This document shows positions 1 to 64,000 of a stretch of 64,000 nt of DNA, one piece after another. Origin of the DNA: Lepidodermella squamata (taxonomy: Eukaryota > Animalia > Gastrotricha); NCBI GenBank assembly GCA_047495785.1, contig JBLDXI010000033.1:2542001-2606000 (forward strand). The letters run 5' to 3'. Under the pieces are notes generated by a model that searched no databases, was not told the DNA's origin, and saw only the letters and a program-made list of their open reading frames with translations. Each line of letters starts with the position of its first letter. Within the stretch, counting starts at the first letter, position 1. A program made the translations under genes and the position numbers.

Positions 1-409
1 GTTTATATCACTTATTTTATTTCGAACTATGCATTTCCGATTATTCCAGCGTTAAAATAAACAACCCGCCTCTCATTCACCACTCCAACACAATGTTACA
101 ATAGGAATAGAATAATATTTTAGATGAAACCCTCATTTATTCCGAATACGTCTAGACGAATAATTATCGGCTTCATCATTCAAAATCCGGCATTCATAAT
201 AACAGAATAACCTTCGAAATTAAAGCTATAAATGTTTTACCAGCATTTGAGATTTGGTCTTAAACACATGACACACTTTAGGACGGAATGTCACAGTCGA
301 TTTCGAAAGAATAATAATAACATTAATAATATATTTAGATAGAACTCAAGAGCAAGAATTGCATCAAATGCTTCACTGATTAGTCAAATTGAATTGCACG
401 AACATGACT

Positions 410-2840
410 TCAAAGACCTTTGCTGGAACCGGAAACGGGCAATGACTGCGTCAACTGCCGGATCCACGGGAGGGCGACATCGTTGACGTACTTCGAAATG
501 GCCGCGGAGCTTTCTTGGATGTATTTGCTGCTGGTTGGACTGAAAGATTGGTCAAGATTAGAATAATTTCAGAGATCAAAAGGAAATCAGACTTACATGG
601 CGGTCTTCGTTACCCACTCGTAGCCTTTGTTTCCGAGGGTTCGGAAATCAACACCATTCGAAAGCATCCAAGCGTGTGCCTTCTGGCCTTGCTCAACTGA
701 GAATTCATAGGCTTTAGCAGCATATTCGGAACTAACATCATAAGCCACAATGCTGTAATCAACAGCCGTCGCGTAGAACTTGGACCCATACTCGACTGCG
801 AAAGCCTGAACCTTGGGACTGTATTCGGCGTAATACTTATCGCCGTGCTTTTTCGCTTCCGAAAGATAATAAGACACGTGTTTCGACGCCGGTTCGTAAA
901 CAGTCCACGCGAATTGGCCAGCTTTAGCAGCGTACGGTTTGACTTGCTCAATGTATGGGCCGACATGAGGATGGACAACAGCGTATGCTTCAAGGGATCG
1001 TTTCTGGACATGATTCAGCGTTTCGGCGACAGGACGGTACAAATTGTACTTGCGGAGCTGTTTCGTAGTGTACATGGCTTGCGCGTCGCCATTTGACATC
1101 AACAGATCAGCTCCAAGGGCGAGGATAGCGAGGAAAAGTAATGTTCGGGTCAGCCTGAAGGCGCCAGAGAAAAGTCGACGGAAAAAGCCACGTTTTTCCG
1201 CATATCCCGCCATGTCGCCTCTTGCGCTAATAGCCACGGCCGAATCAACTTTCTTCAATGTCTTTTTCATTTGCGAAATGTCCGGGACGTATTGAGCGAA
1301 AAAAGACATATTCTCGTTGACACTGGAGCTAAGGTATCTGAAAATCAGACATGTTGACATTTTCAATCTGATTTATGAAATGGTAACATACCCAGCGTTT
1401 TCAGGGTAGCGTCCGCAAGTGCCAATCCAAGCATTGCTGCATGCAGCTTGGTCGCAATGCAAACAAACCAGCAGATTTGACAACATCTAAATAGGCTCAA
1501 ATTGTAACCAAGAACAAATTCAGACATTGAACTAAACAGTACCTCTTTCTTGACAAAAATAGGTAGGCTCTCGTTGTATCGGATGAGAAAAGATGGAAAC
1601 ATCGTAGACGGCGAGCAATCACATCCGAACTTCATTAGCAAGACCTTGATCTTGAAACATAGGGTTGCCATTTGGCGTTTCTGGGCCGGCGTCATGCGGT
1701 TCAAAAACGCGGGCTGATTCATTTTTCCCGTGTTGGCGTTGACAGGGTATACCATATCAAAGAGGCGGAAAAAGTTGTGCGGAGAAACAGAAACCTCGCG
1801 AGCGAACAATTCAAAGTTCGGTGGTGGGTTGTATGGCTGGCAATCCTGAAGTGCATTCACGAGGAGATCGAAAGCTGGTTTCAAAGTTTGCGGTGCCGAT
1901 GATGGAGGCAACTGAAACTCGTTAAGCACGTTGTAAGCGTTCATCAGCTTCTCGCCGTTTGCCAAGGTCACACTGGTCATATTTGGCAGCTGAATGGTGG
2001 GCAGCATCACGGTAAACCAAACATTCAGACCAACGGATAGCGAACCGACACCCGATTGGGAAAATGCGGTCATAATTGCCGACAGTTTATTTTGCGATGT
2101 TTTCGAATTTTTAATTATTCCGGAGTACTGTTCAAAAAGTAAGAGTCAGCAAACAGGAATTGCGAAAAATTATAAAAGCAAACCTTTTCAGCAAGCTGCA
2201 AATAAGCATCCGGTCGCTCGAGGCTGATGAGCTGCAAGCAAAGGCGATGCGAAAGAAGGCTGTCGTTGCGAGTAGAGGCTGTGACGAGCTCGTCAATGGC
2301 GTATTCGATGAATTTGGAATATGCCTCTTCGTCGTTTACAGATCCGACAACGCTCCGCAATTCGGCCAACTGCTTTGGATTCAAATGCTTCAGAGGAAAA
2401 CTGAACTCATCCACGGAAGGAGATAGTTTCACTGCTCCTGAGAAGTCGGCATCCATGCGCAGAAAGTTGGCTACTTCCTGCAGCACCAAAAGGTCATTGT
2501 TCGGAAACTTGGAGCGGCACATGTTAATGGAGCCGGAAAGCTTCGCGAAGTCCAGCTGAATAACATCTGGCGCAGGAGCAGGTGCAGTTTTTCCCGGTTT
2601 CTTGCCATTTTTCATCGGAACAGTCGAATTTTTCTGTCCGTTCAGCTTTCCCTGCAGATCGTATTTGAAATCTTCATCGCTGGAATGATTTTCATCCTCC
2701 AAGTTTTCGTAAGTGTTGGCGGCCAGTGGAGTTGGTTTAAAAAGCGCTTTGTCGGCGTTGCCATTCGCAGTCTTTTTAGCTGGCTTCGCGGTGCCTGAAT
2801 TCCGCACAACTTGCCACTTGTCAGTCAAAACGGACGACAT
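410..2840 (-). CDS. TMEM214: Transmembrane protein 214 homolog (about 5 exons)
   Basis: N-terminal 'KWQVV', 'AFSQSG..SLSVGLNVWFTVMLP', 'SPHNFFRLFDMVYP' and 'FPSFLIR..LP..VKKE' match TMEM214 motifs, and there is a C-terminal TM segment (LLFLAILALGADLLM). Joins ORFs 2115-2867, 1363-2073 and 593-1366 via ~55-nt GT-AG introns; last exon ~540-410. Confidence 0.85.
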
Positions 2841-3600
2841 CTCGAATTTTCTTATATGAAATAACAAAGCCTTAAAAGGAAAATAGAAAATATTTTGCTT
2901 TCAGCATATAATTGCTATAATTCCCTTTAGAACTTTGATGCTACAATACTCAGGTATATTTTGTTGAGCCTAATCAATTTTCACCCCTAATTTCAGAGTA
3001 ATTAGATTGACGTTATTCATGCTTCCATCAATTGTAATGGGCGATGGCCAATGAAATAATTACTACAGCCACGACAACCTCAATGCCCCTCTGCGAAAAA
3101 ATTAGTGGACTATGACAATAAATCAAGCCCATGCTGAGTGGGTGATGGAATAGTAAGCCTAATCGTCAATTTCTCGACATACTTGAAATTGAGGAGTAGA
3201 ATTTAATCCTGGAATTGATTGACTAATCTCTGCATCTTGCATGATAGAAAAACATCAATTAAGTATGAATTTTAAGCCCAAGACAATCACGTTTTTCAAT
3301 AAAGTTCCAAGTGTAAATATATTTCGCCGAGAAGCGCCCGAAGCCTGGAAGGTAAGAATGCTATTCCATCATCCATCAACTTGACATTAAGTTATCAACA
3401 GAAGATTGAAATACCGCAAGAGATTCAAGTTCCCGGTTAACCCAGATGTTTTCGGTCAATTCCCAAAGTTTACTCCCTAACTGTTCTAGGAACTACTAGT
3501 ATAAGTACCTATCATGTGTCAAGAAAGCCGGCTAGATTTGGCTGGATTATTATTGGGTTATTATTGGCTTTGGGAAGAGACGGCGGTCGGAGCGCGAGAA

Positions 3601-3617
3601 GGCGCGGGAAGTTCAAA
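3601..3617 (+). promoter_or_regulatory. E2F/CDE + CHR (DREAM-type) composite motif
   Basis: GGCGCGGGAAGTTCAAA in the divergent TMEM214/PXK intergenic region; fits GCGGG-NNN-TTYRAA. Confidence 0.5.
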
Positions 3618-4122
3618 ATGCAAAATTTTGTATCATATAAAAAAATTTCATACCTTAAAAGCAACTCGTGTGTATATTTGCTTTGTCTAAAATGTGATGT
3701 ACATTATGAGTAATTTTGGCGGGTCAGTCTCAGTGAGAAGCATTTTGAGTCCTCGCAGTTTTGCGGCTTTTATTGTTCCTGGTTTACGCGTTAGGCGTTA
3801 GAGATCGGAAGTTGTAAGTTAGCAGCGGCTTACCCGTTACTAACCCGTTACCCGTGACCCGTGATCATAAGTTACTAATGCTTAGGCACTCATCGCATGA
3901 GCATCGGGAATTACTGGGATTCAACGCGGGGGTTGTCAGTTGCAAGGTGCCTATTTTCATGGCTTAATGCATTGTTGTCGTCAGTTTTTTTGTACCGACA
4001 ATCGTTGGTACAATAGCGTAGCAAACTGATGACTAAAATACTAGTATCGATGGTGTTATTTGTCAACATTCAACATGTGCCATGTGCTGCAAAAATATTT
4101 GTATTTTTTTAGATTTTTAGAT

Positions 4123-5652
4123 ATGTACGAAGATTCTGACGTTATTACTGCGTCGCCTGACTTGATACCATCGTCGTTCGATGACGATGCGTTTGCGATT
4201 ACGGTTTCAGTGAAGAATGCTTACTTGAAAGATTCGTACACCGTATATTCGATAAATGCATCGCTTTCTTGTCGACCACAGCAACGGTGGGAAATAGAGA
4301 AACGTTTCAGAGAATTCAGCCAATTCAACGAAAGTCTAGCCAAAATCGGTTGGTCTGTAGCCTCCTTGCCCGAGAAAAAATGGTTTGGCAACAAGGACCG
4401 TGAGTTCATATCGAAACGCCAAATTGAGTTGGAGCGATATTTGAATTCCATCTTGGCGGTATCAGATATAAACCAAAGTGAAATGTTGCGATCTTTTCTC
4501 TGTTTGAGCGCATATGACGAAGAGACGAAAGAGATAACAGATACAGCAAAGCAGCAAATCGCACTTACCCTAAGATCAGAGCCCCGTTTCTCATTCGTTC
4601 GCTTTCTTCCTCAGATTGGTTGGAGACGGCGAAAAGTGTTCGCGCTTGCGTGTAGCAGTTCAAACCCAGCTGATCATTTCATTGTGTGCTGGACGGAATT
4701 TTGCCTCAAAAGCTCGTGTTACGAATCGGAAATTCGCGCGGTTTTTAAGTGGCTACACGGACAGAAGACTGAATCGACGGGAACCGTTTTGTCCAATCTC
4801 GCTTTTTCAAGTCTGACGAATAGGGCTGCGCTAAGTATATCGCCGTTGAGCTCACCAGCGCTCCGCGACATCTTACGCTCTATCGAACATCCACTTGATG
4901 AATCTTACATGAGAAAGTACTCTCCACAACGAGCTGGTTTATTACTCCAAAATCTTCATCGCGGTTTCTCAAAGGAAACTTTTTTCTCCATGGTTCGCTC
5001 TATCATCGCAAATTATACATTTTTCCTGGCTCACTACCATTCACAAGGTCTGTTTTTCATGAATCTCCATGCTGGGAACGTGGTTGTCGATCTGAAACCT
5101 GATAAACAAGGCTTTTTCCGCACGAAAATCGTCGAAGCTCACAGTGCAGTTTTAGGAATTCTACCACCGTATTACATGAAGCTGTTAAAAATGGGACCGA
5201 ATGTAATAAGGTCGGTTTTTGATGCTGATATGGCTGCGTTGGGGTTCACCTTGGAGGAAATGCTGGAATTTCGAGCCGCCTCATGGCAGATTCCGGCCGA
5301 TATCAGTGGCCTACTTGCAAAAATGCTGCCCGATAACTCGACACCTGCGACTGCTAGTGAGCTGATCCAGATATTGAGGGACGAAGCAGCGTTTGAAAAA
5401 TTCATTCAAAATAAATCGAGTTTCACCCTTCCTCATTTTTTCGACCCTCCCAGTCCGGAAATTGTGCAGATCTATGGAAAAGCTCGAGCGAGCTACGAGC
5501 GGCGCTTGTCGTTGCATCATGCTGTATATTATCAGGTGAACGCTGTAAAAAACGTGCGCCGTAGCTTAGTCACACAACACAAGGCTGCCAATTACACAGG
5601 CGAAGCCGAGTTTGTTACGAACAACGCTGACTCGATTATTTTTGCTAAATGA
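4123..5652 (+). CDS. PXK: PX domain-containing protein kinase-like protein (PXK/MONaKA-like pseudokinase)
   Basis: PX domain (YTVY..WEIEKRFREF..LPEKKWFGNKDREFISKRQIELERYLN), then 'IGWRRRK' and degenerate kinase 'NLHAGNV'. ATG at 4123 follows a TTTTTAG acceptor. Confidence 0.8.
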   Translation: MYEDSDVITASPDLIPSSFDDDAFAITVSVKNAYLKDSYTVYSINASLSCRPQQRWEIEKRFREFSQFNESLAKIGWSVASLPEKKWFGNKDREFISKRQIELERYLNSILAVSDINQSEMLRSFLCLSAYDEETKEITDTAKQQIALTLRSEPRFSFVRFLPQIGWRRRKVFALACSSSNPADHFIVCWTEFCLKSSCYESEIRAVFKWLHGQKTESTGTVLSNLAFSSLTNRAALSISPLSSPALRDILRSIEHPLDESYMRKYSPQRAGLLLQNLHRGFSKETFFSMVRSIIANYTFFLAHYHSQGLFFMNLHAGNVVVDLKPDKQGFFRTKIVEAHSAVLGILPPYYMKLLKMGPNVIRSVFDADMAALGFTLEEMLEFRAASWQIPADISGLLAKMLPDNSTPATASELIQILRDEAAFEKFIQNKSSFTLPHFFDPPSPEIVQIYGKARASYERRLSLHHAVYYQVNAVKNVRRSLVTQHKAANYTGEAEFVTNNADSIIFAK

Positions 5653-6145
5653 ATCGTGCAATAATTGTCAAATCATCTTATAAATTACATAGTATCTACC
5701 TATTGGTATATAACTTGTCTCGACTGGTGAAATCGTCGCTAAATAATGCTAACCTATTATATACATTTGCGCTTTTATTCGTAATATTTATAAATTTTCA
5801 AACTGCATACATAGTGATATCACTCTTGGATTTGTAAAAGAAATAAAAGATCTGGCATTTTAAATCGCTTTCATGCTGCTGTTTTTACTTAATCAGTGTT
5901 ATGAACTTCAGGCTCAGGTGTTATGTGCTTGGGGTTTCAAAATGAAATTCCAACATTGGATGATGAACAGTTCGGGGATTGAAGGATATTCCAATTCAAA
6001 AGTCAGTTGTCATGTTAGGACACTCAAATTTATTCTCAAAACAGTCTAGCGATTACGATAAAGCGAACAAAACGAAAGAGCCAGAAGAAAGGAGCGTTGA
6101 AAATGCGTTGATCACACTAGAAACCACCTAACATCACTAAAGGTC

Positions 6146-8254
6146 TTAACGGAAACAAGCTCCATCCAAGAGCGAACTGTAACTTTCGTTTTCTTTCGCT
6201 TTCGACTTCTCAAGATCTGGGGGAAATACGCGCCACATTTTGATTGTTTCATCAGCGGCAGCAGTCAGAACCCATTGACCATCTGCAGAGCCTACGAGTT
6301 TGAGAATTCGACCCTTATGTCCAGTGAGCTCGGCCAGCTTAGTCATTTTCGGATATTTCCACAGTGCAAGTTGATTGCCAGGCGGACCGTGGGCACTGAT
6401 GATTTCACGATATTCGTCGGACCAAACGATGCCACTTACTTGCGACTCAGCATCGAGCTCTTTCAGGCACTCGCCGGAACTGGCGCTGAAAAACCGTATC
6501 TTCCTGTCGCCTGTACCAGATCCAGTGGCAAGCAAACTGGGCTGCCATGGGCACCAAGCGAGAGCTTTCACCGCTGCCTGATGTTGAGAGAACTCGAAAA
6601 TGGGCTGGGGAGAGCACAACAGGCTTTTTCCTGGGGTGGGTCCTGATGCCGTTCCAGAACCCGCATCAGCTGCTGGCCACAAGCAGACCAAATTGTCATT
6701 CGAACCAGAGGCTAGATAGCGGAAATCTGGCGACCATTCCAAGCCGCATACGTCTTGGTCGTGGCGCATCATTTCGCGTACAAGATGCTCCTTGACTCGA
6801 ACATCGTGCTGGTGAATGTGACCTGATCTTGAGCCAGATGACAGAACATACGAATTCCAAGCCAAACTTGACACGCGGGAAGCATGACCAGTCATCATTC
6901 GAATACACTTTTGCTTAGCAACATCGAACAACATAATTTCAGCATTTGAGGTACCAGCTGCAAGGTAAACGCCATCACGGTTGAAACGAGTCGATGCGAA
7001 GTAAGCGCTTGCGTCAGGAAGCTCATTGAGCAGATGAATCTCGCTCTTCACATTTTCATACAGGTAAAGCTGATTTGACAAGGCAACTGACAGAACATCC
7101 AGGGAAGACCAATCCACCACGTTCAAATCTGAAATGAGATTAATAAATGCAGCAGTTCATAAAATCAAATTTATTCGCTTACAAAAATCGTCCATCAGTC
7201 CGGGAGCATCAAGTGTCTTTTCCGAACGCTTAGGAATGACGCGCTTTGACGTGGCAGAGGCGTTCATTGCCGGACGACCCACAGGTTCGAACAAAACTCG
7301 AAAACGATTCTGGAACAACGGATCTTGACTAGGTTCGGGCGCCTTGGTGTAATGGAGAATTCTTTGCTCGCTCGCGTGGAGTGATTCATCGACGAGGTTC
7401 TTGAAAAGCCGCTGCCCATCAGCATTTCCTGGGCTGCCAGTATTGACTCTCTCAGCGTTTCCCAGATCCTCATTGCTTCCAACGTTGGCAGACATGAGTG
7501 ATTTCGCATATTCTGTGTTGACTTCTGGTACAAAACGGTCGCCGCCCTGAAGAGGCTGTCTTTGATTTTTTCCTACATGAAATAGATTAATTCACATTAG
7601 GTATGGAAAAACTATACTATCAATCTAACCTGGAGTTCTTTTAGATAGAGGCACCGCTGCTCTCAGTCGGGCAGATACGCTGTCATCGAAAGATCCTTTT
7701 GCGGAATTTTCTAAGAAGGAGCTCGAAAACTTGTTTGTTGATGTATTCAAGGAAGAATCCAGACCGGCTGGTTTCATCTCCGGTGGTATAAAATTCTAAT
7801 ACGATCAAAAACGAAAAACGTCTAGTGAACGTGAAGTGATCGGATAGAGCATTGGCGTAGAGAGGGCAAACATTGCCACATGATGTTTCAAGAGCACGTA
7901 GAAAGGGATCGTACTGACTTATGCTGATCATCCCATCCGCCACTACACCCTGCACCACTATTCACTCGATACTCAATACTCAATAAATGCAAACGAATCA
8001 AACGATTCGATAGCATCTGGTGATTTGAGCGTGAGCGTCCATCCAACGCCTGTCTTCCTGAAATGGATGAGGGCATATACTTCAGAATCACTGCAAGAGC
8101 AGCCTTTCATCTCCCATCACACACGGGTGAAGAAGGTCGAACTGAAGTAAGGTGGCGCGCCAACTCTTCCTGGCAAAGCGATTCTGTTTTTGCCAGTGCT
8201 TTCAGAACTTGGTCTCGGAAGACTGCGCCCTGCCCTTGAGGACCTCGGATCCAT
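6146..8254 (-). CDS. CDC20: CDC20/Fizzy APC/C co-activator (WD40)
   Basis: C-box-like GGDRFVP, 'RILHY', 'KTLDAPGLMDDF', and WD40 repeats 'VCGLEWS..YLASGSNDN', 'HQAAVKALAWCPWQ', 'AAADETIKMW'. The 5' exon (ATG 8254, intron ~8164-7796) is inferred. Confidence 0.92.
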
Positions 8255-8457
8255 TACTGATTTGCGCAGGTCTGAGGGGCAAATAAATCATTGCACACAT
8301 GGCGAAAACGAACAGTTTTTACAAATATTCGACACTGTCTTTCATGATGATGAAGTGTACTAGCATAGGTCTCAAATCGCGATAAAGATCACGATCACGA
8401 TCAGAATATTGAGTTTCTTTGGGTTTCTTCGGATTGGTTTGGAAGATTTATCTTGAG

Positions 8458-8473
8458 TTTGAATTTCCCGCGC
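8458..8473 (-). promoter_or_regulatory. DREAM (CDE/E2F-CHR) element upstream of CDC20
   Basis: Minus strand reads GCGCGGGAAATTCAAA; a CCAAT box lies nearby (ATTGG 8433-8437). The position fits a G2/M gene promoter. Confidence 0.65.
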
Positions 8474-8946
8474 TAAAAATGTATAATTCTGATAAGTAAA
8501 AATAAATAATGAAAATTTTTATTTACGAGATTCAGTTTAATAAATGTCAGAATAGAAAGTTGATCAGCTGACCTCATCATCGCGCGATCTCATGCAAGTT
8601 ATTGTCGCGTGAAAAGAGAAAGTGACCGAGTACCCGAAAAACATGCGCGGCGAAGATTGGCTCGACGCCCAAAATCCGTGAGGCTGATACTCAAGCGTAT
8701 GAGTATTGAAGCTGAATCTTCAGTTTATTGCTGTTTGCCGTTAATTTGCAAGGAAGAGTCTTCGCCAGAAAACTACTCGCGACCTTCTCCCTTTATTTGC
8801 TGGTCGGGGAATGATTTCTTAGGAAGCAAAATACTAAACATTTCTCAATTCTTTCTCACTCTTCACTCTTTTACCTATTCGCTAAAATATTATATATCAT
8901 AGATCTTCTGTTTATCTGTCTCCATTCAAGTTGTCGCGTCATAATA

Positions 8947-10722
8947 ATGGGCAAGCCAAAAGCTGGCCAGGTCAAATTAGGTGAACAGGAATTGACGGTT
9001 CGCTGCATTTCTGACATAATAAATGAGCTGACCACGGCTGCGCGGGAGAAGAGAGATGTGGACGTTCACAAGCTCAAGACCCGCATATCAAGAAAATACT
9101 GTTTGAAAAGTCAGCCGAAGCTAGTTGATATAATTGCAGCAGTTCCTGCTGATTTGAAGCGGCTTCTCATTCCAAAACTTAAGGTAAAGCCAGTGCGGAC
9201 GGCAAGTGGCATAGCTGTTATTGCTGTTATGAGCAAACCTCATCGATGTCCTCACATTGCAACTACTGGAAACATATGCGTCTACTGCCCTGGTTTGTTT
9301 ATTATATATTATCATTTATGTGTTATATTCAACTTCATGTATAATCCAAGGTGGACCTGATTCTGACTTCGAATATTCAACGCAGTCATATACCGGTTAC
9401 GAGCCGACATCAATGCGTGCGATTCGAGCTCGGTATGACCCTTTTGTGCAAACTCGCAGTCGGCTGGAGCAGCTGAGGCAGCTCGGTCACGACGTCGACA
9501 AAGTGGAGTTTATACTAATGGGTGGGACCTTCATGTCCTTGCCCACCGAATATCGTGATTATTTCATCAGCAATTTGCATGACGCTCTTTCTGGTCACAC
9601 CAGCTCTTCAGTAGCCGAGGCCGTGCGCTACTCGGAGCGTTCGAAAATTAAATGCGTTGGAATGACCATCGAAACTCGACCTGACTATTGCATGAAAAAG
9701 CATCTTGCTGAAATGCTGAGCTACGGCTGCACACGGCTTGAAATCGGTGTTCAATCAGTTTACGAAGACGTCGCACGTGACACTAATCGAGGTCATACTG
9801 TTCGAGCTACTTGTGATTGCTTCCATCTTGCCAAAGATGCTGGATTCAAAGTGGTTAGTCACATGATGCCAGATTTACCAAACGTTGGTGTCGAAAGAGA
9901 TATCGATCAATTTGTTGAGTTTTTCGAAAATCCGGCCTTTCGTCCGGATGGATTAAAAATATATCCTACATTGGTTATTCGAGGGACAGGTTTATACGGT
10001 AAGAACTACTGTGAATTGAATGCTGCAATGTAGCTTTTCACTGTTTAGAGTTATGGCGAACTGGCCGCTATCGATCTTACCCGGCTGACGTTTTGATTGA
10101 TTTACTGGCTCGCATTCTGGCCCTCGTTCCTCCCTGGACAAGGATATATCGAGTTCAGCGTGACATTCCAATGCCTCTGGTTACGTCAGGTGGGCATTTA
10201 GGCCATCTCAGAGAGCTGGCTCTAGCTCGGTTGAAAGACTTCGGGGCGACGTGTCGTGATGTGCGCACGAGAGAAGTTGGAATTCAAGAGCTTCACGAAC
10301 GCGTCCGACCGAACGAAATCGAGCTGATCCGACGTGATTATTTTGCTAACGGCGGATGGGAAACCTTTCTCTCGTACGAAGATCCCGTACAGGATATTCT
10401 TATTGGCCTGTTGAGATTGCGTAAAATCTCCGCTATGGAAAAGTCACCAGCGCTGCAACGGACCTCGATGATTCGCGAGCTTCATGTTTACGGCAGTGTG
10501 GTCCCTGTTTCTGCTAGCAATCCTGTAAAGTTCCAGCATCACGGCTTCGGCCGACTGTTGCTCGAAGAAGCTGAGCGTATTTCACAGGAAGAACATGGAT
10601 CGATAAAAGTTGCCATAATCAGTGGTGTTGGTGCCAGAAATTATTATCGCAAATTCGGTTATGAACTCGAGGGACCTTACATGGTGAAGACCCTCGAACC
10701 TAAAACTGTTGAATTCGAATAA
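8947..10722 (+). CDS. ELP3: Elongator complex protein 3 (radical SAM + KAT domain), 3 exons
   Basis: [23 protein letters not shown]...[43 protein letters not shown] and [11 protein letters not shown]; two short GT-AG introns. Confidence 0.98.
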
Positions 10723-10796
10723 ACTAAGAAATTGTCTCTTCTTTATTTATTTTCGGGTATCAAGTACCGTGTAATATATTTATAGACACCGGCGAC

Positions 10797-11926
10797 ATGG
10801 AGGCATTAATTTTGAGCGTAAGAAGGCTGCTGGCTGGGCCATTGCTTAGGAAGTATTCCACGGAAGTAGCAAAAATCGAGCGCAATGAGTTTGCTGAAAT
10901 TGCAGTTTCCCAACTGAGCGTCGATGTCCTGTCTGAAGATGCCGAAAATAAACTGCAGCAAAAATTCGGCACAGCTAAACCGTTAGTACCTGTGCATTCC
11001 TCTTCATTAACTCCTTACGTCAACCAATCAGAATCGCTGAAATCTTTGCTGGCTCTTGGCGTCGACTTGTATCGAATTGAGAAAATCCCGAAAGCTGCTG
11101 AGCGTATCATAAAAATGGATTTTCGCCGGGACATTGACCCGTATCTGCTGATGCTCCGATCGTCAGGAGTAGCCGAGGATAGCTTGGGACAAGTTGGTTT
11201 TAGATTTTCAAGTCTATAGGTTTACAATTTTGCTTAGGTGATCAATAGGTTTCCCGCGCTATTCTTGGAAGAAAAAGAAATTCTAGCTTCAAGGGTGGAA
11301 TTTTTGAAGACCTATGGATTCACGCACGCGAAAATCGGTCGAATGATCAGCAGCGTTCCTTCAATTTTAGGAATGTTTGCGGAAGATGTTGAGAAGAAGC
11401 TGGGTGTCGTCAAGTCCGAGTTCTCACTCTCTCACGAAGACCTTACCACAGCCGTGGCGAAATGCCCTCGGTTGCTGTTATTCGATCAGGACAAATTGAA
11501 GTTCAACAAATTTGCTTTAAAAGTTTGTTTGGATTTTCAGACTTTCCCCACGAATATGAATACTTATTTTCATTAAAGGAAATGGCTGGTTTCAATGAGA
11601 GCGAGCTAACAAAGATGATGGTTTCGGCTCCACGTGTTTTCACTGGTAGCAAGCAGCATATGGTAGCTGTTTTCGATTATTTACGCCATGTCATGGAAAT
11701 ACAGCATGATCTAATCGTGGGATTCCCGCAAGTTTTCCGCTCTCGGTTACGGCGGATCGAACATCGACATCAATTTTTAGCCAGCGTAGGCCGAAATCAG
11801 TACAATCCAAAGCTACCGAACTATGTTTCGCTGCACAGTCTTGTAAGCGGGAGTGATCAAGAATTTGTTGAGAACGTTGCGAAAAGCTCAATGGACAAAT
11901 ATAACATGTTTTTGAAAACTTTATAG
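10797..11926 (+). CDS. MTERF3: Mitochondrial transcription termination factor 3-like, 3 exons
   Basis: Mitochondrial-type N-terminus, 'PYVNQSESLKSLLALGVDL..IE', mTERF repeats, and C-terminal 'RHQFLASVGRNQYNPKLPNYVSL...FLKTL'. Confidence 0.9.
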
Positions 11927-12147
11927 CTTGTTACAAAGATAAATTTTAACAAAGAAGAAATAAAATAAAGACCGATTCTATCGAAGATTGAATTTATTCG
12001 TAAAACTATAGAGTGCAAATAATGCTAATTCAATCAAATTTAAATATATTAAATCAATGCGGTTTAATTGGTTCACATGACACAGCGTTGTTGCAACGAT
12101 AAATGAACACATCCAAAATAATCACAAAAGATTGCTTGACGTAACTT

Positions 12148-15100
12148 TTAATCATCTTTCAAGCCAAGCTGGCGTAAGAAGTTGGTCTCCTCTTCGAGGT
12201 ACGCAGTATATTCCATTTTCAGTTTGAGTTCCTGTTCCTCGTCAGTCAGCGTAACATTAGGGGCAATCTACGAGAAGGGTCAAATAACGAGAATATATTG
12301 ACGGTATGTGCAAACTTACGCCTGCTTTTCGCTTGTTTTCAAGTTCGATTTGACGCTTCTCTTCCTCTCGAATGTCCCAGCGCCGAGAGACGAATGCGCG
12401 TCTTTTGACTTCGCGGTCATAATACGAGGCAACACTTTCCTTTTCAGAGCGCTGCGGAGTCCGCAAGCTGGCCGGAATTTCGAGAACTTGCACAACGCCA
12501 GCAGTAGTTCCAAAAGCTAAAAGCTCTTGCTTTGCTGCAACGAGTCATTGTAATTGAGAACGTGCTCGGATAAAATATATTGAACTCACAGTTAACCGTG
12601 AATGGAGATAAATAGGTGATCGGTTGAGCAGCTACAGCTTGCGACAATGAGCGTTCATGCGTGCGATCGAGCACATCCCAAATGTCGAGGACGCCGTCTT
12701 CTCGGGCGATAAAAAACATCGAAGGGCACGATGGTGACCAACAGCCGGCAGTCAATCTCCTTTCACTGGGTGCTGAGTGAAGAAGAGGACCAGTCTGTAA
12801 TTGAGTAAAACGAAAACACGATTATGCAAGTTTCTGGTGATGCATTACAACTAGGGTGCTACAATAGGTTGACACACTTTAAACAAAACAGAGAACCTGA
12901 TTATCATGCTTTTCAGGTAGCTAATAATTATCATTTGTTTCAACAATATAACGGTTGGCTAATTTTCTTGATCTAATGCGAGGTCGAACTTCTAAAGCTA
13001 TATACATGTTTAGGCTCGGTATACTGTATGGAAAATTAGAAGTAAACATTAGTCAAATATAACTAAAATTTAAGCAATTTAGAACTAACCTGCGTTCCCT
13101 CTTTCCAAATGGTGAAAGTCCAACCGCCAACACATAGCAAAATATCACGATAGAAAGGAGATCTTTGCAATGAAACTATCGGTCCATCATGAATGCTAAA
13201 GTAATAGTCGGGCTTTGGCGCTAAGAATCGTACACATTAGAGAAATGGAGTTGATAATGAATAGCAACAAACTTTGCAGTTTTCCCGAGTCTTGATCTTT
13301 AGCAGGCATCCAATCGGCGTAAACTATTTCACCATCTTCAGTTCCCACGTACACATGGGTCTTCACAGTTTGGAGAGTCCGCTGGTTTTTGTCTCTTGCT
13401 CCAGAACCAGGTCTTCCGACTGAGAACTCTCCTTTAGTTGTCTCCCTCGCGTTTTTGTCGTCAGTTGCAGCAGCCACTGATAGTTATAAACAATTTTAGA
13501 ACAAGAACATCCGATTTTTTATTTAGTTATTTGGGTTGATTGGGCAGAGTTTTGTTACAAGACAAATATGGGACAAATTTCTCAGGATAAATTATACGAA
13601 AATAAAAAAATCATGCTTTACTGAGCAATACAAAAATAATTACCGACGTCCCCTCAACGCATCAAATAGAAAATAAGAGATAATGTGAATAACTTGGGTG
13701 AAGTCACTTACAAGCACTGCGATCACCCTGCTTCTCACTGATAGAAAATCTGATAGGCTGGTGGTCGCCTCCAGGTTCAGACTTTTGCAGATAAATCTGG
13801 AGAAACGGCCGCCAAGTGAGATCCAAATGTCGGAAGGTATCGGGCACTCCCATTGTGCTTTTGATCGCTGATTTATCAGGCTGACCTTTGGGCGATCGAG
13901 TTTCCCATACAAGGCAGCGATGATCAGCAGCACATGTTAAAATCTGGACGCATTCTCCTGATTTATTTTCCTTTGGCTCTCCGAGTCTGTTCAACTCCAT
14001 GTGATCAGGAAGCCACACTAGATCAGTAATTGGAGCTTTGTGGCCATGATCAATATTCGAAACAGCACAATAACGCTGCGACGGAACCTCCGGAACAGCC
14101 TCCTCGAAGCCAGCCTAACACTCAGACAGGTAAAGAGATATCAAGGCTTAGATTTGTCTACTTACGATAGCGTCAGGGTTCTTCTTGTTCCTAGGTTGCC
14201 GTACAGTTTTCAGGCGAGATAAATGAGCCTCAATATCCCATAGCACGACTTGCCCGTTGTGGCAGCCCCCGGCAATTATAGCGGGATTAGTAGGGCAGAA
14301 TCGGAAAACATGAATATCATCTGGAGCTTCAAGTAAGAGTTGTGGCTTAATAGGATCAGCAAATGACCAAAGAAGTATGTACGAAGGCTGAACAGTTAGC
14401 TTGGGCAAGCTATCAACGCGATGGTCGAACGTCATGTTATGAGCTACTGACATCCCCAATAGTCCACGAATCGAAGGGTGCCAGTCGATACATGTAACGA
14501 CTTTGCCTTTACTGTTGCGAAGATCGGCAAAAGACTGGTATTCTTTCAAGTGGTTGTCCGCCTTACTACCAATAGCAGAGGCGCGTTCCTCCAATTCGAC
14601 GTAATCATCGATAAATATATTGAAAATTTCATTCTGCTGCAAAGCCTCTTCAAACCTATCAACTCATGATTTAAAAAAAATCAGAATAAAGAATAAGAAT
14701 TCACTTTGGTCGAGATTTTTGAGCCAATTCTCCGAGCTCAGGGTCTTCCACATATTTTTGACATTCTTCATCGGTGAATTCTCGAGGTTTGGTTTGAGTC
14801 TGGGCGTTCCTGGGATTGGCCCAGTGAGTTTGAGTTCCTGACTGTTCCACGGGGGCCGCTGCCTATTATTGGACAATGGTGATAGGTATATTGAATCGAA
14901 TCGAGCGATGGTCCATGACTTACTTGAATTCCTTTCTCCAGTTCCATACGGCTCAGCCCAGAGTAAAGCTTGTCTTCGTAGCTAAGGCATTCAGCATAAC
15001 CATTTTTTATTTGATCGACATTTTTATCCATGAGCTTAATTGGCGCTCCAAAAGCCCGTCGCAATTTAGAAATTTGCATCTGAATCTATTAGAAAAACCA

Positions 15101-16256
15101 AGTGACGGTTTGTTGTATGAAATCGATATAATTAATTACCAAAGGTCTTGTTGGCCTAACAGTCTCTTCATCAACTTCCTTCTCGCTGCCGAATGATTCC
15201 CACTTTTTGCTGACCGGCGGGATATAGGTATATATCGTTTCATCCTCCTCTTCGTCGCCTTCAGGTGGTTGCTCAGGCGGGGGCTAGCATAAGAAGATGA
15301 AACAGATGGGTCAGCAGTGGCTTGAAGAGATAAAAATGAGACCAGCCGCAAGAAAAACAATAAAATGTCTCCGCGATTAGTCTTAACAAGCCTGGTAATG
15401 CTTGTTAGATTTGACATTTTGCATCCGTTGATCGAGTTCTAGTGGGCGGTCTCACCTAGGATTTACTTACCTTCAAAATTGCTTCCTTGGAGGCTTCATT
15501 AAGTACGATCAAAAAGTTTTGGCCATATTTGAAATCATGGTCATAAATCATAAGAATCTCTTCGCCAGGATAATCCTAACATCAATGCACAAGGTATGAA
15601 CAACAAAACCAGAAAACAAGAGTCAATCATACCGCAATGACTTTTTTCATGGGTTGGAAGTCCGATACGGCTGCCCTTGCTTTAATGTCCATAATAATAT
15701 CATCCTTTTTCATTAGTTTGAATGGCTGATCAGCGGTCACATGCTTGTCAGCAACAATCGACATCAACTCCTGTGTTCTGGAGGCAAGGAAGAGAGCCGA
15801 GCATCCCTCAGGCAGGCCATCTTAAAATCAGAAGATATATTCACGACAGCAGCAATTCCACGAACTCTTACTTTTATCCAGCATAGCTCTTAGTGTATCG
15901 CCATGAACAGGAAACTCAGCGGATACAGGAGCCGGGGTGGGAATTACTTCCTTCGCACCATCGGTTTTGTTGGACATATTTGTATCTGATTATCAAAAGC
16001 TGTCATTGGAAAGAACAGTCCTGAAATAGATATAAATACCTCTTCCTTTAGCAGAGGCCCTTCCATCAGAAGGTGTCGCAGCACCTCGCGAGCCAGCTCG
16101 ATTGTCAACATTCTTTGCGCTCGGAGGTTTGTTGGCACTTTGTGGTTTGCTTGGAGGGCTGCCTGCAGGGCGGGTGGGAGATTGACGAGAAGGAGACCCA
16201 CTCTGTCTGGATTTACCAGCAGATGCTCTACTTCCAGGTTTCGGAGAACCAGACAT
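12148..16256 (-). CDS. DNAI3: Axonemal dynein intermediate chain WDR63/DNAI3 (many exons)
   Basis: Exons encode 'LFLASRTQE', 'RAAVSDFQP', 'YDHDFKYGQNF', 'LQQNEIFNIFIDDY', 'LKEYQSFADL..SKGK', 'ILLWSFADPIKPQLLLEAPDD', 'YVGTEDGEIVYADW' and 'LQRSPFYRDILLCVGGW'. Confidence 0.9.
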
Positions 16257-16341
16257 GCTATCGTTTGCCGATATTCTTCATATGCCGCCACCTTCAAAAC
16301 CAGAGCACATAGAGTGCCCGAACGCGGCGCCAGCCAATGTC

Positions 16342-16355
16342 GTTACTATGACAAC
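16342..16355. promoter_or_regulatory. RFX X-box in the promoter of the ciliary gene WDR63/DNAI3
   Basis: GTTACT-AT-GACAAC fits the GTHNYY-AT-RRNAAC consensus, ~90 nt upstream of the ATG. Confidence 0.7.
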
Positions 16356-16994
16356 AATATTATAACAAAATCTTTATTTACATACATAAATTAAAATTAT
16401 TCTAACAGACAATAATCATTAATATTGGTTTGTTTGCCGCGGTTTAGTTGTGAAACTTTTTTGTTTGTTGGTGGTTTACGCGCTAAACGAGGCGACCGCA
16501 TCTACCTCATCCAACGACCAATGAGATGCGATTCCAATAAGGGGTTAAAATGCGTTGAAACATTTAAACATTTATTTGAAGAAGTCGCAACCATGAATCA
16601 AACCGATCAATTTTTCGACGGCGAATCTCTGCTAAACTCCAATGTTACAGCAATGGCGCATTTTGCGCACATGACAGTTGAATAAAAGGGCTAACGAAAC
16701 GACTTTTGCGTGGTGTCAGATTACCCTTAAACCTTTAACCTTTAAGAGTAGAAGGCCAACTGCAAAATTTTATTTAATTAAGAACAGCAACGCCACAAGC
16801 GGAGAATAGTGGTTTTGAGGACCGCATGCTGCATATATAAATGACATTCCTATAGCTGTTTATTACAATCTTCAACAAAACGTGGAATTTTATCATACGT
16901 TGAACTGACAACTCGCATAGCAGTGCTCAATATTTGAAGCTTAAGCATGGTCAATGGAACTGGTGAACTTAGCCTGAGCGATCGCTGGTCAGAC

Positions 16995-17537
16995 TTAATG
17001 CATTTCGCGATTCATTGATGTCGGCTGGGTTGTAACTACTTTATCGTTCATTTGCTGCATCAGACCGAATGGGAAATATTAAACTAATTATGTTTGAAAT
17101 AATAATATTAAAAATGTTCGACTCACGTTAGTCATCTGAATCAGCGAACAGCAGCTGCAGCAACAAGACACCATGAAATCTTTGCAACATGTGCCCTGTG
17201 TAAAAAGAATAATTGTGGTTAAAATCTGCAGCATCAGAAGCTTACTTCTATGTGGTACCGTTCGCGGACTTTCCCACGCAGTGACGTCAGCAAGGCCAGG
17301 TTTACGATTGGGACAAGGTAAGCCCAGCCACACGCACAGCAGTTTTTATCAAATTTAGACCAGTTTTGCTATCAAGGCATGAATGCTATTAACAAAGAGG
17401 AAGCAATAGAAGTCGTAAATACTTACTCCGTGCAATACGCAGGGAACAAAGTAAGCGGCGGCGCACGTCCCACAATGAACGCAGCATTGGCAAACACCAG
17501 TTTTCCATTTTCCGTCACTGATGACTGGCGTGGTCAT
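16995..17537 (-). CDS. PLAC8/cornifelin family Cys-rich protein, copy 1 (4 exons)
   Basis: WKTGVCQC...CAAAYFVPCVLHG / LRGKVRERYHIE / GTCCKDFMVSCCCSCCSLIQM; exons assembled via GT-AG introns. Confidence 0.85.
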
Positions 17538-18062
17538 ATTTAATTGTTATTTTTCGTTTCAAACTAAACAAGGTGATGCTATTGAGTGATTCTAGGCACA
17601 CATAAGGTTAACTGGGTAGATAAAATTACACCCGCATTGGAGTAATACGAAAAAATACGCTGAGACAAGGAAATCGGAGTAAAAGTAGGTGTAAGTTTTC
17701 AGGCTGTTTTAATATCGCAATGTCAATGCCCAAGTTTTTGCTCGCATGCACGTGCTTTTCTCTTTACATTTCTGCGATTGCTTTCACGGAATACTTGGAA
17801 TGCATCAGGTATTGACATTTGAAGAGAAGGAAAAAACTGTGAATAGAGTTGTTTTAGCTGTTACATCTAATTTTACTGTAAACGTAAATCCATGCCCTGA
17901 TATATATAATTGAGGGGAATAAGGCTAAAACCGTTCTCTGGTTGCAATTTTTCTTCGTTTTTTATTAATGCGGCAACTAGCTTGATCGAATAGCGACGCT
18001 ATAGCAGGGGTTTTACGATTTCTTCACACGCCTTCATACGGGAGCGGGGACGCAAAAAAATA

Positions 18063-18260
18063 ACAGGGTTGTGATCGAAGGAAAAATGTGCATTTGCAAT
18101 TTTTGTTACGCAACAATGAACGAGCCGATGAGAGCCAAATTTTACCTGGCGTTAGCCATATCTAAGAGCTACCTGTGGTAAAAAATTGGCCCGCCAGGAT
18201 CCTCCATTACAATGTTTTAATGACTCAAAGTTTGCACTTTTCTTTCGATCACAACCCTGT
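18063..18260. mobile_element. MITE (~200 bp) with CAGGG-type terminal inverted repeats
   Basis: ACAGGGTTGTGATCGAAGGAAAA...TGCA at the left end versus TGCA...TTTTCTTTCGATCACAACCCTGT at the right end; an inner inverted pair (GCCAAATTTTACC / GGTAAAAAATTGGC); TA flank on the right. Confidence 0.75.
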
Positions 18261-18452
18261 AAAAATTTACCAATAAGTTAGTTCTTCATTTTTATTAGCC
18301 CTGCTTTCCTTCCACCGCTGGAAAAATGTATAGACTTGCCATGGTAAAGAGTGAGTGAAAAGTTGGAAAAGACCAGCGATTCCAATAAAACATAGATATA
18401 AAAAGATTTATCGAGAAATAAGTGTCTTTTCTAGGGAACGGCCGGTCATCTT

Positions 18453-18960
18453 TCAACGTGGCTGAGTCGTGACCAGGCTCTCGTCAAGTTGCTAAAAAAC
18501 GAAACCATGAAAGTAAATTCTGAGCTTAACATTTAGCATCAACGCATGCTTATAACTTACGTTTGTTATCTGAATTAAGGTGCAGCAGCTACAACACCAC
18601 GAAGCAATACAGTCGTGGCAGCAAGTCCCCTACAAAAAATTTAAGTTTTTCACTAATACGTGAAATACCTATTAATAAACAACGTTGATGTGGTATCGCT
18701 GTCGCACTTTGCCTCGTAAATGCGTGAGTAATGACCAATTCAAAATTGGTACAAGGTATGCGAAGCTGCATCCGCAACAACTTCCATCGAACTTGCCCCA
18801 AGCATTCTGCAATAGAAGATATTCATTGCCCATTAACGAAGCCTTGGCTTTACTTTCATGGACATACTCCGTGAAGAATGCAAGGCATGAAAAAACCACA
18901 GGCACAAGTAATCATGTTAGCGCTGCAGCTGCAGAGCCCTGTTTTCCAAGATTCACTCAT
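18453..18960 (-). CDS. PLAC8/cornifelin family Cys-rich protein, copy 2 (4 exons)
   Basis: MSESWKTGLCSC...FFMPCILHG / LRGKVRQRYHIN / GTCCHDCIASWCCSCCTLIQI / QLDESLVTTQPR; same intron positions as copy 1. Confidence 0.85.
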
Positions 18961-19518
18961 ATCGCAGATTTAAATAGCCAAGAGAAGCAAGCGGATTATG
19001 AATTTGTTTGATGGAAAAGCTAAAAATGCATGGAAAAATTGGCACATTCAGCAAATGTACTTATTATCGTTTTTTTGCCTCACCTATTCATTGCTATTTT
19101 TTATCTATCAAAAATGCGACATCACGGGACAGCTCTTTAAGCGGAAAAGGAGCCTTTTCTAAAGCGCAGCTGGGTAGCAGCTTAGAATTCTTTGTAAGTT
19201 GTGCTTCAATAATTGCGGTACAAAATGAAAAACACAGAATTGATGCCATTTGCCCCGCTCTTGCAAAAAATAACAACATCTTTAAACATTCAAACGACAA
19301 AGAAGGTTTTAATTTAGCACTTCGAAACATTTTATTTCACTTTTTTATTAAAAATGGGACAATTCAGCAGCACTGAAGTTAACGCTATCAAAAGTGACAA
19401 CGGAAAAGGCGCAATGTGATTGCTTGATTGATTCAGCTCAATAAACACCCAAAACGAAGAATTTTTATAAATAGAAATATCGACATTTCGCGAGGTGAAT
19501 TTGTTAAATTACGAGAAA

Positions 19519-20098
19519 CTACAACAGGACTGTTTTATCAAAAATGTTGTCGAAAGAAACTATTTGCACATGCAGTCGGCCGTCGAACGGGAAATACTTG
19601 GATATCGAAAGGTGCAGCCGCTCGAGGTAATCCTCGACGACAGGCCGTAGACGCTGCTTAGCAGGCCGTTCACTATCTCGCTTGCCTACAATAATAGTCA
19701 AGTGGCGGACGTTGTGAACTCGCGCCAACTTGAGCCGCTCCTGCAGGTAGCCGATCGCCTCATCAGAAGTCAATTCGCGCAGGTCGATCTCATGGATGGC
19801 TCGGCGTCGGTTGTACGCTCGCTTCAACAGGCAAGCTGCTTCGCTGTTGGCCTTGTGCGCTGCCTCGTCGGCTACCTGCGCCCGTTCCAAAAGAGTCTTC
19901 GCTTCGGCCAGAAGCTGGTCACGTGCTCGCGCGTGGGCTTGCGCGACGCTCCTTAACGACCTCGCTTTTATTTTTTGCCGCTCGGGAGCTATGAAATAAT
20001 GAAGATATGAAATAGCCCGAAATGTTACAACATTCCCAACCCCTAAATTTGATAATTTTGGCCTGTCGAATTCTAATTTAAACCGAAGTTTGTCCCAT
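19519..20098 (-). CDS. Small DUF1771-like helical + Smr domain protein (5' structure uncertain)
   Basis: Helical 'AHKANSEAA..L..AYN' followed by 'IDLRELTSDEAI..L..RL', 'LTIIVGK' and 'LRPVVEDYL', the Smr domain pattern. The frame is open from the acceptor at 19988. Confidence 0.7.
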
Positions 20099-22563
20099 AA
20101 CTAAGGTGAGCGAGAAATAAAAGGCAAACCTGATAGGCGAAGTATTTGAAATACAAATACGAAAAAGACGAACAAAATTGATGAAGTGACAAATGCTAGG
20201 ACCATTTCGAACTTGAGTCCGAATATTCGGACGGAATAAATTTCGGACGAAAATACAGGTTGAACTTCTTGTTTGTAATAAATCCTATGTTGAATGAACA
20301 GCAGATATGTCAGAAATTTCCTAAAAAAATTGTCACAAGCTCATTATCAATTGATTGTTTTTGTTTTGAAGTGGTGGCGCGTGGCCATTTGAATCATATT
20401 TGTAATAAAAAACCGGCGCATGCATAATAATGAACATTAAAAAAAATTCGCAATATAATAATGTTTTAAGCCATTTCTTTGCTATTGCTACTAAGAGCGC
20501 TTTTTGAACAGACGCGGAAGATGCGGCCACATTAGGTGTCAAGATCTTCGATGGCGCAAAAAAGTCAGCGCGCTACGGTTAAAAGGGCTAACCTAAACTG
20601 ACGCATTTTCCCAAGGAATAGCGGATGAAGCGTGACCTGTCTGGACTCACCTCTAATTAGTTATTTGAAGACGCAGAATAGCATATCCAGGAACAATTCA
20701 TTTACTTTTAATGATGATGCTTAATAGAAGGATTAAAACAGCTCAGTTCCGTCTAAGTGACTGTGTAAAATTTAGTAGTAGGTATAACTGCTATAAGCAT
20801 AATCGTCTGCCAATAATGTGTCTTGCTCAAGTAAATATGAGTAATTTTGAGAGACGTTGTTGTAAAGTTGCCTCATCCAGCCACAAGCGTACAAAAGGCA
20901 AGTAGTGCTTTGTCACGCTAGCGCGCATGACATCTCTCGAGTGCAATCGTGTTCGCGCCACTCGCTGAGTGGTATGAACTTTTAACAACCACAGATTTAA
21001 AACAAGATTTTCTAACACGTCGCGTTGGCCGCGCAGTAATTATTAGTTATTACACGCTCTCGTAGCAGCATGCGCACCCGAACATGCCGCCGTGGTTGTG
21101 CGCCGCTGGGTACAAAAAAGCGGCACCGAGATACAATTGCGAAAGCTCATCTAAATGTCAATCTCATGCATGTAATCAAAACCAATTGTTTAAATTGAGG
21201 TGAAAAATGGGCGGAAATTCTGGGTAAAAGAAATCGCAGTAAATAAACCCCGTGGAAATGTACTCGCCGGTTTACCAGAGGGCATCGCGATAGCATGACT
21301 GCCCTAGGTTAGTAAAAGTCCAACTCTCCTCCTTAAAGATAAGCCACCACGCCTACGGCGGTCTACGGCTTCAATGTTATCAGCTGTTCATTTCCTGTGT
21401 AGGCAGATCATCGTGATAGTAAACAGTGTTGAGTTTTTCCGCGCGCTATTTTACATTATATGAAGACATCACATGGTCAAGTGCCAAATTTAACGGTGAA
21501 ATGGTAAAGTGAAAAAAAACGCAGATCTAGCAGTTCTGCAGCCCAATGTACAGGAACAAAATGTCGGCGAATTCACAGCTGGGCGAAAAAAAACACGTGC
21601 TATGGCGAAAAAAACGCTTACGCAGTTGTTGGAGGTTTATTTATATTATTACTGTTTCATCGCAAACACGGCTGTGTGGGAGAGAGCGGGAACGAAGTCT
21701 AAATTTTTATTAGCTTCATCACGCCCCTGAGGGAAATTAACATTCAGTCGCGTACTCTGTAGTAGTCCAGCCAGAACGAGGGCTAAAATTTCTGAAAACT
21801 TGGTGGCCGTTTACGTTCTTTGCGTTGAGTTGGCCCCGAAGCTTGCACAATATTTATATGGCAGTAGTTGTGATTGACCCGAATCTAAAAAAACCCCGTA
21901 AATTCGACTTGTTTCGGCTGGATTTTCGGAAGTATAAAAAAAACGCTTCAGAATTTTGTACATCTTTTGGATCCGGTAGTATCAAATTTAAGCCATGAAA
22001 CCGCGTTTGAAAGGGTAACATCTGGTGTTGAAAATTACCGTTGCTTAATAAATCCATTTTACAATTCTGACCTTGGGGAAAAAATCTTGGAAAAAATCAG
22101 AGAATATTGAAAAGGCGTCGTTCGACTACTTCAAATATCATAAAAAAGGGTTCCTCTTGACCATTTGTCTGGAAAGCTATAAGGTCTGTCAACTGGGGAA
22201 CAGTTCCCATGAGCGTATATTTTCTGTTACTTTCTACAAGCCGGACGTTGCGTTACTGAAAGAAGTCACAAGCCAACCCCTTAATTCTCTTCAGCTCTAC
22301 ACGAACAATAATTTATATTGAACTAGTTATTCTGTGATCTATGTGATACAGCCGCCTATTTTCTTTCATTTCCACTAGGTATATATGCGCATTTTATTGG
22401 ACTAAGGCGGCAAAGAAGCAAGGTTCAGACCCCTTCATAAGCGTTTGTCAACTTGAATGAGTATATCAATAAATGTTCATGCAAAACTGAGTTGTTAAGT
22501 TCAAATATATCATTCAATTGTCATTGAAGCAGTAAAGCTGTCCGGAATTTTACACTGTATTTT

Positions 22564-24106
22564 TTAACAAGACTTGGAAATGTTGCGGGATTCCTTGCTC
22601 TTAAGGGCGCTTCCGTTATCGCAAAACTTGGCTTCCAGCTGTGATTCCCCGGCAAAGACCATGACGGTTGACGGAACGATAGTAGGGCTCCATTGCCACT
22701 GAGAAATTTCATAGAAGGCAGCGTCGTGTTTCCAAGACACCTCGACAGACGAAAGTTTGCCAACATTCACGGGCGAGGTGACAAGGAAGTCGTAGACAGC
22801 TCCAGGGTTGATGTAGAAGTTGCCCTCTCCGAGTTGAAGCTTGTCTGTTACGCCGCGGTCGCCGAAGAGGCGGACCCACACGATTCCTTTCTGATTCTTG
22901 TTCTTGTCATTCTTGATCGTCAGCTGGACGTGGTAGTGGTAACGACAGAACGGAGCTTTCTCCCCGGTGATACTCCAGAACATATTGTTCACCGAGTTAT
23001 CGCTCGGTTTCGCCGCAACATAGCCGAGACCGTTGCAGCCCTTGGTCTTGTCGCCATTTGTAGGGCATCGCAGGCATCGACCAGTCTTAAATTCATCAAA
23101 GTCCTGGCACCTGTATGTGCGGAAGGGGCAAGACGATGTGATCGATTCCCCGACGTAATCGTAAGCTCTCATGTGCCCGCAAGCTACGGTATAGCGAATG
23201 CCTTCAACAACTCCGTTTGCGAGAATAAGCTTGATAGGTCCTTTCGACCCGCAGCCAGGCTGAAGAAGACCGCCGTTAGGATACGTGTCAACATGTCCTG
23301 AGGGTTGCCACAGGCCAAGACCGTTCATGTTGTTGAATGGGTTAATGATAGTGAAGACGTCATTCGCGTCGGTGTGAACTATATCCACGAACTTGGCGTC
23401 GGTTTCGTCCAATCGAACCTCGCGGGTTGTGTTTTGGAAGTAGGGATCAGCCGGGTCCATTCCAGTAATGCGGCCTAGGCTAGGCATGCGCTCTCCGGCG
23501 TAGCCTGCAACATGAGCTCCGAGCGAGTGTCCCAAGAGATGGAACTTGCTATGATCGGCACCGGTCTGCTCGGTCAGCCAGAACGAAAGCTGAGCGATTT
23601 GAGCGCCAACAACGCGTGTGTTCGCCGCAGCCTGACCGTACAGCTTGCGACCGCCGCCAACCCAGTTGACTAAAAACACGTTGCAGTCCTCAGAAATGAG
23701 GAAATGCTTCGCCATCTCCTTCATCCAAGGCGCCATGCCTGTTGAGTCGATCCATCCATGCATGACGAACTTGGTGGGAAGTTTCCCGTTAAAGTTTGAG
23801 TTTTTCAATGAGTTTACATCCTTCGCAACGACAAGTTGGAACTTGTCCATGTTCTTGCGGGTGTATAATTGAAACTCAGTTTTGATCTCATCCGGACTGT
23901 TAGGCAGTAATGCAACGCGGCCGAAGGCACTGAATGGTGGATCCGTGGAAAAGCAACCCAGGTCTTCATAGCAAACCGAAGTCGGCGAAGCAGCTATTTA
24001 GGATTGTTTCATCTTTGACTATATTGAATGCTATTTAGGATCTGAAACACTTACCTCTCGAAGCTGCAACGCATAGCGAAAATAAAATGGTAAACCGGTA
24101 AGTCAT
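22564..24106 (-). CDS. Secreted pancreatic lipase-related protein with C-terminal PLAT domain
   Basis: Signal-peptide exon, 'VCYEDLGCF', 'HGW', catalytic GHSLG, 'RITGMDPA', 'DAKFVDIVHTD', 'GHVDTYPNGG..QPGC', 'CGHMRA' and a PLAT domain. One intron; TATAAAAG upstream (24171-24178, minus strand). Confidence 0.95.
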
Positions 24107-24858
24107 TGACGGTGTAATGCAAATAAAACCTTTTTTGTGTGACTGAACCTTGTCTAGCAATTGGGTCAACCTTTTATAGGCGCAAATTTGTCTTCAATAT
24201 CAAGTCTCACACGTTATCTTTTCGTGGAACCTTTGCTCCAACTTCACAGGAGGATTTATAACTGCCACACCAAATAAGGACGAACCACGCCCGCTGTATC
24301 GTCAACGCGAGATATTATGGTAGGGCAGTACTTCTTGCCCGAATCACGTGCCTGTTCACGCCAGTTTGAAGGCCAATTTATAAGAAGCGGCCAACAATGA
24401 CCCCGGGTTCGCTGAAATGCTCTCAAATTAATGAGCTTATTCTGTTCGCATATCATTATGATAAAGCCCTTCCCGCCTTCACTTTTTTCAAATTTCTCAC
24501 GGTTATCGCCAGACCGTGCACCTGCCAGATCGGCGTGGCAAGCGTTACCGGAAGGAATTATTATTCATATTGCATAGTTTTAGGTAAAAAAAAATAAGTC
24601 ACCTGTCCCAACGCCAGATCCATTATTATTATTCATTATAAGTAATACTATCGTCGTTCTTTATTTCTTTACCTCTTTATAAGATCCAGGCTCTGAATCT
24701 CTGCGTTATCTTGGAATTTTCAGTATGGGTGTTGGTATTTCTATTAGGAATCATTGGAGGCTGTCATTCTGTAATGTCGGGTCAATCTGAATGACCAATC
24801 TGAATTAGCTTGGATTGGTCCAAGTCCTTACTCGTATGGGAGAGGATGTCTGCAAGAT

Positions 24859-25607
24859 GTACTAGGGATGTAACGACATTGGCGAAACGAAAACCAAAAC
24901 TCGCGACATGGCGATTTCGTTAACCGAGACTAAATCGCAGCTCGGGTGAATCCGAAAAAACCCGAAATCGTTACCGAATTTTAACGAATTTACGAATTTT
25001 GGCCGAAATTCCTTGTTATGTTTGAGACGTCTCATTCGTTGCCGAGGCAATGGGTCCCGAATGAGCACTCTTAGGGGTCACTTGTGGGGTCTCTTTAGGA
25101 CAGCTAGGTAGCGATTAGTGCAATCTTGCTGATACTCCTATTCTACCACTTTTCACTTTTTTAGTACGGTGGAGTGGTCGGCCACCGTCGGGTAGAGCGT
25201 CATTGATAAATCACAGTCGACCCGGGTGGGGATCGAACCCATCGTCTTGACGCTCAATGCCCAGCAGATAGCTATCCACTGAATACTGTGTGCCCCTGTG
25301 TGAATTTACGAAATTTGGCCGAAATTAACGAGTATTTAACCGAAATAAATGACTGACTAAACCCTTATGACTCTCGAAGAATAGCTGAATCGCGTGAATA
25401 CTTATCTCACGACTTTGTGAGGAAATACGAGAAGAAAGTCTCTGTTGTGAGTGTGTGTGAAGTTCCGCCAGGGGTGCAATACGAAATCTGAACTCTTAAG
25501 TGCGTAAGTGCGGCTGACTGGCCAATTTCTAGAGCAAACCGGAACGAGAACCGAAATTTTCAAAATCGCGATTTCGGCCAGCCGAATATCTGTTACATCC
25601 CTAGTAC
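24859..25607. mobile_element. Non-autonomous DNA transposon with hAT/Ac-like TIRs
   Basis: Perfect 16-bp inverted ends GTACTAGGGATGTAAC / GTTACATCCCTAGTAC and many subterminal (C)CGAAAT motifs; no transposase ORF. Confidence 0.75.
25011..25300 (-). mobile_element. tRNA-derived SINE nested in the hAT-like element
   Basis: The minus-strand head has an A-box-like TTCAGTGG and a B-box/T-arm TGGG-TTCGATC-CCCA but no full cloverleaf. It is bracketed by near-identical direct repeats TTTACGAA(T/A)TTTGGCCGAAATT. Confidence 0.55.
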
Positions 25608-26071
25608 TACGGCACTGCAAAATTGAAATGGTCGCGTGGCTTCAAATGCGGAGAAAAATATACAGTGGAACCCCGTCTTCTTCAGGACCAAATAAAATCA
25701 GATATCAGCCTAAAGTTATTAACGCAGTAACAGTTGTAAACAGTCAAATCATTTTCCAACTCAGCAGTCTAATTTCCAAAGAAATTAAAAAAAAAATTCC
25801 GCTGGATTAACGCTGGACATTCGGCAGAGTTCATTTTACTGCAAACCTTTCACAGAGTATAGAAACGGGCGATAGGAGCCTCCAGCACTTGAACACCTCT
25901 GGCTCTGGCATGCCAAGATAAAAACTAAATTTGAATATAGCAAACCACTCAATCATGAATATATAAAAACTCAGCAGAATCCCAATTGACGCAGAAAACT
26001 TTCACAACCTTTTAAAAATGTATTTGACAGTGTTCGAAGAAGCACCATATAGTGAGAGTTGGCATTTCGCC

Positions 26072-27065
26072 TCAGTCTTCCGAAATGGAACCAGCGTTGC
26101 TAACGTCATAGCCGTAGTCGTCGGCTTTGTTCAGGGGCTGTTTCTCCGGCATCGGCAGGACTGAAAAGCTGTTAGGATTCATAGTTTTGACAGCGACGAG
26201 CTCGTCATCATCATCCCCTAAAAACATGGCTATCCGCGCTCGGAGTCGCATCGCGTATGCAACCATCGGGAGGAGAGACGCCAGTGCAAAGACGCCGGTA
26301 ACGATTGCCAACCCGAATCCCCAGCCGAAAAGATTGTCCATCCTCAACGGCATCCATTCCCAGTCACTTGTAGCGCAGACACCGAAAACGACACACGCGG
26401 TAACTGTTGAATAAAAATAGAACAATAAATTTGAGTGAAATCGAAAGCATGATTTGGCCTTGTGGCTGATTTTTTTCCGCAACTAAAATGTCAATGATAA
26501 TGCTAAATTCTCAATATGATTTACCAAATAATCATTTAGCGTTAACCCTTAATTAACATTAAATTTTATTCAGTTAGCTGTTCTCGGATAAAACAACCAG
26601 AACCCGCTAACATTAAGCTGAACACTTACTTTGGCAGAAGGTTTCTGTTGCCTTAAAACCAATAGCTCGTCTCATTCGAAGGTAACAAACAGTGACGCTG
26701 TAAGGCCGCCAGAAGGTAAAAATGACTATCATCAGCGAAACGAAATTGCAGATGTAGGCTAGACTTTCGAACACCTGGACAGCAACGAACCAACTCGGTT
26801 CGAGTAGATCGAGCAGCCATCGGTATTCCTTGACGAAAACATACCAGCAGCCATGGTAGGATTTGCCGCGGTAGTCTCGGGGATAAATGTAGCCGTCAAA
26901 GCAGAAGAACCAAGGACCGGCTCGGCGGAAGGTGTTCTTAGGATTGAATGAGTACCACCACTCGTCACTGAAGAATGAGATTGACATAAATATAAAACCG
27001 ACTATGCAGATCGCCAGCATGGTGCGCATCTCTGGCCCACGATGAATCAGCTCTGGAGCAAACAT
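26072..27065 (-). CDS. Claudin-like (PMP22/claudin; Megatrachea/Kune-kune type) protein A, 2 exons
   Basis: Four TM segments, W...GPWFFCF..Y.YP..CW extracellular motif and 'WMP..DNLFGWGFGLA'. Confidence 0.85.
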
Positions 27066-28706
27066 CCTCGCTCTAAAAGCTAGATTCTAGAAATAATCCT
27101 AATTTTCAGTAAAAATCAAAAGGAAGGATAGAAAGTCGAGCTTGAGTTTTAATAAATTCCGATAGCATGAGTTGCTTTCTGTATGCTATAAATGTTGTAC
27201 GCTGTAGTAATATAATCCAATGTAATACTGTGCTGTTAGTGTATTGATAACATAAAGCGTTGTGGTGTCTGATAAGGAAAGCGATAAGCTGGACTCAATA
27301 CGCCATTACTCTGTGTGTCACCCCGTTATCCTGCTCTCAGGTTATGATGTGTTCTTTCCTGATAGAAACGTATATCTGCATCGTGGCCCTTTCGCTCATT
27401 ACCCCGCGCTTTGCATTATATATTATTCCAAAAAATGGTATATGGCTGGAAAATGCGCATATGTTTGTGTATGATGAAAAACTCGCACTGTAATAAAAAC
27501 ACCTTTCAGGCGAACTCTGCGAAGTTTTACTCTGATCTTTGAGAACATGACAGAAAAAACTTTGAAAACAGGGGCATTTTCAGTTTTTAGAAATAAAATG
27601 TTGATCCAGGTTGCCGAGCCTTTGCTGAATATAAAATGTGAAATATGCCAATCAAAGAAGAAAAATCATCTCTGATAGCCTTGAAAAATGTTACGACTCG
27701 ATGGCAGGATCTAAAATGGCCGAAATAATTAATGTCAAAGCTAGAAAAAGCCAGAGCGGGAGGAGATTTGAATGCATTTTCGCCAACTTGACCGCAGCCA
27801 GAGATGTTACCCACTAACAGCTTTTTCTATTCCGTGGGCTAAAAACGAATTGTTGAAGTGAAAAAAATTAATTTATTAAGGATGCCTGCTGTTGCCAAGA
27901 TAATTCGAAGGGAAATGAATGTTTACCGCCACTTCGGCTAAACATATTGGCACCTCACGTAATAATTCACTTTTTGGTGCATATTTTCCGTGTTTCCTAA
28001 ATAAGGTATTCGATTCTAACGCGACTTAAATGACTTTCAAGGGCTCAATATATAAATGCATCTATTGTAATGCAAGGTGTGCTCCCAGTGGTCTAGTCGT
28101 AAAATACTGGTGTCTGGCGGTTCGATAAAAATGTGATGTTGATTTTTCCCCTTTTTTCCATGCTCAAATAACACGGCGATATGCGTGTCTCCTCTTGTGT
28201 CGTTGCCGCGTTCGGCGCGTTCGATAAATTCCTATTAAACACTAGATGCATAACAAGCGTGCGATTTGCCAATGCCGCAAAAAAATGCATCGTATTATCC
28301 CAAGTGAACGCTTATTCTTGGAGCTTTCATCTGCATTATTTTTCAGAAAGCGGATTGTCTGTGGCGTCCCCAGGTTCATATCAAATGTGACCGGAAAGGC
28401 ATCAAAATCGCAATAGGAAATTCGTCATAGTGCTGCGATTTCGTGGCCTTATACGTGATGCAATGTCGGCAACAGCGATCGCCAGAATAAATGAACGCCA
28501 AACATCCGTCTGATATATATTGCACTGCTTCTACAATCAAACAAATCCAATAATATAAAATTAACCAAACGTGACTTGTCCTTGCATTTTCCCTTTCTAT
28601 TTTTATTTACGGAACGGCGATGCTCTCTTCGTGATTACATTTTCCTCTTGTTATTTTATAAGAGTTTCAACATTTATGTTTCACTCCTCTTACTGTCTAA
28701 ACCGAT

Positions 28707-29633
28707 ATGTCTCTGCCACTCTGCCAAATTAACTTGGCGCTGATATTAATAGGCTTCGCAACATTCAGTAATTATCAGGTAATTATGATTAATTTCCCAT
28801 TACTTATGTAATGCTTAAAGATATTTCGCAGGTGCTGAGCCAACCAAGCCTCTTAACGACGCATGCTTCGAAAACGCAACCATGGATTGAAACTGACGGC
28901 GAACTCTGGACTGGCTACGACGACAACTATGACAGCATTTGCACCGTTTTAAAAACTGAACGTTTTGTAGTCGATTTGAAATGCAATGGAACTCGCTACT
29001 CGTTCCCGTTTAAACCAGACAAAACTGTACAGAGAGGTCTATGTTGGAACAACGCTACTCAATTGGTGATTAAAAGTGAAAAATACTCACTCGAAGTAGG
29101 CTTCGGCTTCATTCAATGGCAGCCGCCGCCGGGAACAGACAAGAAATTTGGCGACAAGACGTTCTTCATTCTAGATTCGGTTGCGGTTGCGGCCGATGAA
29201 TCACAGCCGCCCACAAATAATCGAACGACATGCAGCGAGTCTGTTGAAAGGAAAAACCTAGCAGCTGATCAACTCATCAAGGCACCGCTCGGTTATGCTC
29301 ATCATTGCGAAGATTCCTATACTGTTATCGAACTGAATGAGAACACAACTGTCACTCTTTTCAGCTTGTCAATGCAAACCTTCCGCCAGGATAAGGGAAA
29401 CGCGACTGAACTGGACGACCCAGGTCTTGCCTTTATAAATTATTCGCATGTCTTTTATGCATCTTTGTCGTTTTCCAGAGTACGCCTGCGGTGCAGAGGT
29501 TGCTCGAAAGAAGGGTTTTGTGATATTCTTGTTGATATTTTTACCCGGTTCGCTCGGTGGCGCTTATTGGTTCCTGCAACGTCGCAAACAGCAGCAACAG
29601 CAACCAGGGGCTGCAAATAACCGCAGAAAATGA
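28707..29633 (+). CDS. LAMP-like type I membrane glycoprotein, 3 exons
   Basis: Signal-peptide exon, several N-X-S/T sites, 'APLGYAHHC', 'LSMQTF', a Cys before the TM segment, then TM and a short basic tail. Similarity to the LAMP lumenal domain is by motif only. Confidence 0.55.
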
Positions 29634-30872
29634 TTGGAGTAGTACTCCTTATTTTTGTTATATTATTATTCAAATTAGATTGCAAAATGGGAAGGCCTTT
29701 TGCTGTTTCGTTACGTCTGAGAATAAAATTAAAATAATGCAGTCCGCAAAATGCAATATTGTCTGCTAAATTATTGGCATAACTGGAATTGTAAAGACTT
29801 CAGCTGGAACGGGTGGGAACAAAGAAATAGTGACTTCGTTGCCTTTTATTCTTCTTCGCCTACCCTCTGCACATCTTAAAAAATCTTCCGCACATTCTTC
29901 CTTAACTGCGTTTCAATTTCCGCCCTATTCAATAATGTTCGATCGATTTCAGTCGTAAAGTCGCGTGGGGGGAAGCGTGAAATACCTACACTTGAAATTA
30001 GGAAAAACTGCTTGAAATATGCTGTTCAATTCATCATTTATTCCATCATTCTTCGTAAGCATTTCTCATAATATAATATTATATCACGTTTTTTTTACAT
30101 GCGATAGAAAGCAGGAACCCTCGCATACGATGGACATTCTGCATAGGGCATCGAGAACAAAAAGTTGTATCGCAAGACATTGCTGTATGTAATTACTGAA
30201 CTTCACATAAGTATTTACATGTGTGGCGTAGTTTTAGCTAATACGCAATAACCAAGGGAAAGAAGGAAAATAGAAAATCAAAGCTGTTCCAATTATGGCG
30301 TGAGGTGATGAAACAAGTGTACTTGGACGTTGGAGAACAATTAGGAACAATAGGTATCGATGCAAAACCAGAAATCGAAAAGATAAAAGGCTGCTCATCC
30401 AGATGCTGAAACGGGGTTAGTAAGCGATAGGATTCTTTACCATGCTCGCAGAGTACTGCTTTTGAAATCATGAGAATCACAATTATTACGAGCGAAGAGG
30501 TTAAAAGTGGCACGGAAACAATCATTTTGTTATTCACCTGTTCAAATTGTAACGTTTCCACAAAATAACACGTCATCAACTTGCTATATATTTCTCAACC
30601 ATTAGACACGGCTATACGTCACTAGTAACTTTGAAGGACACATTGATCAAAAACATTTAACCAGGTAATGAGCATGTCCGCGAATACCGCAGCGCAATTT
30701 CACAATTACTATAATCCGGTAGTAGTATCAATAGAATAAATTGCTTTCCATCGCCACGGCGGCGAGACAGAATTTTCCAGACATATGAGAAGTGCCGAAT
30801 TAAAACAAAACAAAAACTCAACTATAGCCGCGATATGTAGAACATTTTTCTTGCTATAAAATAAAAATTAGT

Positions 30873-33800
30873 TCACGCGATTTGTCCGCCTTGGTAGAGA
30901 AATTCTTCGGGGAATTTGATGTCTGTCAACGGAATGCCGTTCGAAAGAAACGCAATGCGAGGAGAGTCGGCGGCGCCGCCCTCCGAACCGGAGCCGTTGT
31001 CGCCTACACCGGTACTGCCCTCGTCCGTCAGGTCGAGGGGCGGCGGAATTTGGGACGACGACGAACAGCTCTGAAGAAGATCTGTCAGAGTTGCATAAAG
31101 ATCGGGTGGGGGTTGCTGGTTTGCGGCATTTTTCTGACCCGAATGATGCCGGTTCCGCGACGTCAAAGTCGAGTCGCGGTGATTGGGCGCGTGGCGACGC
31201 GAAGACCGAGGCGTGTTTTGCTTAGATCCAGGCTGGCCGTGATCAACCGACTGCCGCAAGATACCACCCTGGTGGTGCTGACCCGGACGGGTAATAACCG
31301 GAGCGGCCAGGTGTCTCATATTCGCACTAGTCGCACTCAATTCAAGAACCTGAGGGCGCAAAATCGAACGAATACTCTCCGCTGATAGATCTTCCATTGC
31401 CGGAAGAGATTCTGAGTCGAAATCGGGCCGATTCGCCGATAAAAACGCCCCAACAGATTCAGAAGTGCCGGTTGTGCTTGCCAGACTCAGTTCAGACGCG
31501 CTCAGGCTGCGACTTCCCTCCAATAAATGCCGATTTCCGGAGGCGAACAACAGCGCTCGAGTCTGAGGGGCGGATAGCATCAAGTCTTGGGGACGGTAGC
31601 CAGCAGCGTCCAATAACGAGGTCAGCTCCTCGCGGTTGAAGTACAGTGATTCCGCTGGAGGGAGGGTGGCCGGGTAAATATCGGATGAATTTGATCGAGA
31701 AAACGCCATTGCTGGCAAAAGGTATGGTGCATTTTTTCGCCTAGATTCGATGACAGCACGAATTGCTGCGCTGAACGAGTCAACAGGTAAGAGACAAGCA
31801 ACGAGGGAAAAGACAGCGGCCACGACGGCGTGTAACGCGCATCGATGTGGCATCGGCAGTAGCGGTCGAGGGGAGGCTGAAGTGGGTGAAGGAGCTGGCG
31901 CGGGTTCGGAACTAGGTTTATCCGACATTTGCCCGTTCGAACCGGCTTGGAAAGTCAGTTTAATTTTCGGCAGTGAGGCAACGCCTGATTCATCGTCATT
32001 TTCCAGCTCATTGCTAGCATAGCCCAGAGAGGCGAGTGATTGAATGGCCAAACACAAAGCGCACACAGTCAGGAGAAAATCCCCCAGAGGTAACTCCAGT
32101 GACAACAAAGCAACTGTAGTGTACAACGCAGCGACATTGTCGACGTGATTCGACTCAAATGTCGCGGACGTGTAGACTGCGTAGAGTAGTAAAGATCCGT
32201 TTTTGGCAGCAAATAGCGAGTCAGCATCTGACGGCTCGCCAACGACAAAACCTGGACTAGTATCTAGCGATTCGACCAGCTCGACAGTTTCCAGTCGCGG
32301 TTGATTGCTGTGGCGATCGATGAGATGATTGAGAATGCGCTGGACAACGTAGCGCACGACGCGGTCTTCGGCCTGAACCAGCCTAACCAGGCCCTCAAGA
32401 ATCGAGGAGCTTAACGCACTACCCAAACTAACAGTTTTGTATTTCTGCGCTATTCTTAGCACAGCCCGAAGTAAAATCCGCTGAACAGCACACATCGCGT
32501 CCGCTGCCATCCTTTCGTCAAGCTGCTGTCGTTGCAAAGCCGAAAGGCGATTCATTGAAGCGGACGATGGCAATGTTGTCAAGCCAGAAACTGGCGCTGG
32601 CGGCAGAGGGAGAACGGCGAAACCGACCAAGAACGAAATAATCTCATTCAATTGATCCTGGTGTTGCTGTTGGCTATTAGCAACTTCTACGATAGTGTTG
32701 ATAATCGCCTCTTGGAAAGCACGCTCCTCATCGACGGTGGCAGGACTTCCCGCCCGATTAGGACCGCGACTGTACTGACGAACAACTGATGTCCTTAAAT
32801 GCTGGACTAAGCAGCTGAAAACTTCGTAAAAAGTCATTCCGAAAAAGTGAGTATCCACGACATTGACAGCATGCCGTAATACGTCGGTGATTCCTGTTAG
32901 AACACGCGGCTGACTAGCCTCATGCGTGTCCAAATGCTTTAATAGAGCACGCAAAATTTCCCAACTGCACTGCATTTGAGCCGAGGTTATGATTGTTCGA
33001 ACAACTTTGGCTGCAAAGTGATTCGGTGCCCAGCAACGGTGATCGTCAAAATAGCTGAGAACAGGTACAAATACTGTGTCAACGTTGGCGCTTGTCAACC
33101 GGCATAGCAGTTCCCGGAAACATGCCTCGGCAACGGCATTTACCATTTCGGGTGGATGATCTGCTGTCAACTGCAGGTCGCCTAGGTTCACGACAAACTG
33201 TGTATCCTGCACAGACATGTTAAACAGATATGACGGGACAATTTTCTCCATGTGCGCTTTCTGCCAAATATTGACTTGAATTCCGTCTGAGTAAGTCTTT
33301 TTGACGACACCTTGAAGGCCACGCATACCGGCGATGCGAACACGGCGTTGTATAGCCTCGTTATCAGCCCGACAAAAGCACATCGAGCTGAATTTGCTGA
33401 TGAAGAAATCGTAAGAAATGTGATAGGTTGGAGCATCTTCCTCGATATTCGTAAACTTCGTGAACTATTTTAAATACATATTTCAATAAATACAGAGAAA
33501 AATAGAACTCAAAATAAATTACCGATATGATGGCTAACACCTGAAGGTCATAATCAGGACATTTTTCAAGTACTAGTTGAATCATATTGAGGAAACTCTC
33601 TACAAACAAATTCAGCGTCTGTGCACGACATGCAACCAATAAATGATCGATAGCCTCCAGGCAAACAACAGCATATCTGAGAAGAATTGTAATAAGAAGA
33701 GCTAAAAATGATTTATGCAAAAACATACCCTCTTTTAGTCCTCAATCGCTCGATGCTGAAGTCCAACCAATTGAATAAATACTCGCCAACAAGCTTGAGC

Positions 33801-33984
33801 TTTTCAGGCTTTCGAATGACGTAGAATGTCAGATTCTCCATTTTATTTTTCACAAGGCCATCCTGGAAAGGCATTGAATGCAAAATGTATAAATTGAAGC
33901 GTTGTTCCTTACCTCAGGGTTAGTCGGAAAGATTGCGTCCACCAAACGCTTGTGACGGGATCGGCACTTAGCACAACAATTCAT
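30873..33984 (-). CDS. EFR3: Protein EFR3 homolog (PI4KA membrane anchor)
   Basis: MNCCAKCRSRHKRLVDAIFP (palmitoylation Cys cluster), 'MENLTFY..KPEKL', 'LNLFVESFL.MI' and 'RIAGMRGLQGVVKKT..D..QVNIW..HMEKIVPS.LFNM'. Confidence 0.93.
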
Positions 33985-35792
33985 TATTCCGCAATCTATG
34001 ATGCAAGACATCAAATTATAGATGTTATTACAAATTGCAAAATATCGCATTAAATAATAACAGGTATAACACATCCGTTATTATTTGGGAACTTGCTGCG
34101 AGCAATACTAGTTCACCTATTGATCTACGGTTTAACGAGCTTTGGTGACATCGAGCATCGAGCTTGGAGCTTGCGGAAGCAGTTACTTATTGGGAAGCAG
34201 TTGCCTAATAATGGCACGAATTCGATTTGGCAAGAAATGAGAATGAACAGCAAGAACAACATCGGAATTGAGCAGTTGGGGAATAATTTCACGTTATAAG
34301 AATTTGAAATGAAGAATGGCAAGGGATGAAAACAAAAAATCAATGAAGATTATTTGTCAATAACAATGCTTTTGGGTATTTAGTAGACTGCATTAGGAGG
34401 CACTAGAAGCAGGGATCTGGAGATTTGTTTGTTACCAGGTTTGCCAATGCAATAGAGAACTCGATCTCGGTTAAACTAACGTCTAACTTCCTATTCTTAC
34501 AAACCAGATTTCAACGCAAAACGCAAAGCGTAAAAAACGCGTTTGTCTAAATGAAGCAGCAGCTATCGTTAAGCATTCAACGGACTTCTTTGGCTGCTAA
34601 AAGGTAAAAACGCTAAATAACGAGATCCACCATGTGCTCCTGCAAAATCGGGAAACGGGACCGGTATTTGTGCCGGGTTCGCTGACGACGCCGAAAAAAA
34701 CCAACCGCGGAACAAAAATATTATATATTCCTAAAACCTTTTCGCTGAAAATCAACTCCTATTTATCAATTAATTTTTTATGTTCTGGCAAAATATTGAA
34801 AACAAAATACGTCAATAATGAACGAAAGTTTAGCGGTATTTCGCAAGGAGCGCGTCCTGTTTTTCAGTTGCCGAATCCAGGTGAGTAAGTATCAAACGGG
34901 CTCTCTCCTTATTATGCCGCTTGACTCCGTTGCATTCGCTTATGTTCAAAATCTAATGAAGTTGCTGATCAATAGCTGGTCGTCATAATTATAACCGCAT
35001 CATGCACTGATTAGCAATTGAACTTCCGGCGGCCTGCATAATCGTAGCGTAGCAATTAGTCATGTTTTATTCGACGAGACGTTGTTTTTCTTAATATTTT
35101 CAGTGGCAGTCCACTAACCATTAATCCTTGTGCAACTGAAACTCATTATTATTATTGTCTTTGAACCACGCCCGCTTTTTGTATGTACCATAGGGTTTGG
35201 GGTATTCTAATTCACGGCGCAATGATGGTAATATTTCCGGGGTTATGGTCAGTCGTCAGATATGACTAGGGATTTCTCTAGAGTTACAAGCACTTGTAAC
35301 GAATTTATCCGCGATTTCATCAGGGATGGGGTAATTTCGCCAAAACCTAAAACCCTAAAAACACGACTATAAATGGTTCGATAATTCTGGTAGGTATACT
35401 TATACTATTTCAGCTTGAATTCGTCAGTTCTTTATTTCCTTTCCGAATTTCAGCTAGGAGTGAGGGAAGTTTACATAATTTGAAAAATCTCTTATCCCAT
35501 TATTTCGGAAGTCGGCTCTCATTTTAAATATTGTTATCCCTTCTTACTTTCTGATAATTCCTCCGGTTCCGGTTTCCCTTAACACACCTCATCATTGAAA
35601 ATTAACAATTTCGCCATCACTCAGTAGCAATGAATAACAATTTTCGTGTTTAGAACTATAAAAAGCAATAGTAACTTTGATCACTGTCGAACTCTGCACA
35701 TATAATTTGAACTTCTGAAACACAATTGTCTTATATAATGAACCTGCATTTTTTAATAGATTGTTAATTAATCGGAAAACAGGAAAAACAGT

Positions 35793-36893
35793 ATGGCGAC
35801 TTCTCTGGCCCCATTGCCTCGAAATCGTGTTATAGATCTCGCAAACATGCGATACGTCTCACAGGCTATTTTCATTGCCAATAAGCGAAAAATAGCCGAT
35901 TTTGTCACCTCTAATGGACCCATTCATATTTCTGAAATCGCCAAGCAATTGGATGCTCATGAAACTAATTTGTACCGTCTTATGAGTTTTCTATCTGCCT
36001 ATGGTATTTTTGAAGAACGCGAAGGTCAATATTTTCTTGGCAACGAATACTCTGAGTCCTTGCGGAAGGATTCGCCGAATAATTGCCATCATATATTAAT
36101 GGCGTATGGGGCTGATTCGTGGGCGCGAAGTGTTATTAACATGGAGCTATCTCTTGATAAATGTACAGAGGCTACTCCGTTCGAGCGAGTCAATGGAGAT
36201 GCATTTTATTCTTACTTATCGAAACATGAAGATGAGCAAACCCATTTTGATTTGGGCATCATGGGTCAGAACATTTGGCAATCAACTGTGCCTGATCATT
36301 ACGATTTCAGTATATATCGCGATGTCGTTGATATTGCTGGTGGGTGTGGCGGATTGCTGAAAGCAATAATGATGAAAAATCCTCATATTAAGGCAACGCT
36401 ATTCGAGGCTCCTACAGTTGTCAAGAGCGTCCTCCCTGAATTGCTAAATGAGGAACCTTTTAAGTCCAAGTTCAGCGTTGTCACCGGAAATTTTCTTGAA
36501 AGTGTCAATGTCGCTGCTGATTTATTTACCGTTTGCATGACGCTTCATTGTTTTGAAGATACGCGACTTGCTGTGATAGTCAACAATATTGCAAATGCCA
36601 TGCGAAAGAGGGAAGGTTCAAAGTTGCTAATTCTGGAAGTTGACTACGAAACGGCTTTTGTTCGCAATAGCCCTTCCTACGGAAGACAGGTAAATTCGTT
36701 TTGCATGTGATCAAAGCGCTCGATGCCTATCGTATCATCTCTACAGCTTGATATGATTATGCAACTGGTCATGGGTGGTCGTGAACGCACTTTTGATATT
36801 TGGAAACAATTCTTGACCTCGCAAGGAATCAAAGTGGCTCGGAAGATTTTCATTCCTCCAAATCGTATGGGAATTGAATGCGAGCTTGCTTGA
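35793..36893 (+). CDS. SAM-dependent small-molecule O-methyltransferase (Methyltransf_2 + wHTH dimerisation domain), OMT1
   Basis: N-terminal wHTH ('ISEIAKQL...LYRLMSFL..YGIF'), 'YDFS..VVDIAGGCG', 'GNFLE', 'LHCF.D' and 'GRERT'. One intron 36690-36746; TATA-like CTATAAAA at ~35657. Confidence 0.9.
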
Positions 36894-37050
36894 AGTTGGG
36901 TGACAATTTAAATAACTTTACTCTTCAAAAACTTGATTTTGACAGCATTCCATTTAGCTCATTCGAGTATCAACCCTTTTATTAATCATAGCAGCTACTT
37001 TTTATTTTGATCTCAATGCATCTCTAGATCTATTATCATTATAATCGAAA

Positions 37051-38152
37051 ATGGCAACTCCCTCTCCTGCACCTTTACCTCGGCATCGCGTCACCGATCT
37101 GGTCAATATGCGATACGTTTCACAAGCAATTTTGATAGCAAATAGGAGAAAAATTGCCGATATCGTTACACCTAATACTCCGGTCCACATTTCCGAACTT
37201 GCGCAGCGTCTAAACACACATGAGACTAATTTATACCGACTAATGAGCTTCCTGTCCTCTTACGGAATTTTCGAAGAAAAAGAAGGGCATTACTTCGTGG
37301 GCAACGAAAGCTCAGACTCGATGCGCGAAGATTCTCCGCAAAATTGCCATCATATTTTGCTTGCATATGGTGCAAATTCGTGGACCCAAAGTGTCGTGAA
37401 TATGGAGCTGGCTCTAGACAAAACCACCGAAGCTACTCCATTTGAACGGATCAACGGTGATCCTTTTTACACGTATTTATCTCGCCACGAGGAGGAGCAG
37501 CGTAATTTTGACTTGGGCATAAAAACGCAAACCACCTGGCAAGCCACTTTGCCTGACTACTATGACTTCAGCATGTGCCGATCCATTGTAGACATAGCTG
37601 GAGGTTGCGGCGGCCTGCTGAAAGGCGTCATGATGAAAAACCCTCATATTGAAGCAACTTTATTCGAAGCTCCGTCTGTCATTAAGAATGTGATGCCGGA
37701 GTTGACCAGCGAAGAGCCTTTCAAGTCGAAGTTCCGCGTCGTCACTGGCAACTTTCTGGAAACTGTCGACGTCGTCGCGGATATTTTCACCGTCGCTATG
37801 ACCTTACATTGCTTTGAAGACACCAGACTGGCAGTGATTGTGAAAAATATTGCCACTGCAATGCGTAAAAAGCCAGGATCAAAGTTACTCATAATTGAGG
37901 TCGACTATGAAAAAGTGTTTGTTAAGAACACGCCATCAGGTGCTAGGCTAGTAAGTACAGCGGCAAATCTAATTTCTCATTTTCAATCATTGGATATTTT
38001 CTTAGCTCGACATGAATATGATGCTGATTATGGGCGGCCGCGAACGCGATTATGACACTTGGAAACAGTTTTTGAACGCCCAGGGCGTCAACCTTGTGCG
38101 AAAAATTCCGATCCCGCCAAATTTTGTCGCTATGGAGTGCGAATTGCTGTGA
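37051..38152 (+). CDS. SAM-dependent O-methyltransferase, OMT2 (tandem paralog of OMT1)
   Basis: Colinear with OMT1 over its full length; intron 37951-38005 at the same position. Confidence 0.9.
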
Positions 38153-38317
38153 GACAGCTATAAACACAACCTGTGATTTCCGAATGTGATTTCTATGAAT
38201 CATTTTTTTTGCTTCCGATTTACATACAAGATAATTTTAATCTTGTTAATTTAAGCAAGTATCATAACTGCCAATTCAACAATTGCCTGTTTTCTATTTT
38301 CGTGTAGAGCGTTATAA

Positions 38318-40129
38318 ATGGAGCTTGACGAACTGATATCGGTTCGTAATTTGAACGATATTCTTATCGTTTACAACGGTCGAAATTTGTCAATATGCTC
38401 ATGCCATATCACATCCCACCACTTGATGATCGTGGCGGAAGAAAACATTTCCCCGCGGGAGCTAACATTCCTTCACAAGCAAATCGACAGCATCGAGCAA
38501 ACCAAATCGATTGCCGTTGACAGTCCAGAGTCGGGTATTGTAACCGGACCGGTTGTTATGCTGAAGATGAAAGATTTCGCCGTGGTTGCTGTCGTTTTTC
38601 AACCGGACACATCGCCAGTGGTGATTTCTAGCCTAGTTTCAACACTGTCAAACTTGAGCAACATTGACACACTTTGCTTCTTCTACCCGTTCTACTATTC
38701 ACCTGAAAGTCCTAGTCTCAGTGCGGATGGTTGGGAATCGTTCTCGCTGGAAGCCGAGTTCCGGACCATGTTCAACTCCAGCTTTTTCCGGCTGGCTAAC
38801 TGCAACCGGGACTTCACTGTTTGCGAGACGTACCCGCCAACCGTTGTAGTGCCAAAAAGCGTGGACGACGATGTATTGGTGAAATCAGCCGCCTTCCGCC
38901 GCCATTACCGCTTCCCAGTCGCATCGTATTGCCATAAGAACGGCGCCACCTTGATCCGAAGTGCTGAACCTCTTATTGGACAAAACGCGGTGTTCCGGTG
39001 CCGCGAAGACGAGCAGCTACTGAACGCCTTCTTAAAAGGTGACTCCCGAGGCGTAATCATCGATACTCGACACCAGTCGTTGATTAAACCGAAGCAGAAT
39101 CGTGGGGGAGGCACAGAGCCGGTTGCCAACTATCCACGCTGGCTTCACCAGAACCAGCCCATCGACCGACCTGAATCGATGAAGAAATCATTCGAGCGCC
39201 TTATTGAGCTTTTGATACAGCGGCGCGACTTGCCTGTTGATGGGTTTCTTGACAAACTCTCCAATACAGCTTGGCTGCACGTCGTTCGAGATGTTCTGAA
39301 TTGCGCTTGCGTCGCTGCGCAGTTGATTGATCGCGATTCAAAGTCAGTGCTCGTGCATGGCGCCGACGGCTTGGATACTTCATTGGCTGTCACGTCGTTG
39401 GCTCAAGTCGTCTTGAACTCGGATTGCCGCACGATCCGTGGTTTCGTCGCTCTGGTCGACCGCGAGTGGGTTCAAGCTGGTCACCCGTTTCGCACGCGTT
39501 GTTTCAAAGGACCCTTCGCGGTTGTTCAAAATCGAGAAAGTGCACCGACTTTTCTCGTATTTCTCGACTGCGTTTGGCAAATCAGCCAACAGTTCCCTTG
39601 TTCGTTTGAGTTCAACGACAAGCTTTTAATCACTCTGTTCCGGTAGGTTGAAATTTTACCCAAAACTTATCATCAATAATGATTTGAATTTTACAGTCAC
39701 GCCTATTTCTCGGAGTACGGCACTTTCATGTGCAATAATGTTCACGAGCAAACGGTGGAGAAGGTTCGCTCTCGAACGATTTCCCTCTGGTCCTACCTGT
39801 TACGCCCTGACGTCTTGGAAACTTATTTGAACCCTCTGTATGAACCTAATCGCGGCGAGGCGATTTGGCCAAGTGTGCAGCCGATTGCGCTTGATTTGTG
39901 GCGGTCGCTCTACCTGGCTAATGTCGATAGCCACGTTGTTGCGACTGAAGCCGAGCGACTGCGCCGTTTCACTGAGATTGTGTCTGAGCATAAGGAACTG
40001 CTCTCTGTCGCCACGAGGCTGAAACGCCAGCTTGCGATGTTACAAGTTGAAGTTCAGCAGCAACAACAACAGCAACAACAAATCAGCAGCAAATCAGCTG
40101 ACTCTGGTATTTGCACGACTGAGTCGTGA
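38318..40129 (+). CDS. MTMR9: Myotubularin-related protein 9 (pseudophosphatase), 2 exons
   Basis: 'CETYPP.VVVPKSVDD', 'GGGTEP..NYPRW', 'VLVHGADGLDTS' lacking the catalytic Cys, 'REWVQAGHPF', 'QQFPCSFEFN' and a C-terminal coiled coil. Confidence 0.92.
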
Positions 40130-41674
40130 TCGGTTGGGAGCGGGGAAAAATTTCGTCCGCTTAGTACCTCAAATTCTGCTCCTTTCTCGAGAGCAAAAGA
40201 TCCAGAGATGACATGATAATTTAATTGCTCGTTATTCGTCCAATGGTTGTCTTAAGCCTGTGGAACTTGAAACGTATTCCACTCTAATTCTTGTCGTAGT
40301 ATGCGATTTTTGTCAGTTGCGTCGACATGCAATATTAATATTTGATTCCATATTTTGGGTTTTATGCTTTGAAGTCACCGTAATATTGCAAATTTTTTAT
40401 TCTTTACAGGCATGTTTGTGTAATCGTCGTCTGTGATCAATCAATAAAAAAGTTGAAAATTGTTCGCGTTTTGTCTTGTTGGGTTGGCGTTTGCTCTGAG
40501 CAGAACAAAGCACCTGTGGAGGCGCCTGCCTTCGCACTCTTGAAAACCGCAAACGGACGTTTAGTCACGAAGACGCGAGACAAAAAATTATTATTTAGAA
40601 ACAAAACAATACGAAGAAGCCCAGCTTGTCGAACCTGAAAAATGATAGATGCCATCCCCACGTTGAAGGTGCCCTCAAACAACGCCGTTCTGATGAAAAA
40701 ATATGTGTATATATTATCATGATTGACTCAAACCCTTGTCACCAGCCTTAACAGAAGAACTGTTTCGTGATGTGCAGAAATCCTATGCACGTAAATTTTC
40801 AGACATACTTGACTGGAGGCTAAACGTTAATGGCGGTGCTCAAACGCGTCGTTAGGATGAAAAGCTGAGTTTATGTTTAGGAGCCCATCTCGTCTGCCGG
40901 AGCGTAGTGCATACGTGAGTTGTTTACTTCTGCGCGCTCGCCATTGACGTCACTCCAGACATCGGCGCAAAATTGAGCGTCTCTTAAATGCGAATAAAAT
41001 CCGAGGTGCAGAATCCTATAAATGTAAGAAAACTCCTCAAGCATCCACTGCAGCCTCCAAAGCTTTAGAGATCGCATGTCTTTTCAGCGATTTGAATTAC
41101 CATATCGACGGTTCGAGCGGTTAGGCCTTACCACAGCGAAATCTTCAGCAGGGCCTACTCATCTTATACCGACTTATGGGAGAAAATGAAACTTGAACGA
41201 ATAATTCTTTCGCACCTCTAAACCTCGAATTCGGGGAATAAATGCTTTGCGAGCGAAATGGCTTCTCAGTTCACACTGACGTATTGGGGTTCGATCTTAG
41301 AGTCGCACATTATGACCACACGTTTCGCGCCTACTATCATCGCTGCGTGTCGATCAGATAAAACACATGCAAACAGTTGCTGTTAGCGAATAACTTTTTC
41401 CAAAAAGAGGTGGAATAAAGACTACAACTAAAATAATAATAATTTACTGGCGGGATTATGTTTCCTATTGGATTCCGAACAAGCTAACTACATTCACTTC
41501 CATTCAAATGATTAGACGAAGCCGCGAACTGATCTAATCCAGTCAAGAGATTTCTCAGGAGCTGACGAGGAACGGTTAAAAATTGAAAGTCAATCAATTA
41601 TTTTAATTTTATTTCATTATAATATTATGTTCAACATAAAAAGTAGATGATCCAATACAAAAGAAAAATTAAGT

Positions 41675-42775
41675 TCATTGCTCAATTGCCAGTCGGCACT
41701 CGTATACCGCAAACATAGGAGGCACCACCATGTGTCCCTTAGAAAATTCGAGACCGCACTTTGCGAGAAGCTCTTTCCACATTGTTGGCGACCGTTCTTT
41801 GCCGTTCAGAACAAACATCATGAGCAAATCCATCGATCGAGAAACTGTAGCAGGCTGGTTCGGGGCAAACTCGTCAATGTTAGGCTCAATTATCAGGAGA
41901 CGGCTGCCAGGTTTGCGAGCCATTGTATCGCCAACGTTTTTCAAAATTTTCGCCACATCTTCATCGCTGAAGTTGTGCAGAGTCTCCGCGATGATGAAAA
42001 GATCGGCGTTGCATTCGAAGCTCTCGAACAAGTCCCCAGCCTTAGCTTCAAATCGGTTCTTCAACTTCGGATCCTCCTTCAACTCGGCGAGAACTCCGGG
42101 CAATACAGCTTCACGCTCAATCAACGTTGCCTTTTTGACGCTGGGGTACTTCTCGAGGATTTGCTTCAAAAAGCCTCCTTGCCCTCCAGCCAGCTCAACA
42201 ACGCTTTCATATTGGCCGAAATCGTAGGCAGAAACGACGGCGGATTGAAGCGGCTTGTGGAAGTTGGTCATGGCATTGTCGAAAAGTTTGCCGACATCAG
42301 GGTTATCGCTCATGTATGAGTAGATAGGAGCACCATTAGCTCGATCGAATGATGGCTTGCCTGTTTTGAGGCTGTAGTCCATATCAAGCATCGCCAAATT
42401 CAAGACGCGGCAGTTTTGCCAGCGAATGAAATCGCGCATATTTCCAGGCGCATCGTCGCGCAACACGTCCGAAAGCTCAGTGCCGACGAAATTGCCGTTT
42501 TCCAGTTCCTGGAAGATGCCATGGCTCGCCAAATAGGCTAAAAAGCGACGCAGGTTTTGCTCATTGAAGCCAAGGATCTTCGCCAGTTCGCTGACATGAA
42601 CAGGCTCATTTCGGATATGGTTTGCGATTCCATACTCAGCGGCGATGTATAGGGATTGAGACAGCGTTCTCACTTGAACAATCGAAAAGAGGAAATGTTG
42701 CGGGGTCATTTGCGCACACGTGTCGAGTGCCAGGTAGTTTGACAACTTGTTGAACTTACTGGTTGGTGTTGCCAT
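41675..42775 (-). CDS. SAM-dependent O-methyltransferase, OMT3 (intronless)
   Basis: Complete 366-aa ORF with wHTH, 'FDNAM', 'YDFGQYESVVELAGGQG', 'GDLFE', 'LHNFSDE' and 'GKERS'; TATATAAG upstream (~42866-42873, minus strand). Confidence 0.92.
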   Translation of the reverse strand: MATPTSKFNKLSNYLALDTCAQMTPQHFLFSIVQVRTLSQSLYIAAEYGIANHIRNEPVHVSELAKILGFNEQNLRRFLAYLASHGIFQELENGNFVGTELSDVLRDDAPGNMRDFIRWQNCRVLNLAMLDMDYSLKTGKPSFDRANGAPIYSYMSDNPDVGKLFDNAMTNFHKPLQSAVVSAYDFGQYESVVELAGGQGGFLKQILEKYPSVKKATLIEREAVLPGVLAELKEDPKLKNRFEAKAGDLFESFECNADLFIIAETLHNFSDEDVAKILKNVGDTMARKPGSRLLIIEPNIDEFAPNQPATVSRSMDLLMMFVLNGKERSPTMWKELLAKCGLEFSKGHMVVPPMFAVYECRLAIEQ

Positions 42776-43535
42776 TGCTGCTGATAGACTCAGAAAGTTT
42801 CTGCAGGAGCTTGGTGTTTCAAAGGTAGAATTTTGTCGAATGAAAATCGCTCCACAGGGGCTTGCTTATATAGCCGCGCGACTCTCGCTTGGCCGCTTGT
42901 TAAGGACACGTACGAATCACGGCCGAGGCTGAGTATGAAGCAATTAGAAAAAATGTTCGTCTTTTCCTGTAGAAGAGTATGCGCAACTACAAAAAGCGCG
43001 CCGGCGATGAGCACGTATCTTTCGTAATAACGTTTTGTAAAAAAATATTTCATCATCGGCCACCCTCTGTTTAAACAAGCAATACAGGCGCACACACAGT
43101 AGTTTTTCTGTAGCTTTGGTTTCCGTCCTCCGTCTATAATGCGCCCGCCACCTGAGGTTTTGAATCTTCAAACAAAAGCGCGTTTCATTGTCGCGAGCAA
43201 TAAATGTTTCTCCTGTTTTCTTGAATATACTCCGCCAACGAGCCACGAAAAAATTTGAAACATTCCACAGCCATCACTGGACAGAAAAACGAATCCATAT
43301 TTGTTCCATGCAATATTTATTAAAAAAGGAAACTCGCAGAGAGCAAGAATATATCACCGGAACTTATTCAAATGACAAATGATGTGTTGTGAGGCTTCTT
43401 GTAATGATAACCCGCGATCGGATAGATCTGTTCATTGAACAAATTGAAAACCAAAAATTCAAGTGAAGCTGTGTCATTCTTGTGTTAAAATTGTCCGTTT
43501 AATCAGGTTGAGATGCTTGGCACAGGGAATGCGAT

Positions 43536-45261
43536 TCAGTTGTTGGCAGCGGTGTCTGACTCGTCGGCTCTGATGCGCTTTGAAGTGATGCCGTCTTCAT
43601 CGATGTCGCCGTTGCCACCGTCATTTTCGGTGCTGTTCGACGAAGCAGGGCGTTTGACCGCTTGCGCAGACTCGCCGTTTCCATTGGTAGCACCGGGCGA
43701 ATCAAGGCGATGACGCTTCAGTTGCATCGAGATGAGGGCGGCGACTCGCGATTTCGTGGCTGGCGAGTCGATGTTCTCGGCAGCTGACGCCAGTGACGAA
43801 ACAAGAGCTGAAGCAATGCGAGCAGGCGAGGCAGTCGATTCCGAGGTTGGCTTTCTACGAGCAGTCAAAGTTTTGACTTCTCCAGTGGCCGCAGAGCCAT
43901 CAGTCGTAATTTCCTTGGATGCCTCCTCGCCGTTGGCCTTCGCCTTCTCAGCCAATTCATTCTTGACAACATCGCGCATCGACCGCTCTTCTTCAACTTC
44001 GGCGATCTTCAAAAAACAAAATGAACCAAGTGCAAGGTTAAAGCTTTCAAAATATACCTTGTCCTTAACATCGTTGATCAGCTCGGCGAATTCTTTCGCA
44101 GCAGTCTGTAGATTGTCTTCTTCTTCTTTATCGGTGGTGGTCTTCAGTTTTTCTGAAACCTTATCTGAAAAATTGATTGAATAGTGAGATTTAGCGATTT
44201 TGGGAACTCTCGGAATGACTAACCGTTGAGTTCCGTAAGAATGCTGAGGCATTCTTTCAAGGATTCGAGGGCTTCATCGTAGCGCTGAAATTGGTGAAGA
44301 GCAGCTCCGAGTTCGTACTCACTTCCAGCTACGATGCGGTCAACACGACCGCTGTGCAAACGGCGAATGTGGATAGCCTCGCGCATATCCTTAGCACCAG
44401 CTTCGCAGTTGCCTCCTTCCATGCTAACCTGTTCAGAGACCAAGTACAGTATTGATCAATGTTGTGTTAGGTCTCACCTCGCCTAGCGCCATCAAACAAT
44501 CTGCAGCTGCAAAATCGCCCTCGACCGATTTTTCTTTGAGAAAAATAACTTTCGCAAGGTCTAAGAAGGTCCATGCAAGCTTGAGATAAGAGTCGGCGTC
44601 ATCTTCGTCTTCTTCCTCCTCTTCCTCGCCTAAATCAAGGTAAATTAACAGATAAGTACATCAGGATTCAATTCTTTTGTCCTTACCTTCGCACTCGCCG
44701 TTTTCGCCATCGGCTTTCGTTTTTTCTTCTTTTTCACCTTCAGCTTCGTTAGTTTTTTCTTCGCCTTCTTCACCTTCTTCACCTTTATCGTCCTCCTGGC
44801 CTTCATTGTCTTCACCCTCGCCTTCATCGTCATCCTCATCATCGCCTTCCTCTGGAATATCATCCATCTTATCATCGCTAGTTCCAGCTTCATTCTTCTT
44901 GTCATCTGCTTCGCCGCTCTTCGCTTTGGCACTTTCCGGTTCAACAACGCCCAAATTTTGACGAGCCATCTCCAACAGACACCGACCGTACATGAGATAT
45001 GCCGGAGCACACTCCTTTCCGAGGTCGCCATGCTTGTTAGCCCTAATAATGGAAAATTAATTATGACAACGGAAAATCATGGCAAACTCACAGCAGCTGG
45101 CAAGCATTAGCCAAATACTCAATGGCTGTGGAGTATTCATCCAGAAGCATGTGTCGTTTTCCTAAAGCGAGTAATTCGGAAGGGTCCGTCGAAATATTAT
45201 TATCAGAAGCCGCGACCATGTTTTCAGTTTCGAGTTGTTGTCCAGGCATTCCAGAAACCAT
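43536..45261 (-). CDS. NASP: NASP/N1N2-family histone chaperone (SHNi-TPR with acidic insert)
   Basis: 'LGKRHMLL', 'ECAPAYLMYGRCLLEMAR', long D/E tract, 'LKLAWTFLDLAKVIF', 'LGEVSMEGGN' and a C-terminal basic NLS-like segment. Confidence 0.9.
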
Positions 45262-46153
45262 CTTGATTTGTAGGTATAAAGTGATGTATTAAAACAAAAT
45301 GTATCCTGTCAATATAAATACAAGAGATTATGGATATATTATGATCATTGATCGAAGGACTCATACATCCATGAGCAAAATAGTATGGGGATATCAAGTC
45401 GTTTTTGAGTGAAGAGGGTTTCATCGATATATTTCAGTGGAAACCGAAGAATATATGACTAAAAGCTAGGCTTGTGAATTAAACTTCATAGATTGCAAAC
45501 ATGGTAGAGGCCGCTAAGCAGGCACATTAGTATTTCAATTGGGGTAAACAGTGACTAATAATTATTTATTTGTTGAAAATGCTTGCAATCGTCACTTGGT
45601 GCTGCAGCAAAAATGAGGAAGTTGATGCCGTCCTACAAGTAACTTGCTGAGGTAGAGAAATTTTACTGTAAACTACAAACCATGGATAATTTGTTTGCAA
45701 AAGGCTTGCGACAAGGACCAGAGTATGACCAGAATTGTTAGCGCTGCGTACTAGAAACTATATACACGGCCGAAGGTCGAAGTCAAGTTACTCTCTCGCC
45801 ATGACACGAACCTACAGGCTTCAGGTCATAAAAAGTTTAGCGCCATTCAATTAGATATGGTAGTTTAGGGCTATACACCGACCAAAGCTCGAATCTAAAG
45901 CATAACACTTATTAACAAGAGGAAAAAATCAAGCGAATGGCGAGGTCTTCCTCAAGTGATCAGGGCACTAGCTCCACTAGCAGCTTTCAGCTGGATTGTG
46001 GCGGGAATTTAGCTGATAAGTGGCGCCAAAAGCCGATGAGTACTAAATAATATTTTTCCTGACACATCCTGCTACAAACTATGCAACGGAACCATCTGCA
46101 AAGGTGTCAGGTGTCAGTCAGAATCGACGTCAAAGAAACCAGCACGATCAGGC

Positions 46154-46170
46154 TTTACATTTCCCGCCAA
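46154..46170 (-). promoter_or_regulatory. E2F/DREAM-like element upstream of NASP
   Basis: Minus strand TTGGCGGGAAATGTAAA; further E2F-like sites TGGCGGGAA (~46000) and TGGCGCCAAAA (~46021). Confidence 0.55.
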
Positions 46171-46703
46171 ATTTATTTTTCACATTTTAATTTATAAAAA
46201 ATTTGTCAAACACTCTATATCTCTGTAAAATTTTTAAATTTCTCAGGATAAATTTGGTGTAAAAGATGTTATACTTTCAGGGTAGTCTGCGCTGGCTGAG
46301 AAAGGTGTCGAAGGATGTCGAAGAAAAGCCGGCATCGCACCTGTTGTTGCCCGTTGCTGAGCCAAGAGACAGTAGCTAGGCACACAGTTAGGCAAAGCGC
46401 TGTACCTGCAAACCTCATTCGTACTAGCCTCTAGGAAAGATTATCTTTATAACGTTAGAGCCACAAGCCAAAACGTGTTCGGTTGAGTGTTGAGTGGACT
46501 AACGCATTAGAAAGCCTTTTCCTAGGGGGAAGGAATATCTTGCTCAACAGCTTCATTTCAGGAAGGTATCAAAGCTATTGTTTCGCCTTGATGAACCGAT
46601 TGATGAGCCGAGCGATATAATTACAGTTGTTGAGAGCTCTGTTTGCCTAATGATCAATGAATTGATGCGTTAATAACATTTCACATTGAATAGAATCATT
46701 AAA

Positions 46704-47406
46704 ATGCAACACAGGGGTCCCTATATGTTGGCGTCGCTATGCTTGGCGGTGATTGGATTCATTTTCGTGGTCATATCCTTCTCGTCTGATTATTGGTGGG
46801 TGACATTCAATCCGAAAAACAAATTTATTCGCGCTGGAATGTGGTCATTTTGTTGGGATGGCTACATCTATCCTCGAGACTACTTTCGCAAAGCATATTA
46901 TGGATGCTGGTACGTGTACGCGAAGCAGTTCTTCTGGATTCGCGAGTTAATTATGCCGCCATGGTTTATCGCCTGCCAAACATTGGAAATTATCGTCATT
47001 CTCTGCAGTGGAATTTCCATGATGATTACTCTTTTCACATATGCAAAAAAATTCAATCTACCTGTTGCTTTCCGCCGGACACGTATCACGCTTGGCTTCA
47101 AAGTCATGGAAGCTCTCTGTCAAAGTAAAATATTGATTGAAACTGAACATTCATGAACTTTATTACCTCAATTTGTTTCTAGTCCTGGTCTTGATCATTT
47201 TTGCCGAACGAGCTACTGGAGACTGGCAATGGATGCCGTTGAGAATGGACAACATGCTCTCTTGGTCTTATGGATTGGCAGTTGTTGCGGCCTTTTGCTC
47301 AACAGGCTGCATCGTACCTTTGGTTGGATATTATTTGGAGCTCAAGGAGCAGCTAGACGTCCTACGAGGAAAAGACTACGAGATGTATCTGCGTGACCGT
47401 TATTGA
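46704..47406 (+). CDS. Claudin-like protein B, 2 exons (paralog of 26072-27065)
   Basis: 'SFSSDYWW..FNPKN.F.RAGMWSFCWDGYIYPRDY', 'DWQWMPLRMDN'; intron after 'CQ' as in copy A. Confidence 0.85.
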
Positions 47407-48452
47407 CGACTGGTATATCTTGCGTCTCCAAAATTTGTGACGAACGTTTGTAACGAAATTATACAGTTTTATATTTGCATTTTATTATATGCTCACTTTT
47501 ATCCCATACGCTCGAAAGGTTGTGCAACAAGGTTGTGAATCATATCATTGATGAGTTGTGTGCCGCGAATTTTGCGGTTATTGCTTCCGATAAAAATGTC
47601 ATTCGAATGGGGAAGAGTCTCAAACCGAACGCTACATTAGAATGCGTTTACTACTGCTTACTGAATTTATATCGAATCGTCTTGATGATCGCAATCTCGC
47701 ATGTTGAATAATATGCAAGAAGTATTCACAGCTTTTTTTCTTAATCAAATGAAATGCCAACACCCCACATTTATGCTCTGAATCTCGCTCGAACTAACTA
47801 ACTTGTTAATCGAGAGCTGTTATATTATTAGCAAATTTGTACGAATGGTTTATTGTTATGGTTTGTTTGAGACGTCATTGAAGATGGCGCTGGTAATTAT
47901 CGTTTTTAAATAAAATTCCGACATAGCAGTAACTACCTTGAGTTTTTAAACGGCCAGACCCTCTTAAATTTCCGGTGACAAGAAACGACTCATCAGAGGT
48001 GGCGCAGTTTGTAGCAGGACAGGTACGTGCCGTGAAGGAGGGCGGAAATCCATTCCCTTCTTTATTCCGCTACGATGCAGTGTCGAAATGAATTGTGTGC
48101 TGACAGCAAATACAGAAATTTCAGCATGCCATAATTTGCGTGCGCCGAACTATGTTTGGTCGATATTTTTTTCAATATCCCGATAATCACGTTCCGGCTA
48201 AATTTTATTCGCCTTTTGAATATTGTTATTGCTAGTCAGGCGAAGTGCATTGAGAGTTTACACAACGTAGGAACAGCTATAAAATCCTGAATTATGCGCT
48301 ACGTTCAATTGTAAAAATATCCCTGGGGATATGTTTTCGTGATAAAGTACCGAGCCATTTCAATTCCTAGTCGCAGATTATGATTACCTGTATTTCATTG
48401 ACCAGCGCTACTTCCATGATATCGGCCTGAAATTGCAACAGCATCTTATCTT

Positions 48453-49743
48453 ATGGCAAATCTACTTTGGACTGCTATCGAGAGGCAATCGGTTATCGTC
48501 TTGCTTTTAAATGCAGTAACATTGATGCAAAATGGCACATGGGCTAAGGCTACCTCCGGTGCTCAAGCCGCGGCTGCCGCTGCATCAGCCGCTTCTTATG
48601 GTCATCAAATCACCGTAGTAAATCTAACAGATTTTCTTGCAGACCTATCCAAGAGACTGCAATTCGTCATTGGAGCTTATCAATCAAATCGGGTGAATAA
48701 AAGTGACCTGGCTTTGCTTCAACAGTCATCTTTCATCATTGCTGCAACCAAAGCGCCGTTAACATCTGACATGGACCAATCTCAAAATTACCAAGCAGTA
48801 ATTTACGGTAATATATAAGTACAGGTGATTAACTGGAAATTTAATATTTTGTTTTCCGCTCACAGTTGTGGCCGTGCTGCTGTGTTATGCTGCTGCCATT
48901 TGCGCAATGGTTGTGTTCAATTTCAAAGAGAGACGTTCCCAAGCTAAATACGAAGCCTATGAGGATGTTGTGAAGAGACCGCGAAACCACTTGTATCACT
49001 ACTTCCGTGAAAAATACAAAGATGTGAATGCAGTAAAAGTTACGCCTCGGAAGAAGCCGTCAACTGCAACGATCACTGATGGAACGGCTTCAACGTCTGG
49101 GGCTAAACCACCACTGGCCGGTCAGAAAAGTAGCAGTTCGCAGTTGCTTTTGTCGCCAACCTTAGAACGGCACCCGACTTCGCTGTCTTACAAAATTTCT
49201 ATTTGCTCGACTGACACCGATGCCGATTTTTTCACCAATGCATCTTCACCAACAACACCCATGTCGTATTCTGCTGATATCCTGCCATTGTCAGGCAGTT
49301 TTAGACGTAAAACCCAGCCCGTGGCCATGCAAGCTTGTCCAGGTAACATAGTGTTGCTCAGTCCAACTGTCGAAGAGAGCGGTGACGGGGTTTCGGAGGA
49401 CGACAGTCGCAGCGCTGAGCGGGCAAACGTGAGACGAGCTCATTTTGCCAGCAGAAATAACACCAACACCGAGCTGAGCATCGGTGGCGATTCTACCAGC
49501 ACAGGTGCAGATGTTCGAAGATCGCCATACTTGATTGTTGATCACTTGGAAGAAAGCTTTACATCGTCGATTGGCACTGGAATGGACACACTGGCGAATC
49601 CCAATCAAAGCACTGCTCACATTCATTACTCAAGATTGTGCCCCACCAGCAGCGACATCAGCAGCTTGGGCACTGCCACACCAATCCGAGGAAGTCTGCA
49701 TTCTTTCGCTGGAAACAGTTTCGCTGACGATGACGCTATGTAA
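48453..49743 (+). CDS. Uncharacterised single-pass membrane protein with Ser/Thr-rich tail, 2 exons
   Basis: The intron ~48808-48865 joins 'YQAVIY' to the TM 'VVAVLLCYAAAICAMVVFNF', followed by a basic stretch and a long disordered S/T-rich C-terminus. Confidence 0.65.
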
Positions 49744-50198
49744 TCCAAAAAAATGAATCTAATCATTGATTTCGTCGGTATGATTACCGATCGAAGCTTG
49801 ACGTAATGTTCGGTGCTTGATTTCAATTAAAATGGAACTAGCACCACGCTTGTTGCACACGGCTGCTTTCTTCGCGACCGAAGAAGAATTCTGCGCAACC
49901 AATGTTATGCCTGCATTATTTTCTTTATTTTTCTTCTCAGAAAATTGGAATCAAGTGGGAGTATTGTAATTAGAAGTAAAAAATAAAGCTTGATGATACG
50001 TTCTATCAGGAATGAGTCGTGTATTTGAAGTGGAGTCGAGCTTCAGCCATGAGTCATTTTTGACGAGTTCAAATATTTTTCGAAGCTACCGTCAACTCGA
50101 CTTTAGCTGGTGTTGCGGCATTGCGACATTGCAAGGGTTCTTGCGATCGACTATCAAGGGTTTATTGTGACTTAAAAGCAGATAGTGTAGGTAGGTAG

Positions 50199-50800
50199 TC
50201 AATACAGGTGTAGTTTGAAAGCCGGCAACGATCTTACTGCTGATCTTAATTGGTCCATGATAACGGACTGCAACCTCAAAGAACAGGCAATATAGCACCA
50301 AAGTGGCATAAGTAGAAATTGCTTACTAACTGTTAACGTTCCAAGAGACTTGCCGTCAACTCCTTTTGTTATAATATTCAAATACTGGAACAGGCAGAAA
50401 GTTGCCGTCATTTTCTTGGATTTTGTTGCTGCGTGAATTAATTGTTTTACTACTTGAATTACAACTTCCCCTGTCAACATACTTCCACACTAAAAATTGC
50501 CGCTGCCTCAAGCCAGATAATTTCGCACGCGTTCCAGTGAATTTCCGATTCTGTTATTGCTGTGTTCATCGTGTTACGAACCGAATGATGACGTTTTCCC
50601 GACGATCACGGTGACATTCTGAATGTTTTCATCCGACGCCATGTTTTCACGCTCGAACATTCGTATTACCCACATCATCCAGCAGCAATGCTTTCAGCAC
50701 TTCAGCGGTGATTCCTGGCTATTGATGACGACCGAAGTGATCCGTAGAAGCAGGTTGATTAACAAAGTACATTGCAGCGACAACTGCACCAACGGTTATG
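50199..50800 (-). pseudogene. Possible degenerate coding remnant (Smr-like)
   Basis: One minus-strand frame reads protein-like across several stops: '..NVTVIVGK..S*..LERVRNYLA*..F*..TGEVVIQV..'. Confidence 0.25.
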
Positions 50801-51665
50801 TCATGATGCACACATCACTAGCCTAGTTGAATGTTTGCAATAACAACAACTACAATAGTCAACTATTTTAACCCGGATATTTTACTTTTTGTTCACTTTG
50901 TTTCAGTTTCAAACATAAAACCAACAGTTAGGGTCTCGATGATACTTTTAAAATTCTAGTTTATTTTCTTCTAACCATCTCTTCGGCTAAATGAAAGTCA
51001 CACTAGACGTGCATTCAACTTTTTACATTAGAAGTTGCTTTGAACACTGGGTCACAAACATTTTGTGTTTAATGCGCAGAAAGGTAGATATATATATATA
51101 TGTATCATCATCGGTAAAAAGACATTTCCGCGGCATCTTCGACTGGTCGTTCAATAAAGAACTAGACTGAACGAAAGTAAAGACACTCCTCGGTGCATCT
51201 CAGCGATACGCCATTGGGCAGTGGAGAAATCCTTAATACAAATGATCATGTCAATTTCATTTCAGAATATTCCAATGTAATCAATGGCATTTGATGGGTT
51301 TGACCGAGAAATTAGCAAGAATAAGTGATCAAGGATTTCAGGAAAATGGGGCATTTATCATACGCTAAGAAGCGTCTTGCTAATAAGAATATAGTAAGAG
51401 CATTTGAACATGGCCTTAATATTAATTACGTCATCACGACCTACAAAAGAACCGATGGTAAAATTCAATCAGTTGCGCAACAGCAGAAGAGGGAGAAAAC
51501 CGAACACAGCTGTTGGCAGTTTTAACTTTTCATATATTTATAGATTTTATCACGAGCCTATTATTTATAACAAAAAGGTTGCGCTGTAGCGTCCTCCTCA
51601 ATACACATTTAACCATTAATTTCATGCTAGGCCCATGTAGCCGAGTCCTTAAGACAGTTTTGTAC

Positions 51666-52171
51666 TTATTTGGGAGTGTAATCGGGGGTCTTCAACTCGA
51701 CGAGCTTGAACCAATATCCACATTCGCATCTCTTCGGAACGCCCCGATGAAGAGTCATCCAGTTGATATGATGTTGCTCGTCGTGGCAGATGCAACCAAC
51801 GTTGCGTGATTCGAAGGTGGATGGGACAAGACTAGGTTCCGCAAATGATCCCTTTCCCCGCTTTTGAACCGTCAATTGGTAAGGATCAGTGTCACCGGCC
51901 ATTTTAGCAAGTAATTCCCATCGTTCGTTACCAACAGAGTGTCCAAGTTGATCAGGAACCGTTACGTTATCCGACGCTGCAGGCAAAGATATGACATGAC
52001 GTGGAAGTAACTAGTAATGATTTATTATTGCTTACCGACTTTGCCCTTATGAGAATCGAACTGCTTGTGTTCGTGATGACCCGCTAGCAAGCTAGATGAC
52101 GAAATGAAACGGGATTGGCGGATGATTCCGGACAAGCGACGTGAAATCGAAGACGCAACAAACAGCGACAT
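51666..52171 (-). CDS. COX5B: Cytochrome c oxidase subunit 5B, 2 exons
   Basis: Mitochondrial presequence, 'HSVGNERWEL', 'G..DPY' and 'VPS..ESRNVGCIC...W..LH.G.PKRCECGYWFKL'. Confidence 0.95.
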
Positions 52172-53829
52172 TTTGATTTTAGATATAAGTAATACTACTA
52201 TATAGCATGTACTATTAGTCATAATAATATGAGGGATTAAAAAACGTTTACGTATATTGCTAAGGTTGATCAAATATACAGTCAAATAGGGTGGTAAAAT
52301 TTTAAATTACCTTCCACATTCCACAACAACTGGCTTATACCAAGTGGGGCTATTCTCTATTGGCCGAGTAAGGTTATTATTAATAGCTAGTTTTAAATAA
52401 GCTCTTATAAGCACGCAAGGGCAACTAAGGAAACTTTTTTTCGAAGAAAGAGCTTTAGTTGGGATAGCATAGTTGATTTAGCATGATAGGATGATAATAC
52501 GAAGCCATAGTTTGGTCATACATATAAACTATTAGTGTCGTAAAACACAGGGCGAATTATTCATCAATGCCATTTCCCCTATTTTACCAGAGCTATTCTG
52601 GAAATGACAGGCACGGTCTACCCTAAGTATATAAAAACATTTGAGGTATGCAAGCGATACCAGGAGATATGATATGAACTTCCTAACCATAAACACCAGA
52701 CATTAAATCAAAGCTGGCATTGTTAAACTTTCATATCAACCTTTAACCTTTATATCGCTCGATATCCTATCAGTCAATACAGTTGTCCCGCCCCACGGAA
52801 CAACGGAAAAATTGTCATGCCAATTCCTGTACGAACTTGTACGCTTTCCCGCTTCCATACATCATACATTCTAAGGAAATTCACCCTATATTTTGAAAAA
52901 CTCGACATCATAACATAAACTTAGCTCTCGACTACCAGAGTGTTAAGGATCACTAGCTCTTTCCCGCACATGAAGGGGCCAAACCGCAGACGGCAGACGG
53001 CTTCCTCCAACGTCCGCCAACTGAGTCCTCCAACGTTAGGCTTTCAGTGTTGATGAAGAAAATAAAATTAGTGCAGCAAGGTCAAATGTCAAGATCATTT
53101 AATAGCATATTGAGCCTCAAGCCTCAAAAGATCGGCATGATTACTCAAAAACAGATAGTTATCGGAAAAATTCCAATAAAATTATTCCCATTTCTAGCCA
53201 GCAGATTTTGGATAAATATTCAGCAATCAGTCATATTCGAATTTCGGAGAGGAATAAAATCAAACCTAGATTTTCAATCAGAGCTAAAAACGAAAACTAA
53301 AAGTATGACGTGCGCCATCAGGTGATTATCCGAATCTAGGCCACGAGGATACACAAGCAACAAACTGCCAGGAACGGCGCCAACCAACCCATCTGCCGGC
53401 GCACGTTTTCCCCCTTCCATTTTGGCCCGCCGCCGTCGCAGTAACCAAATTTAAATGTTCACAGATAATAAATTTAATGATATCACAGGTGGATTTTTAT
53501 TTTTTCTCAACGTCTAACAACATTTAAAGAATTTAAAAAATGAAAAGCGCGGGTGTTTCGTCTTGAAGTTGAAGTGTCGCGAGAGTCGTGAGAGTCGTTG
53601 TTTTTCGCAAACTCGCAGCGATCCCCCGAGTTGGGGCCCTCCCGACTAATAAACAAACAGGGGGCTCCAGGGAAAGTGTTAGATGTTACTAGACTGGGAG
53701 TAGACGGGTAAAAATATGTGCTTTTACCGAAGCCGAAAGCCTTACCTATCGAGCTTCTAACACACGGCAATATTTGGCTCTTGTTGAAAAAATGCATACC
53801 GTCAAGCTTGTCTTGCAAATCTGACTTAG

Positions 53830-54015
53830 GAAAGCTCCCGACCTATTCATCGCTCGCAAGAAAATAAGCTGTATAACAAACTCACTGGAACGTTTGTCTT
53901 CTGACGAAAATAAGCTACCACCCCGATGGATGGAAGACCGCCTCTGTGTGAACCGTGAATCCAACGAGTTCATGGATGCTTAATGCATACATACATACTT
54001 ACATACAGCCATACT
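53830..54015 (+). mobile_element. Possible 3' remnant of a non-LTR retrotransposon with (CATA)n tail
   Basis: A short frame ending '...KLPPRWMED...' (reminiscent of RTE-clade C-termini) followed by CATACATACATACTTACATAC. Confidence 0.3.
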
Positions 54016-54150
54016 TCGTCAGTATTTCTATAGACACCGATAAGAGAGAGCTTCTGAGCCTAGTTCATCTTCTTTTGCATACATGATGTTTTTCTTTAGA
54101 GCCTATTTGATATTTATCATATATACGAGTTCCTTGATTACCGATTAGCA

Positions 54151-57022
54151 ATGTCTGTTTGCAGCGTCGGCTCGATTGCTAGCAACAGACAGGGTGCACA
54201 ATCTAGAGGCTCAGTGCCATCTGTACCTGATTTGATTCGTGACCTGATTCGTCAGATGTACGTCGATGCCGACGCTAGCACTCTGAGAGATGCGAATATT
54301 AAAGCTATTCGGCTGATAACTTGCTAGTGAGTAAATTATTTTCATCTTTTGAATTTCATTTTGAACGTTGATTTAGCGATTCTGCCAGCGCCAATTACGA
54401 TGAAACAGCGATAGTCAACAAAATTGCAAGATACCGTGAGTCGTGTTAGTCACAGATAACGTTGTTTTAATTGCGTTCATTGCAGTGGCCTCGCAGCCAA
54501 AAGGTGATGTTGGCGCTGTTAGCCGAGCCCAGACGATTGCAGCTCAGCTGATACATCTAAATGTTACGAAATGCCCTGCTGCCTTGTTCGCTTTCTTATT
54601 TTCGCTTCGGGGCCGAGAAAATGTGGTTGCCGGCAACGCCAACCTACTTCCAAGTTCTGATCTATTGCTTTCCACCGCTCAAACTCTTCACTCAGCTTCA
54701 TGTCATGACTTGAGCACTCTTCAGAAGTCGACAAAGTCACTTGTTCCTGCTGGTAATAGGTTTTCGACTGGAGCCACACAGCAGGACCCGACGTCTTTCA
54801 TGACACCTGGAGCTAGTGGTCGCGTGCTTCTGTCAATTGTTCAAGGAATCTCAGTCGCCACGACTGCTGCTGGAATTACCCTACCTCATCCCGCCGATGA
54901 TTTGGCGGAGCAGCAGCGACAGACCAAACAAAATCGCCGCTTGAACCGTTTGGCTGGCATCGGGTGGCTATGCGGTCGATTGAGGTTGATTTCTGACCAA
55001 TTGCGATCACATGCACCTACAGCAGTTGCAAGAAGCGGGCCTAATCCAAACGCCCTGCCTCAATTGCATCAATTGATCGCGGCGGCGATTGCAACCGCAG
55101 CTGATATGCATTTGGCAGATTACACCCGTCTTCTCGCAACAATTGAAAGTCGATGCTCATCGGCAGCAATGACTTCATCAACTGGGAGCCTCCCTAGTGA
55201 AGGAGGGCTAACCGCGTTGACAGCTTTGCGACTAGAAACGCAATTATTTGCCGCTGGGCATCAGTTACGTTTACTAACAGGAGCGTGCGAGACTATTGCC
55301 GGGATTTTAAGCAGATCACTTCCAAACGCTTCCGCCGCTTTTCTCACATATTTGTACCAGCTTTACACTAGCTCTTCAGATGAAGAATTAAAACAGTGCG
55401 GTGGATCTTTGCTCGTAGCAGCTTGCCGCCCTTTCTACCGTTGTATTAACGCATGGTTGAGCGATGGCCGTGTTGCATTCGGTGACTTCTTCATTTACTG
55501 TGACCCTAACGTTGGACTTGAACGTTTCTGGGCTGATCGCTTCCAGTTGCGGAAAGATGCTCTACCTGTCTTTGTTTCTGAGTCATTAGCTGCGAAAATG
55601 CTTCTTATCGGGAAAGCAATTCATTATGCCACAACTATTTCAGCCGCAGCTATGGAGTCTGGCAGTGATGGGGAGGTGGTGCCCAACGTCGCAGCGCTTG
55701 CCATGACTACAACTGGCGAATACGCAGCTGGCGTCGCGGCTGCGACGGGCTTAGCGTTCCCCAGTGCCGATAGCTTATTAACCGATATTGATTCTGGTAA
55801 ACTTGCCACAGGGCGTAGCAGTTTGTTTTGCTACGTCGACGCTGTGTATCGCCAGCTAGCGCGCGATTTGTTGGCTGTTGTTATCGGAAGTGGCAGTCGT
55901 CTCGCTCACAACCTCGTCGCGATTCGAGCGTTTCTGCTCATGGCTCGTGGCGATTTCGCCGCTAGGCTCGTCGACCTGGCCGCCCCTATCCTGGACCAGC
56001 CCGCGGAGAGGGTTTTCGTACCTGGCCTGCGCAACAACGTTTTGGACGCTGCTCTTCGATCGACAATCGTCGAGCCGTGTCCCAATTCTCTTCTGGCTAA
56101 GCAGGCCGACCGAGTAGATTGCCGGCTGTTACAAGCTAGTCCTCGTGATTGCGGCTGGGATGTCTTCCGTCTTGAATGGCGCATTGACCCGCGTTTGGCC
56201 CCGGTACTATCTCCAGATACCATGATGTCCTACGCTAGGTTATCGGCTCTTTTGGTCTCCATGCGACATAGTCACTTCGCTCTAACCTCTGTTTGGATCA
56301 ACTGCCGTCGGCAAGAGCCGCGCATCCACAGCAGACCAAGCAGTTTCGGCAAGAAAGGGCAGAAACCGCCTGCCCCTGTCGCTGAGCCCGAACCAGTTGA
56401 TCCTGAGCTGACGAAACTTCGCCACAGTGTTTTCGTGCAGTTGCACGCAACTGCGCTCGAACTGCGAACCTTCGTCGATCAACTGCATTATTACGTGTAC
56501 CTGGAAGTTATCGAACCAGCCTTCACAAAATTTCGCCGTTATTGCGCTTCTGAAGATGCCGGGATCGATTTGGACGGCGTGATCGCTGAGCACAAACAAC
56601 TTGTCGATTCTCTGCTCATTCGCTGTTTGCTGCAGCCACAACCTTTCGCGAGTAGCACTGAAACGTCATCAGCTGATCTTCTGGACCACTTGCGGAACAT
56701 TTTGCAGCACTGTCACACGCTGGCTGCGATATCAGTTGAAACGACGTCGGCTACCGCGGCGACAAGCTCTGTCCAGTTCTATCGCAGTCTTTCGGCCAAA
56801 ATCGCATTGTGTCAACGAACTGCTAGAGTAAGCCTTCATTTTAGCTAAAAAAAAATGTCTTGTAAATGAGATTCTTTTTTTTAGGAACACGTGAAAGCCT
56901 TGCTTGCCGCTCTATCCGTTCGCCGAGACCCAGCACAACGTTGCCTGGCGTTCCGAATCGACTCGAGTGGTTTCTATTCCCGCCGACCTACCTCGGCCTC
57001 AACGACTGCTGGTCAAATTTGA
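54151..57022 (+). CDS. TUBGCP3: Gamma-tubulin complex component 3 (divergent)
   Basis: GRIP1/GRIP2 motifs: 'GWL', 'PFY..I..WL.DG', 'DFFI', 'LP.FV..SLA.K.LLIGKAI', 'FLLMARGDF', 'GWDVF.LEW', 'FVDQL.YY..EVIE' and terminal 'LAFRID..GFY'. Three short introns. Confidence 0.85.
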
Positions 57023-57252
57023 GAATCTCCACCAACTTATTTGCCAACGTTTTAATTTTTTTGCACGCAATTTGTGATTTTGCTTTCTTTCTTGCCGGCT
57101 GCAAAGCTGCGTTTTTATACTTGAACAAAAGTCTTGTATTGCACGCATGTTTCTCTTTCTCATGATATTATTCGCGATTGAGTAAAAACGACTTTTCAAA
57201 TGGTCTTAACACAATTCTGTCGATATTTAGGCGTTTGTTATTAAGCCGGAGA

Positions 57253-57858
57253 ATGTTTCGAACTTCGGTGATGATGTGGCGGGTTAACAAAGCGACACGG
57301 TTCGGTCGTCGCCAATCAAAATATTTTCTGCGTCAACAAATTTTTCGAATGAGTCAGGTTTAATTGGCTATATTAAGGTTGATCCATTTCCTGACCAGTC
57401 TTTCCCGTAGTTTTACTATGGCAGGGCTCGAAATTGCTGGACGGTTGCGTTGCGGAGTGTGCAGCATGCTTTGAAGAATACCATGAAAGGGCGGGCAATC
57501 AAAAAAGAAACTCACCGAAATGTAATGAAACTGTCCTGTCTAAATGCGTAAATTGATTTTATCTTGAAAATAGCTGTGGATCATGAGGACAACGGCTGCG
57601 GCTGAAAACCACGGCATCACCTACGATATGATGCGCGATGGCTTGGAGGAAACTGGCGTAGAGCTGAATAACCAAATGCTTTCTTTGTTGGCGATTTACG
57701 AGCCGCGATCCTTCCAATCTTTGGCTGAAGTCGCAAAGCGTGCTCAAATGGAACGGGGAATAACAGTTGCCGGGCTCACCCCGCCCGAAGGTGTAATTGT
57801 CAGGGGTCATCTCATCGACGACCTCGCGAATGATTTTTCGAAGCTCAGTAATAATTGA
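57253..57858 (+). CDS. MRPL20: Mitochondrial ribosomal protein bL20m, 3 exons
   Basis: 'FYYGRARNCW.VALRSV..AL', 'LWIMR..AAA..HG..Y' and 'LNNQMLS.LAIYEPRSFQSL'. Confidence 0.93.
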
Positions 57859-58467
57859 AACATGAAGAAAAATATTATAGTCAAATAAAAAACGTCGCCG
57901 ATTTGTTAAACTCGTGGTTTATTTCAGTTGAAATTGCAAATATATAAGAAACTAGTCATAATTTCAAGTAACGCTGCGCTGTAATAATGGTCTTCCCGGT
58001 GTGCCGAGTTCAATGACAGACATGACTGAATCAAACGAAACGAATCCATTAGTAGAAACATTTCTCATCTTTTCGTTTTACAGCACGTAAACATGCAAGG
58101 AATACATTTTTTTCCAGACGTTCATTTTCATTATTTGAGGAAAACGTCATGCGGAAAAATCGAACAAAATCGATTTTCAGCAATACCATCAATTATTGTT
58201 AGCAGAATATAACGAAACCATAGGTATTTGAAGCTAGCTATCGAGCGATAACGTGAAGAAAAATTATCACCAGTCGCGCGACACAAACCTTTTTTCGCTG
58301 GGCAGAGTATATCGATGCTTTTACGGCTAATATTCAGTAAAAATAGCTAAATAATGCACTACGCCAACATTTTGCACATTTACTGTATTAAGGACATCAG
58401 ATTCTGATCAACAACACAGCGCAGATGTTTGTAATTGTCAGCAAACAGAAATACAAAAAACAACAGT

Positions 58468-60756
58468 CTAATTGCGATCAACGCTGAGAATTACCGATCC
58501 AAGTTCCGAGTTGATTCGAGTAACCTTGATTTTTTCTTTGCACTTGAGCAACGCTTCAACGTAGGCAGCTTCGGCTTTGTTGTACAGAGCGAGGTCGAAC
58601 TGGGCGTTCTCGCCAGTCTCGATAACGCTGTCGATGTCAGCACTTATCGACTTGCGGAAAGACAGTGGTACCGCATTCTCGATATCATGCGGAATCTTCT
58701 TAGTGACCTGGATGACAAAAGAATCGATGTATCAGACAATAAGACATTCGTGCTTGTAATATAGGGCGATTCAGGACTGGTGAGACATTACGTAATTTCT
58801 TAGCAAGAAGAGGGAGCAGGGTTTTTGCATGTCTTACATCGGTCTTGACCTACTTCACATGTTTATTTACAAATTGAGGCTTCCTGCCTGGACCGACTAG
58901 TTTCACGAATGTTTTAAAAAATAATTTTCTCTACGAAACATCGTTGTGGCTCTCATCGAAATGAGAATCATTTTAAAAAGAAAGACTTCTTTCGCACGAA
59001 AAAATGATTATTGACCGTGTGACCCGGGATCCTCCAAAGTACCCAAAAAAGGTTATAAGAAAAAAGGCTAGGCCTATCGGCGATCTTCGGGTCTATTGGC
59101 TCAGATGGTCTACTAGACTACAAAGGCTAATAAATTTACTCCAACAGATATTATTCAGTTTTGGACAATACTAAGTATCATTATTTGACCACTTTTTAGG
59201 CGGGAAACTGCTCGTTTAGATAACTAAAATGAGACGCGGACGATTCAAAAGATCATTTTCGCACGCATGGTGAAAATAGCGCGAAAAATGGAGTAAGCAC
59301 GCTGAATTTTGCAGAAAAATTGTCTTTTGAATCGCCCGCGTCTCATTTGAATGAGCCAATTGGAGATGGAGATGAGACATGATGCATCATGTGGAAATCA
59401 CCCGTTAAATCACGGGAATTCGATCTTTTTTTTACCTTTTTATCGACGCCAACCATTCTCTCCAAGATTTCCTTCTCACGCTTCTTCTGCGCACGAAAGT
59501 CATCATCGAGGGCACGCAACTCCGCTCCGATCTCCGCGCTGCTCGGGTTCAATTTCGCCGCTTTCAACAAGCAATCGCGGCTCTCATCCAGGCGGCAGAG
59601 TCGACGTAACGCAAAACCAGCCCAATACCAGGCTTTCGCGTTACTTTCGTCGAAATTCGTTGCACTGATGGCATTCTCGTAAACGTCTTCGAAGTTTCGA
59701 TACTCCTCAGGCTCCTTCTCCTCGATTCTATACGTCGTTAGGGCCAAATTACAGAACAACTGACAGCCAATGAGTTAATCGCGAAGGGACAAAATTGGCA
59801 ATGAACTCACCTTTGACAACATCTTCTTCTTCGACAGCACGTCGTTTTCCGGCAAAATTCGCGATTCAACAAGCAGTTTCGCAGCACGCTCATAGGCTTT
59901 CTTGGCCTGCGCGAATCGATTGGACGTGAAAGCGTCACGGCCAATTTGACGCTGAGAATCAGCAGCTTGCAGGACGTCCGAAAATGGCAGTTTGATGCGA
60001 TCTTCCGGGGTCAGCTCGAAAATATCGTTGACATGATCGGCAGCCGGAATCACGTTCAGCACTTCAATTTTCCATAGGAGCCACTCCTTCCCGCTAATCT
60101 TCAATCAAAAATAATATAAGGCATAATAAATTTAAGGCATTCCCCGGAAGTACCTCAGGCCAGTGTTTTTCGGCACGAGTGCCGTTTTCTCCATACGAGA
60201 ATTCAGGACACGTCAGAAAAAAGGCGGTTTCGCCTTTCTTCATTGACATAAGCGCTAAGTCGAGTCCGATGAAAACAGCTCCAGGGCCTGTGATCTGGTG
60301 TTCGATCGGTTTCCGCTCAAAATATGAAGACGAAAATGGCTCCAGATTCCCATTTTGCCAACCCGAATAGTTGAAGCGGACATAATCCGTTTCGTAAATG
60401 GGGCACTCGTCATATCCCTTCACCGTGACTAGCTTCAACAGGCCCCCTTCACTGGTGACGGGCGTCATTTTCTTAGGTAGGCCTTCGAAGTGATCAACGG
60501 GAGGTTTTACCACCACGCTATCACTCGCCGAATTATCGGTGGTCGGCGCTGCTTCGACGCTGGCTGCATGTAGGACTTTATCGAGGGAAACTCGCTCTTT
60601 CACCTCCGACATAGCTTTCTCGTCCATTACTTCATCTTCAACGTCCACCTTGTGCAGATGGCGCAGACGGCGGGCGAGCGGGTTATTTTCGTCGAACTCG
60701 GTGTCAATAACCGTCCCTCGGTCAAGATCGCTTAAAGACACACTCACGGGATTCAT
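58468..60756 (-). CDS. FKBP6: FKBP6/shutdown-like co-chaperone (FKBP + TPR), 4 exons
   Basis: Degenerate FKBP domain ('GGLLK...G', 'GLDLALMSMKKGE.A.F...PEFSYGE.G'), TPRs ('FCNLAL', 'AKAWYWAG') and 'KKREKE'. The last exon 58709-58468 is joined via an AAG|GTAAAA donor. Confidence 0.8.
59227..59348. repeat. 26-bp inverted repeat (small MITE/hairpin) in FKBP6 intron 3
   Basis: AAATGAGACGCGGACGATTCAAAAGA versus TCTTTTGAATCGCCCGCGTCTCATTT (one mismatch). Confidence 0.75.
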
Positions 60757-61618
60757 CTAAAAACATGTTACGAATTCGTTAAAAACGACAAACACCTTCA
60801 ACTGTTCGCGGAGTTTTACTTCAATTACAAAGGTTTCGTTTCAATAACAAGGTAAACAATGATTTCAATCTTCATTCAACTTGTTACAAAGTACATTAAA
60901 CTCCCATCAGTCAGCATTCTCTTGCCATGCACAACTTGAGAAGCGAATAAAATGTAAATATGTGAGCCGTTTTAGTCGGGAGAAGAAGGCTGAGCAGGTT
61001 CGATGTTTGCGTGATAAAACTGGTAACTAGGAGATACATATCTCAGTGGTCCGCGGTAAAAAAGCAGTCTGGGAATTTTAATTATGCTTTCCGAAAAAAA
61101 ACTGGCAAGATATAAATAGAAGTAATACAAATGATGAATAAAGCACTAAAATTCGTTAAATTGGAGGCAGTGGCGGCATGTTCAAGTAATAGAAACAAAT
61201 AGAAAAGGCAAAAAGAGAAATAATCAGCGCAAGCATCAGCAGTCAAATAATAAGCATATTTTTGTACCCATGAAATTATATTACATCAGCAATTGCATCA
61301 AATTGACTCAAGTCACACGAAACCCAAGTTTTACCCGCGAGAAAAGGCAAAATAATATCGAGAATAAAGTAAAAAATTAAAGTTACCTTGCACACATTTC
61401 GTTTCAAGTCTCAGCAGAGTAGTATCAGTTGAATAGGTAATAAATAATAAATCGATAAATCGCAGAAATATCATTTCTATAGGTCATGATCAAGTGAATT
61501 CGATATCATTCGATGAGCACCCAGCGCTTTTAAAGCGCAGCCGAGAATCCATAGGTAATATTTTTCCGAACCACAACAACAATATACATATGAGTCATTC
61601 AAAGTCATTCATACTGAA

Positions 61619-64000
61619 TCACGAATGTGAAAATATTTGTTTCGCGCCGTTCGAAGCCGGCAAATCGCCGTGGAAGTTGCTGGAACTATTTTCGCCCATT
61701 GTACGTGCGAGCAGCAACCGTGCGGCCACAGCAACCCCAGCGGCAGCTTCTGCCAATTGCCGGCAAATTTGAACAGGCGGAGGCATGTGTTGCTGGCTCG
61801 ACGGCAGCGATGATAAAGGCCGCAACGCCGCTAGAACTGAGCGGATATGCGCACCAAGATTAGCTCTCAACAATGCCAACGAAGCAGGTTCTTGAGTGTT
61901 CGCCTGTAATTAGGGAAAACGTTTAGAATTATTCAGTATTTTGATGGCTATAACGAACCTTTGACGGATGTACAGCAACAGACGACGCCGCTGTTAGCAG
62001 ATTACGACCGGCGGTACAGACTGAAGAGGCAAGGTCGAGAATTCGAATCAAGCTTGGCGGAGCGTCGGATCCAACCCTTTCCAGCTCCTTGTTCAACGAG
62101 AAGACACATCGCACCACACTAAGGGTGATGTCGTAAAGCTGACCGCTATCACTGGTCTCAGCCGGATTTCCCAACGGCAAACTTTCCGTTATGGTGGTTA
62201 AATTGAAAGTGGCGGTAGGTGGAAGCGGCGAGGCATTGCCATTGCTGCCTCTAGACGGCACTCCGGGCGCCGCTACTATCGGAACTATAAATTGCTTTCC
62301 CTCCTGATATCTGTTAACTTGAGACTGCTGCTGCTGTTGCTGCTGCTGAGGTAATCTTGACGGTGTCTGATGGTGGGACATCAACGTTGAGAGAGGTGGC
62401 CGAGAGTCTACCATGGTAACGCGAGACTGAGAGTTATTCGAATCCATACCGTTCAATGATGACATAATGCCGCCCTGGTTAGTTGCCATGGTCGCTAGCG
62501 GTGGTGATAGTAGCGACGTCGAAGGTGGGGCGAGGGTAGCAACGGAATCCAACAGCCACAACGTTGCTTGTTCCAACGCCATAGTTGACGATGCAGATTT
62601 GGGTGGCTGCTGAGGTTCAGAAATCGGCGGCTTCGGCGGAGCAGCTGGGTTAGCTTTCTGTTGGTACTTGTTTGCATTCAGCGCTTCCTCACGAATAGCG
62701 AGTAAATGCGAAAAAATCTGATCACAGCCAGGCCGGTCGGCAGGCTGGTCAGCCCAACAAGACAGCATAAGCGAGTAGAGCGCCTGCGGGCATACCACCG
62801 TTCCAGACGGTTCTGGCCGCGGCAAACGAGCTCCTACAGATAGCAATGTCGGATAATCAGCATTTCTCACATTTTGCCACGGTCTCGACCCGAAAGTTGC
62901 AACTTCCCACAGGAATACACCCAGCATCCAGACGTCAGTGGCTCGCGAAAACTTCCGGAAATTCACCGACTCCGGGGCGAGCCACTTGACCGGCAGTCGC
63001 CCGCCAGTGGCCGTGTAAGTCTCGGCATCGGGTGGTAGGCGACGAGCTAAACCGAAATCCGCCAATTTCCCAAGCTCTCGCGAAAAAACGAGGACATTGC
63101 GTGCAGCAATATCGCGATGAACAAGTCGACGCGAGTGTAAGTAGGCCAGAGCTGATGCAGTTTGAGCACAAAACGTCAGTAAATCGACGATATTCAGTTG
63201 TAAATGCTCTCGCTCTTTCGTCAAAAAATCTCGTAATGGGCCTAATGGCGCCAATTCCGTTAAAATTAACAACGGATCCGTGGATGTGCTGACTCCAACC
63301 AGTGCTATTATGTAAGGATGAGCAAGTTGCCGGAAAAGACACGCTTCCTCTAGAAAATCACCCAGAGCATCGTCTGAGCCACTTTTGCACATCTTCACAG
63401 CTACTGCTATGCATTGGCCGTCCTTGCCGTTAGGTCGGTATCGGCCTTCAAAGACATCGCCAAATTGACCTTCCCCGATAAGGAGACCAATTTCGAGGCG
63501 GTTTCTGTCGATTTCAACATCGGGTTCGAAGAGCTCGATGTAGTCGTCGACGGGCGACGAATGCTTCCAGCCCACAGCATTTGATCGATTGATTTCCCTC
63601 ACGTTCTGACTTGTTTGCGAAGCTGAGCTGAATGCATTCGGCGATCGGCGCATTGTTGCATAGGATAGCACGTTATTCGTTGTTTGATCGTGCTGGCTCC
63701 GAGACGGCAGCATCGGTGAATCCAGAGGCGCGAAAGTCAACTGTGGAGGTGTAGAATCAGGCGTTCGATCACGTGCCAACCAAGCAGCAGTTCTGCTTCG
63801 AGTCAAAGCGTCGTCGATGTCCGGCTGGTGGCTGTTCGGCTCGTTCGTGATTTCGGAGTTCGTAGAATGCTCCGTTTGCGTATTCACAGTTTGAGTCTGA
63901 GCGTTAGTCCTTATAGAATTATTGCGCTGTGGGCCCCGTAGATCGGTATTGGAACGTGACCGCCCAAGGCTCCTGCAAACGAGGTACAGAAAAAAAATGA
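61619..64000 (-). CDS. PTK2: Focal adhesion kinase-like tyrosine kinase (5' part beyond the window)
   Basis: 'DDYIEL' (Y397-like), 'IGEGQFGDV', 'VAVKMCK', 'HRDIAARNVLV', 'DFGLAR', 'LPVKWLAPESVNFRKF', Pro-rich 'APPKP' and a FAT-like helical C-terminus. Confidence 0.85.

Follow-up and report, generated by a model that had tools for sequence, protein, structure and literature searches.

How did a microscopic animal come to carry three small-molecule methyltransferase genes of a microbial type among its own genes, and do these genes form one system? The original prediction placed three full-length Methyltransf_2-type O-methyltransferases (OMT1, OMT2 and OMT3) at positions 35793-42775 of the window, i.e. 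of the whole 64,000-nucleotide stretch of DNA analysed here, and suggested that they were horizontally acquired as a biosynthetic or detoxification system.

Structure of the three genes

All three genes are intact and encode both a Methyltransf_2 and a dimerisation domain, in agreement with the prediction, which had however missed the introns of OMT1 and OMT2. The open reading frames that match Pfam are located at 35793-36710 (+), 37051-38055 (+) and 41675-42775 (-), and the layout read from them, i.e. OMT1 and OMT2 in tandem and OMT3 inverted, is correct. OMT1 and OMT2 are not single reading frames; each is interrupted by one short GT-AG intron in phase 0. Exon 1 of OMT1 (35793-36689, + strand, 299 codons; PF08100 and PF00891) encodes the dimerisation domain, the SAM-binding Rossmann core and the catalytic His, and ends in phase 0 at a GT donor. 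It is followed by a 57-nt GT...AG intron that was read from the sequence (36690-36746, + strand; the Pfam match runs on across it, with one in-frame TGA) and by exon 2 (36747-36893, + strand, 48 codons and the stop), which carries the G-G-R-E-R motif and the C-terminal strands. OMT2 consists of exon 1 (37051-37950, + strand, 300 codons; PF08100 and PF00891; GT donor at 37951), a 55-nt GT...AG intron (37951-38005, + strand) in the position and phase of the OMT1 intron, and exon 2 (38006-38152, + strand, 48 codons and the stop), which completes the domain and contains the G-G-R-E-R motif. OMT3 (41675-42775, - strand) is an intronless single exon of 366 codons and the stop, with PF00891 and PF08100.

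The intron site is common, within a codon or two, to OMT1, OMT2 and both genes of a related animal. Exon 1 of OMT1 shows 75% identity to OMT2 and 52-53% to the genes of the related animal; for exon 2, the identity to the C-terminal exon found there is 55%. TATA boxes had been predicted for OMT1 and OMT3, and TATA-like octamers, consensus matches only, are indeed present at TATATAAT (35732-35739, + strand, 54 nt before the ATG of OMT1) and TATATAAG (42865-42872, - strand, about 90 nt before that of OMT3). Reading of the sequence revealed no such octamer at a sensible distance from the ATG of OMT2.

Genomic neighbourhood

The genes are set, as had been stated, among ordinary animal genes: MTMR9, CDC20, ELP3, a pancreatic-type lipase, LAMP, GCP, a tyrosine kinase, FKBP and TMEM214. 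They sit on a 2.9-Mb contig with animal genes within a few hundred bases on either side. MTMR9 (myotubularin-related protein 9; 38318-40129, + strand; Pfam PF06602, E 5e-101), located between OMT2 and OMT3, is a native animal neighbour outside the OMT family that serves as a synteny anchor. It is 72% identical to the gene of the related animal and 43-46% identical to annelid, mollusc and nemertean MTMR9; no named animal emerged as a close relative of the host.

OMT1 and OMT2 are an old tandem pair beside MTMR9 that is syntenic in the related animal, where the gene order OMT-OMT-MTMR9-next gene is kept on metagenomic contigs. OMT3 has a different history. It lies in a segment of 3.4 kb (40130-43535) that corresponds to about 250 bp between the same flanking genes of the related animal, and in the tblastx/tblastn synteny comparison OMT3 was absent from the matching site (locus L014). 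Neither terminal repeats nor a transposon signature were found in this segment. By its sequence, OMT3 also belongs to a different subfamily from OMT1 and OMT2. In other words, the trio is not one unit, as had been proposed, but an old syntenic pair and a member of another subfamily that is missing at the relative's site. The notion of a biosynthetic or detoxification system or pathway is likewise unsupported because neither OMT cluster is linked to biosynthetic partner genes; both are flanked by ordinary animal genes only. The enzymes probably act alone, outside any linked pathway.

Domains, catalytic residues and predicted fold

OMT1, OMT2 and OMT3 match PF00891 Methyltransf_2 with E-values of 4e-19, 1e-19 and 2e-31 (69.1, 71.1 and 109.5 bits, against a gathering score of 22.3), and the PF08100 Dimerisation domain with 39.3, 31.6 and 30.0 bits, respectively (cut-off 25.6). 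The motifs that were quoted originally, i.e. the MAT start, YDF...VVDIAGGxGG, GNFLE/GDLFE and GxER, are all found. The SAM motifs are retained in the three proteins, and so are the catalytic His (L-H-x-W/F) and Glu (G-x-E-R), which align to L-H-D-W and G-A-E-R of MmcR; in OMT3 the aligned His is that of L-H-N-F. Judged by Pfam domains and motifs, OMT1-3 are predicted to be class I SAM-dependent small-molecule methyltransferases.

The AlphaFold2 model of OMT3 has a pLDDT of 92.3 and a pTM of 0.89, the helical N-domain being modelled at pLDDT above 90, and Foldseek aligned it to DtpM, MmcR, LaPhzM and AlpH with TM values of 0.84-0.88. We note that O-specificity is an uncertain assumption, since S- and N-methyltransferases are among the closest structures.

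A family of nine genes

According to a genome-wide count, the 121-Mb genome contains nine genes of the family to which OMT1-3 belong; apart from these nine, no gene of ASMT type was detected in it. The paralogues are 35-50% identical. Introns occur in five of them, at four different sites, the other four genes being intronless, and the GC3 of the family is within the host range. A search for contigs encoding OMT3 found no record.

The SAM-loop glycines G197 and G200, as well as E220 and G247, are invariant in all nine paralogues, and G247 is followed by D or N; the third SAM-loop glycine, G198, is replaced by Ser in one paralogue (C38). At the catalytic pair, paralogue C54 has His and Gln, while five paralogues outside the window have lost both the His and the Glu yet are still constrained. 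Substitution rates show that purifying selection acts on the family: dN is 0.15 between OMT1 and OMT2, with dS saturated, and omega is 0.18-0.23 between C33b_A and C38.

The five paralogues without His and Glu are an apparent case of functional divergence. One possible, though doubtful, account is that a Legionella-like gene, perhaps from an intracellular associate, gave rise to the nine-gene family, that these five members were repurposed and no longer methylate, and that the trio methylates toxins from microbes or the diet as a chemical defence. If true, a methyltransferase scaffold from natural-product chemistry would have been put to a new, animal-specific use in the five. Such non-methylating members might act as SAM-dependent hydroxylases or decarboxylases, in the manner of RdmB and TamK, or as a regulator that binds SAM or a metabolite.

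Probable bacterial origin of the family

Among solved structures, the best relatives are bacterial natural-product methyltransferases, far above plant OMTs and human ASMT, so the enzymes are microbial-type and not ASMT-type, as predicted; it is by PDB E-values and Foldseek ranks that ASMT is excluded, the tree covering bacterial, chytrid and plant sequences besides the animal family. The PDB E-values for OMT3 were 4.6e-44 (MmcR), 7.6e-39 (DtpM), 8e-21 (plant IOMT) and 3e-13 (human ASMT); in the case of OMT1, bacterial enzymes alone pass 1e-10. No named animal was found among the best matches, either by a word search or in the best 150 of 18,007 matches of an exhaustive profile search; the databases were searched without records of this genome and its very near relatives, which weakens a claim of absence from other animals. 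The named or context-resolved nearest neighbours of the family are bacterial. The nearest sequence relatives, i.e. the OMTs of the Legionellaceae and MAGs named below (loci L016-L065; P0001-P0005 and P0168), are about 30-36% identical to OMT3.

The IQ-TREE analysis united the nine genes, the two syntenic orthologues of the related animal and the proteins P0157 and P0224 in one clade (100/100); the latter two originate from metagenomic contigs of 1.1-1.2 kb whose source organism is unplaced. This animal clade is joined by the Legionella group and the Alpha/Chromatiales group at 99.4/100. The bacteria of the larger clade are Legionellaceae, Alphaproteobacteria and Chromatiales MAGs and one Myxococcales MAG, all with uncharacterised OMTs. 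Outside it are the remaining bacteria, plant COMT and a chytrid protein. The grouping of the animal clade with the Legionella group has moderate support only (80.9/91). A PMSF quick tree agrees with this analysis, and the family is nested deep in bacteria, by several well-supported nodes, with LG+F+G4 as well as with a site-heterogeneous model. The tree supports the predicted horizontal acquisition as probable.

Two other placements were considered and rejected. The family does not belong to the plant COMT/IOMT clade, as many bacterial branches separate the Quillaja COMT sequences from the animal clade. Judged by PDB E-values and Foldseek rank, it is not of the metazoan ASMT/ASMTL type either: ASMT matches OMT3 with an E-value of 3e-13 versus 4.6e-44 for MmcR, fails to pass 1e-10 with OMT1, and is only at Foldseek rank 49.

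The OMTs of Legionellaceae and of a P0005-type contig adjoin a cytokinin-dehydrogenase-like flavoprotein and an FAD monooxygenase. This three-gene module (OMT, FAD_binding_4/Cytokin-bind oxidase, FAD_binding_3 monooxygenase) was found in 27 Legionella-type loci and in one unrelated bacterial contig, and the module of Legionellaceae is likely the ancestral context of the animal family. In contrast to their bacterial homologues, the animal OMTs are without the two flavoenzyme partners, which were not kept or not received. No acquired counterpart of the Cytokin-bind oxidase was found in the animal genome, and the only counterpart of the FAD monooxygenase is a locus with several exons that lies unlinked on another contig and is probably a native gene. 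A further difference is the invariant K-G-V-L-H-D-F motif of the bacterial homologues.

From the sequence evidence, it is most likely that the nine-gene family was acquired once, long ago, from bacteria. It is unlikely that the immediate donor was a eukaryote, i.e. a protist or fungus with a bacterial-type gene, or that several micro-eukaryotes were reached. The two unplaced proteins inside the animal clade would fit this, and multi-domain relatives do exist in a EukProt protist (P0156) and in the chytrid Nowakowskiella (P0162); these two proteins, however, show no more than 22-32% identity per domain and lie far outside in the tree, and all resolved neighbours of the animal clade are bacterial. 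Vertical inheritance of an ancient eukaryotic Methyltransf_2 gene that was lost in nearly all animals, with the bacterial look due to fast evolution or long-branch attraction, is very unlikely. The fold common to OMT3 and ASMT (TM 0.82), the age of the family within the lineage that is implied by its divergent paralogues and the lack of the host's close relatives in the databases speak in its favour, but the clade is several supported nodes deep in bacteria under both models, plant and chytrid sequences are outside it, the match to ASMT is weaker than that to MmcR by 30 orders of magnitude, and four intronless members together with introns at four sites in the others is what one would expect to see after a transfer.

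Legionella has a reputation for eukaryote-like genes. This, and the position of the Legionella group as the nearest sister of the animal clade, would suit the reverse direction, i.e. that Legionellaceae and other bacteria obtained the gene from a eukaryote; we consider this highly improbable, as homologues occur in several bacterial phyla, successive outgroups are bacterial, and the homologues lie within the conserved module described above. Finally, bacterial contamination or mis-assembly, suggested only by the bacterial affinity of the proteins, is practically excluded in favour of an old, domesticated bacterial transfer because of the spliceosomal introns, the host-like GC, the flanking animal genes on both sides within a 2.9-Mb contig, the synteny repeated in independent metagenome assemblies of the related animal, and the low dN with saturated dS.

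Proposed history and role

We consider it probable, on the sequence and structural comparisons taken together, that a single ancient bacterial transfer founded a domesticated nine-member family and that OMT1-3 are functional methyltransferase genes. One bacterial gene would have entered an ancestor of this animal, once and anciently, from a Gram-negative lineage related to the homologues of Legionellaceae, the Alphaproteobacteria/Chromatiales MAGs and the Myxococcales MAG. Domestication would have included the gain of spliceosomal introns, a shift to host-like base composition, a eukaryotic promoter context and repeated duplication; the OMT1/OMT2 pair occurs in the related species too, and the 3.4-kb OMT3 segment is present here and absent at the matching site there.

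The products would be dimeric SAM-dependent small-molecule methyltransferases of the Methyltransf_2 class and of the natural-product-tailoring type. The N-terminal winged-helix domain may serve dimer formation and cap the substrate pocket, and the Rossmann domain would bind SAM by means of the (D/E)-x-G-G-x-G loop, the acidic residue ending strand 2 and the G-D/N motif. A hydroxyl, possibly a thiol or amine, of a small aromatic metabolite may be deprotonated by the conserved His, with support from the Glu of G-x-E-R, and would then be methylated. The likely role is to modify or detoxify phenolic, heteroaromatic or thiol compounds from the diet, from microbes or from the animal itself.

Gene transfer into microscopic animals and the Methyltransf_2 class are both well known already, and the present case is a solid but fairly ordinary example that changes no general concept. 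Nevertheless, it contributes a well-documented case in which an enzyme that tailors secondary metabolites passed from a bacterium to an animal. The transfer is older than the split of two species and was followed by intron gain, nine-fold expansion and apparent functional divergence. The family provides concrete candidates for the modification or detoxification of small aromatic or thiol compounds by a microscopic animal, and it draws attention to a conserved but uncharacterised module of three genes in Legionellaceae.

Comparison with known systems

The closest known structures are MmcR (mitomycin 7-O-methyltransferase, 3GWZ), DtpM (holomycin methyltransferase, 8RDM), LaPhzM (6C5B), AlpH (8H3T), DnrK and CalO6, which differ among themselves in the acceptor atom (O, S or N). 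Like these MmcR-type bacterial enzymes, OMT1-3 combine winged-helix dimerisation and Rossmann SAM domains, retain the SAM loop, the catalytic His and the Glu of G-x-E-R, and align over essentially the whole length with 26-31% identity. Unlike them, the enzymes of the window are animal-encoded, intron-bearing (OMT1 and OMT2) and outside biosynthetic clusters. Human ASMT/HIOMT (4A6D) and ASMTL have the Pfam family and the fold in common with the OMTs (Foldseek TM 0.82), but human ASMT matches OMT3 (E 3e-13) over the C-terminal half only, with 21% identity and at Foldseek rank 49. The plant COMT/IOMT enzymes have the same family, dimerisation domain and His/Glu catalytic logic; they are nevertheless an outgroup in both trees, with PDB E-values of 1e-11 to 1e-21 versus 1e-44 for the bacterial enzymes.

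Horizontally acquired genes for bacterial enzymes have been described in microscopic invertebrates, e.g. in bdelloid rotifers (PMC3499245, PMC4632278, PMC11258130 and the compendium PMC13342648); no description of this Methyltransf_2 family was found in their main text. The pattern in such bdelloid-type sets is the same as here: a metabolic gene of bacterial type gains introns, is linked to native genes and later expands into a family. In contrast to those sets, the transfer of the OMT family predates the split of the host from a second species.

Gene models and genomic surroundings

The interval 35793-42775 contains three genuine genes, OMT1, OMT2 and OMT3, in each of which the PF00891 (Methyltransf_2) and PF08100 (O-methyltransferase dimerisation) domains score well over the curated Pfam cut-offs. 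As read from the sequence, the first exon of OMT1, on the forward strand, spans 35793-36689 and is separated from the second (36747-36893) by a GT-AG intron of 57 nt (36690-36746). OMT2, on the same strand, consists of exon 1 (37051-37950), a 55-nt intron (37951-38005) and exon 2 (38006-38152), and OMT3 is a single exon of 366 codons on the reverse strand (42775-41675). The original prediction treated OMT1 and OMT2 as uninterrupted, but their open reading frames enter the intron, and exon 2 encodes the last 48 codons, which include the C-terminal strands and the G-G-R-E-R motif. In the searches described below the exons of these two genes were used one by one and not as spliced full-length models.

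The OMT1 stop and the OMT2 start are 157 nt apart (36894-37050), and the two genes might be co-transcribed or commonly regulated. The TATA boxes proposed for OMT1 and OMT3 are present as TATA-like octamers 54 nt and about 90 nt upstream of the respective starts; they match a consensus only and do not demonstrate regulation. No well-placed element of this kind was seen upstream of OMT2.

The window is ordinary animal DNA; its contig is 2.9 Mb long and the assembly 121 Mb. Its genes include TMEM214, a PX-domain gene, CDC20, ELP3, mTERF, a pancreatic-type lipase with PLAT, a LAMP-like gene, a gamma-tubulin complex component, FKBP and a tyrosine kinase, and MTMR9 is located between OMT2 and OMT3. 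The closest named matches of MTMR9, in annelids, molluscs and nemerteans, reach only 43-46% identity, so the host is a long-branch protostome for which the databases offer no named close relative. MTMR9 has about ten Gln codons in its C-terminal exon (40029-40070), followed by a Ser-rich tail. Just upstream of OMT1, on the reverse strand, there is an uninterrupted open reading frame of 836 codons (30873-33383) without a Pfam match, which has no similarity to the 855-residue gene at the matching position in the related animal described next.

Synteny in a related animal

A search with OMT1 exon 1 retrieved two proteins, 52% identical, on metagenome contigs of about 30 kb that also bear the animal genes PDZD8, BRE1, MTMR9 and an SMS-like gene. 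The gene order in this second species is OMT, OMT, MTMR9, next gene; each of its OMT genes has an intron within a codon or two of the OMT1/OMT2 site, and the two animals' MTMR9 sequences share 72% identity. Since both the gene order and the intron site are common to the two, the tandem arrangement and the intron are older than the divergence of these fairly distant species.

The distance from MTMR9 to the next gene is about 250 bp in the relative vs 3.4 kb here, and OMT3 lies inside the extra segment. Neither terminal repeats nor any other signature of transposon carriage or retro-insertion was found in 40050-43600, so that OMT3 may have been inserted in this lineage or lost in the relative.

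A family of nine genes

The three genes turned out to belong to a larger family: when the whole genome was searched in six frames with Pfam, nine Methyltransf_2 genes and none further of this family were found. Besides the three in the window, three lie on the same contig 280 kb upstream (C33:2.297-2.303 Mb) and one each on contigs C3, C38 and C54. The whole set appears intact. Introns are lacking in four genes and occupy four different positions in the remaining five, of which OMT1 and OMT2 alone share a site. The closest pairs are C33b_A (a gene of the second cluster) and C38 (82% identity), OMT1 and OMT2 (75%), C3 and C33b_C, also of the second cluster (59%), and OMT3 and C54 (52%), with all other pairs at 32-44%. 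Biosynthetic neighbours were sought beside the second cluster and animal genes only were found, namely a Cys-loop channel, UBE4, a RING-CHY protein and a SOCS-box protein.

GC3 is 0.39-0.65 in the OMT genes and 0.48-0.63 in neighbouring host genes; the two ranges overlap, and overall GC overlaps likewise. Omega could be obtained for few pairs only because pairwise dS is saturated in most; it is 0.18-0.23 for C33b_A vs C38, and between OMT1 and OMT2 dN is 0.15 with synonymous sites saturated. Judged from the coding sequences, these values and the intact frames in two species show long-term purifying selection.

Bacterial relatives

The best solved-structure matches of OMT3 are bacterial natural-product methyltransferases, i.e. 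MmcR (4.6e-44) and DtpM (7.6e-39), together with AlpH, LaPhzM, DnrK and CalO6. Plant isoflavone and caffeate OMTs follow at 1e-11 to 1e-21, and human ASMT was matched at 3e-13 over the C-terminal half only; a Gladyshev-style alien index taken from the MmcR and human ASMT values is about 71. With OMT1 exon 1, only bacterial enzymes among the solved structures passed a threshold of 1e-10. When records close to this genome were left out, no named animal was found among the best matches of a word-based search, nor among the best 150 of 18,007 matches of an exhaustive profile search. Those matches that have names or genomic context are bacterial.

The top profile match, P0156 (EukProt), is a protist-like protein of four domains with only 25-29% identity per domain, and the remaining long matches are distant as well. 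Some protists and a chytrid carry two to four tandem Methyltransf_2 modules per chain (P0156; P0162 from Nowakowskiella sp. JEL0407). The high profile scores of these two proteins come from module repetition alone, and they were rejected as close relatives.

An alignment of sister-clade sequences, i.e. the nearest metagenomic proteins, was used to gather relatives from the genome collection. These comprise Alphaproteobacteria and Chromatiales MAGs, about 35 Legionella, Fluoribacter and Tatlockia species and a Polyangia MAG, with actinomycetes being more distant. The bacterial OMT belongs to a three-gene module with a FAD_binding_4/Cytokin-bind (cytokinin-dehydrogenase-like) oxidase and a FAD_binding_3 aromatic monooxygenase, found in Legionella, Fluoribacter and Tatlockia (L020-L058) and on an unrelated metagenomic bacterial contig (L012/L013); the oxidase stands beside the OMT at 27 Legionella-type loci. 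We found no description of the function of this module.

Probable direction of transfer

A FastTree phylogeny of 178 rows unites the nine paralogues in a single clade with the relative's two genes and with P0157 and P0224, two unplaced metagenomic proteins from short contigs. A PMSF LG+C20 quick tree places this animal clade (support 100) within a 41-row proteobacterial clade (support 98). In the IQ-TREE analysis (LG+F+G4, 55 rows, 344 columns, 1000 UFBoot, 24 redundant or long-branch rows left out) the SH-aLRT/UFBoot values are 100/100 for the animal clade, 80.9/91 for its grouping with the Legionella-type sequences and 99.4/100 when the Alpha/Chromatiales-type group is added. Farther off are the actinomycete, Polyangia, Acidobacteriota, Bacteroidota-type and myxobacterial sequences, and beyond all bacterial branches come plant COMT and a two-domain protein of a chytrid. 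The three trees, which contain no ASMT or ASMTL sequence, are mutually consistent.

The simplest reading of these comparisons is one bacterium-to-animal transfer with duplication afterwards. The proposal that the genes are microbial-type and probably horizontally acquired is supported by structure matches in which bacterial enzymes precede ASMT and by nesting among bacteria in the PMSF and IQ-TREE trees. The reverse direction, from an animal or other eukaryote to bacteria, is unlikely since the bacterial homologues come from several phyla and belong to the conserved module at the 27 Legionella-type loci and on the unrelated contig. Contamination was rejected on the basis of the introns, the adjoining animal genes and the synteny in the second species.

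Co-transfer of the bacterial partner genes was likewise rejected: the animal genome has no Cytokin-bind gene and one weak FAD_binding_4 match. Its sole FAD_binding_3 match (contig C15:4867703-4871155, L077-L079) shows 33-48% identity to the module monooxygenase when the exons are compared singly. As it is multi-exon and unlinked to the OMTs, it is probably native to the animal, a monooxygenase gene probably of the kynurenine-monooxygenase type.

Predicted function

The structure model of OMT3 is a confident one (pLDDT 92.3, pTM 0.89) and superposes on DtpM, MmcR, LaPhzM and AlpH with TM-scores of 0.84-0.88. All nine paralogues keep the SAM-loop, the G-D/N motif and the acidic residue that follows strand 2. 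OMT1, OMT2 and OMT3 also retain both the G-x-E-R Glu and the catalytic His, whose L-H-x-F motif aligns with L-H-D-W in MmcR. Given these motifs and residues, the three are predicted to be active, dimeric, cytosolic SAM-dependent methyltransferases, whose acceptors would be small molecules, probably aromatic. Oxygen as the acceptor atom is not assured, since the nearest structures include the S-methyltransferase DtpM and the N-methyltransferase RosA.

In five paralogues outside the window (C33:2297268-2303747, L007, L002 and L006; C3:65260-65895, L003; C38:311841-312476, L008) Leu, Cys, Ile or Ser has taken the place of the His, and Val, Phe or Ile that of the Glu. C54 retains the His and has Gln in place of the Glu. 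The five nevertheless keep the SAM-binding motifs and stay under constraint (omega about 0.2, from one pair), a combination that suggests that they may have altered chemistry or a non-catalytic, binding role.

No other pathway genes were found in the flanks of either OMT cluster, and the "biosynthetic system" of the original prediction is therefore unsupported; it is more economical to regard OMT1-3 as putative stand-alone modification or detoxification enzymes.

Comparison with known systems

We found no description of the present Methyltransf_2 family in animals in the literature. The enzyme class itself is well known, as is the domestication of bacterial metabolic genes by microscopic invertebrates (PMC3499245, PMC4632278, PMC11258130, PMC13342648), and the OMT family of this animal resembles those cases in that it probably stems from a bacterial metabolic gene and was domesticated.
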